In this document: positions 1 through 64,000 of the stretch, in pieces
How positions within the stretch are numbered: the stretch's first letter is position 1
Layout of the letters: each line of letters begins with the position of its first letter
NCBI GenBank assembly: GCA_963799485.1
Contig: CAWCXJ010000009.1
Location: 32,001-96,000 of the forward strand
Reading direction: 5' to 3'
DNA: 64,000 nt
DNA from: an uncultured Trueperaceae bacterium
GTDB taxonomy: Bacteria; Deinococcota; Deinococci; Deinococcales; Trueperaceae
Made by a program: the position numbers and the translations under genes
The notes under the pieces: generated by a model
What the model was told of the DNA's origin: nothing
What the model saw: the letters and a program-made list of their open reading frames with translations, nothing else
Database searches by the model: none

Positions 1-1232
1 CCACGCTTCAGCAACTTTTCTTCTCTGACTCTGGTTTCTAGCCGGGCCCGCCGCCGCGCGAGGCTCTGATAGATAGCTTCGGGGCTCGAGGCCAACCGCC
101 GCTGCAAGATGGTTAGGGCGAAACCGACGGTGCCTTTACGCCCGCCCTCGGCGAGGGCGTCCACCCGGTTGAACTCCTCGCGCACGTAATCAGTGACTTC
201 GGCGTAAAGTTTGGCCTCGAGGTCACTTAGGGCGTAGGGGATGGTATGCGCTCTACGTTCGGGGAAGAGCGGTTTGCCGTCAAACTTAACGAGCTGCTCT
301 TTGACGAGTCGCCGCATCAGGTCGGAGGTATCGACCTGGTGGACGCCATCACGAAACTTACCCTCAAAACGGTCGCCGTCTAAGAGCGCCATAAAGAGCT
401 GAAAGTCGGCGTCTTTGCCGTTATGGGGCGTCGCGGTCATCAAGCAGAAGTGCCGGGTGATCCGGGAGAGAACCTGACCCAACTTGTAACGTTTGGTGTA
501 GTTGACTTCGCCCCCAAAATATGAGGCGGACATCTTGTGGGCTTCGTCGCAGACGATCAAATCCCAATCGGTCAGCTCGAGCTTGGCGAGCAGGTCTTCA
601 TTACGCGAAAGCATATCCAGACGGGCAATCACCAGTGGCGCTTCGGCCAGCCAGTTGCCTGAGCGTGCTGTCTCGAGGCGGTCGTTGGTCATAATCTCAA
701 ACGGCAACCCAAACCGGCTGTCAAGTTCGTCTTGCCACTGCTCGACCAAACTGCCAGGACAGACGATCAGGCAGCGGCTTAAGTCCCCTCTTACGAGCAG
801 CTCTTTGATAAACAACCCGGCCATGATGGTTTTGCCTGCGCCAGGGTCATCTGCGAGCAAAAAGCGGAGGGGTTGCCGCGGCAGCATGGCCTCATAGACG
901 GCGGTGATCTGATGAGGAAGCGGCTCGACTTGCGAGGTGTGAACCGCTAAGTGTGGGTCAAAAAGGTGCGCCAGCCGGATACGGTGCGCCTCTGAAACGA
1001 GCCGAAGTAGCCCTCCGTCTGCGCTCAAGTTCCAGCTGAGTCCGGCTTGGGTCAGCTCGAGTTCAGCTTCACGGTCGCGGTAGAGCATTTCACTGCCCGT
1101 CTGACCCGCCACAGTTTTGTAGGTCAGTTCAACCGCAGCCGAGCCGTACCACTGGGTTGCGAGGACGGTAACGGTTTCTCCGGGGATGATGCCTTTGACA
1201 TCTGCGCCAACGTTCAGCTCTTCAAGCTGCAC
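1..1232 (-). CDS. SNF2-family helicase (type usually carrying C-terminal DUF3883), 5' part; runs off the left edge
   Basis: Not in the ORF track. Manual translation of the minus strand from GTG at 1232 (RBS GGAGA) gives VQLEEL...[37 protein letters not shown] (motif I), [26 protein letters not shown] (DEAH) and LMTATPHNG, open to position 1. Confidence 0.9.
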
Positions 1233-1387
1233 AGGTGAGGTCTCCAAATCGTCGAGCACACGGCCTACGTTCCCCGGCGTTACGGTTCATGTGCTCTCAT
1301 TAGTTCAGACCATGCTAAGGCATTTTTCTAAACCAACGCAAGAAGTTTTTTACGTCTCATCAAGGTGTAGTTTGAAGATGAAAAAAT

Positions 1388-1410
1388 GTTCGTACCCTAT
1401 TCGTACCCCA
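1388..1410. repeat. Direct repeat TTCGTACCC x2, candidate integrase arm-type sites
   Basis: gTTCGTACCCtaTTCGTACCCca lies next to the tRNA-fragment att-like site. Confidence 0.45.
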
Positions 1411-1444
1411 AAAGAAAAAACGGCCACCTTACAGAAGTGACCGT
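1411..1444 (-). terminator. Intrinsic terminator downstream of the tRNA fragment
   Basis: Minus strand ACGGTCACTT-ctgt-AAGGTGGCCGT followed by TTTTTCTTTT. Confidence 0.65.
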
Positions 1445-1469
1445 CTCCGCGTTTCTCGCGTCCCTGACG

Positions 1470-1493
1470 TGGTGCAAAGAGCAGGACTTGAAC
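1470..1493 (-). mobile_element. tRNA 3'-end fragment (T-loop to CCA), probable att site; tRNA-Leu-like
   Basis: Minus strand GTTCAAGTCCTGCTCTTTGCACCA reads as T-loop, 3' T-stem, acceptor strand and CCA. The upstream GTGAG does not pair with CCTGC and no D arm or anticodon arm is present. Confidence 0.7.
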
Positions 1494-1738
1494 TCACACG
1501 TAAAGATGTAACTCTACTGAAGGTGGGATCAACCACCTGAAGCTTATCGAACGGCAGCTGTCTGGACGTAGGTCGTTTAGCCTGCTCCGCAAGCGCATTC
1601 TGCTAGCTCCTCGAAAGGCACTGCGTTGACAGGTGAACCAATTTCCTGTTGCTTTCTCCTGCTTTGTCGATATTTTGAGACAAGAATAGAGGGTCAGAAG
1701 CCTTCAAAACAACCACTCTACTTCGTGTCACGTCTGTG

Positions 1739-2089
1739 CTATTTCTGCTTCTGGACGATTCTGCGTGCTTGCCACGCCCTCCAAGCTTGCCAGCCGACGC
1801 TTATACCTACAACAGCTTCCCAACCGACCAACACTAAGCCAACTAAAAGTGCCAAGAGCGCGAGCAGCAAGTTGCCGATGGGTGCAAGAACAGTAGCGAG
1901 CAGCGCAATAGTCAGCACCGCGAAGATGACGCTAAACCACAAAAGCGGCTCGAGCCACAACCAGCGGTAAAAGCCGTAGAACATCACCGCTGCTAGAGCC
2001 GCGATAGGCCACGCCTCGAGCCAGCCCATACCAACAAGCGTTAGCGCCAAGCAGAAGAAGATCATCAGAAGCCGGCCTTCGTGCATCAC
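1739..2089 (-). CDS. Small integral membrane protein, coupled to the VirD4-like gene
   Basis: 116 aa, highly hydrophobic; start overlaps the stop of 2086..3146. Confidence 0.6.
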   Translation of the reverse strand: MMHEGRLLMIFFCLALTLVGMGWLEAWPIAALAAVMFYGFYRWLWLEPLLWFSVIFAVLTIALLATVLAPIGNLLLALLALLVGLVLVGWEAVVGISVGWQAWRAWQARRIVQKQK

Positions 2090-3146
2090 GTCTCCTCGGG
2101 GTCGATATACCGCTTACGCGTTCTAGGCGGGAATTGATCAGGTTGTTCCCGCTTCGCCACGTTCTTATGCATATGTGCTCCCGTCATGTTCGTAGAGTTC
2201 TTTCTAGGTACTTTCTCGTCAGTAGGTACGAGTGCGGCGTCCGGTAGCTCGAGCCTCGCCAACAACGTCGGCGGCAACTGTGCCCTCTCCCGCAACACCT
2301 TGAGGTCGGGAAACCCCAACCGCTTACCTCGGATCGGCATCGCGTCCCGGCTCAGTACGATGACCTCATCGCGCCCAAGCATCCGCACCTCGTCGGGCGT
2401 TAGCAGCGGACGGGTTGTGTAACCCTGGGTGATCGTCTCCTGTGAGAACAAGCCAGGTGCCCGGCTCCGCCGCTCCTCGGAGACACTCTTCTGCCCCAGA
2501 TTGCGGCTGATGTACTCGGCAGTCTTAAGCGACAGGGCACCGTGAAAGACCTTGTGGTGACAGTTTGATAAGATGGTCTCGCCGCCGTTTAGTCCATACG
2601 TGTCCCAGAGCTGGTCGAGCGCCTGCACATAAAGCGCCAGGCTGACGTTACGCCCGGCTAAGGTTGCGCTGTGGGCAGGCAAGTTGGGTACTCGCACCCG
2701 TCCGGCTTCATCTAATGCGAGGATGACGGGGCGATGTGGGGTGGTGGATGTTTTGTCGGTCTCTCTAGCTAGGGCCGTAATCAGCGCCGTCAGAATCAGG
2801 TTGAGCGGCCCGGAGAGGCTCTCGAGTTCGTGTTCAGGCCACATTAAGTACACGGTCGTCGTGCGGGTGAGGAGGTCTCGAGCCTGAAAATCTGCCTTAG
2901 AGGTAAGCGTCAGTACCCCCGGCAGCAGATACGGCTTCGTGCGTTTGACGAGGGCGTTCCAGACCGAGACGATATGACCGCGTGGCGCGTTGAAGTGCTC
3001 GTCGGTTGCCTCTTCGGGCGGCATTCCCAAGAACGTTTCTAAGAACTCGGCGGTGAGGTCGTCTGGCACGGTCGCTAACGCCTCGACAAAGGCGCGGCCT
3101 GATCCATGTGCCTGACGTAAGAGCTGCTGTAAGTAAACAAGAGAAG
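2086..3146 (-). pseudogene. virD4: Type IV secretion coupling protein VirD4/TraG, C-terminal part; N-terminus removed at the IS3 end
   Basis: ILALDEAGR (Walker B), LYVQALDQLWDTYG, ILSNCHHKVF, TAEYISRNLG and RPLLTPDEVR are typical of TraG-D_C. The ORF-track N-terminus is read from inside the IS3. Confidence 0.8.
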
Positions 3147-3209
3147 TGGACCCCTGAAAGCGGACAGACCCCTTAGTTGAAAGCACTAAGCTTTCAGAAG
3201 GGGGAAGAG

Positions 3210-3491
3210 ATGAAAAAGCAGAGACGAAACCACTCAGCTGCATTCAAAGCCAAGGTTGCACTAGCGGCAGTCAAAGAGGAGAAAACACTCGCTGAGTTGT
3301 CGCAACAGTTTGGGGTTCACGTTCAGCAAATCTCGGCCTGGAAACGGCAGCTGCTCGAGCAAGCAAGCGATGTGTTCGAGAGCGGTAGCGACAAAAAGCG
3401 TAACTTCGAGGCCGAGGTCAAAGAGTTGCACGCCAAGATCGGCGAGCTAACGATGGAACGAGATTTTTTGTCCAACAAGTCAGGTCGTTGA
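3210..3491 (+). CDS. IS3 transposase OrfA (HTH)
   Basis: RRNHSAAFKAKVALAAVKEEKTLAELSQQFGVH...LHAKIGELTMERDFL. Confidence 0.9.
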   Translation: MKKQRRNHSAAFKAKVALAAVKEEKTLAELSQQFGVHVQQISAWKRQLLEQASDVFESGSDKKRNFEAEVKELHAKIGELTMERDFLSNKSGR

Positions 3492-4384
3492 GCCGCACCG
3501 AACGTAAAGCGATGGTCAATCCTAAGACGCAGTTGTCGGTGGTCAAGCAGTGTCGTTTACTTGGTGTGAGCCGTTCGTCGGTGTACGACCAGGGAGCGGT
3601 CGTGTCAGACGAGGAGCTCTCACTCATGCGTCAGCTTGACGAAATCCACCTTGCCCGACCCTTCCTGGGAAGCCGTCGGCTGGTTGACGAACTCAAAGAC
3701 CGTGGTCTTACAGTCAACCGCAAACGGGTTCAGCGCTTGATGCCGATCGTGGGCATTACCGCCGGTTATCCCAAGCCGAGAACGTCCAAAGCCGCCAAGG
3801 GACACGACGTCTACCCCTACCTCCGACGCGGCCTCGATTTTGAGCGAGCCAACCAGGTATGGGTCGCCGATATTACCTACTTGCCTATGGCTGGAGGTTT
3901 CTGCTACCTCGTTGCGGTCATGGACTTGTACAGCCGCAAGATTCTCAGCTGGCAACTGTCGAACACGCTCGACCCACGCTTTTGCGTCACTGCCCTTGAA
4001 GAAGCGCTGCAACGCTACGGTTCACCTGAAATCTTCAATACCGACCAAGGTGCTCAGCTCACATCTCAAGTATTCACCAGGTTACTCGACCGGCATGGCG
4101 TCCAAATCAGCATGGACGGCAAAGGTAGGTGGATTGATAACGTCTTTATCGAACGCTTCTGGCGCAGTCTCAAGTACGAAGAGGTTTATCTTTTCGCCTA
4201 TGGCGACCTGGCTGAAGCCCGAACTGGCCTAGATCGCCACATGCGCTACTACAACGGCAAACGGCGTCACAGCAGCTTGGGCAAGCAAACGCCTGATGAG
4301 GTGTACTATCAAGCGACGAGCAACCCTGCACGATCTGCTCTAAAGGTTCCAGGTCAGGCGTTGACGCCTGAACCTTGCTCGTGA
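3488..4384 (+). CDS. IS3 transposase OrfB (rve integrase core, DDE)
   Basis: WVADITY, FNTDQGAQ, DNVFIERFWRSLKYE; TTGA overlap with orfA. Confidence 0.9.
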   Translation: MSRTERKAMVNPKTQLSVVKQCRLLGVSRSSVYDQGAVVSDEELSLMRQLDEIHLARPFLGSRRLVDELKDRGLTVNRKRVQRLMPIVGITAGYPKPRTSKAAKGHDVYPYLRRGLDFERANQVWVADITYLPMAGGFCYLVAVMDLYSRKILSWQLSNTLDPRFCVTALEEALQRYGSPEIFNTDQGAQLTSQVFTRLLDRHGVQISMDGKGRWIDNVFIERFWRSLKYEEVYLFAYGDLAEARTGLDRHMRYYNGKRRHSSLGKQTPDEVYYQATSNPARSALKVPGQALTPEPCS

Positions 4385-4429
4385 ATAAAGTTAGGAACTA
4401 ATCGGGTGCTGTCCGGCGGATGGGGTTCA

Positions 4430-5277
4430 CCTTTGTGAACACTGGAACGCCCACCTGTTAGCGACCAAACTCATCGAACTGGCGATTGTCACAACGGTAT
4501 CAAGCGAGACTGTTCGAACCAGGCTAAAAAAAACAAACTCAAACCTTGGTTGAAAGAGCAATGGTGTATAGCTCCAAAGCAGAGTGCTGAGTTTGTTTGT
4601 GCGATGGAAGATGTGCTTGCGGTGTATCACCGACCCCATGACCCCAAACGTCCGCTGGTATGTTTCGACGAGGGCACAAAACAGTTGACCAAAGAAATGC
4701 GTTTAGCTTTACCGACTCGACCTGGCGAGATAGCTAAATACGACTATGAATACGAACGTAACGGGACGGGCAACCTGTTTATGTTTTTCGCGCCTTTAGC
4801 GGCTTGGCGGCACGTCAAAGTCACAGAAAGACGCACCATGATCGATTTTGCACGGTGTATGCGTGACTTAGTTGACATCCATTTTCCCAAAGCCGAGAAG
4901 ATTATTCTGGTTATGGACAACCTCAACACCCACAAACTCGCGTCGCTTTACAAAGCTTTTGAAGCTGCTGAAGCAAGACGTATCATCGAAAAGTTAGAAC
5001 TTCACCACACGCCTAAACACGGTTCCTGGCTCAATATGCGGGCAGGCCCGGAAGGTGCTGTTTTGCCCAAGACGGCAGAGATTGAACTCAGTGTGTTACA
5101 GCGGCAATGTCTCAAAGCGCGTATACCTCAGCAGCAGGCCTTGAACGACAGTCTCAATCTCTGGCAAACGGTTCGCAACACCTCCAAAGCTAAAGTGACC
5201 TGGCGCTTTACAACTGAGGACGCACGTATTAAGCTCCATAGTCTCTATCCGTCAATAGATGTTGGCTGAACTACTAG
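4430..5277 (+). mobile_element. IS630-family element, 5'-truncated by IS3; transposase with A-run frameshift and a 36-bp in-frame insert
   Basis: HTH tail ...SSETVRTRLKK with an A-run at about 4526-4534 leading into LKPWLKEQWCI; CFDE, VMDNLNTH, GSWLNM..AEIE; ends ...ACTACTAG. Confidence 0.85.
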
Positions 5278-5426
5278 GTCTCCTTTGGTCAGCCTGACCA
5301 TGTTTGCTGCAAGATGCTTTTGTGCTGTCTGGACGGGTAGGTTTTATCTGCCCAGGTGTTTCCGTGTGTCCGCATCCTTATATACTGCTTTATGCCATTC
5401 GGTAAATCTGCTTCCGGAGAAACCGT

Positions 5427-6908
5427 TTGAAGATCTCTGTCCTCTACCTCGCGCTCCTTTTCGGTCTGGTCGCTTGCACGCCGGCCTCAGCGCCAGACGC
5501 GCGTGGCGGTGCGGACTTTGTCCTTTGCCGCGCAGTGGAAACCGCGCCGAATCCGGTATGGCAGGGACTTGGGGGCTGGCTCTTCAACCGCGGCGATATG
5601 ATCGCGCGTTTCGACCCCGGCGTACCCGTGCGTTCCGACCTGGCGCGGCTGGCCCAGGCTTTTAGGCTGCAAGGCGTGACGCTCGTTGCTGTGGTTTTGC
5701 CGACGCGCGCAAGCGTTTATGAGGGCCAGCTCGACCGCCGGAAACCTGTTTTTGCCGACTATTCGGCGGCGGCGGCGCGGCAGTCTTACCGAGACTTTTT
5801 GGCCGAACTTCGCGCGGCTGGAATACTCGCGCCCGACCTCACCTTGGAGATCGACCCCTTGCCGGTTACGACAGCACCAGCTGGTACAGCACCAAACACT
5901 ACAGCACCAAACGCTACAGCACCAAACGCTACAGCACCAATCGGCATGGCCCAAATCGGTACCGCACCCGCCGACCGCACCGCCTTTTACTTTAAGTACG
6001 ACCAGCACTGGACGAGTATCGGTGCGCGGCGCGCGGCAGCGGCGGTTGCAGCAACGCTCCGACCGTTACCTGCTTATCAGAAGCTCGAGAAAACCCGTTT
6101 CCGCACCCGCTCACAGGGCTGGGTGACGCAAAAGGGCTGGTTGCAAGAACGCGCTGAAAATCTTTGTCACATCACGCTCCCCGACGAAACGCTCGAGGTC
6201 TTTACCACTGCGCCGGTAGCCGACTCGAAACCCGGTCGGGCTACCGCAGCGGCGCTTTTCGCCGAGCCTGTCGCGCCGCCTGTGACCCTCGTCGGGACGA
6301 GCAACAGCAAACGGCTCCCGGACAAACCCGACCTCAACTTTTCCGGCTTTTTGCGGGAGTCTTTGGGGCTCGAGGTCTTTAACGCCGCGTTCGCCGGGGC
6401 CGGGGTTTACGGTTCGCTGCTGCCATACCTGCACTCGGACGAGTACCGCGCCGCTAAACCCAAGTTTATCGTGTGGGAGACGCTGATTTGGGACTGGCAC
6501 AACCGTCTGGGTTTGCCCGACGAACACCGTCAGGTGATTCCAAGTGTTTACGGTGCGTGTACCCCGGCAGCGGGGCTATTACCGACCCTTACCGAGGCGG
6601 ACGACCAAACGGATTTTACGGTGCTGCGTAACGGTGCAGCTTTACCCCTGCAGGGCCACGACTACTTTATCTACCTCGAGGTTGAAGACCGGGCGCTCGT
6701 CGATTTTTCGCTCGAGCTCCGCTACGCCGGGGGACAAGCGGAGAGCGTTCGGCTGGTTCACATGACGCGGGTTCCGAATCCGGGCCGGTTTTTTCTCGAG
6801 CTTTCAGATGAACTGCCCAACTTTCAAAGCGCCGCCATCAAAGCGCAGCGGGAGGTAACGGGCGTGGTGCGGGCGCGTATCTGCCGGGCTCCTTCAGCGC
6901 TGCCCTAA
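5427..6908 (+). CDS. algX: AlgX/AlgJ-family polysaccharide O-acetyltransferase, lipoprotein, with C-terminal carbohydrate-binding-like domain
   Basis: Lipobox LVAC; FYFKYDQHWT (DxH), LVGTSNS (catalytic Ser) and PKFIVWE motifs. Confidence 0.8.
   Translation: MKISVLYLALLFGLVACTPASAPDARGGADFVLCRAVETAPNPVWQGLGGWLFNRGDMIARFDPGVPVRSDLARLAQAFRLQGVTLVAVVLPTRASVYEGQLDRRKPVFADYSAAAARQSYRDFLAELRAAGILAPDLTLEIDPLPVTTAPAGTAPNTTAPNATAPNATAPIGMAQIGTAPADRTAFYFKYDQHWTSIGARRAAAAVAATLRPLPAYQKLEKTRFRTRSQGWVTQKGWLQERAENLCHITLPDETLEVFTTAPVADSKPGRATAAALFAEPVAPPVTLVGTSNSKRLPDKPDLNFSGFLRESLGLEVFNAAFAGAGVYGSLLPYLHSDEYRAAKPKFIVWETLIWDWHNRLGLPDEHRQVIPSVYGACTPAAGLLPTLTEADDQTDFTVLRNGAALPLQGHDYFIYLEVEDRALVDFSLELRYAGGQAESVRLVHMTRVPNPGRFFLELSDELPNFQSAAIKAQREVTGVVRARICRAPSALP
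5871..5940 (+). repeat. 15-bp tandem repeat (ACAGCACCA-N6) x5, in frame
   Basis: Encodes TAPAG-TAPNT-TAPNA-TAPNA-TAPI. Confidence 0.9.
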
Positions 6909-8369
6909 AGCGGTCTTGACCTCGGCGATTTCATCCCAGGGGAGGATTTCGTGGCGACGCTCGAGTGTCGTTTCATGCCCCTTACCGGCGAGCAGCACCA
7001 GGTCGCCGGGTTGGGCGAGTGCCAACGCCTGCCGAATCGCTTCGCGCCTATCGGGAACGACCGAAAACGTTTTGCCCTCTCTGCCGCCGCCCCCTCGCGC
7101 ACCCGCCGCGAGCTGCGCCATAATACTTTCCGCGTCTTCCGAACGCGAATCTTCTTCGGTAAAAACTACAAAGTCGGCGTTGAGAACGGCACTTTCGCCC
7201 AGCGGCGCACGTTTGCCGGGGTCGCGTTCCCCGGCGGCTCCTACCACGACGATAAGTCGCCCCGAGACCTGAGGCCGCACCGCCTGCAGCGCCTTGGTCA
7301 GTGCCGGGGGCGTGTGGGCAAAATCCACCACGACGGTAAACGGCCCCTGCTGCACGACCTGCATTCGTCCGGGAACACCCGGAAACGTCGCCAGCCGCCG
7401 GAGCAGCGGGCCAATCGACACGCCCGCTTCGGATGCAGCTGCCAGCGCTGCTAGTGCGTTTAGGACGTTGTAACGACCGACCATCGGCAAGCTGGCCTCA
7501 AAGCGGGCACCGCGCAGCTCGAGAATCCACTCGAGGCTCCCGGTCAACTCGCGCACCCCGGTAGCGTGCCAGACGGCCCCTGCCGCCGTGCCGTAGCTTA
7601 CGCTCCGCGCCGCGCGCCGGGCAAAAAAACGGTACTCCGGGTCATCGAAGTTGAGGACGCTGACGCGGGCACGGTCGATAAGTTGCAGTTTCGCCTCGCG
7701 GTAAGCCGCCATCGTCCTGTGAAAATCGAGGTGTTCGGGCGAGAGGTTTGTCCACACGCCCACGTCGTAGTCCACCTCGTCCAGGCGGCGCTGCGCGAAC
7801 CCGTGCGAACTCGATTCGATGACCGCGTAGCGGCACCCGGCCCGGACAAACCGCGCCAAAAGTTCCTGAACGGCGGGCGCTTCGGGCGTCGTAAAGTGAC
7901 CGGGCAGCGTCAGCGTTTCGTCCCGGACTTTAACCCCCGCCGTCGATAGCAGTCCCGTAGGCGACTCGCCAGAGAGCAGGTGGTGGAGCAAGTATGAGGT
8001 CGTGGTTTTGCCGTCGGTACCGGTCACGCCCAGCGTATAAAGTTTGCGCGACGGTTGACCGTAAAGCGTCGCCGCAAGTTTAGCGAGCGCACTTTTATCG
8101 TCGGGAACGTAAATGTAGGGGACAGCGTAAAACCACGGGAACGTCCTCTGCTCTTCGGGAAGCGCTGTCCCGACGATAGCGACCGCGCCCTGGGAGATGG
8201 CTCTTTCGGCAAAACGGTGCCCGTCCAACGCGCCGCCCCGCCGGGCGACGAAAATCGAGGGGACACCGGCCTCCAAGTCCCGGGTATCTTGCACGACGCG
8301 CACGACTTCGGCGTCGGGTAGCAGCGGGCGCACCCCGAGCGCGTCACGAACCAGTTTGGTAAGTTTCAC
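6894..8369 (-). CDS. murE: UDP-N-acetylmuramoyl-dipeptide--diamino acid ligase MurE
   Basis: GVTGTDGKTTT, FTTPEA, NLSPEHLDFH, VVVDFAHTP, LLAGKGHE. Probable start is GTG at 8369. Confidence 0.93.
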   Translation of the reverse strand: MKLTKLVRDALGVRPLLPDAEVVRVVQDTRDLEAGVPSIFVARRGGALDGHRFAERAISQGAVAIVGTALPEEQRTFPWFYAVPYIYVPDDKSALAKLAATLYGQPSRKLYTLGVTGTDGKTTTSYLLHHLLSGESPTGLLSTAGVKVRDETLTLPGHFTTPEAPAVQELLARFVRAGCRYAVIESSSHGFAQRRLDEVDYDVGVWTNLSPEHLDFHRTMAAYREAKLQLIDRARVSVLNFDDPEYRFFARRAARSVSYGTAAGAVWHATGVRELTGSLEWILELRGARFEASLPMVGRYNVLNALAALAAASEAGVSIGPLLRRLATFPGVPGRMQVVQQGPFTVVVDFAHTPPALTKALQAVRPQVSGRLIVVVGAAGERDPGKRAPLGESAVLNADFVVFTEEDSRSEDAESIMAQLAAGARGGGGREGKTFSVVPDRREAIRQALALAQPGDLVLLAGKGHETTLERRHEILPWDEIAEVKTALGQR

Positions 8370-8622
8370 GCCGCTAGAACCTTTTTGCCAAACCCGGCTC
8401 GGGGCGTCGTGCAACAAGGGTACAAACAATAGAAGTGCAAACAATAAAAGTGCAAACAAGGTTTTGCCCGTTTAGTAATGACTGCACCGCGTCACCTTCC
8501 ACACCCAAACCCCCAAGCACTCGCCTGCCAAAAGAAAAATAACACAAAACGTCGTGCTGTGCGGCGTTAAGCTGAGCGTGACACGCCTGGAATTCTCGAG
8601 CCTGCAGCAGCGGAAGGCCGTT

Positions 8623-9246
8623 TCAGGGTGACAAAATCGGTTCGGTAAGGTAGGGGCGCAGCTGCTCGAGTACCGCTTCCAAAGCGGCGGTGTCATAGAT
8701 AAAATCGAAAGAGTCGGCCTCTAAGACAACCTTCGGCGAAAGCTCATACGCCGTAAACCAGCGCTCGTAAAGTACGCCGAGCCGCAGCAGGTAATCGTCT
8801 GAAAGCGCCGCTTCAAACGCTCGCCCGCGCAGGGCAATGTGGCGGCGCAAGGTCGGCAGCGACGCCCGCAAGTAAATGAGCAGGTCGGGCGACTTTAGCG
8901 CGTCCCGGATAGCCTCATACATCGTGGTGTAAACCCCGAAATCGCGCGCGTCCAGCACACCCGTTTCAAAAAGGTTACGGGCAAAAATCCCGGCGTCTTC
9001 GTAAAGCGTCCGGTCTTGAATCACGCGCCGTCCCGGATTGACCTGTGAGACATGTTGCGCCAGACGCTTGGACAAGAAAAACATCTGCGAGTGAAACGCG
9101 TAACGCGGCATATCGGCGTAAAAGTCTGCCAGATAGGGGTTTTCATCGGCGGCTTCGTACACGGGCTCGAGCGCAAAGTTTTCCGCCAAGATTTTCGTCA
9201 GGCTCGACTTCCCGGCCCCAATATTGCCGGCTACAGCAACAAACAT
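8623..9246 (-). CDS. Deoxynucleoside kinase (dCK/dAK-like)
   Basis: GNIGAGKS P-loop, QDRTLYED, PDLLIYL, RGRAFE. Confidence 0.9.
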   Translation of the reverse strand: MFVAVAGNIGAGKSSLTKILAENFALEPVYEAADENPYLADFYADMPRYAFHSQMFFLSKRLAQHVSQVNPGRRVIQDRTLYEDAGIFARNLFETGVLDARDFGVYTTMYEAIRDALKSPDLLIYLRASLPTLRRHIALRGRAFEAALSDDYLLRLGVLYERWFTAYELSPKVVLEADSFDFIYDTAALEAVLEQLRPYLTEPILSP

Positions 9247-9264
9247 ACGAATATCAAATCCACC

Positions 9265-9867
9265 TCAGGCAGCCCGGGCGCGGCTGAGGATGTCAGCGAG
9301 AAGTCTCTCTCGGTCGTCCGGGCATGCCACAAAGTCGTACTCGGCAGCCTCAATGACGTAGCGCGGCGCGTCGTAGCTTTCAAAAAAACGGTCGTAAGCG
9401 TCACCGAGACGCCGCAGATAATCAGCCTCAATGTCCTGCTCAAAAGGTCGTCCGCGCTCTGCGATACGCTCCAAAAGCAGTTCCGGCGACGCCCGCAGGT
9501 AAACCGTCAGGTCAGGGCGCGGCAGTTTCGGGCTCAACTGCGCGTAAAGCCCCTGATAAAGCCCCCACTCGTCGCCGCGCAGGTTTAAGGAGGCGAAGAT
9601 AAAGTCTTTGTCGAACAGGTAGTCGGCAACAGTCGCGCCGTAAAAGAGCGAGCCCTGCGTCAACTCTTGCATCTGTTTGTAACGCGAAAGCAAAAAGAAC
9701 GTCTGGGCGCTGAAGGCGTAGCGTTCGGGGTCGGTATAAAAGCGTGCCAGAAAGGGGTTCTCCTCGACGACCTCGAGCAAGAGCCGTGCCCCGAGTTCGT
9801 CCGCTAAAAGTCGGCTCAAACTGGTTTTTCCGGCTCCGATCGGCCCTTCGGTGACAATCAGCGGCAT
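9265..9867 (-). CDS. Deoxynucleoside kinase (dGK-like)
   Basis: EGPIGAGKT, ADYLFDKD, RGRPFE; tandem paralogue of the preceding gene. Confidence 0.9.
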   Translation of the reverse strand: MPLIVTEGPIGAGKTSLSRLLADELGARLLLEVVEENPFLARFYTDPERYAFSAQTFFLLSRYKQMQELTQGSLFYGATVADYLFDKDFIFASLNLRGDEWGLYQGLYAQLSPKLPRPDLTVYLRASPELLLERIAERGRPFEQDIEADYLRRLGDAYDRFFESYDAPRYVIEAAEYDFVACPDDRERLLADILSRARAA

Positions 9868-10118
9868 CCTGTACTCCCCAAAAAACAGACCCCTAAAAAA
9901 CAATTGCGAACCGGCTACGCAGGCTTACGAGACCCCGCGCCCTTCCAGTATAGCCAACGGTTTTAGTTTTTCCCAGACGCAAAGCCGGTTTTTTGGACGG
10001 GTATTTGTAAGAACCTTGTAAGATTTTTCGCTTAGATGTCCCTCTTAAGGCTGAGTTAAGTTCAGCACGCTCTACTACACGAACCTCACCTTATAACTGA
10101 GGTTAGAAAGGCCGGTGG

Positions 10119-10583
10119 ATGGTGACGAGGACGCACAGCGTACAGAAAAGCTGGTCGGTAAACGCCGCGCCCCAAGAGCGTAAACGCTCCCGGCTCGCCG
10201 CTGCTTTAGGTGTCGAGCGGCGCACCTTGGCGGATGTTTTGGCTCAGGCGCAGTACAACCTGGACAAGCTCCGCAGCCTGACGTTGACCGATTTACAGCT
10301 GCTACTCAGCGTCCGCGACGCCGAACGCGTGTTTTATCTGGTGCAGTGGGAGTATCTTCAGGCACACCTCGAGCTTTACGGGACGCTGCCCCAAGCAGAC
10401 CTGGAGCCCCTATTAAAAACCCTTACGCCGATTTTCGAGCGGCATTTTAGCGGCAATACCCGCCTGAACGAAACGCTCTTGGCGCTCTACCGCGCCGAAC
10501 TCACTGGACGCAGTGAAGACGTATGCCTAAACCTGACGTCACCCTCTTCAGCACATCGGTTATTGCGCTGGTTGGGGCTTTAG
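10119..10583 (+). CDS. Hypothetical protein
   Basis: 154 aa ORF filling the intergenic space with a plausible RBS (GAAAGG). Confidence 0.6.
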   Translation: MVTRTHSVQKSWSVNAAPQERKRSRLAAALGVERRTLADVLAQAQYNLDKLRSLTLTDLQLLLSVRDAERVFYLVQWEYLQAHLELYGTLPQADLEPLLKTLTPIFERHFSGNTRLNETLLALYRAELTGRSEDVCLNLTSPSSAHRLLRWLGL

Positions 10584-10639
10584 CCCGCATCAGCTACTGT
10601 TTTGGTTGACGTAGCCTCTTATTTTGGCTACCCTAGACG

Positions 10640-10757
10640 CATCATGCTAACCACCGCTTGACTCAAGCGATCCTAAACCTGTCTCAGCGCAGCACGACAA
10701 TCGTCGTGATCGGGCCAATTTGCGCTGTAGACACCTCTTTCAGTTAGGTGGTAAGTT
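10640..10757 (+). promoter_or_regulatory. Structured 5' leader with uORF (MLTTA), candidate attenuator
   Basis: uORF 10644-10661; its ACCACC is complementary to the SD-like GGTGGT at 10747-10752; nested hairpins lie between. Confidence 0.4.
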
Positions 10758-11932
10758 TTGCGTTCACGTCAGCTGTCTCCTTATGCTGTCTATCTCAGCT
10801 CGTCTGCTGCAACCGCTTTTTTCTTTACGGTTTTCGCTACCCTGTCGTCGGTTTACCGGATTCAAACGGCGGGCCTGAGCCCCCTGCAACTCGTTTTAAT
10901 CGGGACGGTGCTCGAGCTGAGCGTTTTCATCTTCGAGGTACCGACGGGCGTCGTCGCCGACCTCACCAGCCGCCGCCGTTCGGTCATCATCGGGATGTTC
11001 TTGATTGGGGCAGGGTTTATGCTCGAGGGTCTTTTCCCGGTCTTCGCCACAATGCTTCTCGCACAGGTTATCTGGGGCGTCGGCGCAGCCTTCGAGAGCG
11101 GCGCAAAAGAAGCCTGGATCGCCGATGAACTAGGCGCACGGGTCGGCGCGGCTTTTCTCCGTGCTGTGCAAGTCGGGCAGCTCGCCTCACTCGCCGGGAT
11201 TGCCGTAGCGGTCGCCCTCGGCAACGTTTACCTCGCCTTGCCGCTCGTCGTCGGTGGAGCCGGCTTTCTCGGGGTCGGAGTATTTTTGCTGCTCTTTATG
11301 CGTGAAGGCAGCTTTACGCCTGCGTCTAAAAGTGCTTACCCGCTCACTGCAATAGGGGAAACACTCCGCACCGGCCTGACCCTCGTTCGGCGCACACCCA
11401 CGCTGCTTACCATTCTCGTGATTACCGGGATTTCGGGCGCGTCGTCCGAAACGTTCGACCGGCTTTGGGAGGTCCGTATCTTACAGCTCGGCCTGCCTGA
11501 GCTTGGCGCACTCCCCGACCTCGCCTGGTTCGGCCTCATCAGCGCCGGGGCGATGCTCTTGTCCGTACTTGCCACCGAAGGTGTGCGGCGCTACACGAGC
11601 CGGAGCCCACGTTTTACGGTAAAACTGCTTGCGGGTATCAGCACGCTGCTCATGCTGAGCGTCATCGGTTTTGGTCTAGCCGGTCGTTTTACGGTAGCGC
11701 TGGCTTTCTACTGGGCGTCGTACCTGCTGCGTACGGCTATTTGGAGCCCCAAACACGCGCCACTGTCTTTTCGCTCAACGCCCAAACCGACGCACTCGGG
11801 CAGATTGCCGGAGGGCCGCTGTTAGGTCTGCTGGCTAACGTGTCGCTGCGCGGCGCGTTCGGGGCGGCTGGACTTTTACTGCTGCCGGCGGTGTTTCTCT
11901 ATCTGCGACTTTTACGGCAAAGGAGCGGTTAA
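10758..11932 (+). pseudogene. MFS efflux transporter, frameshifted/deleted near 11740
   Basis: FEVPTGVVAD..SRRRS and FESGAKEAWIADE motifs. The C-terminal RATVFSLNAQTDALGQIAGGP is in another frame (11741..11932). Confidence 0.8.
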
Positions 11933-12423
11933 GTGTTTTCGTACCGCCCTATATGCCTTGCTCTTTGCCGCAAATACTCCGGGTCTTCTCTAGCCTCTAC
12001 ATACTTCTCGTAAAAAATTGCTGCTGCTGCTGCTTTTACCGGATCTTCTTCGCGGGGCAAGCGCTCCCGCCCATGTGCGCCGCTCTGCCCTTTTTTATCT
12101 TCCGGGACCGGGCCGTCGTACTTTTTCCCGCCTTTATGGTTTGCGTAACGCCTAGAGCGTGTCCAGCCCATCTGTAAAAACTTGCGCGCCATATCCGCGC
12201 CCGGAAAATCTTCAGCATTTAGGTAAGCCCGAAACATTTCGTAGAGTTTGCTCGAGGACACCTCGGCAACCTCCGGGTTCTTGAAGCGCCAGTGGGGGAG
12301 AAGTTCGCTTTTGTACGGTTCGATGAGCAGCACGCCCTGCTCGCCTTTGCCGATACGGTAAAGTTCCGGGTGTTCCCGAAAATTCAGGGTCTTGAAGTCT
12401 AGGTTGTAGTCGAACTTTGCCAC
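11929..12423 (-). CDS. DUF4385 family protein
   Basis: YRIGKGEQGVLLIEPYKSELLPHWRF, DMARKFLQMGWTRSRRYANHKGG. Confidence 0.85.
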   Translation of the reverse strand: MAKFDYNLDFKTLNFREHPELYRIGKGEQGVLLIEPYKSELLPHWRFKNPEVAEVSSSKLYEMFRAYLNAEDFPGADMARKFLQMGWTRSRRYANHKGGKKYDGPVPEDKKGQSGAHGRERLPREEDPVKAAAAAIFYEKYVEAREDPEYLRQRARHIGRYENT

Positions 12424-12493
12424 ACCCGACTGTAGCGGATTCTCAAAATGAACACTTTGCCTCCGCGCATAATCGGTTGAGGAGGCGACACTT

Positions 12494-12727
12494 ATGACCT
12501 ACAACGTGACCGGTTCAGGGATTCCCGCGCCCGACGTGCCGATGCCGACCAACCCGCAAGGAGTGCCCGATGTACCCGGCGAAGCGCCGATGAACCCGCC
12601 CGGTGAGCAGCCCGACGCGCCGCTCGAGGTTCCCGAAACGCCGGGCCGCGACGCGCCTTTGGATTCTCCCGGACGTGAGCAGCCGTCTGAAAACGATGAT
12701 TTGCCGGGAAGGGAAGAACCTGTCTAA
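12494..12727 (+). CDS. Small Pro-rich acidic hypothetical protein
   Basis: Strong RBS GGAGG; low-complexity P/E/D composition. Confidence 0.6.
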   Translation: MTYNVTGSGIPAPDVPMPTNPQGVPDVPGEAPMNPPGEQPDAPLEVPETPGRDAPLDSPGREQPSENDDLPGREEPV

Positions 12728-12759
12728 ACCGAGCGAGTCAAGAAGATTGTCAGGCAAAT

Positions 12760-13110
12760 ATGGCTGAGCGGACAATCATTCCAAATGCCGATGAAGCCGT
12801 TGTACCGCCGGAAAAGGTACGTGGTTATCTACTGTCTGTTTCACAGCCGGTAGGCAGATTCAAAGCCGTTTTCTTTCGCTCACTCGGTTACATAGCTGCC
12901 GACTGGGAAAGGCTCGAGGCTGACCTCCGTGCGCTTCTCGTTTTTGAAGCGGAGCTTGGAGAAAAAACCGAATACGGACAGAAATATGTGCTTAGAGGCC
13001 GGATTACGGGGCCGGCGGGCAGAAGCGTAGAGATTACGACGGTTTGGATTATACTCGAGGGTGAAAGCAGACCTCGGTTTGTTACCGCTTATCCGGGAGG
13101 CTACATATGA
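12760..13110 (+). CDS. DUF6883 family protein (putative toxin)
   Basis: EKVRGYLL...GRFKAVFFRSLGY...YGQKY...TVWI...PRFVTAYP. Confidence 0.75.
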   Translation: MAERTIIPNADEAVVPPEKVRGYLLSVSQPVGRFKAVFFRSLGYIAADWERLEADLRALLVFEAELGEKTEYGQKYVLRGRITGPAGRSVEITTVWIILEGESRPRFVTAYPGGYI

Positions 13111-13331
13111 AAGTGTTGGATACTGTTGTTCTGAACAAGGATTTGCCGAACTTGGGTTTACGGCGTGGTGACATCGGCGCTGTTGTCGAGGTATATAAAC
13201 CGGATGGCCTCGAGGTTGAGTTTGTCACCGGCTCGGGTCAGACGCAAGCTTTAGTTACGCTGAAAACAGCCGAAGTCAGGCCGCTCAGCGGTACGGATAT
13301 TCTCGCTGTGCGCTCGCTCAACGCCGCTTAA
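13107..13331 (+). CDS. DUF4926 family protein
   Basis: LDTVVLNKDLP..GLRRGDIGAVVEVY...EVEF; ATGA overlap with the upstream gene. Confidence 0.85.
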   Translation: MKVLDTVVLNKDLPNLGLRRGDIGAVVEVYKPDGLEVEFVTGSGQTQALVTLKTAEVRPLSGTDILAVRSLNAA

Positions 13332-13339
13332 AATGGTTC

Positions 13340-14035
13340 ATGTATAGCCAAACCGCCCAATACTACGATTTAATTTACGGTTTCAAAGATTACGCTGCGG
13401 AAACTGAGAAGATTACAACTTTAATACAACAAGAGCTGCCGACTGCAAAGACGATTCTAGACGTAGCTTGCGGCACGGCTGAACACGCCAAACTGCTCAG
13501 CAAACAGTTTGAGGTTGACGGGATTGACCTCGAGCCCGCCTTTGTAAAAATAGCTAAAGGGAAGGTTCCTTCCGGCGAGTTTTGGCTCGCTGACATGAGC
13601 GATTTTAGTTTGCCTAAAACATACGATGTTGTGCTGTGCCTGTTTTCCTCTATCGGCTATCTGCCGACCAAAGAAAAAGTAGTCGCCGCTCTGGAAAGCT
13701 TCAAAAAACACCTGAACCCCGGAGGCGTCATCTTCGTTGAACCTTGGATCACACCTGAAAACTGGCAAGTTGGACATACGGTTATGGTCACAGCCGAATC
13801 GGACGACCTCAAAATCTGCCGGATGAACGTCTCCGAGCAAACCGATAACCGCTCTGTGCTCAACTTTCACTATCTCGTCGCTACAAAATACGGTGTCGAG
13901 CATTTGGAAGAAAAGCATGAACTCGTTCTTTATACAAAAGAAGAGATGTTTGGGTGTTTTGCAGAAGCGGGTCTCAAGGTTTCTTATGATGAAAGATTTT
14001 TTGGTCGGGGTTTGCATACTGCCCGCACGCCGTAA
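13340..14035 (+). CDS. Class I SAM-dependent methyltransferase (TylM1/DesVI-like fold)
   Basis: YYDLIY..KDYAAE, LDVACGTAEH, CLFSSIGY, LNPGGVIFVEPW. Confidence 0.85.
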   Translation: MYSQTAQYYDLIYGFKDYAAETEKITTLIQQELPTAKTILDVACGTAEHAKLLSKQFEVDGIDLEPAFVKIAKGKVPSGEFWLADMSDFSLPKTYDVVLCLFSSIGYLPTKEKVVAALESFKKHLNPGGVIFVEPWITPENWQVGHTVMVTAESDDLKICRMNVSEQTDNRSVLNFHYLVATKYGVEHLEEKHELVLYTKEEMFGCFAEAGLKVSYDERFFGRGLHTARTP

Positions 14036-14079
14036 ACCTTGACGTTGCGTTTGGCAAAAACAGAGTTGAGAGATAACTA

Positions 14080-14119
14080 AAAACGTACCCCGCTTCGATA
14101 TGCAAGCGGGGTACGTTTT
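14080..14119. terminator. Bidirectional intrinsic terminator
   Basis: AAAACGTACCCCGCTT-loop-AAGCGGGGTACGTTTT between convergent genes. Confidence 0.85.
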
Positions 14120-14133
14120 CGTCAAAGCCTACC

Positions 14134-15219
14134 CTATTTCTGCGGCCACTCGGGATTGGTCACAAAGTCGGTGGGGTCAAGCTCATAACGCCCGAAGTCA
14201 CGCTCGTGCCTGGTAATCTTGCCGTAAATCCGCTGCACGTCGCCCTCGACCAGCCCGTAATCGAACGAGTCCCAGATGGCGGTCAGCTGCGTGCCGTCGT
14301 CTGCTTTGCTCGGGACGATGCGGCCTTTTTTGATGCCCTCCTCGAGCTTTTTCCGGCTCTCGATCCCCAGGTTGCGAAACACCACCTGCACCACGTCGCG
14401 GGCGTATTCACGGGGGCCGTAAATCCCGGCTTTGTAGACCGCGTAGTTGAACTTGTCCCAATCCGGCACGATGTTGTTCGCCGGCATCGTAAAGTGCGTG
14501 ATCACGTCTTGGATGGCCTCTAAAGTGCGCTGCGGGTAGTAGTACAAGAAAAGTCTGACGCCTTCTAGAAAGAAGTTGTAGTGCGCGGCTTCGTCGGTGG
14601 CAATCGTCTGGGCCACACGCGCTAGCACCGGGTCGGCGTCGTTCTGGTGCTGCGGTTTGTCCGACTTGCCGTTGGCGATCTTGAGCAGGTTGAGGTAGTT
14701 GAGCTGGGTGGCGCGTTCTTGAAACACCGTGTAGACGAGGTTACGCAGCGCGTCGCCTTCCCATAAACTGCGGTGGACGCTGGCGCGCAGGTCTTCTTTA
14801 TACGACTCGATAAAGCCGGGCGTGCGCTGCTGCGAGAACAAAAGCGAGTTCTCCCAGGTGTCGGCGTGTTTTTCTTCTTCGGAACCCCAGCGGAGCTGGA
14901 AGTGGCTGCGCCCGTGAGAGCGGCGTACCAGGTTCAGGATTTCGTCGACGTAGTCGGGGGTGTAGTACTCGACGGCAAAGAAGCCCTGCAAAATCTGCAT
15001 CAGCGGTTCGGAGAAGTCTTTGCGCAGGTTGCGCCAGGCGAACGATTTGTCCGGGTTCCAGTTGCGCGTCTCCTGGCTGCGGGCGGTGTACCAGCGGTAA
15101 AGACCCAAAAAGCCGCGTTCGATCAGCCGGTCTTTTTCCTGGCGGCTCAGCATACCGGCGGGCGTGCGGCTGCGGAGGTCGTCTAGGATGCTCGCGGGGG
15201 GGATGGTCAGGCTCGACAA
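14134..15219 (-). CDS. Soluble acyl-ACP desaturase (ferritin-like di-iron)
   Basis: WGSEEEKH, VFQERAT and IATDEAAHYNFF di-iron motifs; RBS AGGAG. Confidence 0.85.
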   Translation of the reverse strand: MSSLTIPPASILDDLRSRTPAGMLSRQEKDRLIERGFLGLYRWYTARSQETRNWNPDKSFAWRNLRKDFSEPLMQILQGFFAVEYYTPDYVDEILNLVRRSHGRSHFQLRWGSEEEKHADTWENSLLFSQQRTPGFIESYKEDLRASVHRSLWEGDALRNLVYTVFQERATQLNYLNLLKIANGKSDKPQHQNDADPVLARVAQTIATDEAAHYNFFLEGVRLFLYYYPQRTLEAIQDVITHFTMPANNIVPDWDKFNYAVYKAGIYGPREYARDVVQVVFRNLGIESRKKLEEGIKKGRIVPSKADDGTQLTAIWDSFDYGLVEGDVQRIYGKITRHERDFGRYELDPTDFVTNPEWPQK

Positions 15220-15392
15220 GGAGGGCTCCTTTTTGATAACGTCACATGTTGTCGACGGATAATAAAGCTAGTCTAGCAAGCTGCCAGCTAAAACCAGCGT
15301 AACAACCTTACAGTTTCGTTGGGTACAAGACTTCAACACCTCTATCTTGAGCTTTTTCTCACGCTTTTTACACCTGTCACCTGCGCGGGAGT

Positions 15393-16520
15393 TTACCGGT
15401 ACGCACGCTCAACTCGCGGACTGAGCCGCACCAGAAGCTCGTAAGAGATGGTTCCGGCAGCTTGGCCCAGTGTTTCAGCCGTCGGACCTTGCGGCCCAAA
15501 GACCGTCACCCGGTCGCCGACCTGCACGTCTAGGTCACCGACATCGACCATAAGCTGATCCATACATACGCGCCCGACGATGGGGCGACACTGCCCGCGA
15601 AGCCGCACCTGCGCGGCGGGAGTCGTGCTCAAAACGCGCGGGTAGCCGTCGGCGTACCCAAAGCGCACGGTGGCGATAGTCGTATCTTCCGGGGCTGTCC
15701 AGAGCGCGCCGTAAGAGAGGCTTTGTCCTTCGCAAACGCGTTTAACGAACGTTACGGGGGCGCTGAGGGTCATTGCGGGGATGAGGTCAGAGGCGTAAGT
15801 GGCGCTGTGGGGGCTCGAGTGATACCCATACAGCGCAATCCCGGGCCGCACCATCTCGAAGTGCGATTCGGGATAAGCCAGCGTCGCGGCAGAGTTGGCG
15901 GTGTGTTTGAGCGGCGGCTGAATCCCGGCACGTTCCAAGGCTGAAACGGCTTCGTAAAACCTTTCGAGTTGCCCTTCGGTGTACGCCCGGTCAGGTTCGT
16001 CCGCACAGGCGAAGTGTGTCCACACCCCCTCGAGTTCCACCCCCGGCGTGCTGTCTAGCAGCTTAGCCGTCGCCAACGTCTCTTTCGTTCCACCGCCCAA
16101 ACGCCCCATCCCGGTATCGACCTTGAGATGAACCCGCGCTTTGTGTCCGGTGGCGGCTTTTTTTACGGCGTCGGCGCTGCGGATATCTACGACGCTCAAG
16201 GTGACGTCTTGCTCGAGCAGTTCTTCTAAACCGTGATAGACCGGCGTAAAGATGAGGATGCGTCCCGTAACGCCGCCCGCACGTAGCTCTAACGCCTCGC
16301 CTGCTGTTGCCACCCCAAACCACGAGACGCCGAGCGCCTCTAAGTGCCGCGCCGTTCCAACTGCGCCGTGACCGTAGGCGTTCGCCTTGACCGGCGCTAA
16401 CATCGCCGTTGCCGGGCGGAGTCGCGCACGCAGCACCTGAACATTGTGTGCTAGTGCAGCGAGTGAAACGGTTGCCAGGGGTGCGTCATAGTGTAGGTCA
16501 TGGTGCAGAGCATACGTCAT
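15393..16520 (-). CDS. alr: Alanine racemase
   Basis: VKANAYGHG, HLKVDTGMGRLG, GYADG, VGRVCMDQ. Confidence 0.95.
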   Translation of the reverse strand: MTYALHHDLHYDAPLATVSLAALAHNVQVLRARLRPATAMLAPVKANAYGHGAVGTARHLEALGVSWFGVATAGEALELRAGGVTGRILIFTPVYHGLEELLEQDVTLSVVDIRSADAVKKAATGHKARVHLKVDTGMGRLGGGTKETLATAKLLDSTPGVELEGVWTHFACADEPDRAYTEGQLERFYEAVSALERAGIQPPLKHTANSAATLAYPESHFEMVRPGIALYGYHSSPHSATYASDLIPAMTLSAPVTFVKRVCEGQSLSYGALWTAPEDTTIATVRFGYADGYPRVLSTTPAAQVRLRGQCRPIVGRVCMDQLMVDVGDLDVQVGDRVTVFGPQGPTAETLGQAAGTISYELLVRLSPRVERAYR

Positions 16521-16618
16521 ACTGCGTGCAGCATACCGTTTCCGGTGTTAGCCACGGTTGCGCACTTGTACCTGTATGCACTTGTACCTGGGGCCGGGCG
16601 TTTAAGATGAGCTGACAG

Positions 16619-17413
16619 GTGTCTGACGTAGTGCCCAAATTCGTTTCGCTCATCAGCCTGCTTGTTACGGCAGTTTTGTGGATTGCGCTGGACGCGTTCT
16701 TCTGGGGCGCGCCGTTTGCCGGACTCTTTTTGTGGTCGCTGACCCGCGAAACGCCGTACCGCCGGAAACGGTATCTGGCGCTCGCCGCGTCCCTTCTGTT
16801 GCTGTCGCTCGCGCCCATTGCGACCGACACGAGCCTGCGCGGGTTTTTGCTGCTCGGCAGCTTTTTTACCCTTGCACTGGTCGTCCCGACGCTGCTGCTA
16901 AAGGGTGAAGATTCACCCATAACCTTTGCTTTTTGGCCCAAACGACCCGAGTTGCTCGAGGTCTTCTACACGCTGCTCGCCGCGCCGCTGGCGTGGGGGG
17001 TACTGTGGCTTTATTTCGTCGTTCTCAGCCCCGAGGTGCCGTTTAACTGGACGCTGCCACCCGAACCCGACACCGGCGAGCTGCTGCGGCTTTTTATCGG
17101 TATCAACTTGGTCGGCGTATGGGACGAGCTGTTTTTTATCAACATCGGTTACGCGCTGCTGCGGCAGCTTTTCGGTCCGCGCACGGCGAACCTGGCGCAA
17201 GCCGTTATCTACACGACCGTCTTATGGACGATGGCGTTTCGCGGCGTCGGCCCGGTGTTCGTCTACCTTTTCGCGCTTACGCAAGGTGCGATGTATGAAC
17301 GTTCACGGGTTCTCTTATGGGTGCTCTTGGTTCACCTCATCGTCGATTATTTTCTCTTTCAGCGGATCGTTTCGGCGTACTACCCCGACTTTTCGGTGTG
17401 GTGGCACCCCTGA
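16619..17413 (+). CDS. CPBP/Abi-family intramembrane glutamic endopeptidase
   Basis: Multi-TM protein; WDELFF and VHLIVD motifs. Confidence 0.7.
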   Translation: MSDVVPKFVSLISLLVTAVLWIALDAFFWGAPFAGLFLWSLTRETPYRRKRYLALAASLLLLSLAPIATDTSLRGFLLLGSFFTLALVVPTLLLKGEDSPITFAFWPKRPELLEVFYTLLAAPLAWGVLWLYFVVLSPEVPFNWTLPPEPDTGELLRLFIGINLVGVWDELFFINIGYALLRQLFGPRTANLAQAVIYTTVLWTMAFRGVGPVFVYLFALTQGAMYERSRVLLWVLLVHLIVDYFLFQRIVSAYYPDFSVWWHP

Positions 17414-17583
17414 CACCGGGCTGTTGGACGTTACTTGGACGTTACAAGGTGTAAAAGACTTTACAGGACAGGTGCATGAATGACCCTTAGGCTGGATGGG
17501 TGCGCGGGTATCCGACCTGCAGCAACTCCCAAACGGGCGGCGTTTACGCGTCAGCTCGGCAGATTTACCCGGAGGTGAAGGCC

Positions 17584-19488
17584 ATGCTGCGCCGTCCAGA
17601 CCGCTTTATCATCGTTTTACTCACCTTAGGATACGCGGCGCTTTTTTTAAGTGCGTGTACGCAGGTCACAGCCCTGACCGAACCTTCGCTCGGTACGTTG
17701 GCGGCGAACGCGGTGAGGCTCGAGGTCGAAACCCTTCCTATCGCCGAGGTTTCCGGGGCGTCAACTGCCGTTGCCGACGACGCCGGCTGTAATGGTCGCA
17801 AATGCGCTTTTTTAGGAGCCAAAGCCCGTGGCCCCTATGTGACTTACCGCGCCCAAGTACCGTCGGCAGGACGTTACAGCGTGCAGGTACGGGTTAAGAA
17901 GTGGGACGGGCGCGGCACCTTTCAGCTGGCTACTGCGGAGCGTGCGTCGGGTAGGTTTACCAAGCTGGGCGGGCGCGTCAGCCTCTACGCGCCGTCGGCA
18001 AAGTTCGAGACGCTCACACTGGGCAGCGTCCGGTTTACCGAAGCGGGCAACAAGTTTTTTAAGTTTACGGTAACGGGCAAAGACGCGCGGAGTAAGGGCT
18101 ACGTGCTGGCGCTCGATACGCTTACGCTCGTTCCGGCAGGTACGGCGGCCCCGTCCGATCTGCCGACGCGTCCGAGCGGTGACGGGTGGATATCCCTCTT
18201 CAACGGTCGAAATCTGGACGGCTGGACGACCTTTTTACCCTCGAAAGGACGGAACAACGACCCGCAAGGGGTCTTTAAGGTCGAAAACGGCATGCTGCAC
18301 ATTTTGGATATTCCCGACCGGGGTCAGCGGCAAGAGTTCGGTTACCTGGCGACGAACCGGAGCTACGGCGACTATCGTCTGCGGTTTCAGTACCGCTGGG
18401 GCGACAAGCGCTTTGCCCCCAGAAATAACGCCAAACGCGACAGCGGCGTGATGTATCACCTGAGCGGCGGCGACCGGGTATGGCCTAGAAGCGTCGAGTT
18501 GCAAGTGCAAGAGGGTAATACCGGCGACTTTTGGCTGATTGGCGGAACGACCCTGACGACGACGGTCGCGTCTACAAGCGGCAACCCAAAGCGTTACCGT
18601 GAGGGCGGGACACCCTACACCACCAGAGCGGGCTCGTTCGTCCAGGTGGCGAAAGACCGGACGAGGGACTCACGAAACGGCTGGAACACCGTCGAACTCA
18701 TTGTGCAGGGTGATGAAGCGGTGCAAATCGTCAATGGTGAGGTCGTCAACCGGGGTAAAAACTTGCGCCGTGGTAACACTCCGCTGACCGAAGGACGTAT
18801 CGCGTTTCAGGCCGAAGGTGCCGAGGTGTACTACCGCAACATCGAGATGAAACCCTTGGTGTCCGACTCGGGCGCGAGTGGTGGCAGTGGTGGCGGGCGC
18901 ATCGTGCTCTTTGGCGGGGGCGGTACCGGCGAATGGACGCCCAAAAACCGGGGCGGCGCGCGTTGGCGGGTCAGAAACGGGGCGCTCGAGGTCAACCCCG
19001 GTACCCGCGTCGGCGCGAACGACCTGCAGACCAAACGAACCTTCGGCGACTTTAAGCTGCACGTGGAGTTTCAGGTTCCCGCGTCACCCGCCGGGACACC
19101 CGAACAGGGCCGGGGCAACTCCGGCGTGTACCTTCAGGGACGCTACGAAGTGCAGGTGCTCGACTCGTACCGCCAGAGTTTGAGCGGCAAAAACGACGCA
19201 GGCGCAGTTTACGGCGTCAAAGACGCGCGCCGCAACGCGAGCCGCCCTGCCGGAAGCTGGCAAAGCTACGACATCACCTTTCGCGCGGCCCGGTATTCCG
19301 GGCGGCGCAAAACCAGTCCGGCGCGAGTCAGCGTCGTCTGGAACGGGGTGCAGGTGCATAACGGCACGGTCATTCCGCGAAAAACCACGCTCGGCGACGC
19401 CGAAGGGCCGAGTGACGGGCCGATTCGCCTGCAAGACCATGGCAAACGGGTGCGTTACCGCAATATCTGGATTGAACCGCTGGATTGA
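17584..19488 (+). CDS. Lipoprotein with CBM-like domain plus two DUF1080 (3-keto-disaccharide hydrolase) domains
   Basis: RBS GGAGG, lipobox LSAC; SLFNGRNLDGW...IAFQAEGAEVYYRNI and GNSGVYLQGRYEVQ...IRLQDHG..VRYRNIWI. Confidence 0.85.
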   Translation: MLRRPDRFIIVLLTLGYAALFLSACTQVTALTEPSLGTLAANAVRLEVETLPIAEVSGASTAVADDAGCNGRKCAFLGAKARGPYVTYRAQVPSAGRYSVQVRVKKWDGRGTFQLATAERASGRFTKLGGRVSLYAPSAKFETLTLGSVRFTEAGNKFFKFTVTGKDARSKGYVLALDTLTLVPAGTAAPSDLPTRPSGDGWISLFNGRNLDGWTTFLPSKGRNNDPQGVFKVENGMLHILDIPDRGQRQEFGYLATNRSYGDYRLRFQYRWGDKRFAPRNNAKRDSGVMYHLSGGDRVWPRSVELQVQEGNTGDFWLIGGTTLTTTVASTSGNPKRYREGGTPYTTRAGSFVQVAKDRTRDSRNGWNTVELIVQGDEAVQIVNGEVVNRGKNLRRGNTPLTEGRIAFQAEGAEVYYRNIEMKPLVSDSGASGGSGGGRIVLFGGGGTGEWTPKNRGGARWRVRNGALEVNPGTRVGANDLQTKRTFGDFKLHVEFQVPASPAGTPEQGRGNSGVYLQGRYEVQVLDSYRQSLSGKNDAGAVYGVKDARRNASRPAGSWQSYDITFRAARYSGRRKTSPARVSVVWNGVQVHNGTVIPRKTTLGDAEGPSDGPIRLQDHGKRVRYRNIWIEPLD

Positions 19489-19528
19489 CGGAGCATATAG
19501 AAGACAGCAGGGAGAATGCCGAATGAGG

Positions 19529-19559
19529 GCCGGGCCGCTGGGCTTGGCCCGGTTTTTTT
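19529..19559 (+). terminator. Intrinsic terminator
   Basis: GCCGGGCCG-loop-TGGCCCGGT followed by a T run. Confidence 0.7.
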
Positions 19560-19694
19560 GGACTCGAGCCCGGGCAAGCCTTTCACATCTTCTGCGCTAA
19601 GTTAAACATCACACGTGGCCTGAACGGTCCCCGTCTCATAGCCTCACAAGGCGGGTTTGGTATAACGGAAAGCGACTGTCGGAGGAACCCACTG

Positions 19695-20555
19695 ATGTAC
19701 GCTCTTAGCCAAGCTTTACGTGCGATGCGAAAAAACTGGATCGCCAGCATCTCGACGCTGACGACGATGACGCTCTCCCTGACGATTTTAGCGGGCTTTA
19801 GTCTGCTGACGCTAAACGTCAACCTGAACCTGGGCGAGCTGCAAAACGAACTCGAGCTAGCCGCCTACCTAGCTCCTGACGCCGACCCGCAAAACGTGCT
19901 GGAACAAGTCAGCAGCTGGAACGGGGTGGTCAACGTTCAGCTCGTCTCACCCGACGAGGCGTTGCAGGATTTGGTCACGCAGCTGCCGTATATCGAGAGC
20001 GCGAGCCGCGAGGTCAACAACCCGCTGCCGTATTCGCTCTACCTGCGGCTCTCCGACCCCGCACAAACGGCCCGCGTCGCCGCCGCGTTGCGGGCGCTGC
20101 CGGGTGTTGCCGAGGTCGAAGACGGCGGTGAGGCCGTTGCGACCTTTTTAGCCATCAACGACGCGCTCAGGCTGATCGGTTCGGTGCTGATTGTGGTTTT
20201 GCTCTCGAGCGCGCTCTTTGCCATCGTCAACTCGATTCGCGCGGCGATTACCGCCCGGCGTGAAGAGATCGAGGTGATGCGGCTCGTCGGCGCGACGCGG
20301 GGTTTTATCCGCTCGCCGTTTCTTATCGAAGGCGTTTTTTTAGGACTCGTCAGCGCCCTCCTGACGCTGCTTTTGGTCGTACCGGGCTACAGCTTTGTCG
20401 CGCTGCGGCTCTCCGAAACGCTGCGTTTTTTGCCCCTTGTGCGTGACCCGCTCGCACTTATACAGCTTTCACTGCTGCTTATCGCGTTAGCGCTCGTCGT
20501 CGGACTTATCGGCAGCGCCCTGTCGGTCTCGCAGTATTTGCAAGAGGAGCTTTAG
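19695..20555 (+). CDS. ftsX: Cell division permease-like protein FtsX
   Basis: NPLPYSL, IVNSIRAAITARREEIEVMRLVGATRGFIRSPFLIEG. Confidence 0.92.
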   Translation: MYALSQALRAMRKNWIASISTLTTMTLSLTILAGFSLLTLNVNLNLGELQNELELAAYLAPDADPQNVLEQVSSWNGVVNVQLVSPDEALQDLVTQLPYIESASREVNNPLPYSLYLRLSDPAQTARVAAALRALPGVAEVEDGGEAVATFLAINDALRLIGSVLIVVLLSSALFAIVNSIRAAITARREEIEVMRLVGATRGFIRSPFLIEGVFLGLVSALLTLLLVVPGYSFVALRLSETLRFLPLVRDPLALIQLSLLLIALALVVGLIGSALSVSQYLQEEL

Positions 20556-21815
20556 GTGAAACGCCTTTTCCTCATCGTTTTGCTCCTTTGGAGCGTAGGG
20601 CAGGCGCAGCAGCAAAAGGTGTTGGAGGAACAGATCGCGGCCTACCAGAAGGTACTCGAGGCCCGCGAAGCCGAACTCAGCGCGCTCGCCGCGCAACTTT
20701 CGGAAACAAACACCCGGCTCGACGCACAACTTGCCGAACGCGACCGGCTAAGTAGCAGGATTCTCGAGCTGAGCAGTAGTCAAACACGTATTCGCGCGCA
20801 AGCACAGCGGCTACAGGCGCAGCAGCAGGCGTCGGGAGCGCGAATCGCGCGACTTTCCGCGCAGGCCGACAGCCTCAAGGGGCAGTTGCGAGACCTTTTG
20901 ACGAACCTCCACAAACGCCGCAGCGGGCGCTACGTCGGGGCGCTCGTGCAAACCGAATCGCTCTTCAAGCTGCGCGTCCGGAACTACTATCTGGGGCAGC
21001 TTACCAATCAAGACGTTGCCCTGCTCGAGACTTTCAATACAACGACCGCAGCGCTGCGCCAGGCCAGAGCCCGGCGCGCCCAGCAGGTGCAGGCGCTGAC
21101 GCAGCGGAGTCGGGAACTTACCGCCAACGCCCAGGCGCTAGCAACGGCGCAAGCCAACCTTGAGAGTGTCATCGCCGAACTGAGTCAGTCGCGGGCGGGT
21201 CAACTCGCCCAGCGCGAAACCTTGTTGCAAGAGCAAAACCGTATCGAAGACCGGTTGACCGGCGCGCGCGGGTCGTTGGCCGCTGAACTCGAGCGTCTCC
21301 GCGAAGAGGCGGCGCGCCAAGCAGCTCTCGCCGAAGCCGAACCCGAACGACCTGAAGACGACACCTTTGCCGCCGAAGCCGACCGGCTCGAGCGCCTCAT
21401 CCGCGGCCTCGACGCGCCTGCGCCGGAGGCGGAGCAAGGGTACGCAATGCCCTTTCCAGATGCGGTCGTCGCGCGTCCTTATGGTCAGGACGGCGCGACC
21501 GATGTATGGCTCCGCGCCCGAGAACCCGGCACGGCGGTGCGGGCGGTGCGTCCGGGCGTGGTGTACAGAGCCTCGAGGATTACTGCCAACAGCGGTTATA
21601 CCGTCGCCGTCAGACACGCCGACCGGCTCGTTTCGGCCTATACCAACCTGCAACTTCCGGTCGTGCAGATCGGCGATCAGGTCGAGCAGGGGCAGATTTT
21701 GGGGTACTTGGGTGGCGGCATTACCGCAGCGGATATTTTGCAACTTCGTATCGGGCGCTCCGAAGGTTTCGACCTCGTATATAGAGACCCGGCCCCGCTA
21801 TTGGGGTTGCAGTAG
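20556..21815 (+). CDS. EnvC-like coiled-coil protein with degenerate M23 domain (murein hydrolase activator)
   Basis: Signal peptide, long coiled coil and C-terminal M23 fold (VRAVRPGVV, GYTVAVRH, VQIGDQVEQGQILG) lacking Zn ligands; follows ftsX. Confidence 0.8.
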   Translation: MKRLFLIVLLLWSVGQAQQQKVLEEQIAAYQKVLEAREAELSALAAQLSETNTRLDAQLAERDRLSSRILELSSSQTRIRAQAQRLQAQQQASGARIARLSAQADSLKGQLRDLLTNLHKRRSGRYVGALVQTESLFKLRVRNYYLGQLTNQDVALLETFNTTTAALRQARARRAQQVQALTQRSRELTANAQALATAQANLESVIAELSQSRAGQLAQRETLLQEQNRIEDRLTGARGSLAAELERLREEAARQAALAEAEPERPEDDTFAAEADRLERLIRGLDAPAPEAEQGYAMPFPDAVVARPYGQDGATDVWLRAREPGTAVRAVRPGVVYRASRITANSGYTVAVRHADRLVSAYTNLQLPVVQIGDQVEQGQILGYLGGGITAADILQLRIGRSEGFDLVYRDPAPLLGLQ

Positions 21816-21816
21816 C

Positions 21817-22149
21817 TTGGCGCGGCCTAGAATCGTCTGTCTCGGCGGTTCGGCGCGGCTTTGGCAGCAGTTTCGGGCGTGTTACCTCGAGGAAACCTCG
21901 GCAGGTCGTATCGTCTTGTCTGTTGCTGCTACGCCCGGAGACGAAGCTCTGTTCGAGCAGCTTTCATCAGATGAGCGGGCAAATCTCCAGAATAAGCTGG
22001 CTGAACTGCACCGGCACAAAATCGACCTCGCTGACGAAGTGCTTATCCTCAACGTCGGCGGGTATATCGGCCCCGGGACAGCCCAAGAACGTGACTACGC
22101 AAGGCGTCAAGGTAAATGCGTCAGGTACTTAGAGCCCTACCAAACATGA
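21817..22149 (+). CDS. Small hypothetical protein (nucleoside deoxyribosyltransferase/DUF4406-like fold)
   Basis: IVCLGGS...LHRHKIDLADEVLILNVGGYIG..T..E..YA; real start is probably TTG at 21817. Confidence 0.65.
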   Translation: MARPRIVCLGGSARLWQQFRACYLEETSAGRIVLSVAATPGDEALFEQLSSDERANLQNKLAELHRHKIDLADEVLILNVGGYIGPGTAQERDYARRQGKCVRYLEPYQT

Positions 22150-22219
22150 AATGCAGATGAATGGTTTCTCTTCAGCGCCTTAAGAATGCCTTAAGTCGGG
22201 CCACGTATAATCTAAGGCA

Positions 22220-23884
22220 ATGAGCCTTCGTTGTCCTAGTTGCGCCGCTGAAAATCCCGCTTCGATGCGGTTTTGCGGGATGTGCGGCGCACCTCTGAAC
22301 GTAACCCCGGCGCGGCGCGAACGGCGGCGGGTGACAACCGTTTTTATCGATCTGACCGGTTTTAGTACGCTGACCAGGGACTTCGACCCCGAAAAACTCC
22401 GCGACCTGGCCGACGACGTGCTGAGCGTCGTTGCAGGCATTATCGAGGAGTACGACGGTTATATCGACGCGTTTCAGGGCGACGGGCTGATTGCGCTCTT
22501 CGGCGCGCCCAACGCGCACCCGAACGACCCCGAACGGGCGGTCTTGGCGGCTGCCGAGGGTTTGCGGGCGATTGAGGCGATAGGCCGGAGCAAGGGGTAT
22601 CCGCTCAAAGGGCGAGCAGGTGTCAATACGGGGCTGGTGATTGCCGGAAACCTGGGTTCGGGCAAAATCAAGGACTATACGGTGATGGGGAGCGCGGTGA
22701 ATCTAGCGGCGCGGCTCGAGGCCGCTGCCACCCCCGGTGAGGTCTGGGTCGGGCCGGAAACGTACCGCGCGACGCGGCACAGCTTGCGTTATCAGCCGAG
22801 CCCGGTGCTGAGTCTGGCTGGTTTTCCCGATATCACGCAGGCGCAGCGTTTTGTTCAGGAAACGCGTGTACGCGACCCCTACGCGCACCTTAGGTTCGTT
22901 GGGCGAGACGCTGAACTTATCGCGTTGTGGGGGGCGCTGGAGCGCGCCAAAACGCAGGTGATACCGGAGAAGACCGTGCGGGAATTCTGGATCGTCGGTG
23001 AGGCAGGCAGCGGCAAGACCCGGCTGGTGCGTGAGTTCGGGACGGCGGTTCAGGCGCAGGGGGCGGCGCGGGTAGTCTGGCTGGGGCCCGGTTACGCCGC
23101 CACTCCGGACGAATTCGAGGTGCCGAACGAACTCGGCACTAAAGCGCAGCCCCTTTTGCTGATTGTCGAACAGGGGCCGCACCGCCCCACACTGGAACCG
23201 CTTGTAAGGGCGCTTAAAGTGTCGTCTGTTCCCTATTTGCTCTTCCGGCTCTCGCGCAAACCTGTGCCTGCGGGTGCGGCGGGGTTGACGCTGGCTCCTC
23301 TCTCTAAAGATGCCTGCCTCGATATTTTGGGTCAACTTGTCGACCCGGCGCTCAAGCTCGTCACGACCTCGCTGGTCGGTGAGACCGGCGGCAACCCGGC
23401 CTATACCATCGAGCTGGGCCGCACCCTCAGTAACGCCCGGAGTGGGTCTTTTTCGGGTTCGCTGACGTCTTTGTTGCAGGCGCGTCTGGATATGCTGCCG
23501 CAGGCGCAGCGTTACCTGCTCGCGCAACTTGCCCTGGTCGGGGAGCGGTCGTGGTCGGGGTTGGCGGCGCACCTCGCGGATTCAAACCCTGCCGGTTCAA
23601 ACCCTGCCGGTTCAAACCCTGCGGACTCGAGCGGTGCGAACGTCGATGTGCTGCTCGGTGAGGAATTTTTGCTGCGTGAGGCGTACTCGAGTCTTCCCGA
23701 CGAGACCGAGTTTCGTTTTCGCAGCGAACTTCTGCGCCGCGCCGCGCTCCTGATGGTGCCCCTTAGCGAGCGCCCCAGCCTCCACGCCCGGATCGCCGAA
23801 TGGCTTGCGCCACGTGTTCAAGGCGAGCTTCAGGGGCTTTTAGAGCATCACCACAGGCGAGTCGCGCCGAAACTACAGCGTTAA
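22220..23884 (+). CDS. Class III nucleotidyl cyclase with N-terminal double zinc ribbon and AAA/P-loop domain
   Basis: CPSC...FCGMCG; FIDLTGFS, FQGDG, GVNTG, VNLAARLE; GEAGSGKT. Confidence 0.88.
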   Translation: MSLRCPSCAAENPASMRFCGMCGAPLNVTPARRERRRVTTVFIDLTGFSTLTRDFDPEKLRDLADDVLSVVAGIIEEYDGYIDAFQGDGLIALFGAPNAHPNDPERAVLAAAEGLRAIEAIGRSKGYPLKGRAGVNTGLVIAGNLGSGKIKDYTVMGSAVNLAARLEAAATPGEVWVGPETYRATRHSLRYQPSPVLSLAGFPDITQAQRFVQETRVRDPYAHLRFVGRDAELIALWGALERAKTQVIPEKTVREFWIVGEAGSGKTRLVREFGTAVQAQGAARVVWLGPGYAATPDEFEVPNELGTKAQPLLLIVEQGPHRPTLEPLVRALKVSSVPYLLFRLSRKPVPAGAAGLTLAPLSKDACLDILGQLVDPALKLVTTSLVGETGGNPAYTIELGRTLSNARSGSFSGSLTSLLQARLDMLPQAQRYLLAQLALVGERSWSGLAAHLADSNPAGSNPAGSNPADSSGANVDVLLGEEFLLREAYSSLPDETEFRFRSELLRRAALLMVPLSERPSLHARIAEWLAPRVQGELQGLLEHHHRRVAPKLQR

Positions 23885-24640
23885 GGGACGTGTAAACGCC
23901 TCCTTGGCTTCGTTTTGCAGATGTTCCCGAACTTCGGCAGCCGTAAGCGTCCAACCGTGCGTTTCGCCTAGTTGTCCTGCCCTGAGCCATAAACTACTCT
24001 GTCTCCACAACAGATCGTCCAGGGGCTGCCTGGCCCTTGGGTAAACGAACGCCTCTAGTTCGTTCGTTGCGGGCGCGGCTCCTACTTTTTGCACCTGCGC
24101 CCACGCGCTCAGGTACTCGAGCTGCTGCGTGTCTTTAAGCTCTACCAGCGCTGCTTGATAGAGGTGCGCCGCTGCCACCTCGCGGAGCCACGGGCGCGGG
24201 GCGCGGCCCTGCTGGTTGCTCAGGAGGAGGGCGTGGGCCCACTCGAGCCCCAACAGCGCGTCGAGATACGCCGCAACGCCCCCCGGCGCACGCACGCCCT
24301 GCTGTCCTGCCCGGAGCCTTACTGTGTCCCAGCGGGCGATAAGCCGCGGTGGATAGCCCGCCGGGAGCAGCAAGCTCGTAACACCTTCAGCGCGCCGCGT
24401 GGCACCCCAGCCATACGGCGCGGAGAGCAGGCGTCGCCAGTCCGCCGCGGTCAGCACCACCAGCTCGAGGAGGTCGCCCGCGGTTTCAGAAGGGGTTTTT
24501 GCCGCCGCTGCCGCGCTCAAGGTTTTTAGGAAGCCCTGCACCTGCAGCGCCCGCACCCGCTTGCCGGTTGAAAACCGTACGCTCAGCACCGGGTCGGTTA
24601 CGGCGTGCAGGTAGGTTTTACGGGAAAACGGGTCGGGCAC
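23873..24640 (-). CDS. Hypothetical protein
   Basis: 255 aa ORF with host-like codon usage, placed between convergent and divergent neighbours. Confidence 0.65.
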   Translation of the reverse strand: MPDPFSRKTYLHAVTDPVLSVRFSTGKRVRALQVQGFLKTLSAAAAAKTPSETAGDLLELVVLTAADWRRLLSAPYGWGATRRAEGVTSLLLPAGYPPRLIARWDTVRLRAGQQGVRAPGGVAAYLDALLGLEWAHALLLSNQQGRAPRPWLREVAAAHLYQAALVELKDTQQLEYLSAWAQVQKVGAAPATNELEAFVYPRARQPLDDLLWRQSSLWLRAGQLGETHGWTLTAAEVREHLQNEAKEAFTRPLTL

Positions 24641-24710
24641 GTTCTACTCTACCGCCCGGTTATCATTCTGAGAACCGACGACATCGCCGCTTCAGGGTTT
24701 GTGATAAAAC

Positions 24711-25772
24711 GTGAATATCGTGCATACCGCCGCCCCACTGCCTTACATCCCGCTCGAGCAGCTTCAGGCCGCATATGCGCGTTTACGGCCCTACCTGAAG
24801 CCGTCGCCGCTCGTCCCGGCGGACGCGTACCGGGCGCGGCTCGGTTGTGCGCTGAGTTTGAAGCTCGAGCTGCTCCAACCCACGCACGCCTTTAAGGTAC
24901 GCGGCGCACTCAACGCGCTCCTGACGATGCCTAAAGCAGCGTTAGAAGTCGGCGTGGTAACGGCTTCGGGTGGCAACCACGGTCTCGGTTTGGCCTACGC
25001 TGCGCGGCTTTTAGGCGTGCGGGCAGTAGTTGCCTTGCCGACGACGACGCCGGCACTACGCGTTCAGACAATCCGCGAGCTCGGCGGCGAGGTTGTCGTT
25101 TACGGCGACGACTGGAACGCCGCCGACGAGCTTGCGCGCGAACTTGTCGGCGAACACGGCTACACCTACCTGAGCCCGTTCGACGACCCGCAGGTGATGG
25201 CGGGCCAGGGGACGATTGCGCTAGAGATTTTAGAGCAAGCCCCCGACACCGAGGTCATCGTCTGTTCGGTCGGCGGCGGCGGGCTTATCTCAGGTATCGT
25301 TTCGGCAGTTAAGCAGCTCCGGCCCGAGGTGCGCGTCGTCGGAGTTGAAACGTTGGGCGCGGACTGTATGGCGCAGTCGCTCGCGCGCGGCGAACTCGTG
25401 ACGCTGCCCCGCTTTACCTCGGTAGCTGAAAGCCTCGGTACCCGGCGCAGCAGCGAACGTCCCTTTGCTATCGTCCAAGCGGGTGTCGAGCGGGTCGTTA
25501 CGGTCTCCGACGCGCGGGCTGTTGCTGAACTGCTGTTTACCTTGGAGCGTGAAAAGCTCCTCGTCGAACCTGCGGCGAGTTGCACGCTGGCTGCTCTGGC
25601 CGACGGGCTCATCCCCGATATTGCGGGCCGCCGGGTCGTCGGCGTGATGTGCGGGGGCAATACGACTTTGGCACAGGTAAACCTGTGGCGTGAGCGGTTC
25701 GCGGAGGCTGCCAAGACGCACCATGAAGAAAATCGTGAAAGCTTCAGCGCCGAAGTCGGCAAACTGAGATAG
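24711..25772 (+). CDS. PLP-dependent threonine/serine dehydratase
   Basis: KLELLQPTHAFKVRGA, TASGGNHG, VGGGGLISG, LVEPAAS. Confidence 0.9.
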   Translation: MNIVHTAAPLPYIPLEQLQAAYARLRPYLKPSPLVPADAYRARLGCALSLKLELLQPTHAFKVRGALNALLTMPKAALEVGVVTASGGNHGLGLAYAARLLGVRAVVALPTTTPALRVQTIRELGGEVVVYGDDWNAADELARELVGEHGYTYLSPFDDPQVMAGQGTIALEILEQAPDTEVIVCSVGGGGLISGIVSAVKQLRPEVRVVGVETLGADCMAQSLARGELVTLPRFTSVAESLGTRRSSERPFAIVQAGVERVVTVSDARAVAELLFTLEREKLLVEPAASCTLAALADGLIPDIAGRRVVGVMCGGNTTLAQVNLWRERFAEAAKTHHEENRESFSAEVGKLR

Positions 25773-25883
25773 AACTGAGATAGGCTCCGGGGTGTTCGCG
25801 CCCCGCGCTGGTAAGCGTTCGCTCTTGGTAACGATGAGATTCAGAATGGGGGGGGCTTCAGACGGGTACGTTGTGGCGGCGTA

Positions 25884-26289
25884 ATGTATTTTTACAGCTG
25901 CTGGTAACGTTTTTAGTGGGTGCGCTGTTGCTGTAGGGCTACACCCGCGTTCGGGGTAGCGAAATGCTGAAGTCAAGGCGCTTAGGGCCAAGCTCGAGAC
26001 CAAAACAAACGAGTTTACGGCGTACAAGCAAGACGTGCCGGAGCATTTTCCGGGTACGACCGAGGCCATCGACGCGCTGACGCAGAGTTACCGGGGCGTG
26101 TTCGAGCCGCGCGAGCAAGGCGCGAACCGTCGGGTCGGTGAAACGCGTTTTCGCGGTGCGCTCAAAGACCGGGCTGCTTCGGAGCAGGGCGTTACGGCGG
26201 TCGCCGTTATCGACGAGACTTTGCCGGAAAAGACTCGAGACGCCGCAACTCTCGCGTTCGCCTTGACTAGGCCAAGCCCAGACGCGTAA
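25884..26289 (+). pseudogene. Degraded YhcB/ZapG (DUF1043)-like gene
   Basis: Hydrophobic LQLLVTFLVGALLL broken by a stop and frameshift, then KALRAKLETKTNEFTAYKQDV.EHF..T.EAIDALTQSYRGVF. Confidence 0.55.
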
Positions 26290-27565
26290 AAAGCGGCTCC
26301 CCGGCGACGAACACCTCACGTACCGATTCCTCACGTGCCAGCGTAAAGAGCGCGCCCAGACTCGCCTCCGCCGATGGACTCTGTGCCAATACGTCGGCAA
26401 GGGTGCCGCCTTCGGGTGGGCGAACGAGCATGAAGTCGGCCTGACGTCCGGGGCTGAGGTCGCCTACCTCGTCTAAACCCAGCGCCAGCGCCCCCGCCCG
26501 CGTGGCCAGATAGAGCAGGTGCGCGGGGCTGAGCGGAAACCCTTCCGGGTGCAGCATCTGCCCCTGATAGCTCATCAAGCCTTCCTTAAACAGACTGAAG
26601 CCGGTGCCGCCGCCTACGTCACTGCCGAGACCTAACCGGACGCCGTGCGCGAGATGACGCCGCATAGCGAACAGGCCGCTGCCGATAAACATGTTGCTGC
26701 TCGGGCAGTGCGCGACACACGCGTGCGCCGCGCCCAAACGCCCTAGTTCACTCTCTGAGACGTGGACGTTGTGGGCAAAGACCGAACGCTTTGTAACCAG
26801 ACCGAAGCGCTCGTAAGTCTCGAGATAATCGTGCGCCCACGGAAAAAGCTCGGCAACCTGCGCGATTTCGGCGGGCGACTCGTTGATGTGCGTTTGAACA
26901 TAGATGTCCGGGTAGCGCTCCGCGAGTGCGCCCGCCGCCGCTAAAACCCCTTCGCTGCACGAGAGCGCAAACCGTGGTGTCACGGCGTAGCGGAGCCTGC
27001 CGTGCTTGTGCCACGCGTTTAGCAGCGCTTCGCTGTCGCTGTAACAGGTTTCCGGGGGAGCCTCGAGTTCCGGCCTCAAAAGCCTATCACCCAACACGAG
27101 CCCGCTGGTAATTCGCAACCCCGACGCGTCCGCCGCCTCGAAGAAAGCTTCTTGCGCCGGCCTCTGGTGCGCGCCGAAAACGAGCGCCGTGGTCGTGCCG
27201 TTACGGGCGAGCCCCCGTAAAAACGTTTCGGCAACCCCCCGTGCGTAGGTCGTATCCGTGAGCCGCGCCTCTTCAGGCAGTGTGCGGGTTTGGAGCCACT
27301 CCAGCAGCGTCACACCCATCGTCCCGATGACGCTTACCTGCGGATAATGAACGTGGGTGTCGACAAATCCCGGCAAGATGTAATCGTGACCGTCGCCGAG
27401 TACAGGCGCGTCGGGATACGCGGTTTGCACCTCGCTCAAGCTGCCGAGTGCGCCGATACGTCCGTCTGACAGGGCTAGAGCGCCCTCATGAACCTCGAGT
27501 GCGTCTGCTACCTCAAACGGATTTTGCGGCGTATGAAAGAGGCGGGCGCGCAAGATGACCGTCAT
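26267..27565 (-). CDS. guaD: Guanine deaminase
   Basis: PGFVDTHVHYPQ, YAVTPRFALSC, QTHINES, HCPSSN, GSDVGGG. Confidence 0.92.
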   Translation of the reverse strand: MTVILRARLFHTPQNPFEVADALEVHEGALALSDGRIGALGSLSEVQTAYPDAPVLGDGHDYILPGFVDTHVHYPQVSVIGTMGVTLLEWLQTRTLPEEARLTDTTYARGVAETFLRGLARNGTTTALVFGAHQRPAQEAFFEAADASGLRITSGLVLGDRLLRPELEAPPETCYSDSEALLNAWHKHGRLRYAVTPRFALSCSEGVLAAAGALAERYPDIYVQTHINESPAEIAQVAELFPWAHDYLETYERFGLVTKRSVFAHNVHVSESELGRLGAAHACVAHCPSSNMFIGSGLFAMRRHLAHGVRLGLGSDVGGGTGFSLFKEGLMSYQGQMLHPEGFPLSPAHLLYLATRAGALALGLDEVGDLSPGRQADFMLVRPPEGGTLADVLAQSPSAEASLGALFTLAREESVREVFVAGEPLFTRLGLA

Positions 27566-27709
27566 ACGGCCCCTGTCACCACTACGAGTGTCACCGTCAT
27601 AAAGCCAAGCATACCGGACGGAACTGCAAAACGCTTCCGGGCTGTGTATACCCCGAGAACGTGCGCCTCTCAGCAAACTTGCAAAAGCCGCGTGCTAGAC
27701 TTTGACGTT

Positions 27710-29383
27710 GTGACTCACTCTACTCGTTGGCGTCTTTTACTCAGTTTGCTCGCAAGTATCACCGTACAGACCGCGCTGGCCCAACGTTGTACCGATTTCG
27801 TCGCCGTCGATGGGGCGCTTTTGGGGGGAGGCGACGCGGCAGCGTGCTATTTCGGACCTGTCGAGGGTGCCGCAAACGCCTACGTTCGTACCGACCTGGT
27901 GACGGCGGCGCTCGGGCTCGAGTCCGCCTACTTGCCGGAGACCGGTCAACTCCAGTTTGAGAAGGGTGGCGAACGTGTCGCGCTACTCGCCACCGAAGAT
28001 GTAGCGGCGGCGCTGTCTAAGCGGCCGGACGCGCTCGTCGTCGGGGGCGAGGCCGAAGCGGGGCGCAGCGCCATTCTAGCCGGAAGCAGCTACTTGCCGC
28101 TGACCGAAATTGTCGAGGCGTTCGGCGGGACGGTTTCGTGGAACGACGCGGCGCGCCTCGCCCTCGTGGATTTTAGTACGCCTGTTCCTTTAGCAGCGGC
28201 GCCTGCAGTCGTGCGCGACCCGGCACCGCCGACCGGCGCGCCTTACCCGGACATGCCCGAGCTGGACGCGCCCCGTTACGCGGCTTACCCCGAGGAGGGG
28301 TACACCCGCGTCGCCGTCGATGTTCCGGCAGGCGTGAGCTATCAGCTCGCGGTCGACGGCGACAACTTTATCGTTCTCTTTGACGGTGCTCGCGCCGCGC
28401 CCTTTGAGGTCACACCGAACGGGGCGCAGCTCGTCAGCCTCGGCTACCGCACTATCGGTGAAGGTGGGGCCGGTAACGGCGGCGTGCTGGCGCTGATTGC
28501 CGGAACCGGCTACCCACTTACTGCTGCGGGCCAAGGGTTTCAAGTTGGCGCTCTGGACGGCGACGGAAGTCAAACACTTTATATCGACTTCGCGCCGGGG
28601 CTTAAAGGCGAAAAGGTCGCAGAACTCGCCGACCTCGCAGCGCGTAACCTCGCGGCGGTTCAGCGCCCACAGAGTGTTCAAAAAACGGTCGTGATCGACC
28701 CCGGACACGGCGGTAAAGACCCCGGCACGCTGAGTGGTTATGTTGTCGAAAAAGACCTGGTGTTGGGGGTCGGGCTGCTGCTTAAAAGCAAGCTCGAGGC
28801 GCGCGGCATCGGGGTCGAGATGACCCGTGACGACGATACTTTCGTACCGCTCGAGGACCGCGCCGCCTTTCCGGTTCCGTCCGAGTACAACCTGTTCGTG
28901 TCGCTGCACACCAACGCGACCGGTCGCGGCGACGCCGAAGGCATCGAAACCTGGGTGTTCGGGGAACCGCAAGACGACTCGCTTATCGACCTCGCCGTAC
29001 AAGAGAACGGTGGGGGTGAGGTCGGGCTCGCGCGCACCGCACGCGCGCAGGAGGCGGCGGCGAGTATCGACGGCGACCTCTTGCGGGAGGAGAATCTACG
29101 CTACAGCACGGGGCTCGCCGACAGTGTACAAGAAAACCTCATAGGCGTAACCGGAGGTTACAACCGGGGGATCAAGAAAAACTATTTCGTGGTGATCCGT
29201 GACGCCCGGGTGCCGGCGGTACTCGTCGAACTCGGTTTCGTCGACAACCCCGAAGAAGGCCCCAAGCTGGCCGAAGAGAGTTATCAGGAAATGCTCGCCG
29301 AGGCGCTCGCCAAAGGCATCGAGGCGTTTTTAGCGCAGGGCGGCGCGGTGGCGTCGCTCGAGTTATCAGGTGACCAGCCGTAA
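27710..29383 (+). CDS. N-acetylmuramoyl-L-alanine amidase (Amidase_3) with N-terminal accessory domains
   Basis: VVIDPGHGGKDPG, EKDLVL, FVSLHTNA, VPAVLVELGFVDN; signal peptide from about 27710. Confidence 0.9.
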   Translation: MTHSTRWRLLLSLLASITVQTALAQRCTDFVAVDGALLGGGDAAACYFGPVEGAANAYVRTDLVTAALGLESAYLPETGQLQFEKGGERVALLATEDVAAALSKRPDALVVGGEAEAGRSAILAGSSYLPLTEIVEAFGGTVSWNDAARLALVDFSTPVPLAAAPAVVRDPAPPTGAPYPDMPELDAPRYAAYPEEGYTRVAVDVPAGVSYQLAVDGDNFIVLFDGARAAPFEVTPNGAQLVSLGYRTIGEGGAGNGGVLALIAGTGYPLTAAGQGFQVGALDGDGSQTLYIDFAPGLKGEKVAELADLAARNLAAVQRPQSVQKTVVIDPGHGGKDPGTLSGYVVEKDLVLGVGLLLKSKLEARGIGVEMTRDDDTFVPLEDRAAFPVPSEYNLFVSLHTNATGRGDAEGIETWVFGEPQDDSLIDLAVQENGGGEVGLARTARAQEAAASIDGDLLREENLRYSTGLADSVQENLIGVTGGYNRGIKKNYFVVIRDARVPAVLVELGFVDNPEEGPKLAEESYQEMLAEALAKGIEAFLAQGGAVASLELSGDQP

Positions 29384-29659
29384 ACCGGATTTTGTCGTAA
29401 ACGGATTTTATTGAAGCAGGCAGCGCTGAAAACGCCGCGTCTGCGACGCCCAAGGTATCAAGTAAAGTCGCAGGTTGATACGAGCCGGTTTTGGTGGTGG
29501 AAAACGCACTTTTCCGGATGTACTTTTTTGGATGTACTTTGCCGAGCGTCGGGCTTGCGTCCTGCTTGACCGGAGCCGGGCGAAACTTACGACAAACTAC
29601 AAAGATGTGCGCGGTGGGTTGGTCAGGGTGATAGCATAGCAAGATGAGGGGTCGGCACC

Positions 29660-30124
29660 GTGCCAGGTAACGCACAAGCTGCAGGTAATGCACACGCTCA
29701 TAGGCGAGCCGCTGAAGTCGAGGGGGCCGGCGGCGTCGTGTTTCGCGCCGACGGGCTGGTCTTGCTGCTTCGGCATCTCGAGGGTACCTGGGTCTTCCCC
29801 AAAGGTCATATCGACCCCGGCGAGGACGCGCTCGCAGCAGCTATCCGTGAGGTCGAGGAGGAGGCGGGTGTGCGGGCGACGTGTCCCGACCCGGCGTTCT
29901 CGGCCACGACCCGTTACGAAAACGCCCGGGGCACGGCCCGCATCATCACCTGGTTTTTGCTCCTAAGTGACGCAGAAGAGCCGGTGCTACGCGAGCTTCT
30001 CTTTCCCGAAGGCGGCTTTTTTGCCCCGCCGGAGGTGCGGACTCGCCTCAGTTTTTCCGAAGACAGGCGGCTTCTGGATGTGATGCTGGGGCATCTGAAC
30101 GCGCTCAAGCGGGCCGGGCTGTGA
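29660..30124 (+). CDS. NUDIX hydrolase
   Basis: Nudix box FPKGHIDPGEDALAAAIREVEEEAG. Confidence 0.9.
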   Translation: MPGNAQAAGNAHAHRRAAEVEGAGGVVFRADGLVLLLRHLEGTWVFPKGHIDPGEDALAAAIREVEEEAGVRATCPDPAFSATTRYENARGTARIITWFLLLSDAEEPVLRELLFPEGGFFAPPEVRTRLSFSEDRRLLDVMLGHLNALKRAGL

Positions 30125-31227
30125 CCTCAGCGCTGCCGGCCCGTGGTGCGCTGGGAAGTTTGAGCGTGCAAGCATTTTTAGCGCTGTTGGCTTCTCAAAA
30201 AACGTCGGGTACGCTCTACTTGAGTCACGCGAAAACAGGTGTGCTCATGACGCTTCACGAGGGTCAACCGCATGCGTGGACAGACTTTGGGATCGCCGAC
30301 GGTGCGGCTTTCGACCTTAGCGAGACCGGCGTGCAGTTTAGTTTGTGGCCCGCGGCGCGCTCTCTCCAACCGACTTTGCCTAGCCGTTACCCCCACCTCG
30401 CGGGGCCGCTGTGGGCGCTGCCTGCACTTGCTGAACACGCGCTCCTGAGTACGGCCGAAACCGAGCTTCGGGGACTCGTCGCCCGGCTTGCTGCGGACGC
30501 GTTTAACGGCGCGCTGGTGCTCGCGGCTCCTGAAAGCCGTCACCCTGACGCGCCCGGCTATGGCCTGCTCCTCTTTCAAGCGGGACGGCTCGGCGGCGCA
30601 GTGTACACGGCGGGGACGAAGGTCCTGGGGGGAAGCGCGGCCCTCCATGTGCTCGCTCAGCTGGAGGCGGCGCTCACGCTTCACGCGCTGCCCGAACCCG
30701 TGGTCGCCGGTTTTTTAGGCTGGCTTTTGGGGTTGCAGCTTAGCAGTACCCCGGACGGGCGCGGCGTTCCGGGGGGGTTTAGCGGCCTCGAGCTGACCTC
30801 TGAGGGGGCGCGCTACTACCGCGCCGGCAACGCCTACTTGCAACTGCCGTACCCCGCTGGAGTATCTGCCGACCCCATGGCGCTCGGTTTGTTTGCTGCT
30901 TGTCAACGTGCGCCGAGCCTTGCGTTGCCGGACGAATCTCACGGCTGGGAAGTGCGGCGTTACGGGCTGACCCTGCGCGGGCGCGACGCGCTCAACTTGC
31001 TGACCGAACTCTCCATGCGTTTTCGCAGCGATTTCGGTCCCACCGGGAGGCGCGTCCTCGAGGTTTTTCGCCGTGAACGCAGCGTAAAAGCGGCAGCTGA
31101 AACGCTGGGCCTCGAGCCGGGCGCGCTAAAAGATATGGTCGAGCGGCTCGCGCAAGAGGGGTTTATCCGCATCATCGGGGAGCCCGTGCGCGGCGCGTCA
31201 CCGACACTTCACCTCCAGCCGCGTTAG
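30121..31227 (+). CDS. Hypothetical protein (PATAN/DUF4388-like repeats plus C-terminal HTH)
   Basis: GALGSLSVQAFLALLASQKTSGTLYL N-terminus; winged-helix-like C-terminus; GTGA overlap. Confidence 0.55.
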   Translation: MTSALPARGALGSLSVQAFLALLASQKTSGTLYLSHAKTGVLMTLHEGQPHAWTDFGIADGAAFDLSETGVQFSLWPAARSLQPTLPSRYPHLAGPLWALPALAEHALLSTAETELRGLVARLAADAFNGALVLAAPESRHPDAPGYGLLLFQAGRLGGAVYTAGTKVLGGSAALHVLAQLEAALTLHALPEPVVAGFLGWLLGLQLSSTPDGRGVPGGFSGLELTSEGARYYRAGNAYLQLPYPAGVSADPMALGLFAACQRAPSLALPDESHGWEVRRYGLTLRGRDALNLLTELSMRFRSDFGPTGRRVLEVFRRERSVKAAAETLGLEPGALKDMVERLAQEGFIRIIGEPVRGASPTLHLQPR

Positions 31228-31300
31228 GCTGCTCTAAGAGGACGTTATGCCCGAGACCAGCTTGTCAGTGAAAGTTTGAGATGCCTAGAGGTTTAAGCTC

Positions 31301-32989
31301 ATGATGCCTAGTACACCTGCCCCCGACGACTTCGACCGGAGTAGCGAGGTCTCGCTCCGTGACCTCTATCTCGTGTTGCTACGGGGTCTGCCCTTTATTT
31401 TGCTTTTGGCGCTCCTGGCAGGGGGCGTCGCGTACTTTCTCAACGCACAGCGCAAACCTGTTTTTGCCGCCGAAAGCACCGTCCTCGTAACCCCGCCGCC
31501 GATTCAGATTCAAGGCGACGAAAACATCTCGTTTAGCCCCATCAACGAAGTTTCGTTTCAGACGTACGAAACCCTGGCGCGGAGCCAGACGGTTTTACGG
31601 GACGCGGTCTCGCGCGTTGAAGATGTGCAGATTTCCCCCGCCCAACTTTCGGCCTTGGGTACGCTGCGTCAGCTTTTCGGCCCGCTCCGCGTCGGTGACG
31701 TTGCGCCCCTGTCGGTTATCCACCGTGTCCGCAATGCCGACCCTGAACGGGCCGCGCTCCTTGCCGACGCGTGGGCGCAGAGCACGCTTAAAGCGGTACG
31801 CGAGTCGCTCTTCTCGAGCCTCCGCCCGGTCGACGAGACGACCACGCGGGAGGTCGCGCGGCTGCAAAACGACGTCGAAGCGGTCGAGGCGCAGGTGCAG
31901 CGGTTTGCCGCGCAAGACAACGGTCCACTTTTGGAGGCCGAACTCGAGGGTTTGACCCGCCAGATTACCGACGGGCGCGAACGGCAGGGCGAGTTGACGC
32001 GCGAAATTGCCGCAACCCAAGCGCGTATTCGCGCCCTGGAGCAGCAGATAGGTTCGGCAGGCGCAGCAAACGCTCCGGGCGCAGCAGGGAATAGTGCAAC
32101 AGGGGACAGTGCGGTGCTGAGCCCGGCTTTTCTGGCTGTGCTGGGCGCGCAGGGCGCGGTCGAGGGCGCGGACGGGCTGCGCGCGCGGCCCCGGTTTATC
32201 CCCAGCGCGCAGCTCAGCCGCACCTTCGAGGCGGCGCTTGCCGAATCGGACATCCTTTCAAACCTTTTGAGGGGTAACGAAGAAGAGTTCGTCAACCTCG
32301 TCCGGGCGCTCTATACGGAGGCCGTCCGGACGCTCGCGGGCGCGCTCGCCGAAGAGCAGCGGGTGACGCAGCGCGCTACCCAAACCCAGGCGCAGGAGGC
32401 GCTCGAGCTGGCCCTGCTCGGTTACGCCAGCGCCCAGACACAAACCCAGCAGTCCCGGACGCCGCCTCAAACACAGCAGTCTCAGACCCAACCGGCTACA
32501 CCTGCGCCGCAAAGCCAGGGAACTGCCGGAACAAGCGAGAACACCGACGCGTTGTCCCTGCTGAGCCGCGCCGAACTCCGCCGCGCGCGGGTCGCGCTTG
32601 CGGGGATGCGCGCCGAACGCGCCGACCTCGAGGGTGAACTCGCGAGCTATACCGAGAGCGCCGCCGCCATTCAAAAACAGCTCGCAACGCTCGACCAGCG
32701 CCGCGACCGGCTAGACCGCGAACTCGAGAACGTCCTGGCGTCTTACAACACCGTTGCCGGACTGCAGTCGAGTATCTCGTACCTGACCGAACTCGCGCCG
32801 ACGAACGCGCGTATCTTGAGTCAGGCGTCGGTGCCGACCTCACCCGTCGGCCCGCGCCGCGCCTTTAACACCACCCTGGTGGCTGTCATGGGCGCACTCG
32901 TCGGTCTCGTCTTGGTCTTCTTACGTGCGGCGATCCGCCGTCCTCCCACACTGCCGTCTGTTACACCCACCCGAAAGGTAGATGCATGA
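31301..32989 (+). CDS. Polysaccharide co-polymerase / chain-length determinant (Wzz/GumC-like, no kinase domain)
   Basis: EVSLRDLYLVL, TM1, coiled coil, Pro-rich PTSPVGPRR and TM2. Confidence 0.8.
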   Translation: MMPSTPAPDDFDRSSEVSLRDLYLVLLRGLPFILLLALLAGGVAYFLNAQRKPVFAAESTVLVTPPPIQIQGDENISFSPINEVSFQTYETLARSQTVLRDAVSRVEDVQISPAQLSALGTLRQLFGPLRVGDVAPLSVIHRVRNADPERAALLADAWAQSTLKAVRESLFSSLRPVDETTTREVARLQNDVEAVEAQVQRFAAQDNGPLLEAELEGLTRQITDGRERQGELTREIAATQARIRALEQQIGSAGAANAPGAAGNSATGDSAVLSPAFLAVLGAQGAVEGADGLRARPRFIPSAQLSRTFEAALAESDILSNLLRGNEEEFVNLVRALYTEAVRTLAGALAEEQRVTQRATQTQAQEALELALLGYASAQTQTQQSRTPPQTQQSQTQPATPAPQSQGTAGTSENTDALSLLSRAELRRARVALAGMRAERADLEGELASYTESAAAIQKQLATLDQRRDRLDRELENVLASYNTVAGLQSSISYLTELAPTNARILSQASVPTSPVGPRRAFNTTLVAVMGALVGLVLVFLRAAIRRPPTLPSVTPTRKVDA

Positions 32990-34341
32990 ATGTTACGATT
33001 ATTGGAACCGGTTACGTCGGCCTGACGACCGGCGTCGCCCTCGCTTATGTCGGTCATCAGGTGACCTGCGTCGATAAAAACCCGCGTATCGTCGAAACGC
33101 TCGCCCAGGGTCACGCCACGATTCACGAACCCGGTTTAGAAGAGCTTTTGGGCCGCGCCAAAACGCACCTCAAATTTCAGACCGATATCCCTGCACTTTC
33201 CGGCAATGGCGTTGTCTTTATCGCCGTCGGTACGCCGACCAAGGCCAACGGCGACGCCGATTTGCAGTACGTCGACGCCGCCGCCAAAGAGGTCGCCGAG
33301 CAGATTCAGGCCGGGGCCAAGCTCGTCGTCGTCAATAAGTCAACAGTGCCTATTGGCAGCGCCAAACACGTTTCAGGCATCGTTCACCGGGCGCTCTCTG
33401 CCAGAGAGGTAGACGCGGACGTATGGGTCGCCTCGAATCCCGAGTTTCTAGCCGAAGGCAAGGCGGTACACGACACGCTCTATCCCGACCGCGTGGTTAT
33501 CGGCGCGGACGACCCGACCGCCGTCGGCTTGTTGCGTAACCTTTACGCACCCTTTTTAGAACAGACCTTCCCCGACCCCGTAGAGACGCCGCGCCCGGAA
33601 CGCTACACCTTGCCTGCCCTAATCACCACGACCCCGACGAGCGCCGAGTTGACCAAATACGCCGCCAACTCATTTCTGGCGACGAAAATCAGCTTTATCA
33701 ACGAGTTTTCCCGGCTTGCCGAACACGTCGGCGCGGACATCACCGAAGTGGCGCGGGCCATCGGGCTCGACAGCCGTATCGGGGGCAAGTTTTTACAAGC
33801 CGGCATCGGTTGGGGCGGTTCGTGTTTCGGGAAAGATACCCGCGCGATTCTAGCCGCTGCCAAAAGTTACGACTACCAGATGCCGATTGTCGAATCGGCG
33901 ATTCAAGTCAATCAGCGGCAACGCCTCCACGTCATCGACAAGTTGCAACGCCACCTCAAGGTTCTGCGCGGTACCACGGTAGGTTTACTCGGACTCGCCT
34001 TTAAGGGCAATACCGACGACCTGCGCGACGCGCCTGCCCTGACCTTGATCGAGCACCTGCACGAACGCGGCGCGGTGATCCGGGTTCACGACCCGGTAGC
34101 GGTAGAAAACGCCCAGCGTCTCTACCCCGACCTGCCGGTCGAATACTGCAAAGATGCCAAAGCGCTGGCGACCGGGGCCGACGCGCTGATTATCGTGACC
34201 GACTGGCCTGAATATACGCGTTTACCCCTTGCGGATATCCAAGCAGTGATGCGCGGCGACCTGATTCTAGACGCGCGCAATCTGCTCGAGCCCGAGACGG
34301 TCAGTGAAGCCGGTCTGACCTACGTCGGTGTGGGTCGCTGA
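32986..34341 (+). CDS. ugd: UDP-glucose 6-dehydrogenase
   Basis: IGTGYVG, FIAVGTP, NKSTVP, SNPEFL, GGSCFGKD. Confidence 0.93.
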   Translation: MNVTIIGTGYVGLTTGVALAYVGHQVTCVDKNPRIVETLAQGHATIHEPGLEELLGRAKTHLKFQTDIPALSGNGVVFIAVGTPTKANGDADLQYVDAAAKEVAEQIQAGAKLVVVNKSTVPIGSAKHVSGIVHRALSAREVDADVWVASNPEFLAEGKAVHDTLYPDRVVIGADDPTAVGLLRNLYAPFLEQTFPDPVETPRPERYTLPALITTTPTSAELTKYAANSFLATKISFINEFSRLAEHVGADITEVARAIGLDSRIGGKFLQAGIGWGGSCFGKDTRAILAAAKSYDYQMPIVESAIQVNQRQRLHVIDKLQRHLKVLRGTTVGLLGLAFKGNTDDLRDAPALTLIEHLHERGAVIRVHDPVAVENAQRLYPDLPVEYCKDAKALATGADALIIVTDWPEYTRLPLADIQAVMRGDLILDARNLLEPETVSEAGLTYVGVGR

Positions 34342-34375
34342 ACCTGTGTGTTTAAGATAGCGGGTTGCTAAACGG

Positions 34376-35278
34376 GTGGACGCGCCGGTTGTTTTTATCG
34401 TTATCTTGAACTGGAACGGCCTGCGTGACACGCACGCTTGCCTGGGTTCGCTAGCCGGACTTGATTATCCGAATTATGAAGTCGTCGTTGTCGATAACGC
34501 TTCTACCGACGGGTCTGAAAGGGAGCTAAAAAAGCGTTATCCGAAGCTGACGCTTTTGCAAAGCGGGGCCAACTTGGGTTTTGCTGGGGGTAACAACGTC
34601 GGACTCCGCCACGCTTTGGCGCACGGGGCCGAATACGTCTGGCTGCTCAACAACGACACGCTGGTCGAACCCGACGCTTTAACCGAGCTTGTAAAGAAGA
34701 TGCGGCGCGAGCCTGATTTGGGGTTATGCGGTTCGACCCTTCTTTATGAAAGCCAACGGGGCACTGTGCAGGCGCTCGGCGGGGCGCGTTACAACCGCTG
34801 GCTCGGCACCGTGCAGCACGTTGGGCAGCATGAAAGCTGGCCGCAGAAGGTCGACGAAAGGGAGGTCGAAGGGCAGCTCGACTACCTGATCGGCGCGTCG
34901 ATGCTCGCCTCGAGACCGTTTCTCGAGCAGGTCGGTCTACTTCAAGAAGATTATTTTCTCTACTTTGAAGAACTCGACTGGGCGGCGCGGGCGCGTGGAG
35001 CGTTTCGGCTCGGCTACGCCGCAAAAAGTATCGTGTATCACAAGGAGGGCTCGAGTATCGGCGGCAGTAACCGGGCCAAAGCGGGCAAAAGTTACACTGC
35101 CGACCTCTACGCCCTTAAAAACCGGGTGCGTTTTACCCGCCGCTTTTACCCTTACGCGCTCCCTACCGTATACTTGGGGCTACTCGCTGCGCTCGCCAAC
35201 CGGGTGCGGCGGCGGCAGTGGCGACGCGTCGCGCTCGTCGTTCGGGTGATGCTGCGCGGCGGCAACGTCGGCATATAA
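34376..35278 (+). CDS. Glycosyltransferase family 2 (rhamnosyltransferase-like)
   Basis: VILNWNG, VVDNASTD, NLGFAGGNN, LLNND, YFLYFEELDW. Confidence 0.9.
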   Translation: MDAPVVFIVILNWNGLRDTHACLGSLAGLDYPNYEVVVVDNASTDGSERELKKRYPKLTLLQSGANLGFAGGNNVGLRHALAHGAEYVWLLNNDTLVEPDALTELVKKMRREPDLGLCGSTLLYESQRGTVQALGGARYNRWLGTVQHVGQHESWPQKVDEREVEGQLDYLIGASMLASRPFLEQVGLLQEDYFLYFEELDWAARARGAFRLGYAAKSIVYHKEGSSIGGSNRAKAGKSYTADLYALKNRVRFTRRFYPYALPTVYLGLLAALANRVRRRQWRRVALVVRVMLRGGNVGI

Positions 35279-35307
35279 GTAGGCATATCAAGTGTTAGGA
35301 GCACAGG

Positions 35308-36648
35308 GTGGCGAAGGTTTACCCGTTTCGCGTGGTTCGTTGGAGTAGTCTGCCCGGACAATTTTTAAGCTTGTTACGGACGCCGCCGCTGCTTGCCGTG
35401 ACGGTTTACGCGTCGGCGCTACTCTACTCGTTCCCGTGGCTCCGCATCCCTGAAGTTGCCGGCGTCGCGTTGCCGTTTCAGCGGGTTTTGGGTTGGGCCG
35501 GGTTTGGTCTGGTACTTTTGGCGCTCTGCCTGCGGGGGCGCTTTCGGGCAAACGCGGCGGTACGCTTTTACCTTGCGGTGGTGCTGCTCTTTTTTGCCGT
35601 TTTAGGTATTACGACCGCCACCAACGTCGTAAACGCCGACGTTTTCGCCTGGCTCCGCTACGTCAGTGAGTTGTCCAAATACGTCGCCGTTTTTGCGGTG
35701 GCGTTTACCGTTTACTACGCGCTCGCCGAAGGACTCGTGAAGCTCAAGTGGCTCGAGCTGCTGCTGGTCGTCAGCGCCGCCGCTTCTATCGTTATCGCCT
35801 ATATCTTTCTCTTTCTCTACTGGAGCGGGTTTCGCAGCACCAACGAGGTTTTGGCGCATTCGTTCGGCGGTTCTCTGGGTGTTTGGCCGACGGGTTCGTT
35901 TTTACCCCGGCTTGCCGGGACGACCGCCGAACCGCAGCAGTTTTCGGTTGCTTTTTTGACCGGCCTGATGCTGATGTTGAGCCGCCGCTATGTGCGTTTT
36001 TGCTGGCCTTTTGCGCTTTTGGGTGTGCTCGCGCTGGTACTCTCACAATCCAAATTTGCGCTGATCTCACTTTTCGCGGTCGCCTTTTACGTCGACAGCA
36101 TCTACAAACAGCACCGGCTTATCTTCGGCGCGCTGCTCGTTCTGATGATTCCGCCCGGCGCAGCCTTTATCAGCACCTTGCCGGTTTTTCGCAATACCTT
36201 GAACCGGGGCTTAGAGTCCCAGGCTTTTACCGACCGCCTGGACAACTTAAGCATCATGCTCAGCATTATCAGAGACGAACCGCTCGACGGGATCGGCGTC
36301 GGACAGTACGGCACTTACCGGGGTATACTCGTTTTTAACAATCCTTACGAAAACCCCAACTACACTGCCGGAAACGATATCGTGTCGGTTTTTGCCGAAA
36401 CGGGCGTATTCGGTTTTCTACTTGTCGCGCTGCTTTTTGGCGTATTATTTAGCAAGTTTATCGGGGTGCTGCCGCGCTTAAACAAACTCGAGCGTGAACA
36501 CTATCTGCCCTTTTTGATCGGAGCGCTGACGATTTTCCTCAATATGTTTATCGGTTACGAGTTTTTGCACGCCTTCTTTTGGGTAAACCTGGGCGTGCTT
36601 TTATACCTTTACCGCGTCTGGGGTTTTCGTACCCCAAAAGCCACGTGA
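35308..36648 (+). CDS. O-antigen polymerase/ligase (Wzy_C family) membrane protein
   Basis: About 11-12 TM; RLAGTTAEP, LSQSK, PLDGIGVGQY, AETGVFG. Confidence 0.75.
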   Translation: MAKVYPFRVVRWSSLPGQFLSLLRTPPLLAVTVYASALLYSFPWLRIPEVAGVALPFQRVLGWAGFGLVLLALCLRGRFRANAAVRFYLAVVLLFFAVLGITTATNVVNADVFAWLRYVSELSKYVAVFAVAFTVYYALAEGLVKLKWLELLLVVSAAASIVIAYIFLFLYWSGFRSTNEVLAHSFGGSLGVWPTGSFLPRLAGTTAEPQQFSVAFLTGLMLMLSRRYVRFCWPFALLGVLALVLSQSKFALISLFAVAFYVDSIYKQHRLIFGALLVLMIPPGAAFISTLPVFRNTLNRGLESQAFTDRLDNLSIMLSIIRDEPLDGIGVGQYGTYRGILVFNNPYENPNYTAGNDIVSVFAETGVFGFLLVALLFGVLFSKFIGVLPRLNKLEREHYLPFLIGALTIFLNMFIGYEFLHAFFWVNLGVLLYLYRVWGFRTPKAT

Positions 36649-37739
36649 CACAAGCCGTAAAGCCTAAACCGCTCGTCGTCAACGCCCGGTTTTTAACGCA
36701 AAACATCGTCGGGGTACAGCGTTACGCTGTAGAAGTCTCCAAACGCCTCAAGGTTTTGCGTCCGGACACGCGGTTCTTGACGCCCAGGGGTGTTGTGCAC
36801 GAAGACCTTGCCGAAAGGTTGGGGGCCGAAATTTGCGGACGGCTGACGGGTCACGCGTGGGAACAGCTCGAGCTTTCCGTCCTTGCCCGTGGCGCGGCGC
36901 TCCTGAGCCTTAGCAATACCGGGCCGATCTTTCACCCCCGGCAGGTGGTCACGCTGCACGACGCCGCGCCGTTTGCGGTACCTGAAGCGTACTCGCGGGC
37001 GTTTAGAAGCTGGTACGGGATTTTGTTCAGAGGTCTGGGACGGAGTGCGCGGGGTATCCTGACGGATTCGGAGTTTTCACGGCGCGAGCTGGTGCGTTAC
37101 GCAGCCATCCCCAAAGACAAGCTGAACGTCGTTTATCTGGGTAAAGAGCACGTCCTGGAGATGCAGAGCGAACCCGGCATCTTGGAACAGCATGGTCTAC
37201 ACGAACGACCCTTTTTGCTGGCCGTCGGCAGCAGCAGCCCGCACAAAAACTTCTCGAGGTTGGTGCGCGCGCTCGAGACGCTGGGCGAGACCCCCTTTAG
37301 CGTCGTGATTGCAGGCGGTAGCAACCCGAAAGTTCACGCGGCGACCGGTGACCTGCCGGCGAGCGTCAAACACGTCGGTTACGTTTCGGACGGCGAACTT
37401 CGCGCCCTGTACGAACACGCGGCGGGCTTTATCCATCCGGCCTATTACGAGGGCTTCGGGATTCCGCCCCTTGAGGCGATGACGCTTTATTGCCCGGTAC
37501 TCTGCTCGCACGCCGCGTCACTCCCGGAAGTCTGCGGCGACGCCGCGCTCTACTTCGACCCTTTTGATGAAGCCGATATCTCTGCTAAGATTCAAAGGTT
37601 GATGCAGGACAAACCCCTGCAAACCCGGTTGTGCGCTCTGGGGACTGCACAAGCCGAACGCTTCAGCTGGGACGCTACGACGGCTGCGGTGCTCGAGTTT
37701 ACCGAGCGCACACTAGGTCTCGACAAACCGGTCCGCTAG
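36645..37739 (+). CDS. Glycosyltransferase family 4 (GT-B)
   Basis: GVQRYA, TLHDAA, PHKNFSRL, YEGFGIPPLEAM; GTGA overlap. Confidence 0.9.
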   Translation: MTQAVKPKPLVVNARFLTQNIVGVQRYAVEVSKRLKVLRPDTRFLTPRGVVHEDLAERLGAEICGRLTGHAWEQLELSVLARGAALLSLSNTGPIFHPRQVVTLHDAAPFAVPEAYSRAFRSWYGILFRGLGRSARGILTDSEFSRRELVRYAAIPKDKLNVVYLGKEHVLEMQSEPGILEQHGLHERPFLLAVGSSSPHKNFSRLVRALETLGETPFSVVIAGGSNPKVHAATGDLPASVKHVGYVSDGELRALYEHAAGFIHPAYYEGFGIPPLEAMTLYCPVLCSHAASLPEVCGDAALYFDPFDEADISAKIQRLMQDKPLQTRLCALGTAQAERFSWDATTAAVLEFTERTLGLDKPVR

Positions 37740-38795
<1,056 letters not shown>

Positions 38796-38867
38796 ACGTC
38801 CCCGAATATTTAGGGTAGTCGTGTCGTAGCTGTGTTGTAAGTGCGGAGTAAATGCGGAGTAAATACT

Positions 38868-39827
38868 GTGACAAGTACTGCAAGTGCTGTGAAAGGTACC
38901 GAAATAGCTGCCGAGGCTCGAGGTGGCGTGCTGATTACCGGGGGGAGCGGCTTCGTCGGCGGCTATCTGCGGGCGCACCTCGAGAACCTCGGCGAGCATG
39001 TCTGGAGCGGGGTCTTGGGTGGCGCTGCCGAAGACGACCGGCGCGTCAAGCTCGATGTGCGCGACGACGCGGCGGTGCGCGCGGTCTTTCGGGCGCTTCA
39101 GCCCCGTGAGGTCTACCACCTGGCGGGCGTAACGCACCCCGCGCTGGGCCAGCTCTCGGACTTTTACGAGGTCAATGTGCGGGGAACGCTCAACATCATG
39201 GAAGCTGCGGCGGAGGTCGGGGCGGCGGTGCTCGTGGTCAGCAGCGCCTACGTTTACGGCGCGCAGCCCGGGCTGCTGGACGAAACCGCGCCGCTAAAAC
39301 CCGTAAACCATTACGGCTCCTCGAAAGCTGCCGCCGAGTTCGCCACGTTGCCCTATGCGCTTGCCGGGGCGCAGGTCATGCGTGTTCGCCCCTTCAACCA
39401 CGTGGGGCCGGGGCAAGCGCCCGACTTTTTGCTGCCGACTCTGGTGCAACAGCTTGCCCGTATCGAAGCGGGTCAGTCCGAGCCCACCTTGAAACTCGGT
39501 AACCTGAGTTCGGTGCGCGACTTTACCGATGTCCGCGACGTCGTGCGGGCGTACCCCAAACTTTTGCGAAAAGGGGAGAGCGGCGAAGTTTACAACCTGG
39601 CTTCGGGACGCGGCGTCAGCGTGCAAGAACTGGTAGACAAGGTGTTGGCGCGCGCACGGCGCGAAGTCAAGCTGATGAGCGAACCGGCGCGTGTGCGCGC
39701 TACCGATATCCCCGAACTCGTCGGCGACGCGGGCAAGGCGCGCGCAGCGGTCGACTGGACGCCCGACATCCCGCTCGACAGAACGCTCGAGGAGATGTTG
39801 GCGTTTGAACGAGCGAAGTATGCTTGA
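38868..39827 (+). CDS. rmd: GDP-4-keto-6-deoxy-D-mannose reductase (GDP-D-rhamnose synthesis)
   Basis: TGGSGFVG, HYGSSK, RPFNHVGPGQ, LGNLSSVRDFTDVRD; follows gmd. Confidence 0.75.
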   Translation: MTSTASAVKGTEIAAEARGGVLITGGSGFVGGYLRAHLENLGEHVWSGVLGGAAEDDRRVKLDVRDDAAVRAVFRALQPREVYHLAGVTHPALGQLSDFYEVNVRGTLNIMEAAAEVGAAVLVVSSAYVYGAQPGLLDETAPLKPVNHYGSSKAAAEFATLPYALAGAQVMRVRPFNHVGPGQAPDFLLPTLVQQLARIEAGQSEPTLKLGNLSSVRDFTDVRDVVRAYPKLLRKGESGEVYNLASGRGVSVQELVDKVLARARREVKLMSEPARVRATDIPELVGDAGKARAAVDWTPDIPLDRTLEEMLAFERAKYA

Positions 39828-41019
39828 GGGAATGCCCGAAACAGGTACAGCCGCCCTGCCTACCTCGTACACAAACGCCAGGGTCGCTATCGTTCACGAC
39901 TGGCTGACCGTTTACGCCGGGGCGGAAAAGGTTTTAGAAGAGCTGCTAAACATCTTGCCACAAGCCGACCTCTTTAGCCTGGTCGACTTTTTGCCGTCCG
40001 AGCAGCGCGACTTTATCCAGCACAAGCCTGTTACCACCACGTTTATTCAGCATTTACCGTTTGCCAAAACGAAGTACCGGCAATATCTGCCGCTGATGCC
40101 GCTCGCCATCGAGCAGCTGGACTTGTCGAGCTACGATCTGGTGCTTTCAAATACCCACGCCGTCGCCAAAGGCGTCCTGACCGGCCCCGACCAGTTACAC
40201 CTCAGCTATTGTCACTCACCGATGCGCTATGCCTGGGACTTGCAGGGGCAGTACCTCAAAGAGTCGGGCCTAGACCGAGGGGTCAAGGGCGCACTAGCGC
40301 GCTACCTGCTTCACCGTATCCGCTTGTGGGATTCCCGCACGCCCAACGGCGTCGACGATTTTGTCGCCAACTCCGAGTTTATTGCCCGGCGTATCTACAA
40401 GGTCTACCGCCGCCCTTCGACGATTATCTACCCGCCCGTCGATACGGACGGTTTCGAGCTGCGTACCGACAAAGAGGACTTTTACCTCACCGCCTCACGG
40501 ATGGTGCCGTACAAAAAGTTCGACCTGATCGCCCAAGCATTTTCTGAAATGCCGGGCAAAAGGCTCATCATCATCGGTACCGGCCCCGATTTCGAAAAGG
40601 TCAAAGCCAAAGCGGGGCCGAACGTCGAACTTTTGGGTTATCAACCGTTTTCGGTGCTTAAAGACTATATGCAGCGCGCCCGCGCGTTCGTCTTTGCCGC
40701 CGAGGAGGATTTCGGCATCGTACCTTTGGAGGCCCAAGCGTGCGGTACGCCGGTTGTCGCGTTCGGTAAAGGGGGGAGCCTCGAGACAGTTCGCGGTTTG
40801 GGCCACAGACCCGACCCGACCGGCGTTTTTTTCGGCGCGCAGACGACCGCCAGCCTCAAAGAAGCCGTCGCGCGTTTTGAAGGGCTGACGTTCGACCCTG
40901 CTACCGTCCGCGCTCACGCGGAAACCTTTTCGGTTCCGCGTTTTAGAGCCGAGTTCGGCCGGTTTATCGACGAGCGTTACAGCGCCTTTACGGGTTCTCT
41001 CGTCGGGAGTCGCCGCTGA
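39820..41019 (+). CDS. Glycosyltransferase family 4 (WbaZ-like)
   Basis: AIVHDWL..YAGAEKVL, YCHSPMRYAWD, EEDFGIVPLEAQACG. Confidence 0.9.
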   Translation: MLEGMPETGTAALPTSYTNARVAIVHDWLTVYAGAEKVLEELLNILPQADLFSLVDFLPSEQRDFIQHKPVTTTFIQHLPFAKTKYRQYLPLMPLAIEQLDLSSYDLVLSNTHAVAKGVLTGPDQLHLSYCHSPMRYAWDLQGQYLKESGLDRGVKGALARYLLHRIRLWDSRTPNGVDDFVANSEFIARRIYKVYRRPSTIIYPPVDTDGFELRTDKEDFYLTASRMVPYKKFDLIAQAFSEMPGKRLIIIGTGPDFEKVKAKAGPNVELLGYQPFSVLKDYMQRARAFVFAAEEDFGIVPLEAQACGTPVVAFGKGGSLETVRGLGHRPDPTGVFFGAQTTASLKEAVARFEGLTFDPATVRAHAETFSVPRFRAEFGRFIDERYSAFTGSLVGSRR

Positions 41020-41036
41020 ACAGCTTCGCGCCCTAC

Positions 41037-42890
41037 TTGCGCCGCGCCGCGCCGCTGGGCCTGCTCTGGCTCGCGGCGTCCGCGCCGCTGCTGCTTTATA
41101 TGGCCTTGTTTCGGGATTCGGTTCCGGCACTTTTGGGCTTTGTCGGACAGCTTTTGCTGGCGTGCCTCGTCGCCCTTTTGCCGCTAAAGCGCGTTACCCT
41201 GAGCTGGCTTCTCTTCGGCGTTTTGCTGCTGCTGCTCGGCGGCGGCGTTTTGGAACGTGAGCTTTCCCGGTACGACTGGCAAGTTTCGGATAAAGCGGGG
41301 TTGTGGAGCGCCTTAGGCCGGGGCGACGAGGTTTCGGGCTACGGGTTTCGCAGCTGGGACGCTTCGGGTGAAAGCGCGGCGACCCTCAAGCTAGACGTTC
41401 GGCTCGTTTCCGGAAAACCCGCCTGGGACTGGTTCCGTTCCGACTCGGAGTTCGTCCTTACACCTCAACCCGGCGCGGACTACCCGCACACCCGTGTGCA
41501 GGTGCCTGCGGCGCGCCCCAGCGGCGGGCCGCCTTACCTCATGCGTACCTTCGACCTCGGCGAACCGCTCGGCGGCTACATCTTCCGGGTACTGCTCGAC
41601 CTCAGGCGTGCAGGCGAGGAGCCGCAAGGGGACGACAGCGCGCCCGCTGAGATCACGCGCGGCACGCCCATCGGGGGCCGTCAGTGTAGCGGAGTGCTGC
41701 TGCAGACGTGGGGCTACCGGGGCGGTGGGCGCTGTTTGCCGATCACGCTTTCTGACACCTGGACGCGTTACAGCCTCTCGTGGCGCGTTCCGGAGGCGGT
41801 AGACGCGTCGGTCGTAAGGGTTTTGCTCAGCGGTTTTGCGGGCGAAACGTTCGAGGTGAGAAGGGTCAGGCTTTTTACCGCAAAAAAGGAACTGGGGCCG
41901 CTTTTGCCGCAAGGTGGCGCGCTCAACTTTACCTGGGGTGGACGCCCGGAGGCGCAGTCGGGCCGTTCGTTTATGCCGACCCGTGAGTGGCAGCGGCTCG
42001 AGTTTAGCACCGAGCGCAGTACCGGCAGCACGGTAACGGCGCACCTTACGAGCGCGCCCGGACTTACGCTCGAGACCCGCAACGTGAGCGTAAGCGCAGA
42101 CGGGCGGAGGTTGCCGGAAGCAGTCTCGAGCAACCGGCAGACCATCATCTTCGGCGATCCCAACCTGGCGGGTCACACCCTCGGGACGCTCGGTCTGGCG
42201 CTCGTCACGCTCTCGCCGCCCCTTTCGGGTGTGCTCGCCGCCGCGCTGACGCTCTTTGGACTCGTTTTGACCGGGAGCCGCGCCGCTCTTATCGGGGTCG
42301 TCGGGGGTCTTCTGGCGCTCTTTTGGTTGCGTTTGCCGAAGGGGAGACGGCGCTTTGGGCTGGCGGTGCTGGGGCTCGCCGTGTTCGGAGCTCTCGGCGT
42401 GGCGTGGCCCAAACTCTCAGCGCTGCGGCTTTTTAGTCTGGGTGAGGTCACGGCGCGAAGTGATATCTGGCGGGGCGCGTGGACGGCGTTTGCGGCGCAC
42501 CCCTGGCGCGGCCTCGGAGCGGGCGGGTTTCCCCCTTACTGGGCCGCAACGCACGGCGGCGAGGCGGTGCAGCACGCCCACAATGTGTGGCTCGAGTTCG
42601 CTGCCAGTTACGGCGTTTTGGGGCTTCTTTCGGTGACGGCGTTGACGCTCGGGGTGAGCGTGCTGGCGTGGCGCAGGGGGGGGGGCGGGGCGCTCGCGTT
42701 TGTCGGCGGCGTGTTGCTGATGAACGTTTTCGATACCACCCTTTTTTACGCGGGTGTTTTGTTCCCGCTTTTTCTTACCCTGGGCGCACAGCTTCCCGGG
42801 TTAGACCCTGCCGGCGCGCCTGTTCATAATCCCGTAAGACCGGACGAGCATAATATAAGGGTGGCAGCCAGGCAGGTACCCCCGGAATGA
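41037..42890 (+). CDS. O-antigen ligase-family protein with large extracytoplasmic beta-rich domain
   Basis: PNLAG, LTGSRAA, RSDIWRGAW...PWRGLG...HAHNVWLE motifs. Confidence 0.8.
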   Translation: MRRAAPLGLLWLAASAPLLLYMALFRDSVPALLGFVGQLLLACLVALLPLKRVTLSWLLFGVLLLLLGGGVLERELSRYDWQVSDKAGLWSALGRGDEVSGYGFRSWDASGESAATLKLDVRLVSGKPAWDWFRSDSEFVLTPQPGADYPHTRVQVPAARPSGGPPYLMRTFDLGEPLGGYIFRVLLDLRRAGEEPQGDDSAPAEITRGTPIGGRQCSGVLLQTWGYRGGGRCLPITLSDTWTRYSLSWRVPEAVDASVVRVLLSGFAGETFEVRRVRLFTAKKELGPLLPQGGALNFTWGGRPEAQSGRSFMPTREWQRLEFSTERSTGSTVTAHLTSAPGLTLETRNVSVSADGRRLPEAVSSNRQTIIFGDPNLAGHTLGTLGLALVTLSPPLSGVLAAALTLFGLVLTGSRAALIGVVGGLLALFWLRLPKGRRRFGLAVLGLAVFGALGVAWPKLSALRLFSLGEVTARSDIWRGAWTAFAAHPWRGLGAGGFPPYWAATHGGEAVQHAHNVWLEFAASYGVLGLLSVTALTLGVSVLAWRRGGGGALAFVGGVLLMNVFDTTLFYAGVLFPLFLTLGAQLPGLDPAGAPVHNPVRPDEHNIRVAARQVPPE

Positions 42891-45800
42891 CCCTCCCCAC
42901 CGCCGTGACCAGAGGCTTGACCTTTATACTCGGGCTTAGTTTTGCGTTTTTGCCTGCTTACGGCCCGTTTATCGGCCTGTTGACGCTGGTGCTGGGGCGC
43001 TGGGCGCTGCGCCGCTCCGACCTGCTCTGGTGGGGCGCGGCGCTCCTGCTGGCGCTGCCGCTCGGGGTTCACCAGGGGTTGCGCGGTTTCGTCTTCGGTA
43101 CCTTGCAAATCCTCGCACCGTGGCTGCTCTACCGGGCGTTCGCCAAACTGCACGCCTCACGGGTGAGGCTCGCGTCGTCGTGGATTGGTATCGGGCTCTT
43201 GACGGGCCTGGGCCTTATCGTCGCGTTGGGTCTTTACCGCGCTCTGGGCGGTTTTATCGACCCCCTGTTCTGGCGCGAACCGTTCTGGCGTGAACCCCTG
43301 CACGCGCAGCCGCAGGGCAGCCTGTTCGGTCATATGGTGCTGACCTTGGGAGCCCTGGTCGCGGTTTTACTCCCCCGCCTGCGCTGGCAACTCCTCAGCC
43401 TGACGCTCTCGGCGCTCGGCGTACTTATTTCAGGCAGCCGTGAGGCGGCGCTTGCCTGGATTGTCGTCGCGGCAGCCTTGACGGTCGTCGGGCAAGCAAG
43501 AACCCCGCACGCTCCCCGGGTGCCCCGCAGACGCCTTGTGACGGGTGCGTCTGTCGTTACGATTCTGATCGGGGTCGCGCTTTTGGGGCCGCTTTTCGGT
43601 TGGGGTAACGCGGGCTTTTTGATCGACGTGGCGCCGGCCCCTGCCGAAGACAAAAACCTTCTGCAAGGTACCGAGGTCGTCCCCGGCGATTGGTGGAACG
43701 CGGTCGGGGTTGCTGTTCAAGACCGTCAGCTGAGTTTTAGCGACGACTCTCTAACGGGGTACCTTATTCGTAAAACAAAACCCGAGGCTACCGCCCGTTT
43801 ACAGCAAGTCGTCTCCTTGACGCGCGGCGAACCCTACACGGTCAGTCTCTGGTTGTGGGCGGACAACCAGCGACTCGAGCCCGGTGTCCTAATTCGCGCA
43901 CAGACACCGAACGGCGGTGAAACTTTTTTTATGCAGGGTGCGCTGATTCCGGCGTCTGGCGTACCGAGCAGGGTACCGGGAAACGCTTCGACCGACTGGC
44001 AGGCGGTTGCGACAGGGCCGGGGCGGGTACTCGATGCGGGCATTTTAGCGACCAAGGGCCTCTGGAACCGTGTTTACGTGACGTTCGTTTACGAGGGTAA
44101 CGCGCCCGAACTAGGCGGTTGGCTCGGGTTTGCGCCCGACCAGCGCCCGCAAGCGGATTCAGAAGCGGCGTTCGCCGGGTTACAACTCGAGCAGGGTCTG
44201 ACCCCGACGCCCTACACGCCGGGGGCCGTCGCGCAGGGTCTCAGCTTGCAGCGTACCCGCATTACCCTCTGGCAGACCGCCTGGGCGGGTTTTATCGCCT
44301 CGCCGCTATGGGGTCAAGCAGACGACTTCGCCACCTTTTTTCAGGCACGCTGGCCCGACGGTGAAGCACCCTCGCACGCGCACTCGTTGCCGCTGCAAGT
44401 TTTGTTCGAGCGGGGGCTTTTCGGCTTTGCCGGGCTGCTCCTCTTTCTGGTGGCGCTCGGTTACGTCGCGGTGCAAAAGGGTGACGCGGCCTTCGTCGCC
44501 GTGCTGAGCGCCCTGCTAGCCGCCAACATGTTCGACGTGACGCTCTTCTCCGGACAGATTCTCTATCCACTGGCAGCCGTCGCGGGCTGGCGGGCCGCCG
44601 CCTACCGCGATACCCGCGCGGGCGAACGCGACAGCGCGATGCGGCAGCTCGGCGTCCGGGTCGCCTTGATGCTGACCGACTTCGTAATGGTGCTGCTGGC
44701 TTTTAACCTGGCGATTTTGCTGCGGCAGTGGGGGACAGGCTGGTTCGGTCTAAACCCGATCAACCCGCAATCTGCGCCCCTCGAGCTGACCCGTTACGCG
44801 CTGCTCCTCTGGCCCGCACTGGCCTGGCGCGAAGGGCTCTATCCCGGTTACGGCCTTACCGAACCTCAAGAACTCCGCAAGCAGATCGTCAGCGCTGCCT
44901 ACGCCGGATTTATCTTGATCGTCGGTACTGTACTTTTTAACCGTGAACTGACGATTCCCCGGTCGATCTTGCTCCTCACTATCTTTTTGAGCATGGTTTT
45001 TACCCCTATCGGTCGCGCCGTGATGAAACGGCTTTTACACCGGATGCACCTGTGGGGGCGCGCGGTCGTGATCTTGGGCGCAGGGCAGGCGGGGGCGCGG
45101 GTGGCGCGGGCGCTAAGCAAAAGCCCCCTGGACGGCCTCCACCCGGTCGCTTTTTTCGATGATGACTCCGAAAAACAGGGCCGGGTGCTAGAAGGTTTGA
45201 GAGTACGCGGCAAACTCGCCGACGCCGACCTTTACGCTATGCGGCGCGGTGTGCAGCACGCCATCGTGGCAATCCCGACCGCGACGCCGCAACTTTTGGG
45301 TGGCCTTATCAACACGCGGGGCCGCATCTTCCGGCGCGTGCAGTTTATCCCCGATCTGGTCAACCTGCCCTCGCAAGGCGTTTTTGCCAGCGACTTGGAC
45401 GGGATGCTCGCGCTCGAGGTCAGGCTTGGTCTCTACTCACGCGTCAACCAAAACGTCAAACGGGCGGTCGATTTGCTCGGCGGCGTAGTCGGTGGCCTCT
45501 TGATCTCACCGGTTTTGCTCGCGCTCGCCCTCTGGGTGCGCTTCGACAGCCCCGGTTCGTCGTTCTACTGGAGCACCCGCATCGGGCAAAAAGGCAAGCC
45601 GTTTAAGTGCCTCAAGTTTCGCAGCATGTACATTGACGCCGACGAACGTTTGCAAAAGATGATGCGCGACGACCCGGCGGTGCGGCTCGAGTACGAACGC
45701 TTTCACAAGCTCGCGAACGACCCCCGCATCACCCGCGCAGGCGCGTTTATCCGCAACTACAGTCTTGACGAACTCACACAGCTTTTCAACGTCGTCAAAG

Positions 45801-46054
45801 GCGAGATGAGTCTCGTCGGGCCGCGCCCGTATCTGGTACAAGAACTCCCCGACATGCGCGGCCTTCAAGACGTGATTTTAGAAGCCAAACCGGGGATGAC
45901 CGGGTTTTGGCAGGTCACGGGCCGCAGCGACGTGACTTTTAGTGAACGGCTCGAGATGGAATCGCAGTATGTTCGCAACTGGTCTTTATGGTGGGACATC
46001 GTTTTGCTGGTTAAAACCGTTACCGTTGTTTTGGCGCGGCGCGGCGCGCGTTAA
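42887..46054 (+). CDS. wbaP: Fusion: O-antigen ligase-family domain + CBM-like insert + undecaprenyl-phosphate sugar phosphotransferase WbaP
   Basis: N-terminal SGSREA, RITLWQTAW...HAHS; C-terminal LGAGQAG Rossmann-like domain, KRAVDL, LKFRSM, DPRITRAG, SLDELTQLFNVVKGEMSLVGPRP; a single 1055-aa ORF. Confidence 0.88.
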   Translation: MTLPTAVTRGLTFILGLSFAFLPAYGPFIGLLTLVLGRWALRRSDLLWWGAALLLALPLGVHQGLRGFVFGTLQILAPWLLYRAFAKLHASRVRLASSWIGIGLLTGLGLIVALGLYRALGGFIDPLFWREPFWREPLHAQPQGSLFGHMVLTLGALVAVLLPRLRWQLLSLTLSALGVLISGSREAALAWIVVAAALTVVGQARTPHAPRVPRRRLVTGASVVTILIGVALLGPLFGWGNAGFLIDVAPAPAEDKNLLQGTEVVPGDWWNAVGVAVQDRQLSFSDDSLTGYLIRKTKPEATARLQQVVSLTRGEPYTVSLWLWADNQRLEPGVLIRAQTPNGGETFFMQGALIPASGVPSRVPGNASTDWQAVATGPGRVLDAGILATKGLWNRVYVTFVYEGNAPELGGWLGFAPDQRPQADSEAAFAGLQLEQGLTPTPYTPGAVAQGLSLQRTRITLWQTAWAGFIASPLWGQADDFATFFQARWPDGEAPSHAHSLPLQVLFERGLFGFAGLLLFLVALGYVAVQKGDAAFVAVLSALLAANMFDVTLFSGQILYPLAAVAGWRAAAYRDTRAGERDSAMRQLGVRVALMLTDFVMVLLAFNLAILLRQWGTGWFGLNPINPQSAPLELTRYALLLWPALAWREGLYPGYGLTEPQELRKQIVSAAYAGFILIVGTVLFNRELTIPRSILLLTIFLSMVFTPIGRAVMKRLLHRMHLWGRAVVILGAGQAGARVARALSKSPLDGLHPVAFFDDDSEKQGRVLEGLRVRGKLADADLYAMRRGVQHAIVAIPTATPQLLGGLINTRGRIFRRVQFIPDLVNLPSQGVFASDLDGMLALEVRLGLYSRVNQNVKRAVDLLGGVVGGLLISPVLLALALWVRFDSPGSSFYWSTRIGQKGKPFKCLKFRSMYIDADERLQKMMRDDPAVRLEYERFHKLANDPRITRAGAFIRNYSLDELTQLFNVVKGEMSLVGPRPYLVQELPDMRGLQDVILEAKPGMTGFWQVTGRSDVTFSERLEMESQYVRNWSLWWDIVLLVKTVTVVLARRGAR

Positions 46055-46082
46055 GTACGACCTCGGATGATAAGGTGAACCT

Positions 46083-46976
46083 ATGAAAGGCATTATCCTG
46101 GCAGGGGGCTCAGGGACGCGCCTCTACCCCGCGACGCGGGGCGTCAGCAAACAGCTCATCCCGATCTTCGACAAACCGATGGTGTACTACCCGATTTCGG
46201 TTTTGCTGCTCGCCGACATCCGCGAGATTTTGGTGATCACCACGCCTTTCGACTTGCCGAGTTTTCAGCGACTTCTGGGCGACGGCTCACAGTGGGGTGT
46301 GACGTTTTCCTACGCTGAACAAGCCGAACCCAGGGGGCTGGCGCAGGCGCTTACCCTCGGGCGTGAATTCGTCGGTGATGAGGCCGTTTGTCTCGTTTTA
46401 GGCGACAATATCTTTTTCGGACAGAGCTTTTCACAGCAGCTTCAGCGGGCTGCCGGGCGGGTCGAGACGGCGGGCGGCGCGACGGTGTTTGGTTATTACG
46501 TGCGTGACCCGGAGCGCTACGGCGTCGTCGAGTTAGACCCTCACGGGCAAGCGGTCAGCTTGGAGGAAAAACCCAGCCAACCCAAATCCAATTACGCGCT
46601 GACCGGGCTTTACTTTTACGACAACCGGGCGCTAGCTATCGCTGCCGGGCTTTCCCCCTCGTCACGCGGTGAGTTGGAAATCACCGACGTCAATAACGTC
46701 TACCTAAAGCGCGGTGAACTGCGCGTCGAGCTTTTAGGGCGCGGCATGGCGTGGCTCGATACCGGTACACACGAATCGCTTTTGCAGGCTTGCAATTTCG
46801 TCGAAACCATCGAAGCGCGGCAGGGGCTCAAAGTCGCGTGTTTAGAAGAGATTGCCTATCGTAAAGGCTGGATTAGCGCCGACGAGGTTGCAGAACTTGC
46901 CGAGCCGATGGCAAAAACGGGCTACGGGCAGTATTTGCTCGAGCTTGTCCAGCGTCGTCCGGGTGAGCGCCCGTGA
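46083..46976 (+). CDS. rfbA: Glucose-1-phosphate thymidylyltransferase
   Basis: [32 protein letters not shown]. Confidence 0.95.
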
Positions 46977-47698
46977 TTTTGCTAACCGGCGGTAGCGGAC
47001 GCTTGGGTACGGAGTTGCAAGGCCTGCTCCCGGACGTTGTTGCGCCGCCGAGCGACGAACTCGATTTGACCCAACCCGAAAGTATCGCAGCGACGCTGGA
47101 AAAATATCGCCCGCGCACTGTTGTTCACGCCGCCGCCTATACCGACGTAAAAGGAGCCGAAACCGACCGGGTACGCTGCTGGGCCGTGAATGTCGGCGGT
47201 ACGCGCAATCTGGTCAAGGCGTTGGGGGCTACGCCGCTCATCCATATCTCGACCGATTACGTTTTTTACGGCGATACCGGTGGTTACACCGAAGACGACC
47301 CTGTAGGCCCGGTTAGAAACTACTACGCTCTGTCCAAACTCGTTGCCGAAGAGGTCGCGCGGGTTGCGCCGCGTCACCTCGTCATCCGCACGAGTTTCCG
47401 GCCCCGCGAATGGCCCTACAAGGCGGCGTTTGAAGACGTGTATACGAGTCAGGATTACGTAGACGTGATTGCGCCTGAGGTCGCTCTAGCCGTTCGCCAC
47501 CTGGACGCGGTTCCCTTCGATACGCTGCACATCGCCACCGAGCGCAAGAGCGTGTATGAACTGGCGCGTAGGCGGAAGGGCTCGGTCGAACCGGGTTCAA
47601 AAACCGCTGCAGGTGTCGATTTACCCGATGATATCAGCCTTGATACGCAGCGGTGGCGCGACATCCGGCTGCAACTCGCCGCAAAGGACTCCTTATGA
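46973..47698 (+). CDS. rfbD: dTDP-4-dehydrorhamnose reductase (short form)
   Basis: [28 protein letters not shown]. Confidence 0.88.
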
Positions 47699-47714
47699 CC
47701 CACAGGACTTTTTT

Positions 47715-48251
47715 ATGACTAAGTTGTCAGACGCCGCTACGCGCGCGCTCACCTTTCAAGACTATCCGCCCGCTCCTGCGGTAGAGGGGATATGGCTTCA
47801 CAAACTCCAAAAGCGGCGCAGCGACAACGGCTTTTTTATGGAATACGCCCGCGTCACCGGGGGCAGCGCCGAAAACCTGCCTGCTGCTTTCGACCTGCGG
47901 CAGCTGAGCGTGTCACGGGCTGAGCCGGGCCGTATCAACGCCTTTCACATCCACCCGAACGAACCGCAAAACGAACTCTGGACAGTGATAGACGGGCAGC
48001 TTAAAGTCTGGCTCATCGACCTCCGCGCCGGTTCCCAAACCGAGGGCAACCGGCGCGCGGTAGTGCTTTCCGGCGAGGAGCCCGCGCAGCTCTACATCCC
48101 GGCGGGCGTCGCGCACGGCTATCGGGCGGGGCCGAACGGGGCGCTGCTACTTTACGCGATGACTCAGCAGTTCAATCTGGAAAATCCCAACGAAGGGCGT
48201 TTGCCGTGGGACTTTTTCGGTGCGGACTTGTGGGCGGAGGACAAGGGATGA
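47715..48251 (+). CDS. rfbC: dTDP-4-dehydrorhamnose 3,5-epimerase family protein
   Basis: AFHIH, LIDLR, LYIPAGVAHGY cupin motifs within the rml cluster. Confidence 0.85.
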   Translation: MTKLSDAATRALTFQDYPPAPAVEGIWLHKLQKRRSDNGFFMEYARVTGGSAENLPAAFDLRQLSVSRAEPGRINAFHIHPNEPQNELWTVIDGQLKVWLIDLRAGSQTEGNRRAVVLSGEEPAQLYIPAGVAHGYRAGPNGALLLYAMTQQFNLENPNEGRLPWDFFGADLWAEDKG

Positions 48252-49255
48252 ACAAACTTTTAGTGACCGGTGGGCTTGGTTTTATCGGCTCGAGCTACAT
48301 CCGCCTGCTTTTGACCGAACATGCAGACCTCAGCGTTGTCAACCTAGACCTGATGACCTATGCGGCCAACCCCGCAACCCTAAAAGACTTTGAAAACGAT
48401 CCGCGCTACAGCTTCGTGAGGGGTGATATTGCCGACCCCGACGCGGTAGCCCAGGCACTCATGGGTTGTGACGCCGTGGTCAACTTCGCTGCTGAAACAC
48501 ACGTCGACCGTTCGATTCAAAACGCCGCGCCGTTTATCCGCTCGAACGTCGAAGGCGTAAGAGTGCTTTTGGAAGCAGCCCGCGAACATAACATCCGTCT
48601 GCTTCACGTCTCCACCGATGAAGTTTACGGCGAAGTGCAGACGGGTTTTAGCCGTGAAGACGACGCCTTTCGCCCGCGCAGTCCCTACAGCGCTTCAAAG
48701 GCGGGCGGCGACCTGCTCGTGCAGGCGTACAACACGACTTACGGCGTGGACACGGTGATTACGCGCGGCAGCAACAACTACGGCACGCACCAGTTTCCCG
48801 AGAAAATCATCCCGCTCTTTATCACCAACGCGCTCGACGACCTGCCGCTCCCTGTTTACGGGTCGGGTCGGGCTATCCGCGACTATATTTTCGTCACCGA
48901 CCACGCGCGCGGTATTCACGCGGCGCTCCTTAACGGCAAAAGCGGTGAGGCGTACAACTTGGGCGGGCAAAACCAGACGGACGGGCTTACCGTCGCCCGA
49001 GTCGTCCTCAGCGCGCTCGGCAAACCCGAAACACTGATAACCCACGTTAGAGACCGCCCCGGACACGATTACCGCTACGCCCTCGAGATTGCCAAAGCGC
49101 AACGTGAGCTGGGCTGGAGTCCGAAAGTTACCTTTGCAGAGGGTATTGCCAAGGCCATAAGCTGGTACGAAGCGAACCGCGCCTGGTGGCAGCGCAGCAA
49201 GGCGGAGCAGGCGGCGTACTTTACGGCGCAGTATGTGGGGCGGGGTAAGGGTTAA
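48248..49255 (+). CDS. rfbB: dTDP-glucose 4,6-dehydratase
   Basis: TGGLGFIG, FAAETHVDRSI, STDEVYG, PYSASK, DRPGHD. Confidence 0.95.
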   Translation: MNKLLVTGGLGFIGSSYIRLLLTEHADLSVVNLDLMTYAANPATLKDFENDPRYSFVRGDIADPDAVAQALMGCDAVVNFAAETHVDRSIQNAAPFIRSNVEGVRVLLEAAREHNIRLLHVSTDEVYGEVQTGFSREDDAFRPRSPYSASKAGGDLLVQAYNTTYGVDTVITRGSNNYGTHQFPEKIIPLFITNALDDLPLPVYGSGRAIRDYIFVTDHARGIHAALLNGKSGEAYNLGGQNQTDGLTVARVVLSALGKPETLITHVRDRPGHDYRYALEIAKAQRELGWSPKVTFAEGIAKAISWYEANRAWWQRSKAEQAAYFTAQYVGRGKG

Positions 49256-49297
49256 ATGACGGCTGGACGGTGAGCGTTACGTGGTAGAGATTAGCTT

Positions 49298-50179
49298 ATG
49301 AAGTCGGTACCGGGCCAAGCAACGACGCAAAAAGACAAACGCAGTAGACTGGAACGTGTGACGCCGCCTGTTTCTTCCGTTCAGCGTGTTATGGGCGTCT
49401 GGCACAAGCTGACCGGACCACTTTACTGGCTTTATGAAGGAAGGCTCGAGCGCAGCGTTCGGCGCGGCCCCTTACCCAAACACATCGGTCTGATTATGGA
49501 CGGCAACCGCCGTTTTGCCAAAAGTATCGGTTTGGATATCGCAACCGGGCACGACTACGGCGCGGGCAAGGCGCGGGAAGTGCTCGAGTGGTGCTTCGAC
49601 CTAGGAATTCGTCATGTGACCCTTTGGGGATTTAGCAGCGACAACCGGGGCCGCGCCGTAACCGAGGTGTCGCACCTGCACAGCCTGTTCGCGCGGCAGG
49701 CCCGGATGATGGTCGAAGACCCGAAAATCCATAAAAACCGGGTGCGGGTGCGGGTTATCGGCGACACCTCCGACTTTCCGGGCGATGTGAAAGCAGCTTT
49801 GCAAGAAGTCGAGGTAGCAACGGCACACTACAACGAGCGGCAGCTTAACGTCGCAATTGGTTACGGCGGGCGTGAGGAGATCGTCGTAGCGGTGCAAAAC
49901 CTCTTGCGTGAACAAGCCCTCGGGGTTAAAAGCATCGCCGAACTCGCGCAAAAGATTACTGCCGACGAAATCGAGCGGCACCTCTACACTGCAGGTTCGC
50001 CCGACCCGGACTTTATCGTCCGCACCTCCGGCGAAGTTCGTTTGTCGGGTTTTTTGCTGTGGCAAGCCGCGTACAGCGAGTACTATTTTTGTGACGCCTT
50101 CTGGCCGAGTTTCCGGCGTGTCGATTTTTTGCGGGCCTTGAGGAGTTTTCAGGCGCGTGAACGGCGTTTCGGCCGCTAA
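49298..50179 (+). CDS. uppS: Polyprenyl (undecaprenyl) diphosphate synthase
   Basis: HIGLIMDGNRR, FSSDN, RTSGEVRLSGFLLWQ. Confidence 0.9.
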   Translation: MKSVPGQATTQKDKRSRLERVTPPVSSVQRVMGVWHKLTGPLYWLYEGRLERSVRRGPLPKHIGLIMDGNRRFAKSIGLDIATGHDYGAGKAREVLEWCFDLGIRHVTLWGFSSDNRGRAVTEVSHLHSLFARQARMMVEDPKIHKNRVRVRVIGDTSDFPGDVKAALQEVEVATAHYNERQLNVAIGYGGREEIVVAVQNLLREQALGVKSIAELAQKITADEIERHLYTAGSPDPDFIVRTSGEVRLSGFLLWQAAYSEYYFCDAFWPSFRRVDFLRALRSFQARERRFGR

Positions 50180-50217
50180 CATCTGCAAAAGTTAAACGCC
50201 AATTAAAGGGGTATCAG

Positions 50218-50730
50218 ATGATGAAATACGCTGAGATCGTCAGTTTCGAAAAGTTTGACACCTTGCGGGAATCGCTGGGCCGGATCGTCTGCACCTCGGG
50301 AGGCTTCGACCCGCTCCATCCCGGACACGCAAGCTGCCTGATCGAGTCGAAACAGTACGGCGACACGCTCGTCGTCGTCGTCAACGGCGACGCCTTCCTC
50401 AAGGCCAAAAAAGGCCGCCCGTTCATGGACTTGGCGACGCGTTCGGCGGTCGTCTCGTGTATCCGCGAGGTCGATTACGTCGTGCCGTTTGAAATCGAAA
50501 ACGATTCGACCGTCCGCGAAGCGCTCCGGCAGCTTAAACCACACGTGTTTACCAAAGGCGGCGACCGCGTAGACCATACCAACATCCCCGAGTGGGACGT
50601 GTGCGAAAAGCTCGGGATCGAGGTCGTTTCGGGCGTGGGGCTTGACAAAGCGTGGAGCAGCTCGAACTTTCTCAAAGAGTGGTCGAACTACTCGGTGAGA
50701 AGCGCACTGACCTCTTACCTTGGAGAATAA
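50218..50730 (+). CDS. Cytidylyl/adenylyltransferase family protein (RfaE2/TagD-like)
   Basis: SGGFDPLHPGH (HxGH), KGGDR, C-terminal SSS. Confidence 0.85.
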   Translation: MMKYAEIVSFEKFDTLRESLGRIVCTSGGFDPLHPGHASCLIESKQYGDTLVVVVNGDAFLKAKKGRPFMDLATRSAVVSCIREVDYVVPFEIENDSTVREALRQLKPHVFTKGGDRVDHTNIPEWDVCEKLGIEVVSGVGLDKAWSSSNFLKEWSNYSVRSALTSYLGE

Positions 50731-50881
50731 AGGTTTTGATTTTGTAGTCCCTGTATTCAAAAACTACGACGCTACCTCGAGAATGTGCGTTTTGACCAGC
50801 TTTGCTGTTGGAAAGACACAACCGACCAGACGATAGCCGCCAGGTAACATTTGCAAACAGGGCGTGCTTATACTTAAGGTC

Positions 50882-52201
50882 ATGACCGACCTTACGGCGC
50901 TTACGCTTACGCAGCTTGCCCACGCGTACCGAGCCGGCGAGCTGCGCCCCGGCAGGGTTACCGAGGCGTATCTGGCGAAAATAAAGCCCGGCCCTGTCTA
51001 CCGCCTCGTCACCGCTGAAAGGGCGCGGGCGCAGGCGGCGAGGGCCGACGCACTGTTTGCCGCAGGCACCGATCTAGGCCCGCTGCAAGGCGTGCCGCTG
51101 GCCCTTAAAGACCTGATGGACACAGCCGGTGACGTAACGGCAGCCGGGGCCGAGGTGTTCTTGTCCAATCCGCCTGCCGCACAAGATTGCCCGGCTGCCG
51201 CTCGCCTCGACGCGGCGGGCGCAGTGTTCTTGGGCAAAACCAACATGACCGAGCTGGCCTTTTCGGGACTCGGCCTAAACCCGCACTTCGGCACGCCGGA
51301 AAACCCTCTGGACAAGACGCGAGTTCCCGGGGGTTCGTCGTCGGGGGCCGGGGTTGCGGTGGCGTCGGGGTTGGCGTGCGCGGCGGTCGGTTCGGATACA
51401 GGTGGGTCGGTGCGAATTCCGGCGGCGTTTTGTGGTGTGATCGGGCTTAAAACGACCGACAAGCTCGTCCCGACCGAGGGCTGTGTGGCGCTCTCGACGA
51501 CGCTCGATACGCTCGGGCCGCTGACCCGCACTGCTGAAGATGCGTGGCACCTGCTGCGGGCGCTTTTGGGTGTGTCGCCCGCGCCTTTCGTCCCCACCGC
51601 GGTGGCAGGGCTGCGGATACTCGCGCCGACGACGGTGTTACAAGAAAACCTAGACGACGAGGTGGCGACGGCTTTTTCGCAAGTATGTACGCGGCTTACT
51701 AAACTTGGTGTCAGGCTCGAGACCCGGCCTCTATCCGTATTAGACGAACTGAACAGCCTTTATACACGTTTTGGCAGTTTTGCGGCGCTCGAGTCCCTGG
51801 CCATGCACGAAGACCTGCTCGAGCGCCGTAAACGTGCGTTTGACCCGCGCGTCGCGTCGCGCATCTTGCAGGGTCGGAGCCGCAGTGCGACCGACTATAT
51901 CCGTTTGGGGTTTGAACGAACCCGGTTGCAACGGGCGTTTTGGGAAGCGTGCGCCGAATTCGACGTGGTGTTGTCGCCGACCGTGGCTGCGCTGCCCCCG
52001 AAGTTGACCGACCTGGAAACTGACGACGCGTACTTCGCCGCCAACCGTCAGGTGCTGCGCAACACCACGGTGTTCAACCTTTTGGGTGTTCCGGCAGCGA
52101 GCGTGCCGTGTGCGCCGCTGGTCGGCGTATCGGTCGCTGCCAGGGCGGGGCAAGAGGAGCTGGTGCTGTCGGTCGCGGCGGCGCTTGAAGTCGGGCGTTA
52201 G
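50882..52201 (+). CDS. Amidase-signature family enzyme
   Basis: LKDL, GKTNMTE, PGGSSSG, GSDTGGSVRIPA. Confidence 0.9.
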   Translation: MTDLTALTLTQLAHAYRAGELRPGRVTEAYLAKIKPGPVYRLVTAERARAQAARADALFAAGTDLGPLQGVPLALKDLMDTAGDVTAAGAEVFLSNPPAAQDCPAAARLDAAGAVFLGKTNMTELAFSGLGLNPHFGTPENPLDKTRVPGGSSSGAGVAVASGLACAAVGSDTGGSVRIPAAFCGVIGLKTTDKLVPTEGCVALSTTLDTLGPLTRTAEDAWHLLRALLGVSPAPFVPTAVAGLRILAPTTVLQENLDDEVATAFSQVCTRLTKLGVRLETRPLSVLDELNSLYTRFGSFAALESLAMHEDLLERRKRAFDPRVASRILQGRSRSATDYIRLGFERTRLQRAFWEACAEFDVVLSPTVAALPPKLTDLETDDAYFAANRQVLRNTTVFNLLGVPAASVPCAPLVGVSVAARAGQEELVLSVAAALEVGR

Positions 52202-52746
52202 TAAACTGCCGTACTGTCGAAAATTTGCGGCACCTGACCGGGTGGCGTGATAAAAAACTGGAGCGCGATCTCAAAGCGGGGCCCCTGAAAATACTCGAGC
52301 GTCAGCGGATACTCGCCCGCGTCCAGATAGACGCTTCCCTTTTTAAGCAGCGAGTCGTGCTGAAAATCGTTGTCGATAACGAGTTGTGAGCCGATGTAGA
52401 GCCTGGAGCCGTCGTCCGAGTTGAGCCCGAAAGTATAGCTTCCGGCGGTTTGAACCCGCAAGGTACCCTTGTACTGCAGGCCAAACCACTCGAGCCGGTC
52501 GGCGACCTCCGGAAACCCCTCTGTAAAGTCGCGCGGCGCAATATCTAAACTCGTCGTATAGATCGTTCCGACCGGGCTGAGCTCGGTAAAATCGGGAAGT
52601 TGCGCCGTATTTTCGGGTAAAAGATAGAGTTGACCGACCAACGCGCTGTCGATCACTTCAGGCGTACCAAAATTCTCGTCTTCGGCCGCGCAGGCCGTTA
52701 AGCCTACGAGAAAAACCAGACCCGGTAGCAGTAGATTTCGTTTCAC
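52198..52746 (-). CDS. PA14-domain lipoprotein
   Basis: RBS GGAGG, lipobox LTAC, YTFGLNSDDGSRL..VIDND. Confidence 0.8.
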   Translation of the reverse strand: MKRNLLLPGLVFLVGLTACAAEDENFGTPEVIDSALVGQLYLLPENTAQLPDFTELSPVGTIYTTSLDIAPRDFTEGFPEVADRLEWFGLQYKGTLRVQTAGSYTFGLNSDDGSRLYIGSQLVIDNDFQHDSLLKKGSVYLDAGEYPLTLEYFQGPRFEIALQFFITPPGQVPQIFDSTAVY

Positions 52747-52907
52747 CCAACCTCCTCTAACGTGCTTTGCCTGAACAGCTTGGCTGAGGCGACTGTCGGT
52801 ATGTCCAGCCCAAGTAACCATAATGTCAGCTTGCCTCATATACCGGCCCTGACGTGTGGCTTATGTTGCATGTGGCGGTGTTCGGTCTTAAACGCTGTGG
52901 GCCGCGT

Positions 52908-53588
52908 TTACAAGGGTTCAGCGGCTGTGGTCGAACCCTCGACCCAGCTTTGACCTTCGGGGGTGGCCTCGAGCTTCCATATCGGCAAAAGCTCTTTAAG
53001 CCGGTCGATGGCTACGTGCGCCGCTAACAGCGCCTCTTTACGGTGCTGTGAGGAAACCACGATAACAATCGACGCTTCCCCCGGCGTAAGCTTGCCGAGG
53101 CGGTGCCCGAAGACGATTCGGCCTAAACCGAACTGTGCGCGCAACTCGGCGGCGGCGCGCCGCATCTGCTCGAGGATCATCGCTTCATACCCTTGATAGT
53201 CGATATAAGCGACGTTTCGACCTTGATTGGGTGAACGCACCGTCCCGAGAAAGCTGCTTACTGCGCCGTATTCGGGAGCACTTGCCCGCAGGACGCACGC
53301 CCCGAGGTCGAGAACGTCTTCGGTAACGAAGAAATGGTCACTCGGCTCCGAGCCGCCGGCGACCGGGGGGAAAAAGGCCAGCACGTCGCCTTCTTGCAGC
53401 GTCTCGTCCGGCGTGGCGTAGACCTCGTTCCGGGCGGCGAGCGCACCTTTAAGCTTGAGGTCGGGGTAGGCGGCTTCCAAGGCAGTAGCGGCGTCTCTTA
53501 CGCTCGCGCCGTCCGAAAGCTCGAGTCTCAAAGCTTTCTGCCCGACCTGCTCGCGGTAGCTTGCAAAAAATAGAACCTCTAACGTCAT
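52908..53588 (-). CDS. moaE: Molybdopterin synthase MoaD-MoaE fusion
   Basis: VLFFASYRE...FFPPVAGG (MoaD) followed by FLGTVR, HRLG, LKELLPIWKLE (MoaE). Confidence 0.9.
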   Translation of the reverse strand: MTLEVLFFASYREQVGQKALRLELSDGASVRDAATALEAAYPDLKLKGALAARNEVYATPDETLQEGDVLAFFPPVAGGSEPSDHFFVTEDVLDLGACVLRASAPEYGAVSSFLGTVRSPNQGRNVAYIDYQGYEAMILEQMRRAAAELRAQFGLGRIVFGHRLGKLTPGEASIVIVVSSQHRKEALLAAHVAIDRLKELLPIWKLEATPEGQSWVEGSTTAAEPL

Positions 53589-53600
53589 CTTAAAAGCGTA

Positions 53601-54542
53601 TCAGTTCAGCTCGCTCGTCGTCAGGGTGAGCGTTTCAGTTACGCCGCGCGCGATCATCAGGGTTTCGGGGTAACGCATCCGCACCGGCCCGAGCAAAAGG
53701 AGTCCGGCGCGGCCCCCACCGAACTCGAGCTGCGCGGACACGAGCGCCAACGACTCCTCGACGATCAGCGCGAGCGCCTCGGCGGCGGTCGCCGGGGTTT
53801 CGACGCGCTCCAAAACTCGCCGGATAAAGGTCGGGTCGGCAGATTCGGGTTCGCTGAAGAGGTGTTTGAGGCCCCCCGAAAAGACCTTTGGGGCGCGGAG
53901 CTGAGGCCACGCGTCGGCGAGCGCCAGGTAGGTGCGCGCGACCTCACCGTCGGCGCGTCCGGCGATATCCGAAAGCGCCTGTGGTACCTCACGCACGGGC
54001 AGGGTCAGGCGGCGGAGGCTGCTCTCGGCCGCGAGCAAATCGCCGTCTGAGGGTGTCGGCGAAAGCTCCAAAGCGAGTTGACGAACCAGGCCGTTCTCGA
54101 GTACTACGACCGCCAGGGTGCGGCGGCTCGAGAGCGCCGAGAGGTGAATCTCCAGAATTTGCAGTTCGTCGTCGGTCGGCAATGACACCACGACCGCGTA
54201 GCCTGAGAGTTCGGCGGTGATACTCGCGACGCGTTCCAAAAGCCCTTCGCCGTGCGCACCGCGAAAACTTTGCAAGAGCAGCGTGCGCTGCGCGTCGGGG
54301 AGCGCCCTTGGGGGTAAAAACCGGCGCGCGTAACGGTGGTAGCCGCGCTCGCTCGGTACACGCCCCGCCGAGGTGTGCGGTTGCCGCAGGTACCCGGCCT
54401 CCTCGAGCGCCGAGAACTCGTTACGAACCGTGGCGCTGCTGACCCGCAACTGTTCGGCAATCATCGCCGACGAGACGGGTTTTGCCGAGGTGATGTGGCG
54501 CTCGGCAACCAGTCCCAAAATCTGCTCGGTTCGTGCGTTCAC
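53601..54542 (-). CDS. hrcA: Heat-inducible transcription repressor HrcA
   Basis: PVSS..SSATVRNE..LEEAGYLRQPHTSAGRVPS; LGPVRMRY. Confidence 0.92.
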   Translation of the reverse strand: MNARTEQILGLVAERHITSAKPVSSAMIAEQLRVSSATVRNEFSALEEAGYLRQPHTSAGRVPSERGYHRYARRFLPPRALPDAQRTLLLQSFRGAHGEGLLERVASITAELSGYAVVVSLPTDDELQILEIHLSALSSRRTLAVVVLENGLVRQLALELSPTPSDGDLLAAESSLRRLTLPVREVPQALSDIAGRADGEVARTYLALADAWPQLRAPKVFSGGLKHLFSEPESADPTFIRRVLERVETPATAAEALALIVEESLALVSAQLEFGGGRAGLLLLGPVRMRYPETLMIARGVTETLTLTTSELN

Positions 54543-54610
54543 CTTTAACAGTTTAGCATCTAGGGTTTCAGGTAGCCGTTTATGTGAAGAACGTAAAGTT
54601 TTTCGGCTGC

Positions 54611-55798
54611 TTAGATGGCCCCCAAAAAGTCCAGCACGCCTAATGTCAAGGTCTCGACCGCCACACCCAAACTCCGCTCGTCGAGGTCGAAACGCGGGTG
54701 ATGGTGCGGTTTGTCCGCACCCAACGCCTCGTTACGCCCACCGACGAAAAAGTAACACCCCGGAGCCTGCAAGAGCCAGCACGCCATATCGTCGCCGCCC
54801 ATCGTTTGGGTGCTCGCCAGCACGTTTTCTGCGCCGACGACCCCGGCAGCAACACGCCTGACCCGTTCGGTCATCGCGGCGTCGTTGATGACCGCCGGCG
54901 AGGTATCGACCCAAGTGAAGGTAGCCGCTGCGCGGGCGACTTCGGCTTCGCTGCGGCAGAGGGCCTCAATCCGGTCCTTCAGGTAAACCCGCGTTTCGGG
55001 TGAAAACGTGCGCAGTGTTCCCTTGAGTTCCGCCGCTTCAGGGATGATGTTGTACGCGGTGCCGCTGTGAAAACTCGTGATGCTTACCACCGCGCTGTCC
55101 TGCGGGTCGGTTTCACGGGCAACCAGCGTTTGCAGCGTCCCGACAAGCCGCGCGGCGATGACGATGGGGTCGATACAGTGGTGGGGTTTTGCGGCGTGTC
55201 CACCTGAACCCTGCACGGCGACCCTAAACGAATCGGTCGCCGCCATCGACGGCCCCGCGCGCAGCGCTACCGTCCCGACCGGATAGTCCGACGAGAGGTG
55301 CAGGCCGATGGTGGCGTCTGGTGTGATACCAGAAAGCGCGCCGTTTTTAAGCATAACTTCTGCGCCGCCGACGGTTTCTTCAGCGGGCTGAAAGATAAAC
55401 ACGACGCGGCCTGAGAGCTCACCCCGGCGTTCACTCAGGATTTTGGCGACGGATAAAAGCACCGCTGCGTGCCCGTCGTGACCACACGCGTGCATCTTGC
55501 CTGCAACTTGTGAGCGGTACGGCACGTCTTTTTCGTCTTGGATGGGCAAGGCGTCGATGTCGGCCCGGGCCAGCACCGTGCGGCCCGGTTTCGCACCTTC
55601 TAAAACCGCCACGACGCCCGTGTGAGCGACGCCGCGCCGAACATTTAAGCCGAGCGCCGCCAGCCGCGCAGCGATAATGCCCGCCGTTCGCACCTCTTCG
55701 AAGGCAACTTCAGGGTGCATGTGAAAATCGCGGCGCTGCGCGACGGTTTCGTTAAAAACAGCTTGGGCGGCTTCGTGAATGGTCGCTACTACGCTCAT
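54611..55798 (-). CDS. M20D amidohydrolase
   Basis: HMHPE, RADIDALP, MHACGHDGH, FQPAEE, HHHPRFD. Confidence 0.9.
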   Translation of the reverse strand: MSVVATIHEAAQAVFNETVAQRRDFHMHPEVAFEEVRTAGIIAARLAALGLNVRRGVAHTGVVAVLEGAKPGRTVLARADIDALPIQDEKDVPYRSQVAGKMHACGHDGHAAVLLSVAKILSERRGELSGRVVFIFQPAEETVGGAEVMLKNGALSGITPDATIGLHLSSDYPVGTVALRAGPSMAATDSFRVAVQGSGGHAAKPHHCIDPIVIAARLVGTLQTLVARETDPQDSAVVSITSFHSGTAYNIIPEAAELKGTLRTFSPETRVYLKDRIEALCRSEAEVARAAATFTWVDTSPAVINDAAMTERVRRVAAGVVGAENVLASTQTMGGDDMACWLLQAPGCYFFVGGRNEALGADKPHHHPRFDLDERSLGVAVETLTLGVLDFLGAI

Positions 55799-56262
55799 AT
55801 TTCCTCCAAGTGTCCCAAACGTACGATAACTTGGAATTCTTTTTCGGTCAGCGGCATGACGCTCAGGCGGTTGCCTTTTCGTAAAAGCCTCGAGCCTTGC
55901 AGGTCGGGGGCGGCTTTTAGCTCGCTCAGCGGGACGAACCGGGGCAACGCCGCGATTCCCCGAACCGTTACCGCGTCCCAGCGCGGCGCGTCCGGGGCGG
56001 CTTTGGGGTCAAAATAGGGACTTTGCTCGTCGAACTGCGTGGGGTCGGGGTGGGCTTCACGCGCGACCACGGCAACTCCGGCGACGCCTAACGGTTGGGT
56101 GCTCGAGTGATACACCAACACCGGGTCGCCTGAGCGCATCGCCCGCAAAAAATTACGCGCCTGATAGTTGCGCACGCCGTCCCAGAGCGTCTTCTGCACG
56201 GGCGCGGCGAGCAGGTCGGCAAAGCTGAAGACGTCCGGTTCGGTTTTGAGCAGCCACGGCAC
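55795..56262 (-). CDS. EVE domain protein
   Basis: WLLKTEP, WDGVRNYQARN, RLSVMP. Confidence 0.92.
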   Translation of the reverse strand: MPWLLKTEPDVFSFADLLAAPVQKTLWDGVRNYQARNFLRAMRSGDPVLVYHSSTQPLGVAGVAVVAREAHPDPTQFDEQSPYFDPKAAPDAPRWDAVTVRGIAALPRFVPLSELKAAPDLQGSRLLRKGNRLSVMPLTEKEFQVIVRLGHLEEI

Positions 56263-56270
56263 CGTTTGCG

Positions 56271-56933
56271 TTAATCGCCGGATGCGGCGGGTACGGCGGC
56301 GACAGGTTTATGCTCATAGTGAAACAGCCACAAAAAAAACTGCATCACCGGGCCGATAAGGACGGCAAACAGCACCGTTCCGACCCCGACCGAACCACCC
56401 AAAAGAAATCCTAGAACGAGTACCGTAAACTCGAGCACCCCCCGCGTCAGCCGGATGCTCGAGCCGAACTTTTGGGCGCTGCCGAGCACCAGGTCGTCGC
56501 GCGGCCCCGCCCCGAACTGCGCGGTGATATAGAGACCGATTGCCAGACCCGTCAGGACGACCCCTGCTACAAAGGTAATAACGCCCAGAATCCAGTCTCC
56601 TGCCGGAATACTCGGCAACCACCGCTGCGCCTCGAAAAAGTCGATCCAGGGACCGACCAGGAGCATATTGAGCGCGGTGCCGAAACCCGGACGCTGGTGC
56701 AGCACGAAAAAGCTAAAAACGATGATAAGTAAGCCGACAAGTTGGGTGACGCGCCCGAAAGGTAAACCGGTGCGCACACTCAGCCCTTCGTGAAGGGCCG
56801 ACCAGGGGTCGAGGCCGATGTGGGCGCGGAGCATCAGCGAAATGGACAAACCGAAAACCATCAGGCCGAGGTTGAGCTGAACGAGTCTGCGCCAGAACGA
56901 GGCGGTGGCAAGTGGAGTAGCAAGACGGGACAC
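56271..56933 (-). CDS. YczE/YyaS/YitT-family membrane protein
   Basis: GLDPWSALHEG, PGFGT, FGAGPRD, GGSVGVGT; start probably GTG at 56933. Confidence 0.85.
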   Translation of the reverse strand: MSRLATPLATASFWRRLVQLNLGLMVFGLSISLMLRAHIGLDPWSALHEGLSVRTGLPFGRVTQLVGLLIIVFSFFVLHQRPGFGTALNMLLVGPWIDFFEAQRWLPSIPAGDWILGVITFVAGVVLTGLAIGLYITAQFGAGPRDDLVLGSAQKFGSSIRLTRGVLEFTVLVLGFLLGGSVGVGTVLFAVLIGPVMQFFLWLFHYEHKPVAAVPAASGD

Positions 56934-57051
56934 GCCGGTCAGTCTAAGGCGGCGTTCGGGTTTTGCGGGTTGCAACGGTAACGTCCCTGGCGTTTTGCGA
57001 GCGTTAAGTATCTCCGTACTAAGAATGAAGGATGGCTTTAGCGCCGAGGAG

Positions 57052-57944
57052 GGTAATGGCTCAAGCACGAATGATGAGTCTACGCTCAAGATTGTAGCAG
57101 TGCAGAAAAAGGTGAAGACAGATGAGGTGCACTAGAACGGGCAACCTTCGGCCAGCCCTCATGGGCCTAGCTCTCTCATCGGACTTGGAGAAGGACAAAG
57201 TTTTACGGACGAAACGGGCCAAGCGTTGCCGGATGGTGTTGTTGCAGCGCTCAACGTGAGCCGTAAGTCCTGAGTCTTTGCCAACTGCTTGATGGTGTTC
57301 GGTGCAGTCTCGCTTTGCTCGGAATAGGAATGACGGTTTGATAGGCTTCCCAGAAGTCGGTGAAGCAGATACCCTGCTTGAACGCATCAGGGATAGATTT
57401 CCAGAGCTGACGACAAGTGGCGACACCTCTGCCACCAACCACGCAAGCTACAACCTGCCGCGTATGCTTGCATAGTGCTAAGCACAGGTTAAGCGCATAG
57501 CGCATTGCATCTGCGATGCTCACCTGTATCCAGCGTTTACGGTTTCTCTGACGTACAAACGACCAAAGTACCCCAAACGAAGTGGCAGGGTACATTTCAT
57601 CGAGTTCTAAATGGATAGTTTCTGAACTGCTGGGCTTAATGAGTGTGCTTGTCAGTGAAGGAAGCGTCTTGGCTTTTTTTAAGCCATTTAGTCAAGGTGT
57701 TTCGAGAGACGCCGAAAGTTCGCGCTATCCCGCGCATACTTGAACGCTCTTGATAAGCCCTGATGATTTCTTTACGCGCTTCGCTGTAGCCGAAGTTCGG
57801 ATTCTCTCTGCTCGCCTTTCCACACCCACGACACTGGTATTTCTGTTTTCCATTGGGCGCTCTTGACAAGCTGTTCGCTACCACAGTAGTAGCACGCGAC
57901 GTTGACCATACCCCTAGCTTATCAGTTCGATTTGAACCATTACC
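57052..57944 (-). mobile_element. IS1-family element, degenerate (insA/insB pseudogenes with four short inserts)
   Basis: Terminal IRs GGTAATGGCTCAA / GGTAATGGTTCAA; InsA zinc finger and HTH (KYQCRGC, SMRGIARTFGVSRNT), A7G slip site; Ins[36 protein letters not shown]. Confidence 0.88.
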
Positions 57945-58019
57945 GAGGAAATGACGATTGCTAGGTATGAGAAACCTGAAGTGGTGCGGGAAGTCATTGT
58001 CAGAAAGCGTTGAGCCGTT

Positions 58020-58320
58020 AAAGAACAGGCTCGAGTGCAGCGGCGCGGATTCGGGAACGGTTGGGGCTAAAGCGAAAACAGCGGCGACCTCATTAGCTCG
58101 GCGTGGTGATAGGAGACCCAAGTTGGCAGGACGGAATGCGCCGCTCGCGCTGTGGTGGTACGGCTAAAACGCGTGTTCAGAACGTTGCTGTCGCTGCGGG
58201 CATCAACGTCCAAAGGCTCGCTGCCCGGGTCGAGGGTAAGCAAGAGCAAAAACGCGGATACCACGCTTCAAACTTCAAGCTTGAATTGGCAACGGTAGCG
58301 GCTATCATACAGAGCGCGTA
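58020..58320 (+). pseudogene. IS1182-like transposase C-terminal remnant
   Basis: GMRRSRCGGTAKTRVQNVAVAAGINVQRL resembles the GLRRSRYRGLAKTHLQH..TAAAINL tail. Confidence 0.55.
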
Positions 58321-58438
58321 GCCGCGAACTCCGCCGAGGCGAAAAAATCGGCGACGAGTCGGGCCAAGAACAAAGCTGTAGCCTCATAAAGCGAGCATAT
58401 GCTGGAAGCGTCTACGGGAGAAAGGTCGTATCTTCAGC

Positions 58439-59041
58439 ATGAGAATCGAAAGGTGTTTTCCAGGTCTGGCAGTGTTGACCGCCGCTGTACTCTTTATGCA
58501 GCCGGCGAAAGCGCACAGTTTCGGGGTGGCGCTGGTGACCCAAGCCGCGGTGGTGTCAGAAGCTCCCGACCAAGAGATTCGGCGCGGCTTCATGCTCGCT
58601 ACACGAGAGCGGGACGGCCACGCCAATGAGACTTCCGACGGGCACCTCGGCGGGCTCGACGTTTACGTTTACCCGGTCGCCCTCAAAAACGACGCGGTCG
58701 CCGAGGTCGAAGCGCTTTTAGCGCGGGAAGCAGTCGCTGTCGTCGTGGCGGTCGGAGCGGATAGCTGGCTGTCGACGTTACGGTCCGTCGTCGCCAATCG
58801 GCAGGCAGTTTTGCTCGAGCTGAACCCCGACACCTTTTTCGCGCAGCTGCGCGGTGACGACCAAGCGCCCGTAAAGCGCCTGGTAGACACCTTTTACCAA
58901 ACGTACGGCGGTTCCTCGAGCTACGCAGCGCTCGGCTACAGCGCGGCGAGGCAGCTCGACGCCGCCGTCCGCACGCTGGGGGGTGTCTCGGATAAACCGG
59001 CGCTGCAGCGAGCGCTGGCAGCGGGCAAAAATTTTGACTAG
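58439..59041 (+). CDS. Secreted protein resembling a shortened type I periplasmic binding protein
   Basis: Signal peptide (PAKA/H); RRGFMLA...GHLGGLDV; YAALGYSAARQLDAAVR. Confidence 0.55.
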   Translation: MRIERCFPGLAVLTAAVLFMQPAKAHSFGVALVTQAAVVSEAPDQEIRRGFMLATRERDGHANETSDGHLGGLDVYVYPVALKNDAVAEVEALLAREAVAVVVAVGADSWLSTLRSVVANRQAVLLELNPDTFFAQLRGDDQAPVKRLVDTFYQTYGGSSSYAALGYSAARQLDAAVRTLGGVSDKPALQRALAAGKNFD

Positions 59042-59091
59042 GTCACTTTTGACTAGGTCACGGCGCTACCGCCGTAAGAGTCGCTCCGCTT

Positions 59092-59697
59092 TCAACCTGC
59101 CTCGCGGTCGACGCTGAAGTGGCACGCCCGCTTGCCGTCGCGTTGACAAAACAGGCGTTCGGCCGGCAACCCGGTGGTGAGGGTGATGATGCGCGGCGTC
59201 ACGTCGCAAACCGCCTCGAACTTGCAGCCCACAGCGTGATAAAAGCAGTTGAATGCGCGCAGTTCCCAGCCTCCTTCGATTTCCTCCAACGTGCTCAACA
59301 TCCCCCCGTAGTCGAGGTGTTCTACGAGCGCCTTGAAGCGCGCTTCGCCTTTCAAACCCCTCAAGGTCGGGCTCAGTTGTCTTTGAAGCTGCTGCGCGAC
59401 GCCCTCGAGCAGCGGCTCGAGGAGGTCTTCGGCCTCGGCTTGACCGAGCACTAGCTCGAGCAGTTCGTCGTAATGCTTGGGAAACATGCCTTCGGCCTTG
59501 TGCGTCAAGCTGTAGCGTTTCGCGGGCCGCCCGACGCCGTCGCGCGCGACCGCCGTTTCGACAAGGCCGTCGCGCTCGAAAGAGCCCAGGTGGTGACGCA
59601 CGGTGTTCTCGCTCACCGCCAGCGCCTCGCTGAACTCCCGCACCGAGCTGGGAGCGTGACGCTTCAAATGCCGCAGTAACTGTTGCCGGGTGTCCAC
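59092..59697 (-). CDS. SufR-like HTH transcriptional regulator with C-terminal Cys motif
   Basis: TRQQLL..LK...VSENTVRHHL...GVGRPAKRYSLT; FNCFYH..GC...VC...FC....AC. Start GTG at 59697. Confidence 0.8.
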   Translation of the reverse strand: MDTRQQLLRHLKRHAPSSVREFSEALAVSENTVRHHLGSFERDGLVETAVARDGVGRPAKRYSLTHKAEGMFPKHYDELLELVLGQAEAEDLLEPLLEGVAQQLQRQLSPTLRGLKGEARFKALVEHLDYGGMLSTLEEIEGGWELRAFNCFYHAVGCKFEAVCDVTPRIITLTTGLPAERLFCQRDGKRACHFSVDREAG

Positions 59698-59889
59698 ACA
59701 GACCTCATTTCCACCATTTCTACCATTGATTTTATCACGAAGGGTCGGTAGTTTGAGACGAAAGCCTTGCTGCGAACAAGAAGCGGTGTCGGCGGAGGGG
59801 GTGAAAGCCGTGACGTAAGTGAGCGGCAGCGCGAGCATATAAGCCAGACGCCGACAACCACCCACAGCATCTAACGAAAGGAAATCATT

Positions 59890-60384
59890 GTGTCCAAACC
59901 ACTCAAACCACTCGCTACCGGGGTTCTTTTAGCAGCCAGCCTTTTTGTAAGCGCAGGTTTCGCCCAGATGGGTGCCGACGGAACCCGGACCCATGTCGAC
60001 GCCCAAATCCACTTTGCCGATACGCCCGACCAGCTCGCCCACCACTACTGTATGGGCGTGGCGAACGGTGTCAACGAGTGCCTTATTTATCTGAGCGATG
60101 ATACCGACGCGCCGCTCGTGGCGGTCGAGGACGTCATCGACGCCGCCACCTTCGAGAGCCTCAGCGCCGACGAGCAAAGCTTCTGGCACTCCAACGACGA
60201 AGAGGCCGCCAACGGCTCCGAGCCGGTTTTGCCCGACGCCGGCGAAGAACAAGTGCAGGCCTTCAAGCAGAGCATGGGCGGCACCTACGGCAAACTCGTG
60301 CGTCTGTGGAATCTTCAAGACGGGCTTCCGCTAGGCCAACCCGAGGTCATCTATCCGGCAGGCACCGGCCAGCAAGCGCAGTAA
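59890..60384 (+). CDS. Secreted DUF1264/OBAP-family protein
   Basis: Signal peptide; AHHYC...ECLIY....DAPLVAVE...FWHS...YGK; RBS AAAGGA. Confidence 0.75.
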   Translation: MSKPLKPLATGVLLAASLFVSAGFAQMGADGTRTHVDAQIHFADTPDQLAHHYCMGVANGVNECLIYLSDDTDAPLVAVEDVIDAATFESLSADEQSFWHSNDEEAANGSEPVLPDAGEEQVQAFKQSMGGTYGKLVRLWNLQDGLPLGQPEVIYPAGTGQQAQ

Positions 60385-60407
60385 CGCATTTTTAAGCGAC
60401 TACGGAA

Positions 60408-60435
60408 GCTGCTCCCCTACCTAGCGGGAGCAGTC
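60408..60435 (+). terminator. Hairpin/terminator between secreted-protein genes
   Basis: GCTGCTCCC-loop-GGGAGCAGT. Confidence 0.5.
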
Positions 60436-60476
60436 ACCTTTTCACACCGTGAATTTACACCGTGAAGGAGACCCCT

Positions 60477-60989
60477 ATGCACAAGCGTTTTACAACCCTA
60501 CTCTTTCTCAGCGCCGTTTTGGCGCTAGGTTCGGCCTTCGCTCAGAGCGAGCCGCAACCTCTGAGCGTCAAAGCCGTCATGTCACCGCAAGACCAGATTC
60601 GCTACGACTTTCCCACCGACGCCCCGCGCTTCGTGTTGCTCGTGCAGCGTACGGGCACGCTCTCGGGCACTGATCTCTTCGACGGCGCAGCGGCCACCGA
60701 ATACGGTATGCACGACATCGCGCCCGGGGACGAAGGGATAGCGCGCGGCTACGTGATTGTCGAGATAGAGGGCGGTCAAGCCTTTATCCAGTACGAACTG
60801 CAAGCGACTTTCGTGCCGGGAGCGGATGGGCCGGTCAACCTCGACAACGGCTTCTGGCGCTTTACCGGCGGCACGGGCTCGCTCGCAGGTATAGAGGGCG
60901 CGGGCACCATGCACATCGAACCGACTTCGGAAACCGACCGCGAGTTCTCGTTCGAAGGCGAGTACGTTCTGCCCAACAGTGGCGGCTGA
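60477..60989 (+). CDS. Secreted beta-barrel hypothetical protein
   Basis: RBS AAGGAG, signal peptide AFA/Q; WRFTGGTGSLAGIEGAG. Confidence 0.7.
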   Translation: MHKRFTTLLFLSAVLALGSAFAQSEPQPLSVKAVMSPQDQIRYDFPTDAPRFVLLVQRTGTLSGTDLFDGAAATEYGMHDIAPGDEGIARGYVIVEIEGGQAFIQYELQATFVPGADGPVNLDNGFWRFTGGTGSLAGIEGAGTMHIEPTSETDREFSFEGEYVLPNSGG

Positions 60990-61289
60990 CGGAACATTTT
61001 TACAGTTCTTCATATAGTGAGGTTTGGACAGCCCTGCTGCAACCTTTGTGCCAACATTCTGGCGCTCGGCTCGAGCCTGACGGTTCATACGGTAGCTAGC
61101 GCCCCGAGGGAAACGGGATGAGGTTTGGTGGCTCCTGGACGCTGCTACGAATCGCTGCTTGGCATTGTCGTCATCCGGCTAGGGAAGTCGTCGCTTCGGC
61201 GCTGGCGCTTATTACGGTGCCGCTTCGGGCGTTCGCTCGCGGCGCGCCCTTCAACCCTCGTCCTCTCTCGCAAGCTTGAAAGGAAAAAG

Positions 61290-62102
61290 ATGCCACGAAA
61301 CCTTGTGACTCTGTTTATCGCTCTCGCTTCATTCGTCCTTGGTTCATTCGGCCTGGCGCAACCCCTCACCGCGCAACCCATCGCTCCCTTGCTGGCGACA
61401 CCCCTCGAGATGTCAGACATTACCCCGCAGTCCGCGACGCTTGAGCTCACCACCAGCGCGGCGCTCGCCTGCGTGGTGGTCTACGGCACCGACGAAGGCT
61501 TCGGTCAGCTCGCGCTCGACCAGTCTATGGGCGCGAGCGCCCACCAGGACCACCTGGTGAATTTGCGCGGCCTGTCACCCGACACCGAGTACTTTTACCG
61601 CGTGCAGGGCAGCGACCCGCAGGGCACCTTTTACGCCAGCGACACCCTGAGTTTCCGCACACCGCCCGCCGACGAGACGGCGAGTTTGGGCGTCAACGTG
61701 GCGACGCTGGCAAAGGGCGCGTCCGTCGCCGGGGTGAGCAGCGAATTCAGCAGCAGCTTCGCCGCCCGAAACGCCATCGACGGCGACCCGGCGACCGAGT
61801 GGTCCTCGCAGGGCGACGGGAACGAGGCGTCTATCACCGTCGCCTTGGCTGAACCTACCGAAGTGACAGGTTTCGGCCTGTGGACGCGCACGATGGGCAC
61901 GTCCGCCCAGATCGGCCGTTTCGAGGTCGAGAACGAGGCGGGCGAAACCTTCGGGCCCTTCGAGATTCCCGACGCGGGCGGTCTCTACACGTTTCCTGCC
62001 GAGGCGCAGGGACAGACCTTCACCTTTCGGGTGGTGGACAGTAGCGGGGGCAATACGGGCGTGGTGGCGGTGGAGGTTTACGCCGCCGAAGCGGCGCGGT
62101 AA
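61290..62102 (+). CDS. Secreted FN3/PAP-N-like plus discoidin (F5/8 type C) domain protein
   Basis: HLVNLRGLSPDTEYFYRV; NVAT..GASV..SSE..AARNAIDGDPATEWSS. Confidence 0.78.
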   Translation: MPRNLVTLFIALASFVLGSFGLAQPLTAQPIAPLLATPLEMSDITPQSATLELTTSAALACVVVYGTDEGFGQLALDQSMGASAHQDHLVNLRGLSPDTEYFYRVQGSDPQGTFYASDTLSFRTPPADETASLGVNVATLAKGASVAGVSSEFSSSFAARNAIDGDPATEWSSQGDGNEASITVALAEPTEVTGFGLWTRTMGTSAQIGRFEVENEAGETFGPFEIPDAGGLYTFPAEAQGQTFTFRVVDSSGGNTGVVAVEVYAAEAAR

Positions 62103-62185
62103 GGCGGCGCGGCGGCTGCCTGGATACCGGCTCACCCCGAAGCTCTTCCGGGCAGTTTGGGGTGAGCCGGCAGCGGTCTCTGCGC

Positions 62186-62746
62186 CTACTCGCTGCTGGC
62201 GACCGTCACGTCACCGACCATCGGCGGATGCACCACGCAGATGTAGGTCGCGACGCGGTCGGCGAGCGCCTGGGTGAGGGTAAACGCGACCGTCGTGCCG
62301 TCGTCCACGAAGTTGATGTCGGCGTCTTGTGCCAGCGCCCCCTCGGTCGAGCCCTGCGCCAGCAGGTAGTTGTCGGCGGCGTCGCGCAGGGCGAAGGGGT
62401 GAACCTGCGCTTGCGGGTTGCTGAACGTGTAGCGCCTGCCGACCTCGAGCTGCAGGGTGGGGTTTTGCGCGTCGAGTTCGGTCAGGTTCTGTGCGCCGCT
62501 GACTTCGGTCACGAGCCAGGCGCTGGCACCGACATAATCCAAACTCACGCTCACCGCCTCGGCAACGTCGCCGGCTTGCGCGGCAGCGGGCGCTGCACTC
62601 GCCTGGGGATTCTCTTGCGACGGGGTCGCCGTTGCTGCCTGGGGCGAGTTGACTTGCTGGTTGCCGCCGTTGTTGGGCGCGCAAGCGGCCAGCAGTCCCA
62701 AAACGAGTACGGCGGTGAGGTGCGTGAACTTAGGCATATCGGTCAC
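62186..62746 (-). CDS. Cupredoxin (type-1 copper) lipoprotein
   Basis: Lipobox LAAC; QVHPF...YICVVHPPMVG gives His/Cys/His/Met ligands. Confidence 0.8.
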   Translation of the reverse strand: MTDMPKFTHLTAVLVLGLLAACAPNNGGNQQVNSPQAATATPSQENPQASAAPAAAQAGDVAEAVSVSLDYVGASAWLVTEVSGAQNLTELDAQNPTLQLEVGRRYTFSNPQAQVHPFALRDAADNYLLAQGSTEGALAQDADINFVDDGTTVAFTLTQALADRVATYICVVHPPMVGDVTVASSE

Positions 62747-62839
62747 TCTCTTTCTCTGCGAGGTTGCAGGGGTAGTATCGGTTCGACCTTAGCAGGGTCA
62801 TGTGAATGTTCCATTAGGTGGCAGCGCATAGCGGCGCAC

Positions 62840-63536
62840 TCACGCTTCGGTTCGGGGGGCGGTTCGGCGCTGGGACTCGACCCTGACCAGCTTCAGGTAG
62901 GCCGCCATTTGCAAGCCGACGAGGCCCAGGGTGAGCGCTAGAAACGGCCAGCGAAACCAGTTGGGGTCGGCGGGTACGTTGCGGTGGAACGAAGCGGTGT
63001 AGTGCATGAAGAGAAAGTAAGCGGTGTGCAGCGCGACAAGGTAAAACACGGTGTAGCTGCTCAACTGCAAAAACTTCCAACCTCTGCCCCCGAGCTTGCG
63101 CGTGGCCCAGTCGGTCGAGGTCGCCATCAAGAGCAGCGTAATGATCATGGCCACCAAGCCCCAGCAGGTTCGACAGACCGAAGCCGGGCTCGAGCCTGAC
63201 CCAACGATCCAACTGAGGGACGAAGTCGTAGCCCAGAAAGCGTAAAACGCTCCAGCGTGCCCAGCCGTTTAGAACCAGCACAGTGTGGAGCAGCGCCAAG
63301 ATTCCGAACCACACGCCGAGTTCACGGCGGTAAGGTAGTAAGCGCTGCACCGCCTGCGGCCACAGTTTGGAGACCGGGCCGAGGGTGAGAGCGAGAAACA
63401 GCAGAATAAGACTGCCGTCGCCCACGGCGCGCCAGAAACGCATTTCCGGGTCCCATTGCGGCCGCGACAGCCAAAAAACAAGGCTGAGCAGCAAGCCCAG
63501 CGCGGCGACCGGCAGGTTTTTCCGGAAGCGCACCAT
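62840..63536 (-). pseudogene. Ferric reductase-like / MsrQ-family heme membrane protein, single frameshift near 63160
   Basis: TLGP...YRRELG...ALLH; continues in another frame as LMATS....RKLGGRGWKFLQ...LVALH. One extra base in a G run. Confidence 0.78.
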
Positions 63537-63659
63537 AGCCCCAACATAAACCCCGTCTGTAAAGACACGATAAAGAGACCCACGACTTTATGTGCACTTT
63601 ACAAACCTGCCGTAACTTGGAACTTCGTGGGCGGGTGCAGTTCTCACGCAGACAGTTTC

Positions 63660-63832
63660 TCAAGGTTAAGCGTATTACCCTTGGTGAGGAGATCATCGCA
63701 AGAGCAGGCGGCGAACCTGTCGCCAAACTCAGTCCGCCGGCACGGCACCTAAGCGCGTACGACAAAGGGGTAAGGGTTACAGACGGCTTCTTCGATCCTC
63801 TACCTCCTGCGATTCCGAACGCCTTCGAGTAG
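63660..63832 (+). pseudogene. Phd/YefM-type antitoxin remnant
   Basis: LGEEIIARAGGEPVAKL...DGFFDPLP...AFE; N-terminus degenerate and no toxin follows. Confidence 0.5.
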
Positions 63833-63834
63833 AT

Positions 63835-64000
63835 TGCCGAATACCTCTTTGAAGATAGCGCGCCGTGCCCCTGCTTGGAGAGCGAAGGTGGCCTGATAAA
63901 CGCGTTTTTTCGTGAGGGTGGCAAAAAAGCTTTCGATGTTAAACAGACAGGCTAACGCGGACCGTGTTCCCAGCCTGAGCGCCAACCTCCGGGACACCGA
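63835..64000 (-). pseudogene. IS3-family transposase C-terminal remnant
   Basis: IESFFATLTKKRVYQATF....ARRAIF.EVF resembles the ESFFxxLKxE...AIFEYIEVFYN tail. Confidence 0.6.

Follow-up and report, generated by a model that had tools for sequence, protein, structure and literature searches.

Small in-frame hairpin inserts in IS1 and other transposase genes of a Trueperaceae genome, and their likeness to REP-type repeats

Very small hairpin repeats of bacteria are usually described as extragenic. Rickettsia palindromic elements (RPEs) are palindromic selfish DNA of about 100–150 nt, lying in frame within protein (housekeeping) genes and translated with them. The Nostoc-type small dispersed repeats (SDRs) of Elhai et al. 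in 2008 are said to be 21–27 nt long, to have conserved secondary structure, to form nested copies and to insert site-specifically; they reportedly occur inside other mobile elements as well, and an RNA intermediate is said to have been proposed. REP and REPIN repeats go together with RAYT (Y1/HUH) transposases (PMC3733652, in excerpt; see also PMC2817692 and PMC3116915). The excerpt of PMC3733652 also places REPs inside genes, with different REPs at about the same recB site of two Xanthomonas species. The small noncoding repeats (SNRs) of Deinococcus radiodurans amount to 295 copies of at least nine types with an ‘unusual mosaic structure’ (Makarova et al. 1999, as relayed in an excerpt of PMC1978522). 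Ssn GIY-YIG nucleases, small dedicated enzymes, recognise the NTS/SRM repeats, hairpins some 30 nt long, in single-stranded form (PMC11893778, in excerpt).

We analysed a window of 64,000 nt (C9:32001-96000) from a genome of 3.66 Mb (59% G+C, 15 contigs, 99.99% complete). The window contains a decayed IS1-family insertion sequence, which spans 893 bp and measures about 760 bp minus four small inserts (Table 1). Its terminal repeats (GGTAATGG.../...CCATTACC, by direct reading) enclose a zinc-finger/HTH frame of the insA type, a slippery A7 run and an insB frame, in which the usual InsB motifs are read. The A7 run is the likely site of the insA −1 shift into the insB frame, a role assigned by analogy with IS1 frameshifting as set out in the introduction of PMC12428005. 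Assignment to the IS1 family relies on InsA and InsB being joined at the A-run, on the PF03400 transposase (the family precomputed for all 120 listed InsB homologues) and on the short terminal inverted repeats. IS1 is present in the genome as no fewer than 13 diverged copies or fragments, which fall into about four subfamilies. Aligned by MAFFT with 12 paralogues, the window copy is 64–80% identical to them and shows a 7-nt deletion which additionally breaks insA. The initial annotation had proposed four discrete inserts in this transposase. All four are present when set against the empty sites of the 12 paralogues, and with the insert columns removed the window copy gives a single continuous InsB-like reading. 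As had been claimed, alignment and folds place a, b and d in frame, with d splitting the A/TG methionine codon of SDEMH, and identify c as frameshifting and without a stem. Rfam gave no match across the IS1 region, the single hit being sub-threshold (E 2.1).

Table 1. Positions, within the 64,000-nt window, of the IS1 copy, its inserts and a second insert-bearing transposase gene
Feature	Position	Strand	Basis
IS1-family insertion sequence, decayed copy	57052..57944	minus	terminal repeats, insA/insB frames, paralogue alignment
A7 slippery run (TTAAAAAAAG on the minus strand)	57674..57680	minus	direct reading; kept in other IS1 copies
Insert a, 27 nt (TACCCTGCCACTTCGTTTGGGGTACTT), reads YPATSFGVL, between ELDEM and WSFV	57566..57592	minus	paralogue alignment
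Insert b, net +42 nt, between KRWI and W	57482..57527 (palindromic unit 57484-57527)	minus	paralogue alignment
Insert c, net +22 nt, replaces GATGA	57299..57325	minus	paralogue alignment
Insert d, 42 nt: 3-nt linker plus 39-nt CTAG...CTAG element	57132..57173	minus	paralogue alignment
IS630-type (DDE_3) transposase open frame carrying H36	4439..5266	plus	PF13358, E 1.5e-20
H36 hairpin, 36 nt, in frame (RAGPEGAVLPKT), between HGSWLNM and AEIE of the IS630-type transposase	5038..5073	plus	

Three of the inserts had been described as hairpins, which stood for two of them. Insert a has a 7-bp terminal hairpin and a fold z-score of −2.6, with 3 of 200 shuffles folding equally well. The outer stem of insert b (ACAGGT/ACCTGT) surrounds two small hairpins, and its fold is weakly supported, with z-scores on the two strands of −1.8 and −2.0. 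Shuffled sequences fold as well as the window copy of d (z +0.07 and −0.8), though the relatives of d show two hairpins. Three residues, D31, D98 and E126, are conserved in IS1. In the AF2 model of IS1 (pLDDT 82.5) site a comes after the strand 27–33, site b sits inside the predicted beta strand 54–60, and sites c and d fall in linkers.

Insert a lies two residues past the conserved Asp of ELDEM. It has six copies in the genome, every one at the ELDEM/WSFV boundary of an IS1 and with 24–27 of 27 bases identical; the bearers belong to two IS1 subfamilies, and the other intact IS1 copies of the genome are without it. No copy was found outside IS1. Between the intact copies C7:470k and C6:713k all 27 bases of the insert are identical despite a dS of 1.22 (dN 0.066). 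IS1 copies with the insert retain open frames, and the low dN/dS of this pair (0.054) may date from before the entry of the insert. Most public InsB homologues lack insert a, but P0019 and P0051 carry its peptide. Among the 120 closest homologues, three proteins of this genome and these two public ones read YPATSFGAL, and P0060 has a variant, YPAASLGAP. ELDE[ML]WSFV is uninterrupted in all other listed homologues that reach the site, except P0043 and another three in which the motif itself is substituted. A public-run contig of one relative is 69 nt shorter across 57480-57660, which equals a plus b, although its middle did not align.

The bearers of insert a are scattered on the IS1 tree. With the insert excluded from the data, its distribution takes seven changes on the FastTree topology and six on that of IQ-TREE. 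An AU test rejects the grouping of the eight insert-a bearers (lnL −232, p 1.2e-5), the group having been chosen after the first tree was inspected. By these alignments and trees, several gains or precise losses of insert a have taken place at one site, through either site-specific insertion or short-tract conversion. The single match in 200 other genomes sampled from the order (G090, three mismatches) lies in an unrelated frame without IS1 motifs and was put down to chance. A GTDB-wide scan with an exact 19-mer gave one conserved Pseudomonas locus in four species, approximately the chance expectation. A search for a template found only 9 nt (CGAAGTGGC) that are complementary to the insert and lie immediately 5′ of the slippery site in one subfamily, and 7 nt of the adjoining WSFV-coding flank (TCGTTTG) that match it directly; both were too weak.

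Insert b as a whole is unique. Its ends, CAGGT[TG]AAG...[CT]T[AC]ACCTG, define a repeat family with two small hairpins between them. Four members are in this genome, and three genomes from another genus of the same bacterial family have 11, 5 and 3; the reversed-pattern control gave 0–1 matches. The closest relative of b (C6:155505) is inside an IS5-type (DDE_Tnp_1) frame. Insert d has at least eight copies, three of them at the same IS1 site and the rest in or beside IS630- or IS5-type genes, plus two that are d-like. The canonical form, CTAG-GCCC-ACTA-GGGC-CGGGC-TTT-GCCCG-TTCTAG, makes a neat pair of hairpins and is found in 3 of 219 other genomes, two of the same genus and one other. Its contexts in these relatives are an IS3 frame, an IS630 frame, the junction of two small frames (which we take to be HicB/HicA-like) and one further site. 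A 39-nt d-like element occupies an IS5-type orfA whose seven paralogues are empty, and another, of 40 nt, interrupts a Y1 transposase gene just before the GY motif. A metagenome scan with the 16-nt core of d returned at least 119 loci; in none of the 80 inspected does the match extend past the core, and these were discarded as chance matches.

Insert c fits no family. Its site is a hot spot, since two other IS1 copies hold a different, unrelated 36-nt element (H36) there. Being single-copy and unstructured, and replacing five bases, c is the one insert for which a one-off product of repair or replication, such as filler DNA or a template switch, is a possible origin. As a general account this is most improbable. 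The 3′ half of a does resemble the adjacent WSFV-coding bases, but a, b, d, H36 and a further family, T27, all recur at different loci, and b, d, T27 and the H36 pattern occur in other genomes. A one-off origin is thereby refuted for a, b and d. The suggestion that the inserts form a family of tiny structured repeats is thus supported for a, b and d, which belong to several dispersed families, and fails for c, a single-copy orphan.

The H36 consensus is GCG[AG][AG]CAGGCCCGG[GA]AGGTGC[CT]GTTTTG[TC][TC]CAAGAC; longer, H61-type forms exist. Together they have 12 copies in the genome, at three sites in IS1 and in IS630-type genes or remnants. The outer stem is paired in 92.9% of the cells of the alignment with two compensatory pairs, and 8 of 500 shuffles reach its covariation score. 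The hairpin is strand-specific, since two G-T pairs are invariant. The IS630-type transposase of the window has two copies in the genome. In the set of its 120 closest public proteins, HGSWLN-MA-EIE is uninterrupted in 116 of the 118 other homologues, the remaining two giving no motif match; H36 is present in the genome's own protein and in one other, 92% identical to it, and a relative of 90% identity has the site empty. T27 (TTCAGCG.AGC.CCGAGGC....CCGT) has at least 16 copies. Its hosts are IS1, an IS3 of seven copies, an intact rve/Mu-C frame of 448 aa, a DDE_5 gene and other repeats. In the IS3 it sits between PWQ and NGYCE, beside the ESFN motif, at a position uninterrupted in 76 public IS3 relatives. 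Among 120 IS3 proteins T27 is confined to the genome's own, and three others carry an H36-like and one a d-like peptide.

All these families are strongly tied to transposase genes, as the initial annotation had supposed. Of 46 listed copies 35 fall inside the repeat mask, which covers 10.1% of the genome, and at least eight of the other 11 are within or adjoin a single-copy transposase frame or an identifiable remnant. The copies outside identified contexts are one H36 (C6:537405) and three T27 in one unassigned repeat. The host types within the genome are IS1, IS3, IS5, IS21-like, IS630, DDE_5 and IS200, and many of the inserts are in frame. Homologous gene conversion cannot explain this spread because one family occupies several IS families: H36 spans IS1 and IS630, T27 spans IS1, IS3, the rve/Mu-C frame and DDE_5, and d spans IS1, IS630 and IS5.

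We hold with moderate confidence that REP-like DNA hairpin elements enter transposase genes, survive where they are tolerated and are then spread by the IS. On this reading a, b and d belong to low-copy families of hairpin or double-hairpin REP-like repeats, 27–61 nt long and distributed across the order. The elements would move or be copied as DNA, probably as single-strand hairpins and not as RNA. In-frame copies at tolerated positions of a transposase would survive, and the insertion sequence itself would then multiply the surviving copies and take them from genome to genome. Such hitchhiking would account for the near-exclusive location in transposase genes in this genome.

The alternative that has most to be weighed is that the elements are immobile passengers, which entered insertion sequences in repeat-rich hosts such as the Deinococcaceae, with tens to more than a hundred copies, and reached this genome inside the IS, their recurrence at the same sites being due to recombination or conversion between IS copies. 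We regard this as possible, if on the doubtful side. Across the phylum, 69 of 364 genomes have the 3′-arm pattern of H36, which reaches 164 matches in one Deinococcaceae genome, with a reversed control of at most 1; the pattern is far commoner in some Deinococcaceae than here. Three H36 loci read as sequence in Deinococcaceae-type genomes look intergenic, and one of them holds a tandem 38-nt array. Six further loci, examined through their listed ORFs, divide into three inside IS5- or IS6-type frames and three without a convincing frame. Nearly all copies in this genome are inside IS, as passengers should be. One public-run contig shows an IS1 end identical to this genome's beside a different flank, so that this IS1 has moved between contexts. 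The best-resolved pair of filled and empty sites is also compatible with passengers. Apart from the 36-nt H36, one base next to it and two SNPs, the near-identical IS1 copies C13:348k and C13:484k are the same, but the filled C13:484k has both H36 and the adjacent A>G change in common with an older filled copy, C10:22k. This is the only clean recent event, and it could be gene conversion; the activity in the lineage that had been claimed therefore went unsupported. Conversion between IS copies could likewise underlie the presence of a in six copies. Against passengers stand the boundaries of insert a. High identity between bearers begins and ends exactly with the insert, the flanks being 64–80% identical with merely 5–9 nt of exact match, which makes a poor substrate for conversion. 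Moreover, insert a was not found in the 200 other genomes of the order, bar the chance match, so no donor pool is known, and T27, present in 28 of 265 genomes, has its highest count in this one.

The comparison with REPs and REPINs goes some way. Like these, the present elements form dispersed families of imperfect palindromes of 20–40 nt (this holds for a, b, H36 and canonical d, but for neither insert c nor the window's own copy of d), and REPs are thought to be handled as single-strand hairpins, the route we propose here. The high copy number of the H36 pattern in some Deinococcaceae, with its one tandem array, is a further likeness. Unlike the roughly 100 or more extragenic copies of a REP, each family here has only 4 to about 16, mostly inside transposase frames. 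H36, T27 and d also lack the unpaired GTAG or CGTC tag: H36 runs GCG...AAGAC, T27 starts with TTCAGCG and d both begins and ends with CTAG. Only at C1:22492, in a d-like element, does GTAG...CTAC occur, and its bases are paired. No Y1 gene flanked by repeats in the manner of a RAYT was found in this genome, its Y1 genes being ordinary IS200-type. They give seven Y1_Tnp matches, five with full-length open frames. The alignable copies of these Y1 elements have end hairpins of their own (5 bp/4 nt), of similar size and different sequence, and an NNAC target; the tiny elements share neither the hairpins nor the target. The Y1 transposases of the genome may have a part in moving them.

Neither a target duplication nor a common target motif was seen at the insertion sites. 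Nor do the elements look like MITEs, as the filled/empty pairs show no duplication and the genome yielded no longer element whose ends match. The contigs of public runs contained no variant with a new insertion or an excision. A simple array finder detected no CRISPR in the genome, which disposes of solo CRISPR repeats. Neither 16-mer counting nor self-BLAST revealed a high-copy short repeat in this genome. A strict descriptor of an outer stem plus two hairpins matched 178 loci against 205 in a Markov-1 simulated genome, and 15 of the 178 were in repeats, for a mask of 10%. Since the descriptor is not enriched, the two-hairpin architecture that families share is only suggestive.

SNRs come from what is apparently the same bacterial group, and they too are short repeats of interchangeable modules; in b, d and H36/H61 the ends are constant and the inner hairpins vary. 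By description SNRs are noncoding, unlike the inserts here, and the likeness drawn is between descriptions. The features given above for SDRs (short length, conserved secondary structure, nesting, site-specific insertion and a place inside other mobile elements) are points of likeness; the phylum and the sequences differ. The genome here does not come from a cyanobacterium, having 15 HIP1 octamers in its 3.66 Mb and a 16S rRNA that seems to resemble those of the Deinococcus-Thermus group, and it is placed in an order of five families. The initial annotation had suggested an RNA-mediated route, as for SDRs. That route is without support here, since a search of the whole genome, 99.99% complete, gave no RVT_1 reverse transcriptase. 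RPEs are alike in being palindromic inserts in frame within protein genes, and unlike in that the elements here are 27–61 nt and lie in transposase genes. One small GIY-YIG frame, presumably of the YhbQ type, is encoded in the genome and has no hairpin repeats beside it. SRMs, unlike the present families, run to hundreds of copies and flank ssnA (PMC11893778, in excerpt).

Several insertion sites lie close to conserved motifs: in the genome after ELD-EM of IS1, between WLNM and AE of IS630, between PWQ and NGYCE of IS3, between VVP and DNLK of the rve frame and before GY of the Y1 gene, and in relatives after IIDS... of an IS5-type and after NNLIEQ of an IS6-type frame. We take these motifs to hold the catalytic-type residues of their families; for IS1 the conservation of D31, D98 and E126 was observed. 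It had been suggested that the inserts disarm the IS. On that idea they would have been selected to cripple or tame transposases, an in-frame insert turning the protein into an inactive DNA-binding repressor of its IS family. Such motifs are often no more than a few residues away from the insertion site, and none of the insert-a copies has a near-identical intact duplicate, unlike the insert-free IS1 subfamilies; the sole identical pair of bearers, C5:130k and C7:541k, is degenerate. For insert a, disarming is therefore possible, because it lies two residues past the conserved Asp and its bearers are without near-identical intact duplicates. As a general account taming is improbable. The IS3 with T27 has seven copies, the IS630 with H36 has two copies and a diverged filled relative, and sites b, c and d are not adjacent to catalytic residues. 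These copy numbers, with the open frames of the IS1 copies bearing a or H36, contradict disarming for some of the inserts, though for a the low dN/dS may predate the insertion.

A wider reading is that the order harbours a guild of REP-like micro-elements parasitising insertion sequences of at least seven families, mostly in frame and in many cases close to catalytic motifs, which ride the IS between genomes. Insert a would in that case be homing-like, having come into or out of one and the same codon boundary in several lineages of IS1. We consider this rather unlikely as a whole. If true, the inserts might serve as reversible switches of transposition or as dominant-negative brakes on it.

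In the literature searched we found no account of palindromic inserts that lie in frame within the transposase genes of IS1 or other elements. Here several hairpin families are concentrated in such genes and translated with them, and the same sites are occupied in diverged copies. If targeting or selection is responsible, this would amount to a layer of ‘parasites of parasites’ in bacterial mobile DNA, and a possible natural means of modulating transposases. The high-copy relatives offer a tractable source for an enzyme that moves REP-like repeats without a RAYT. In practical terms, filled and empty sites serve as markers for dating IS movements, and the inserts make transposases appear frameshifted or oddly long in annotation. 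The 120 public IS1 proteins contain at least eight further small in-frame inserts, several of them at sites a and b.

H36, a family of 36-nt hairpin elements, has a natural filled/empty pair in the genome that contains the window. All that separates the two IS1 copies at C13:348467-349237 and C13:484412-485220 is the 36-nt element, an A>G change next to it, and two SNPs; open frames are present in both. The H36-bearing copy (C13:484k) is directly adjoined by one of five IS200-type elements. These five carry CCGCC-TTTA-GGCGG and CCGAC-TTTA-GTCGG as their terminal hairpins, and NNAC precedes their insertion point. In the window, H36 also sits in an IS630-type (DDE_3) transposase, where it interrupts the HGSWLNM / AEIE boundary in frame; a second copy of this IS630-type element, carrying the same H36 insert, is found at C11:606. 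A 38-nt H36-like unit forms a head-to-tail array, its sequence partly N, in a Deinococcaceae-type genome (locus L221, G257:C221, 1485-1700), and this array is apparently intergenic.

Coordinates of features in the window and elsewhere in the same genome
Feature	Location	Strand	Description
Membrane-protein frame, 272 aa	window 56271-57089	minus	next to IS1, extends into IS end
H36 hairpin, 36 nt	window 5038-5073		inside IS630-type transposase frame, window 4439-5266
IS200-type elements (n = 5), ~0.7 kb	C1:228069, C1:274207, C13:319422, C13:485381, C12:2970		open Y1 transposase frames
Dense mobile-element nest	C1:21600-25800		IS5-type, IS110-type and Y1 fragment

The decayed IS1 copy of the window is flanked by GAGGAG / GAGGAA, a direct repeat of at most 5 bp, shorter than the 8-9 bp usual for IS1. 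The neighbouring membrane-protein frame reaches into the IS1 end, so the start listed for this frame is probably wrong. When contigs of public runs were compared with window 56900-58100, one from run X2 was an exact match to the IS1 end as far as 57946, beyond which it ran on into a different flank; the same IS1 variant is therefore present at a different site in another sample.

In subfamily B of the IS1 paralogues (C7:470k, C6:713k, C5:130k), GCCACTTCG within the 27-nt insert a is the exact complement of CGAAGTGGC, a segment that directly adjoins the A7 slippery site on its 5′ side, ~100 nt upstream of the insert. The two segments could conceivably pair over this distance around the frameshift site, though their complementarity may have arisen by chance.

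The IS110-type element of the nest on C1 has three more copies elsewhere in the genome, all 100% identical. The IS5-type element there has a terminus reading ...CAACAGAGCCTAG; it adjoins d elements (the 39-nt CTAG...CTAG type of insert d) at their CTAG ends, and CTAG may for this reason be its insertion target.
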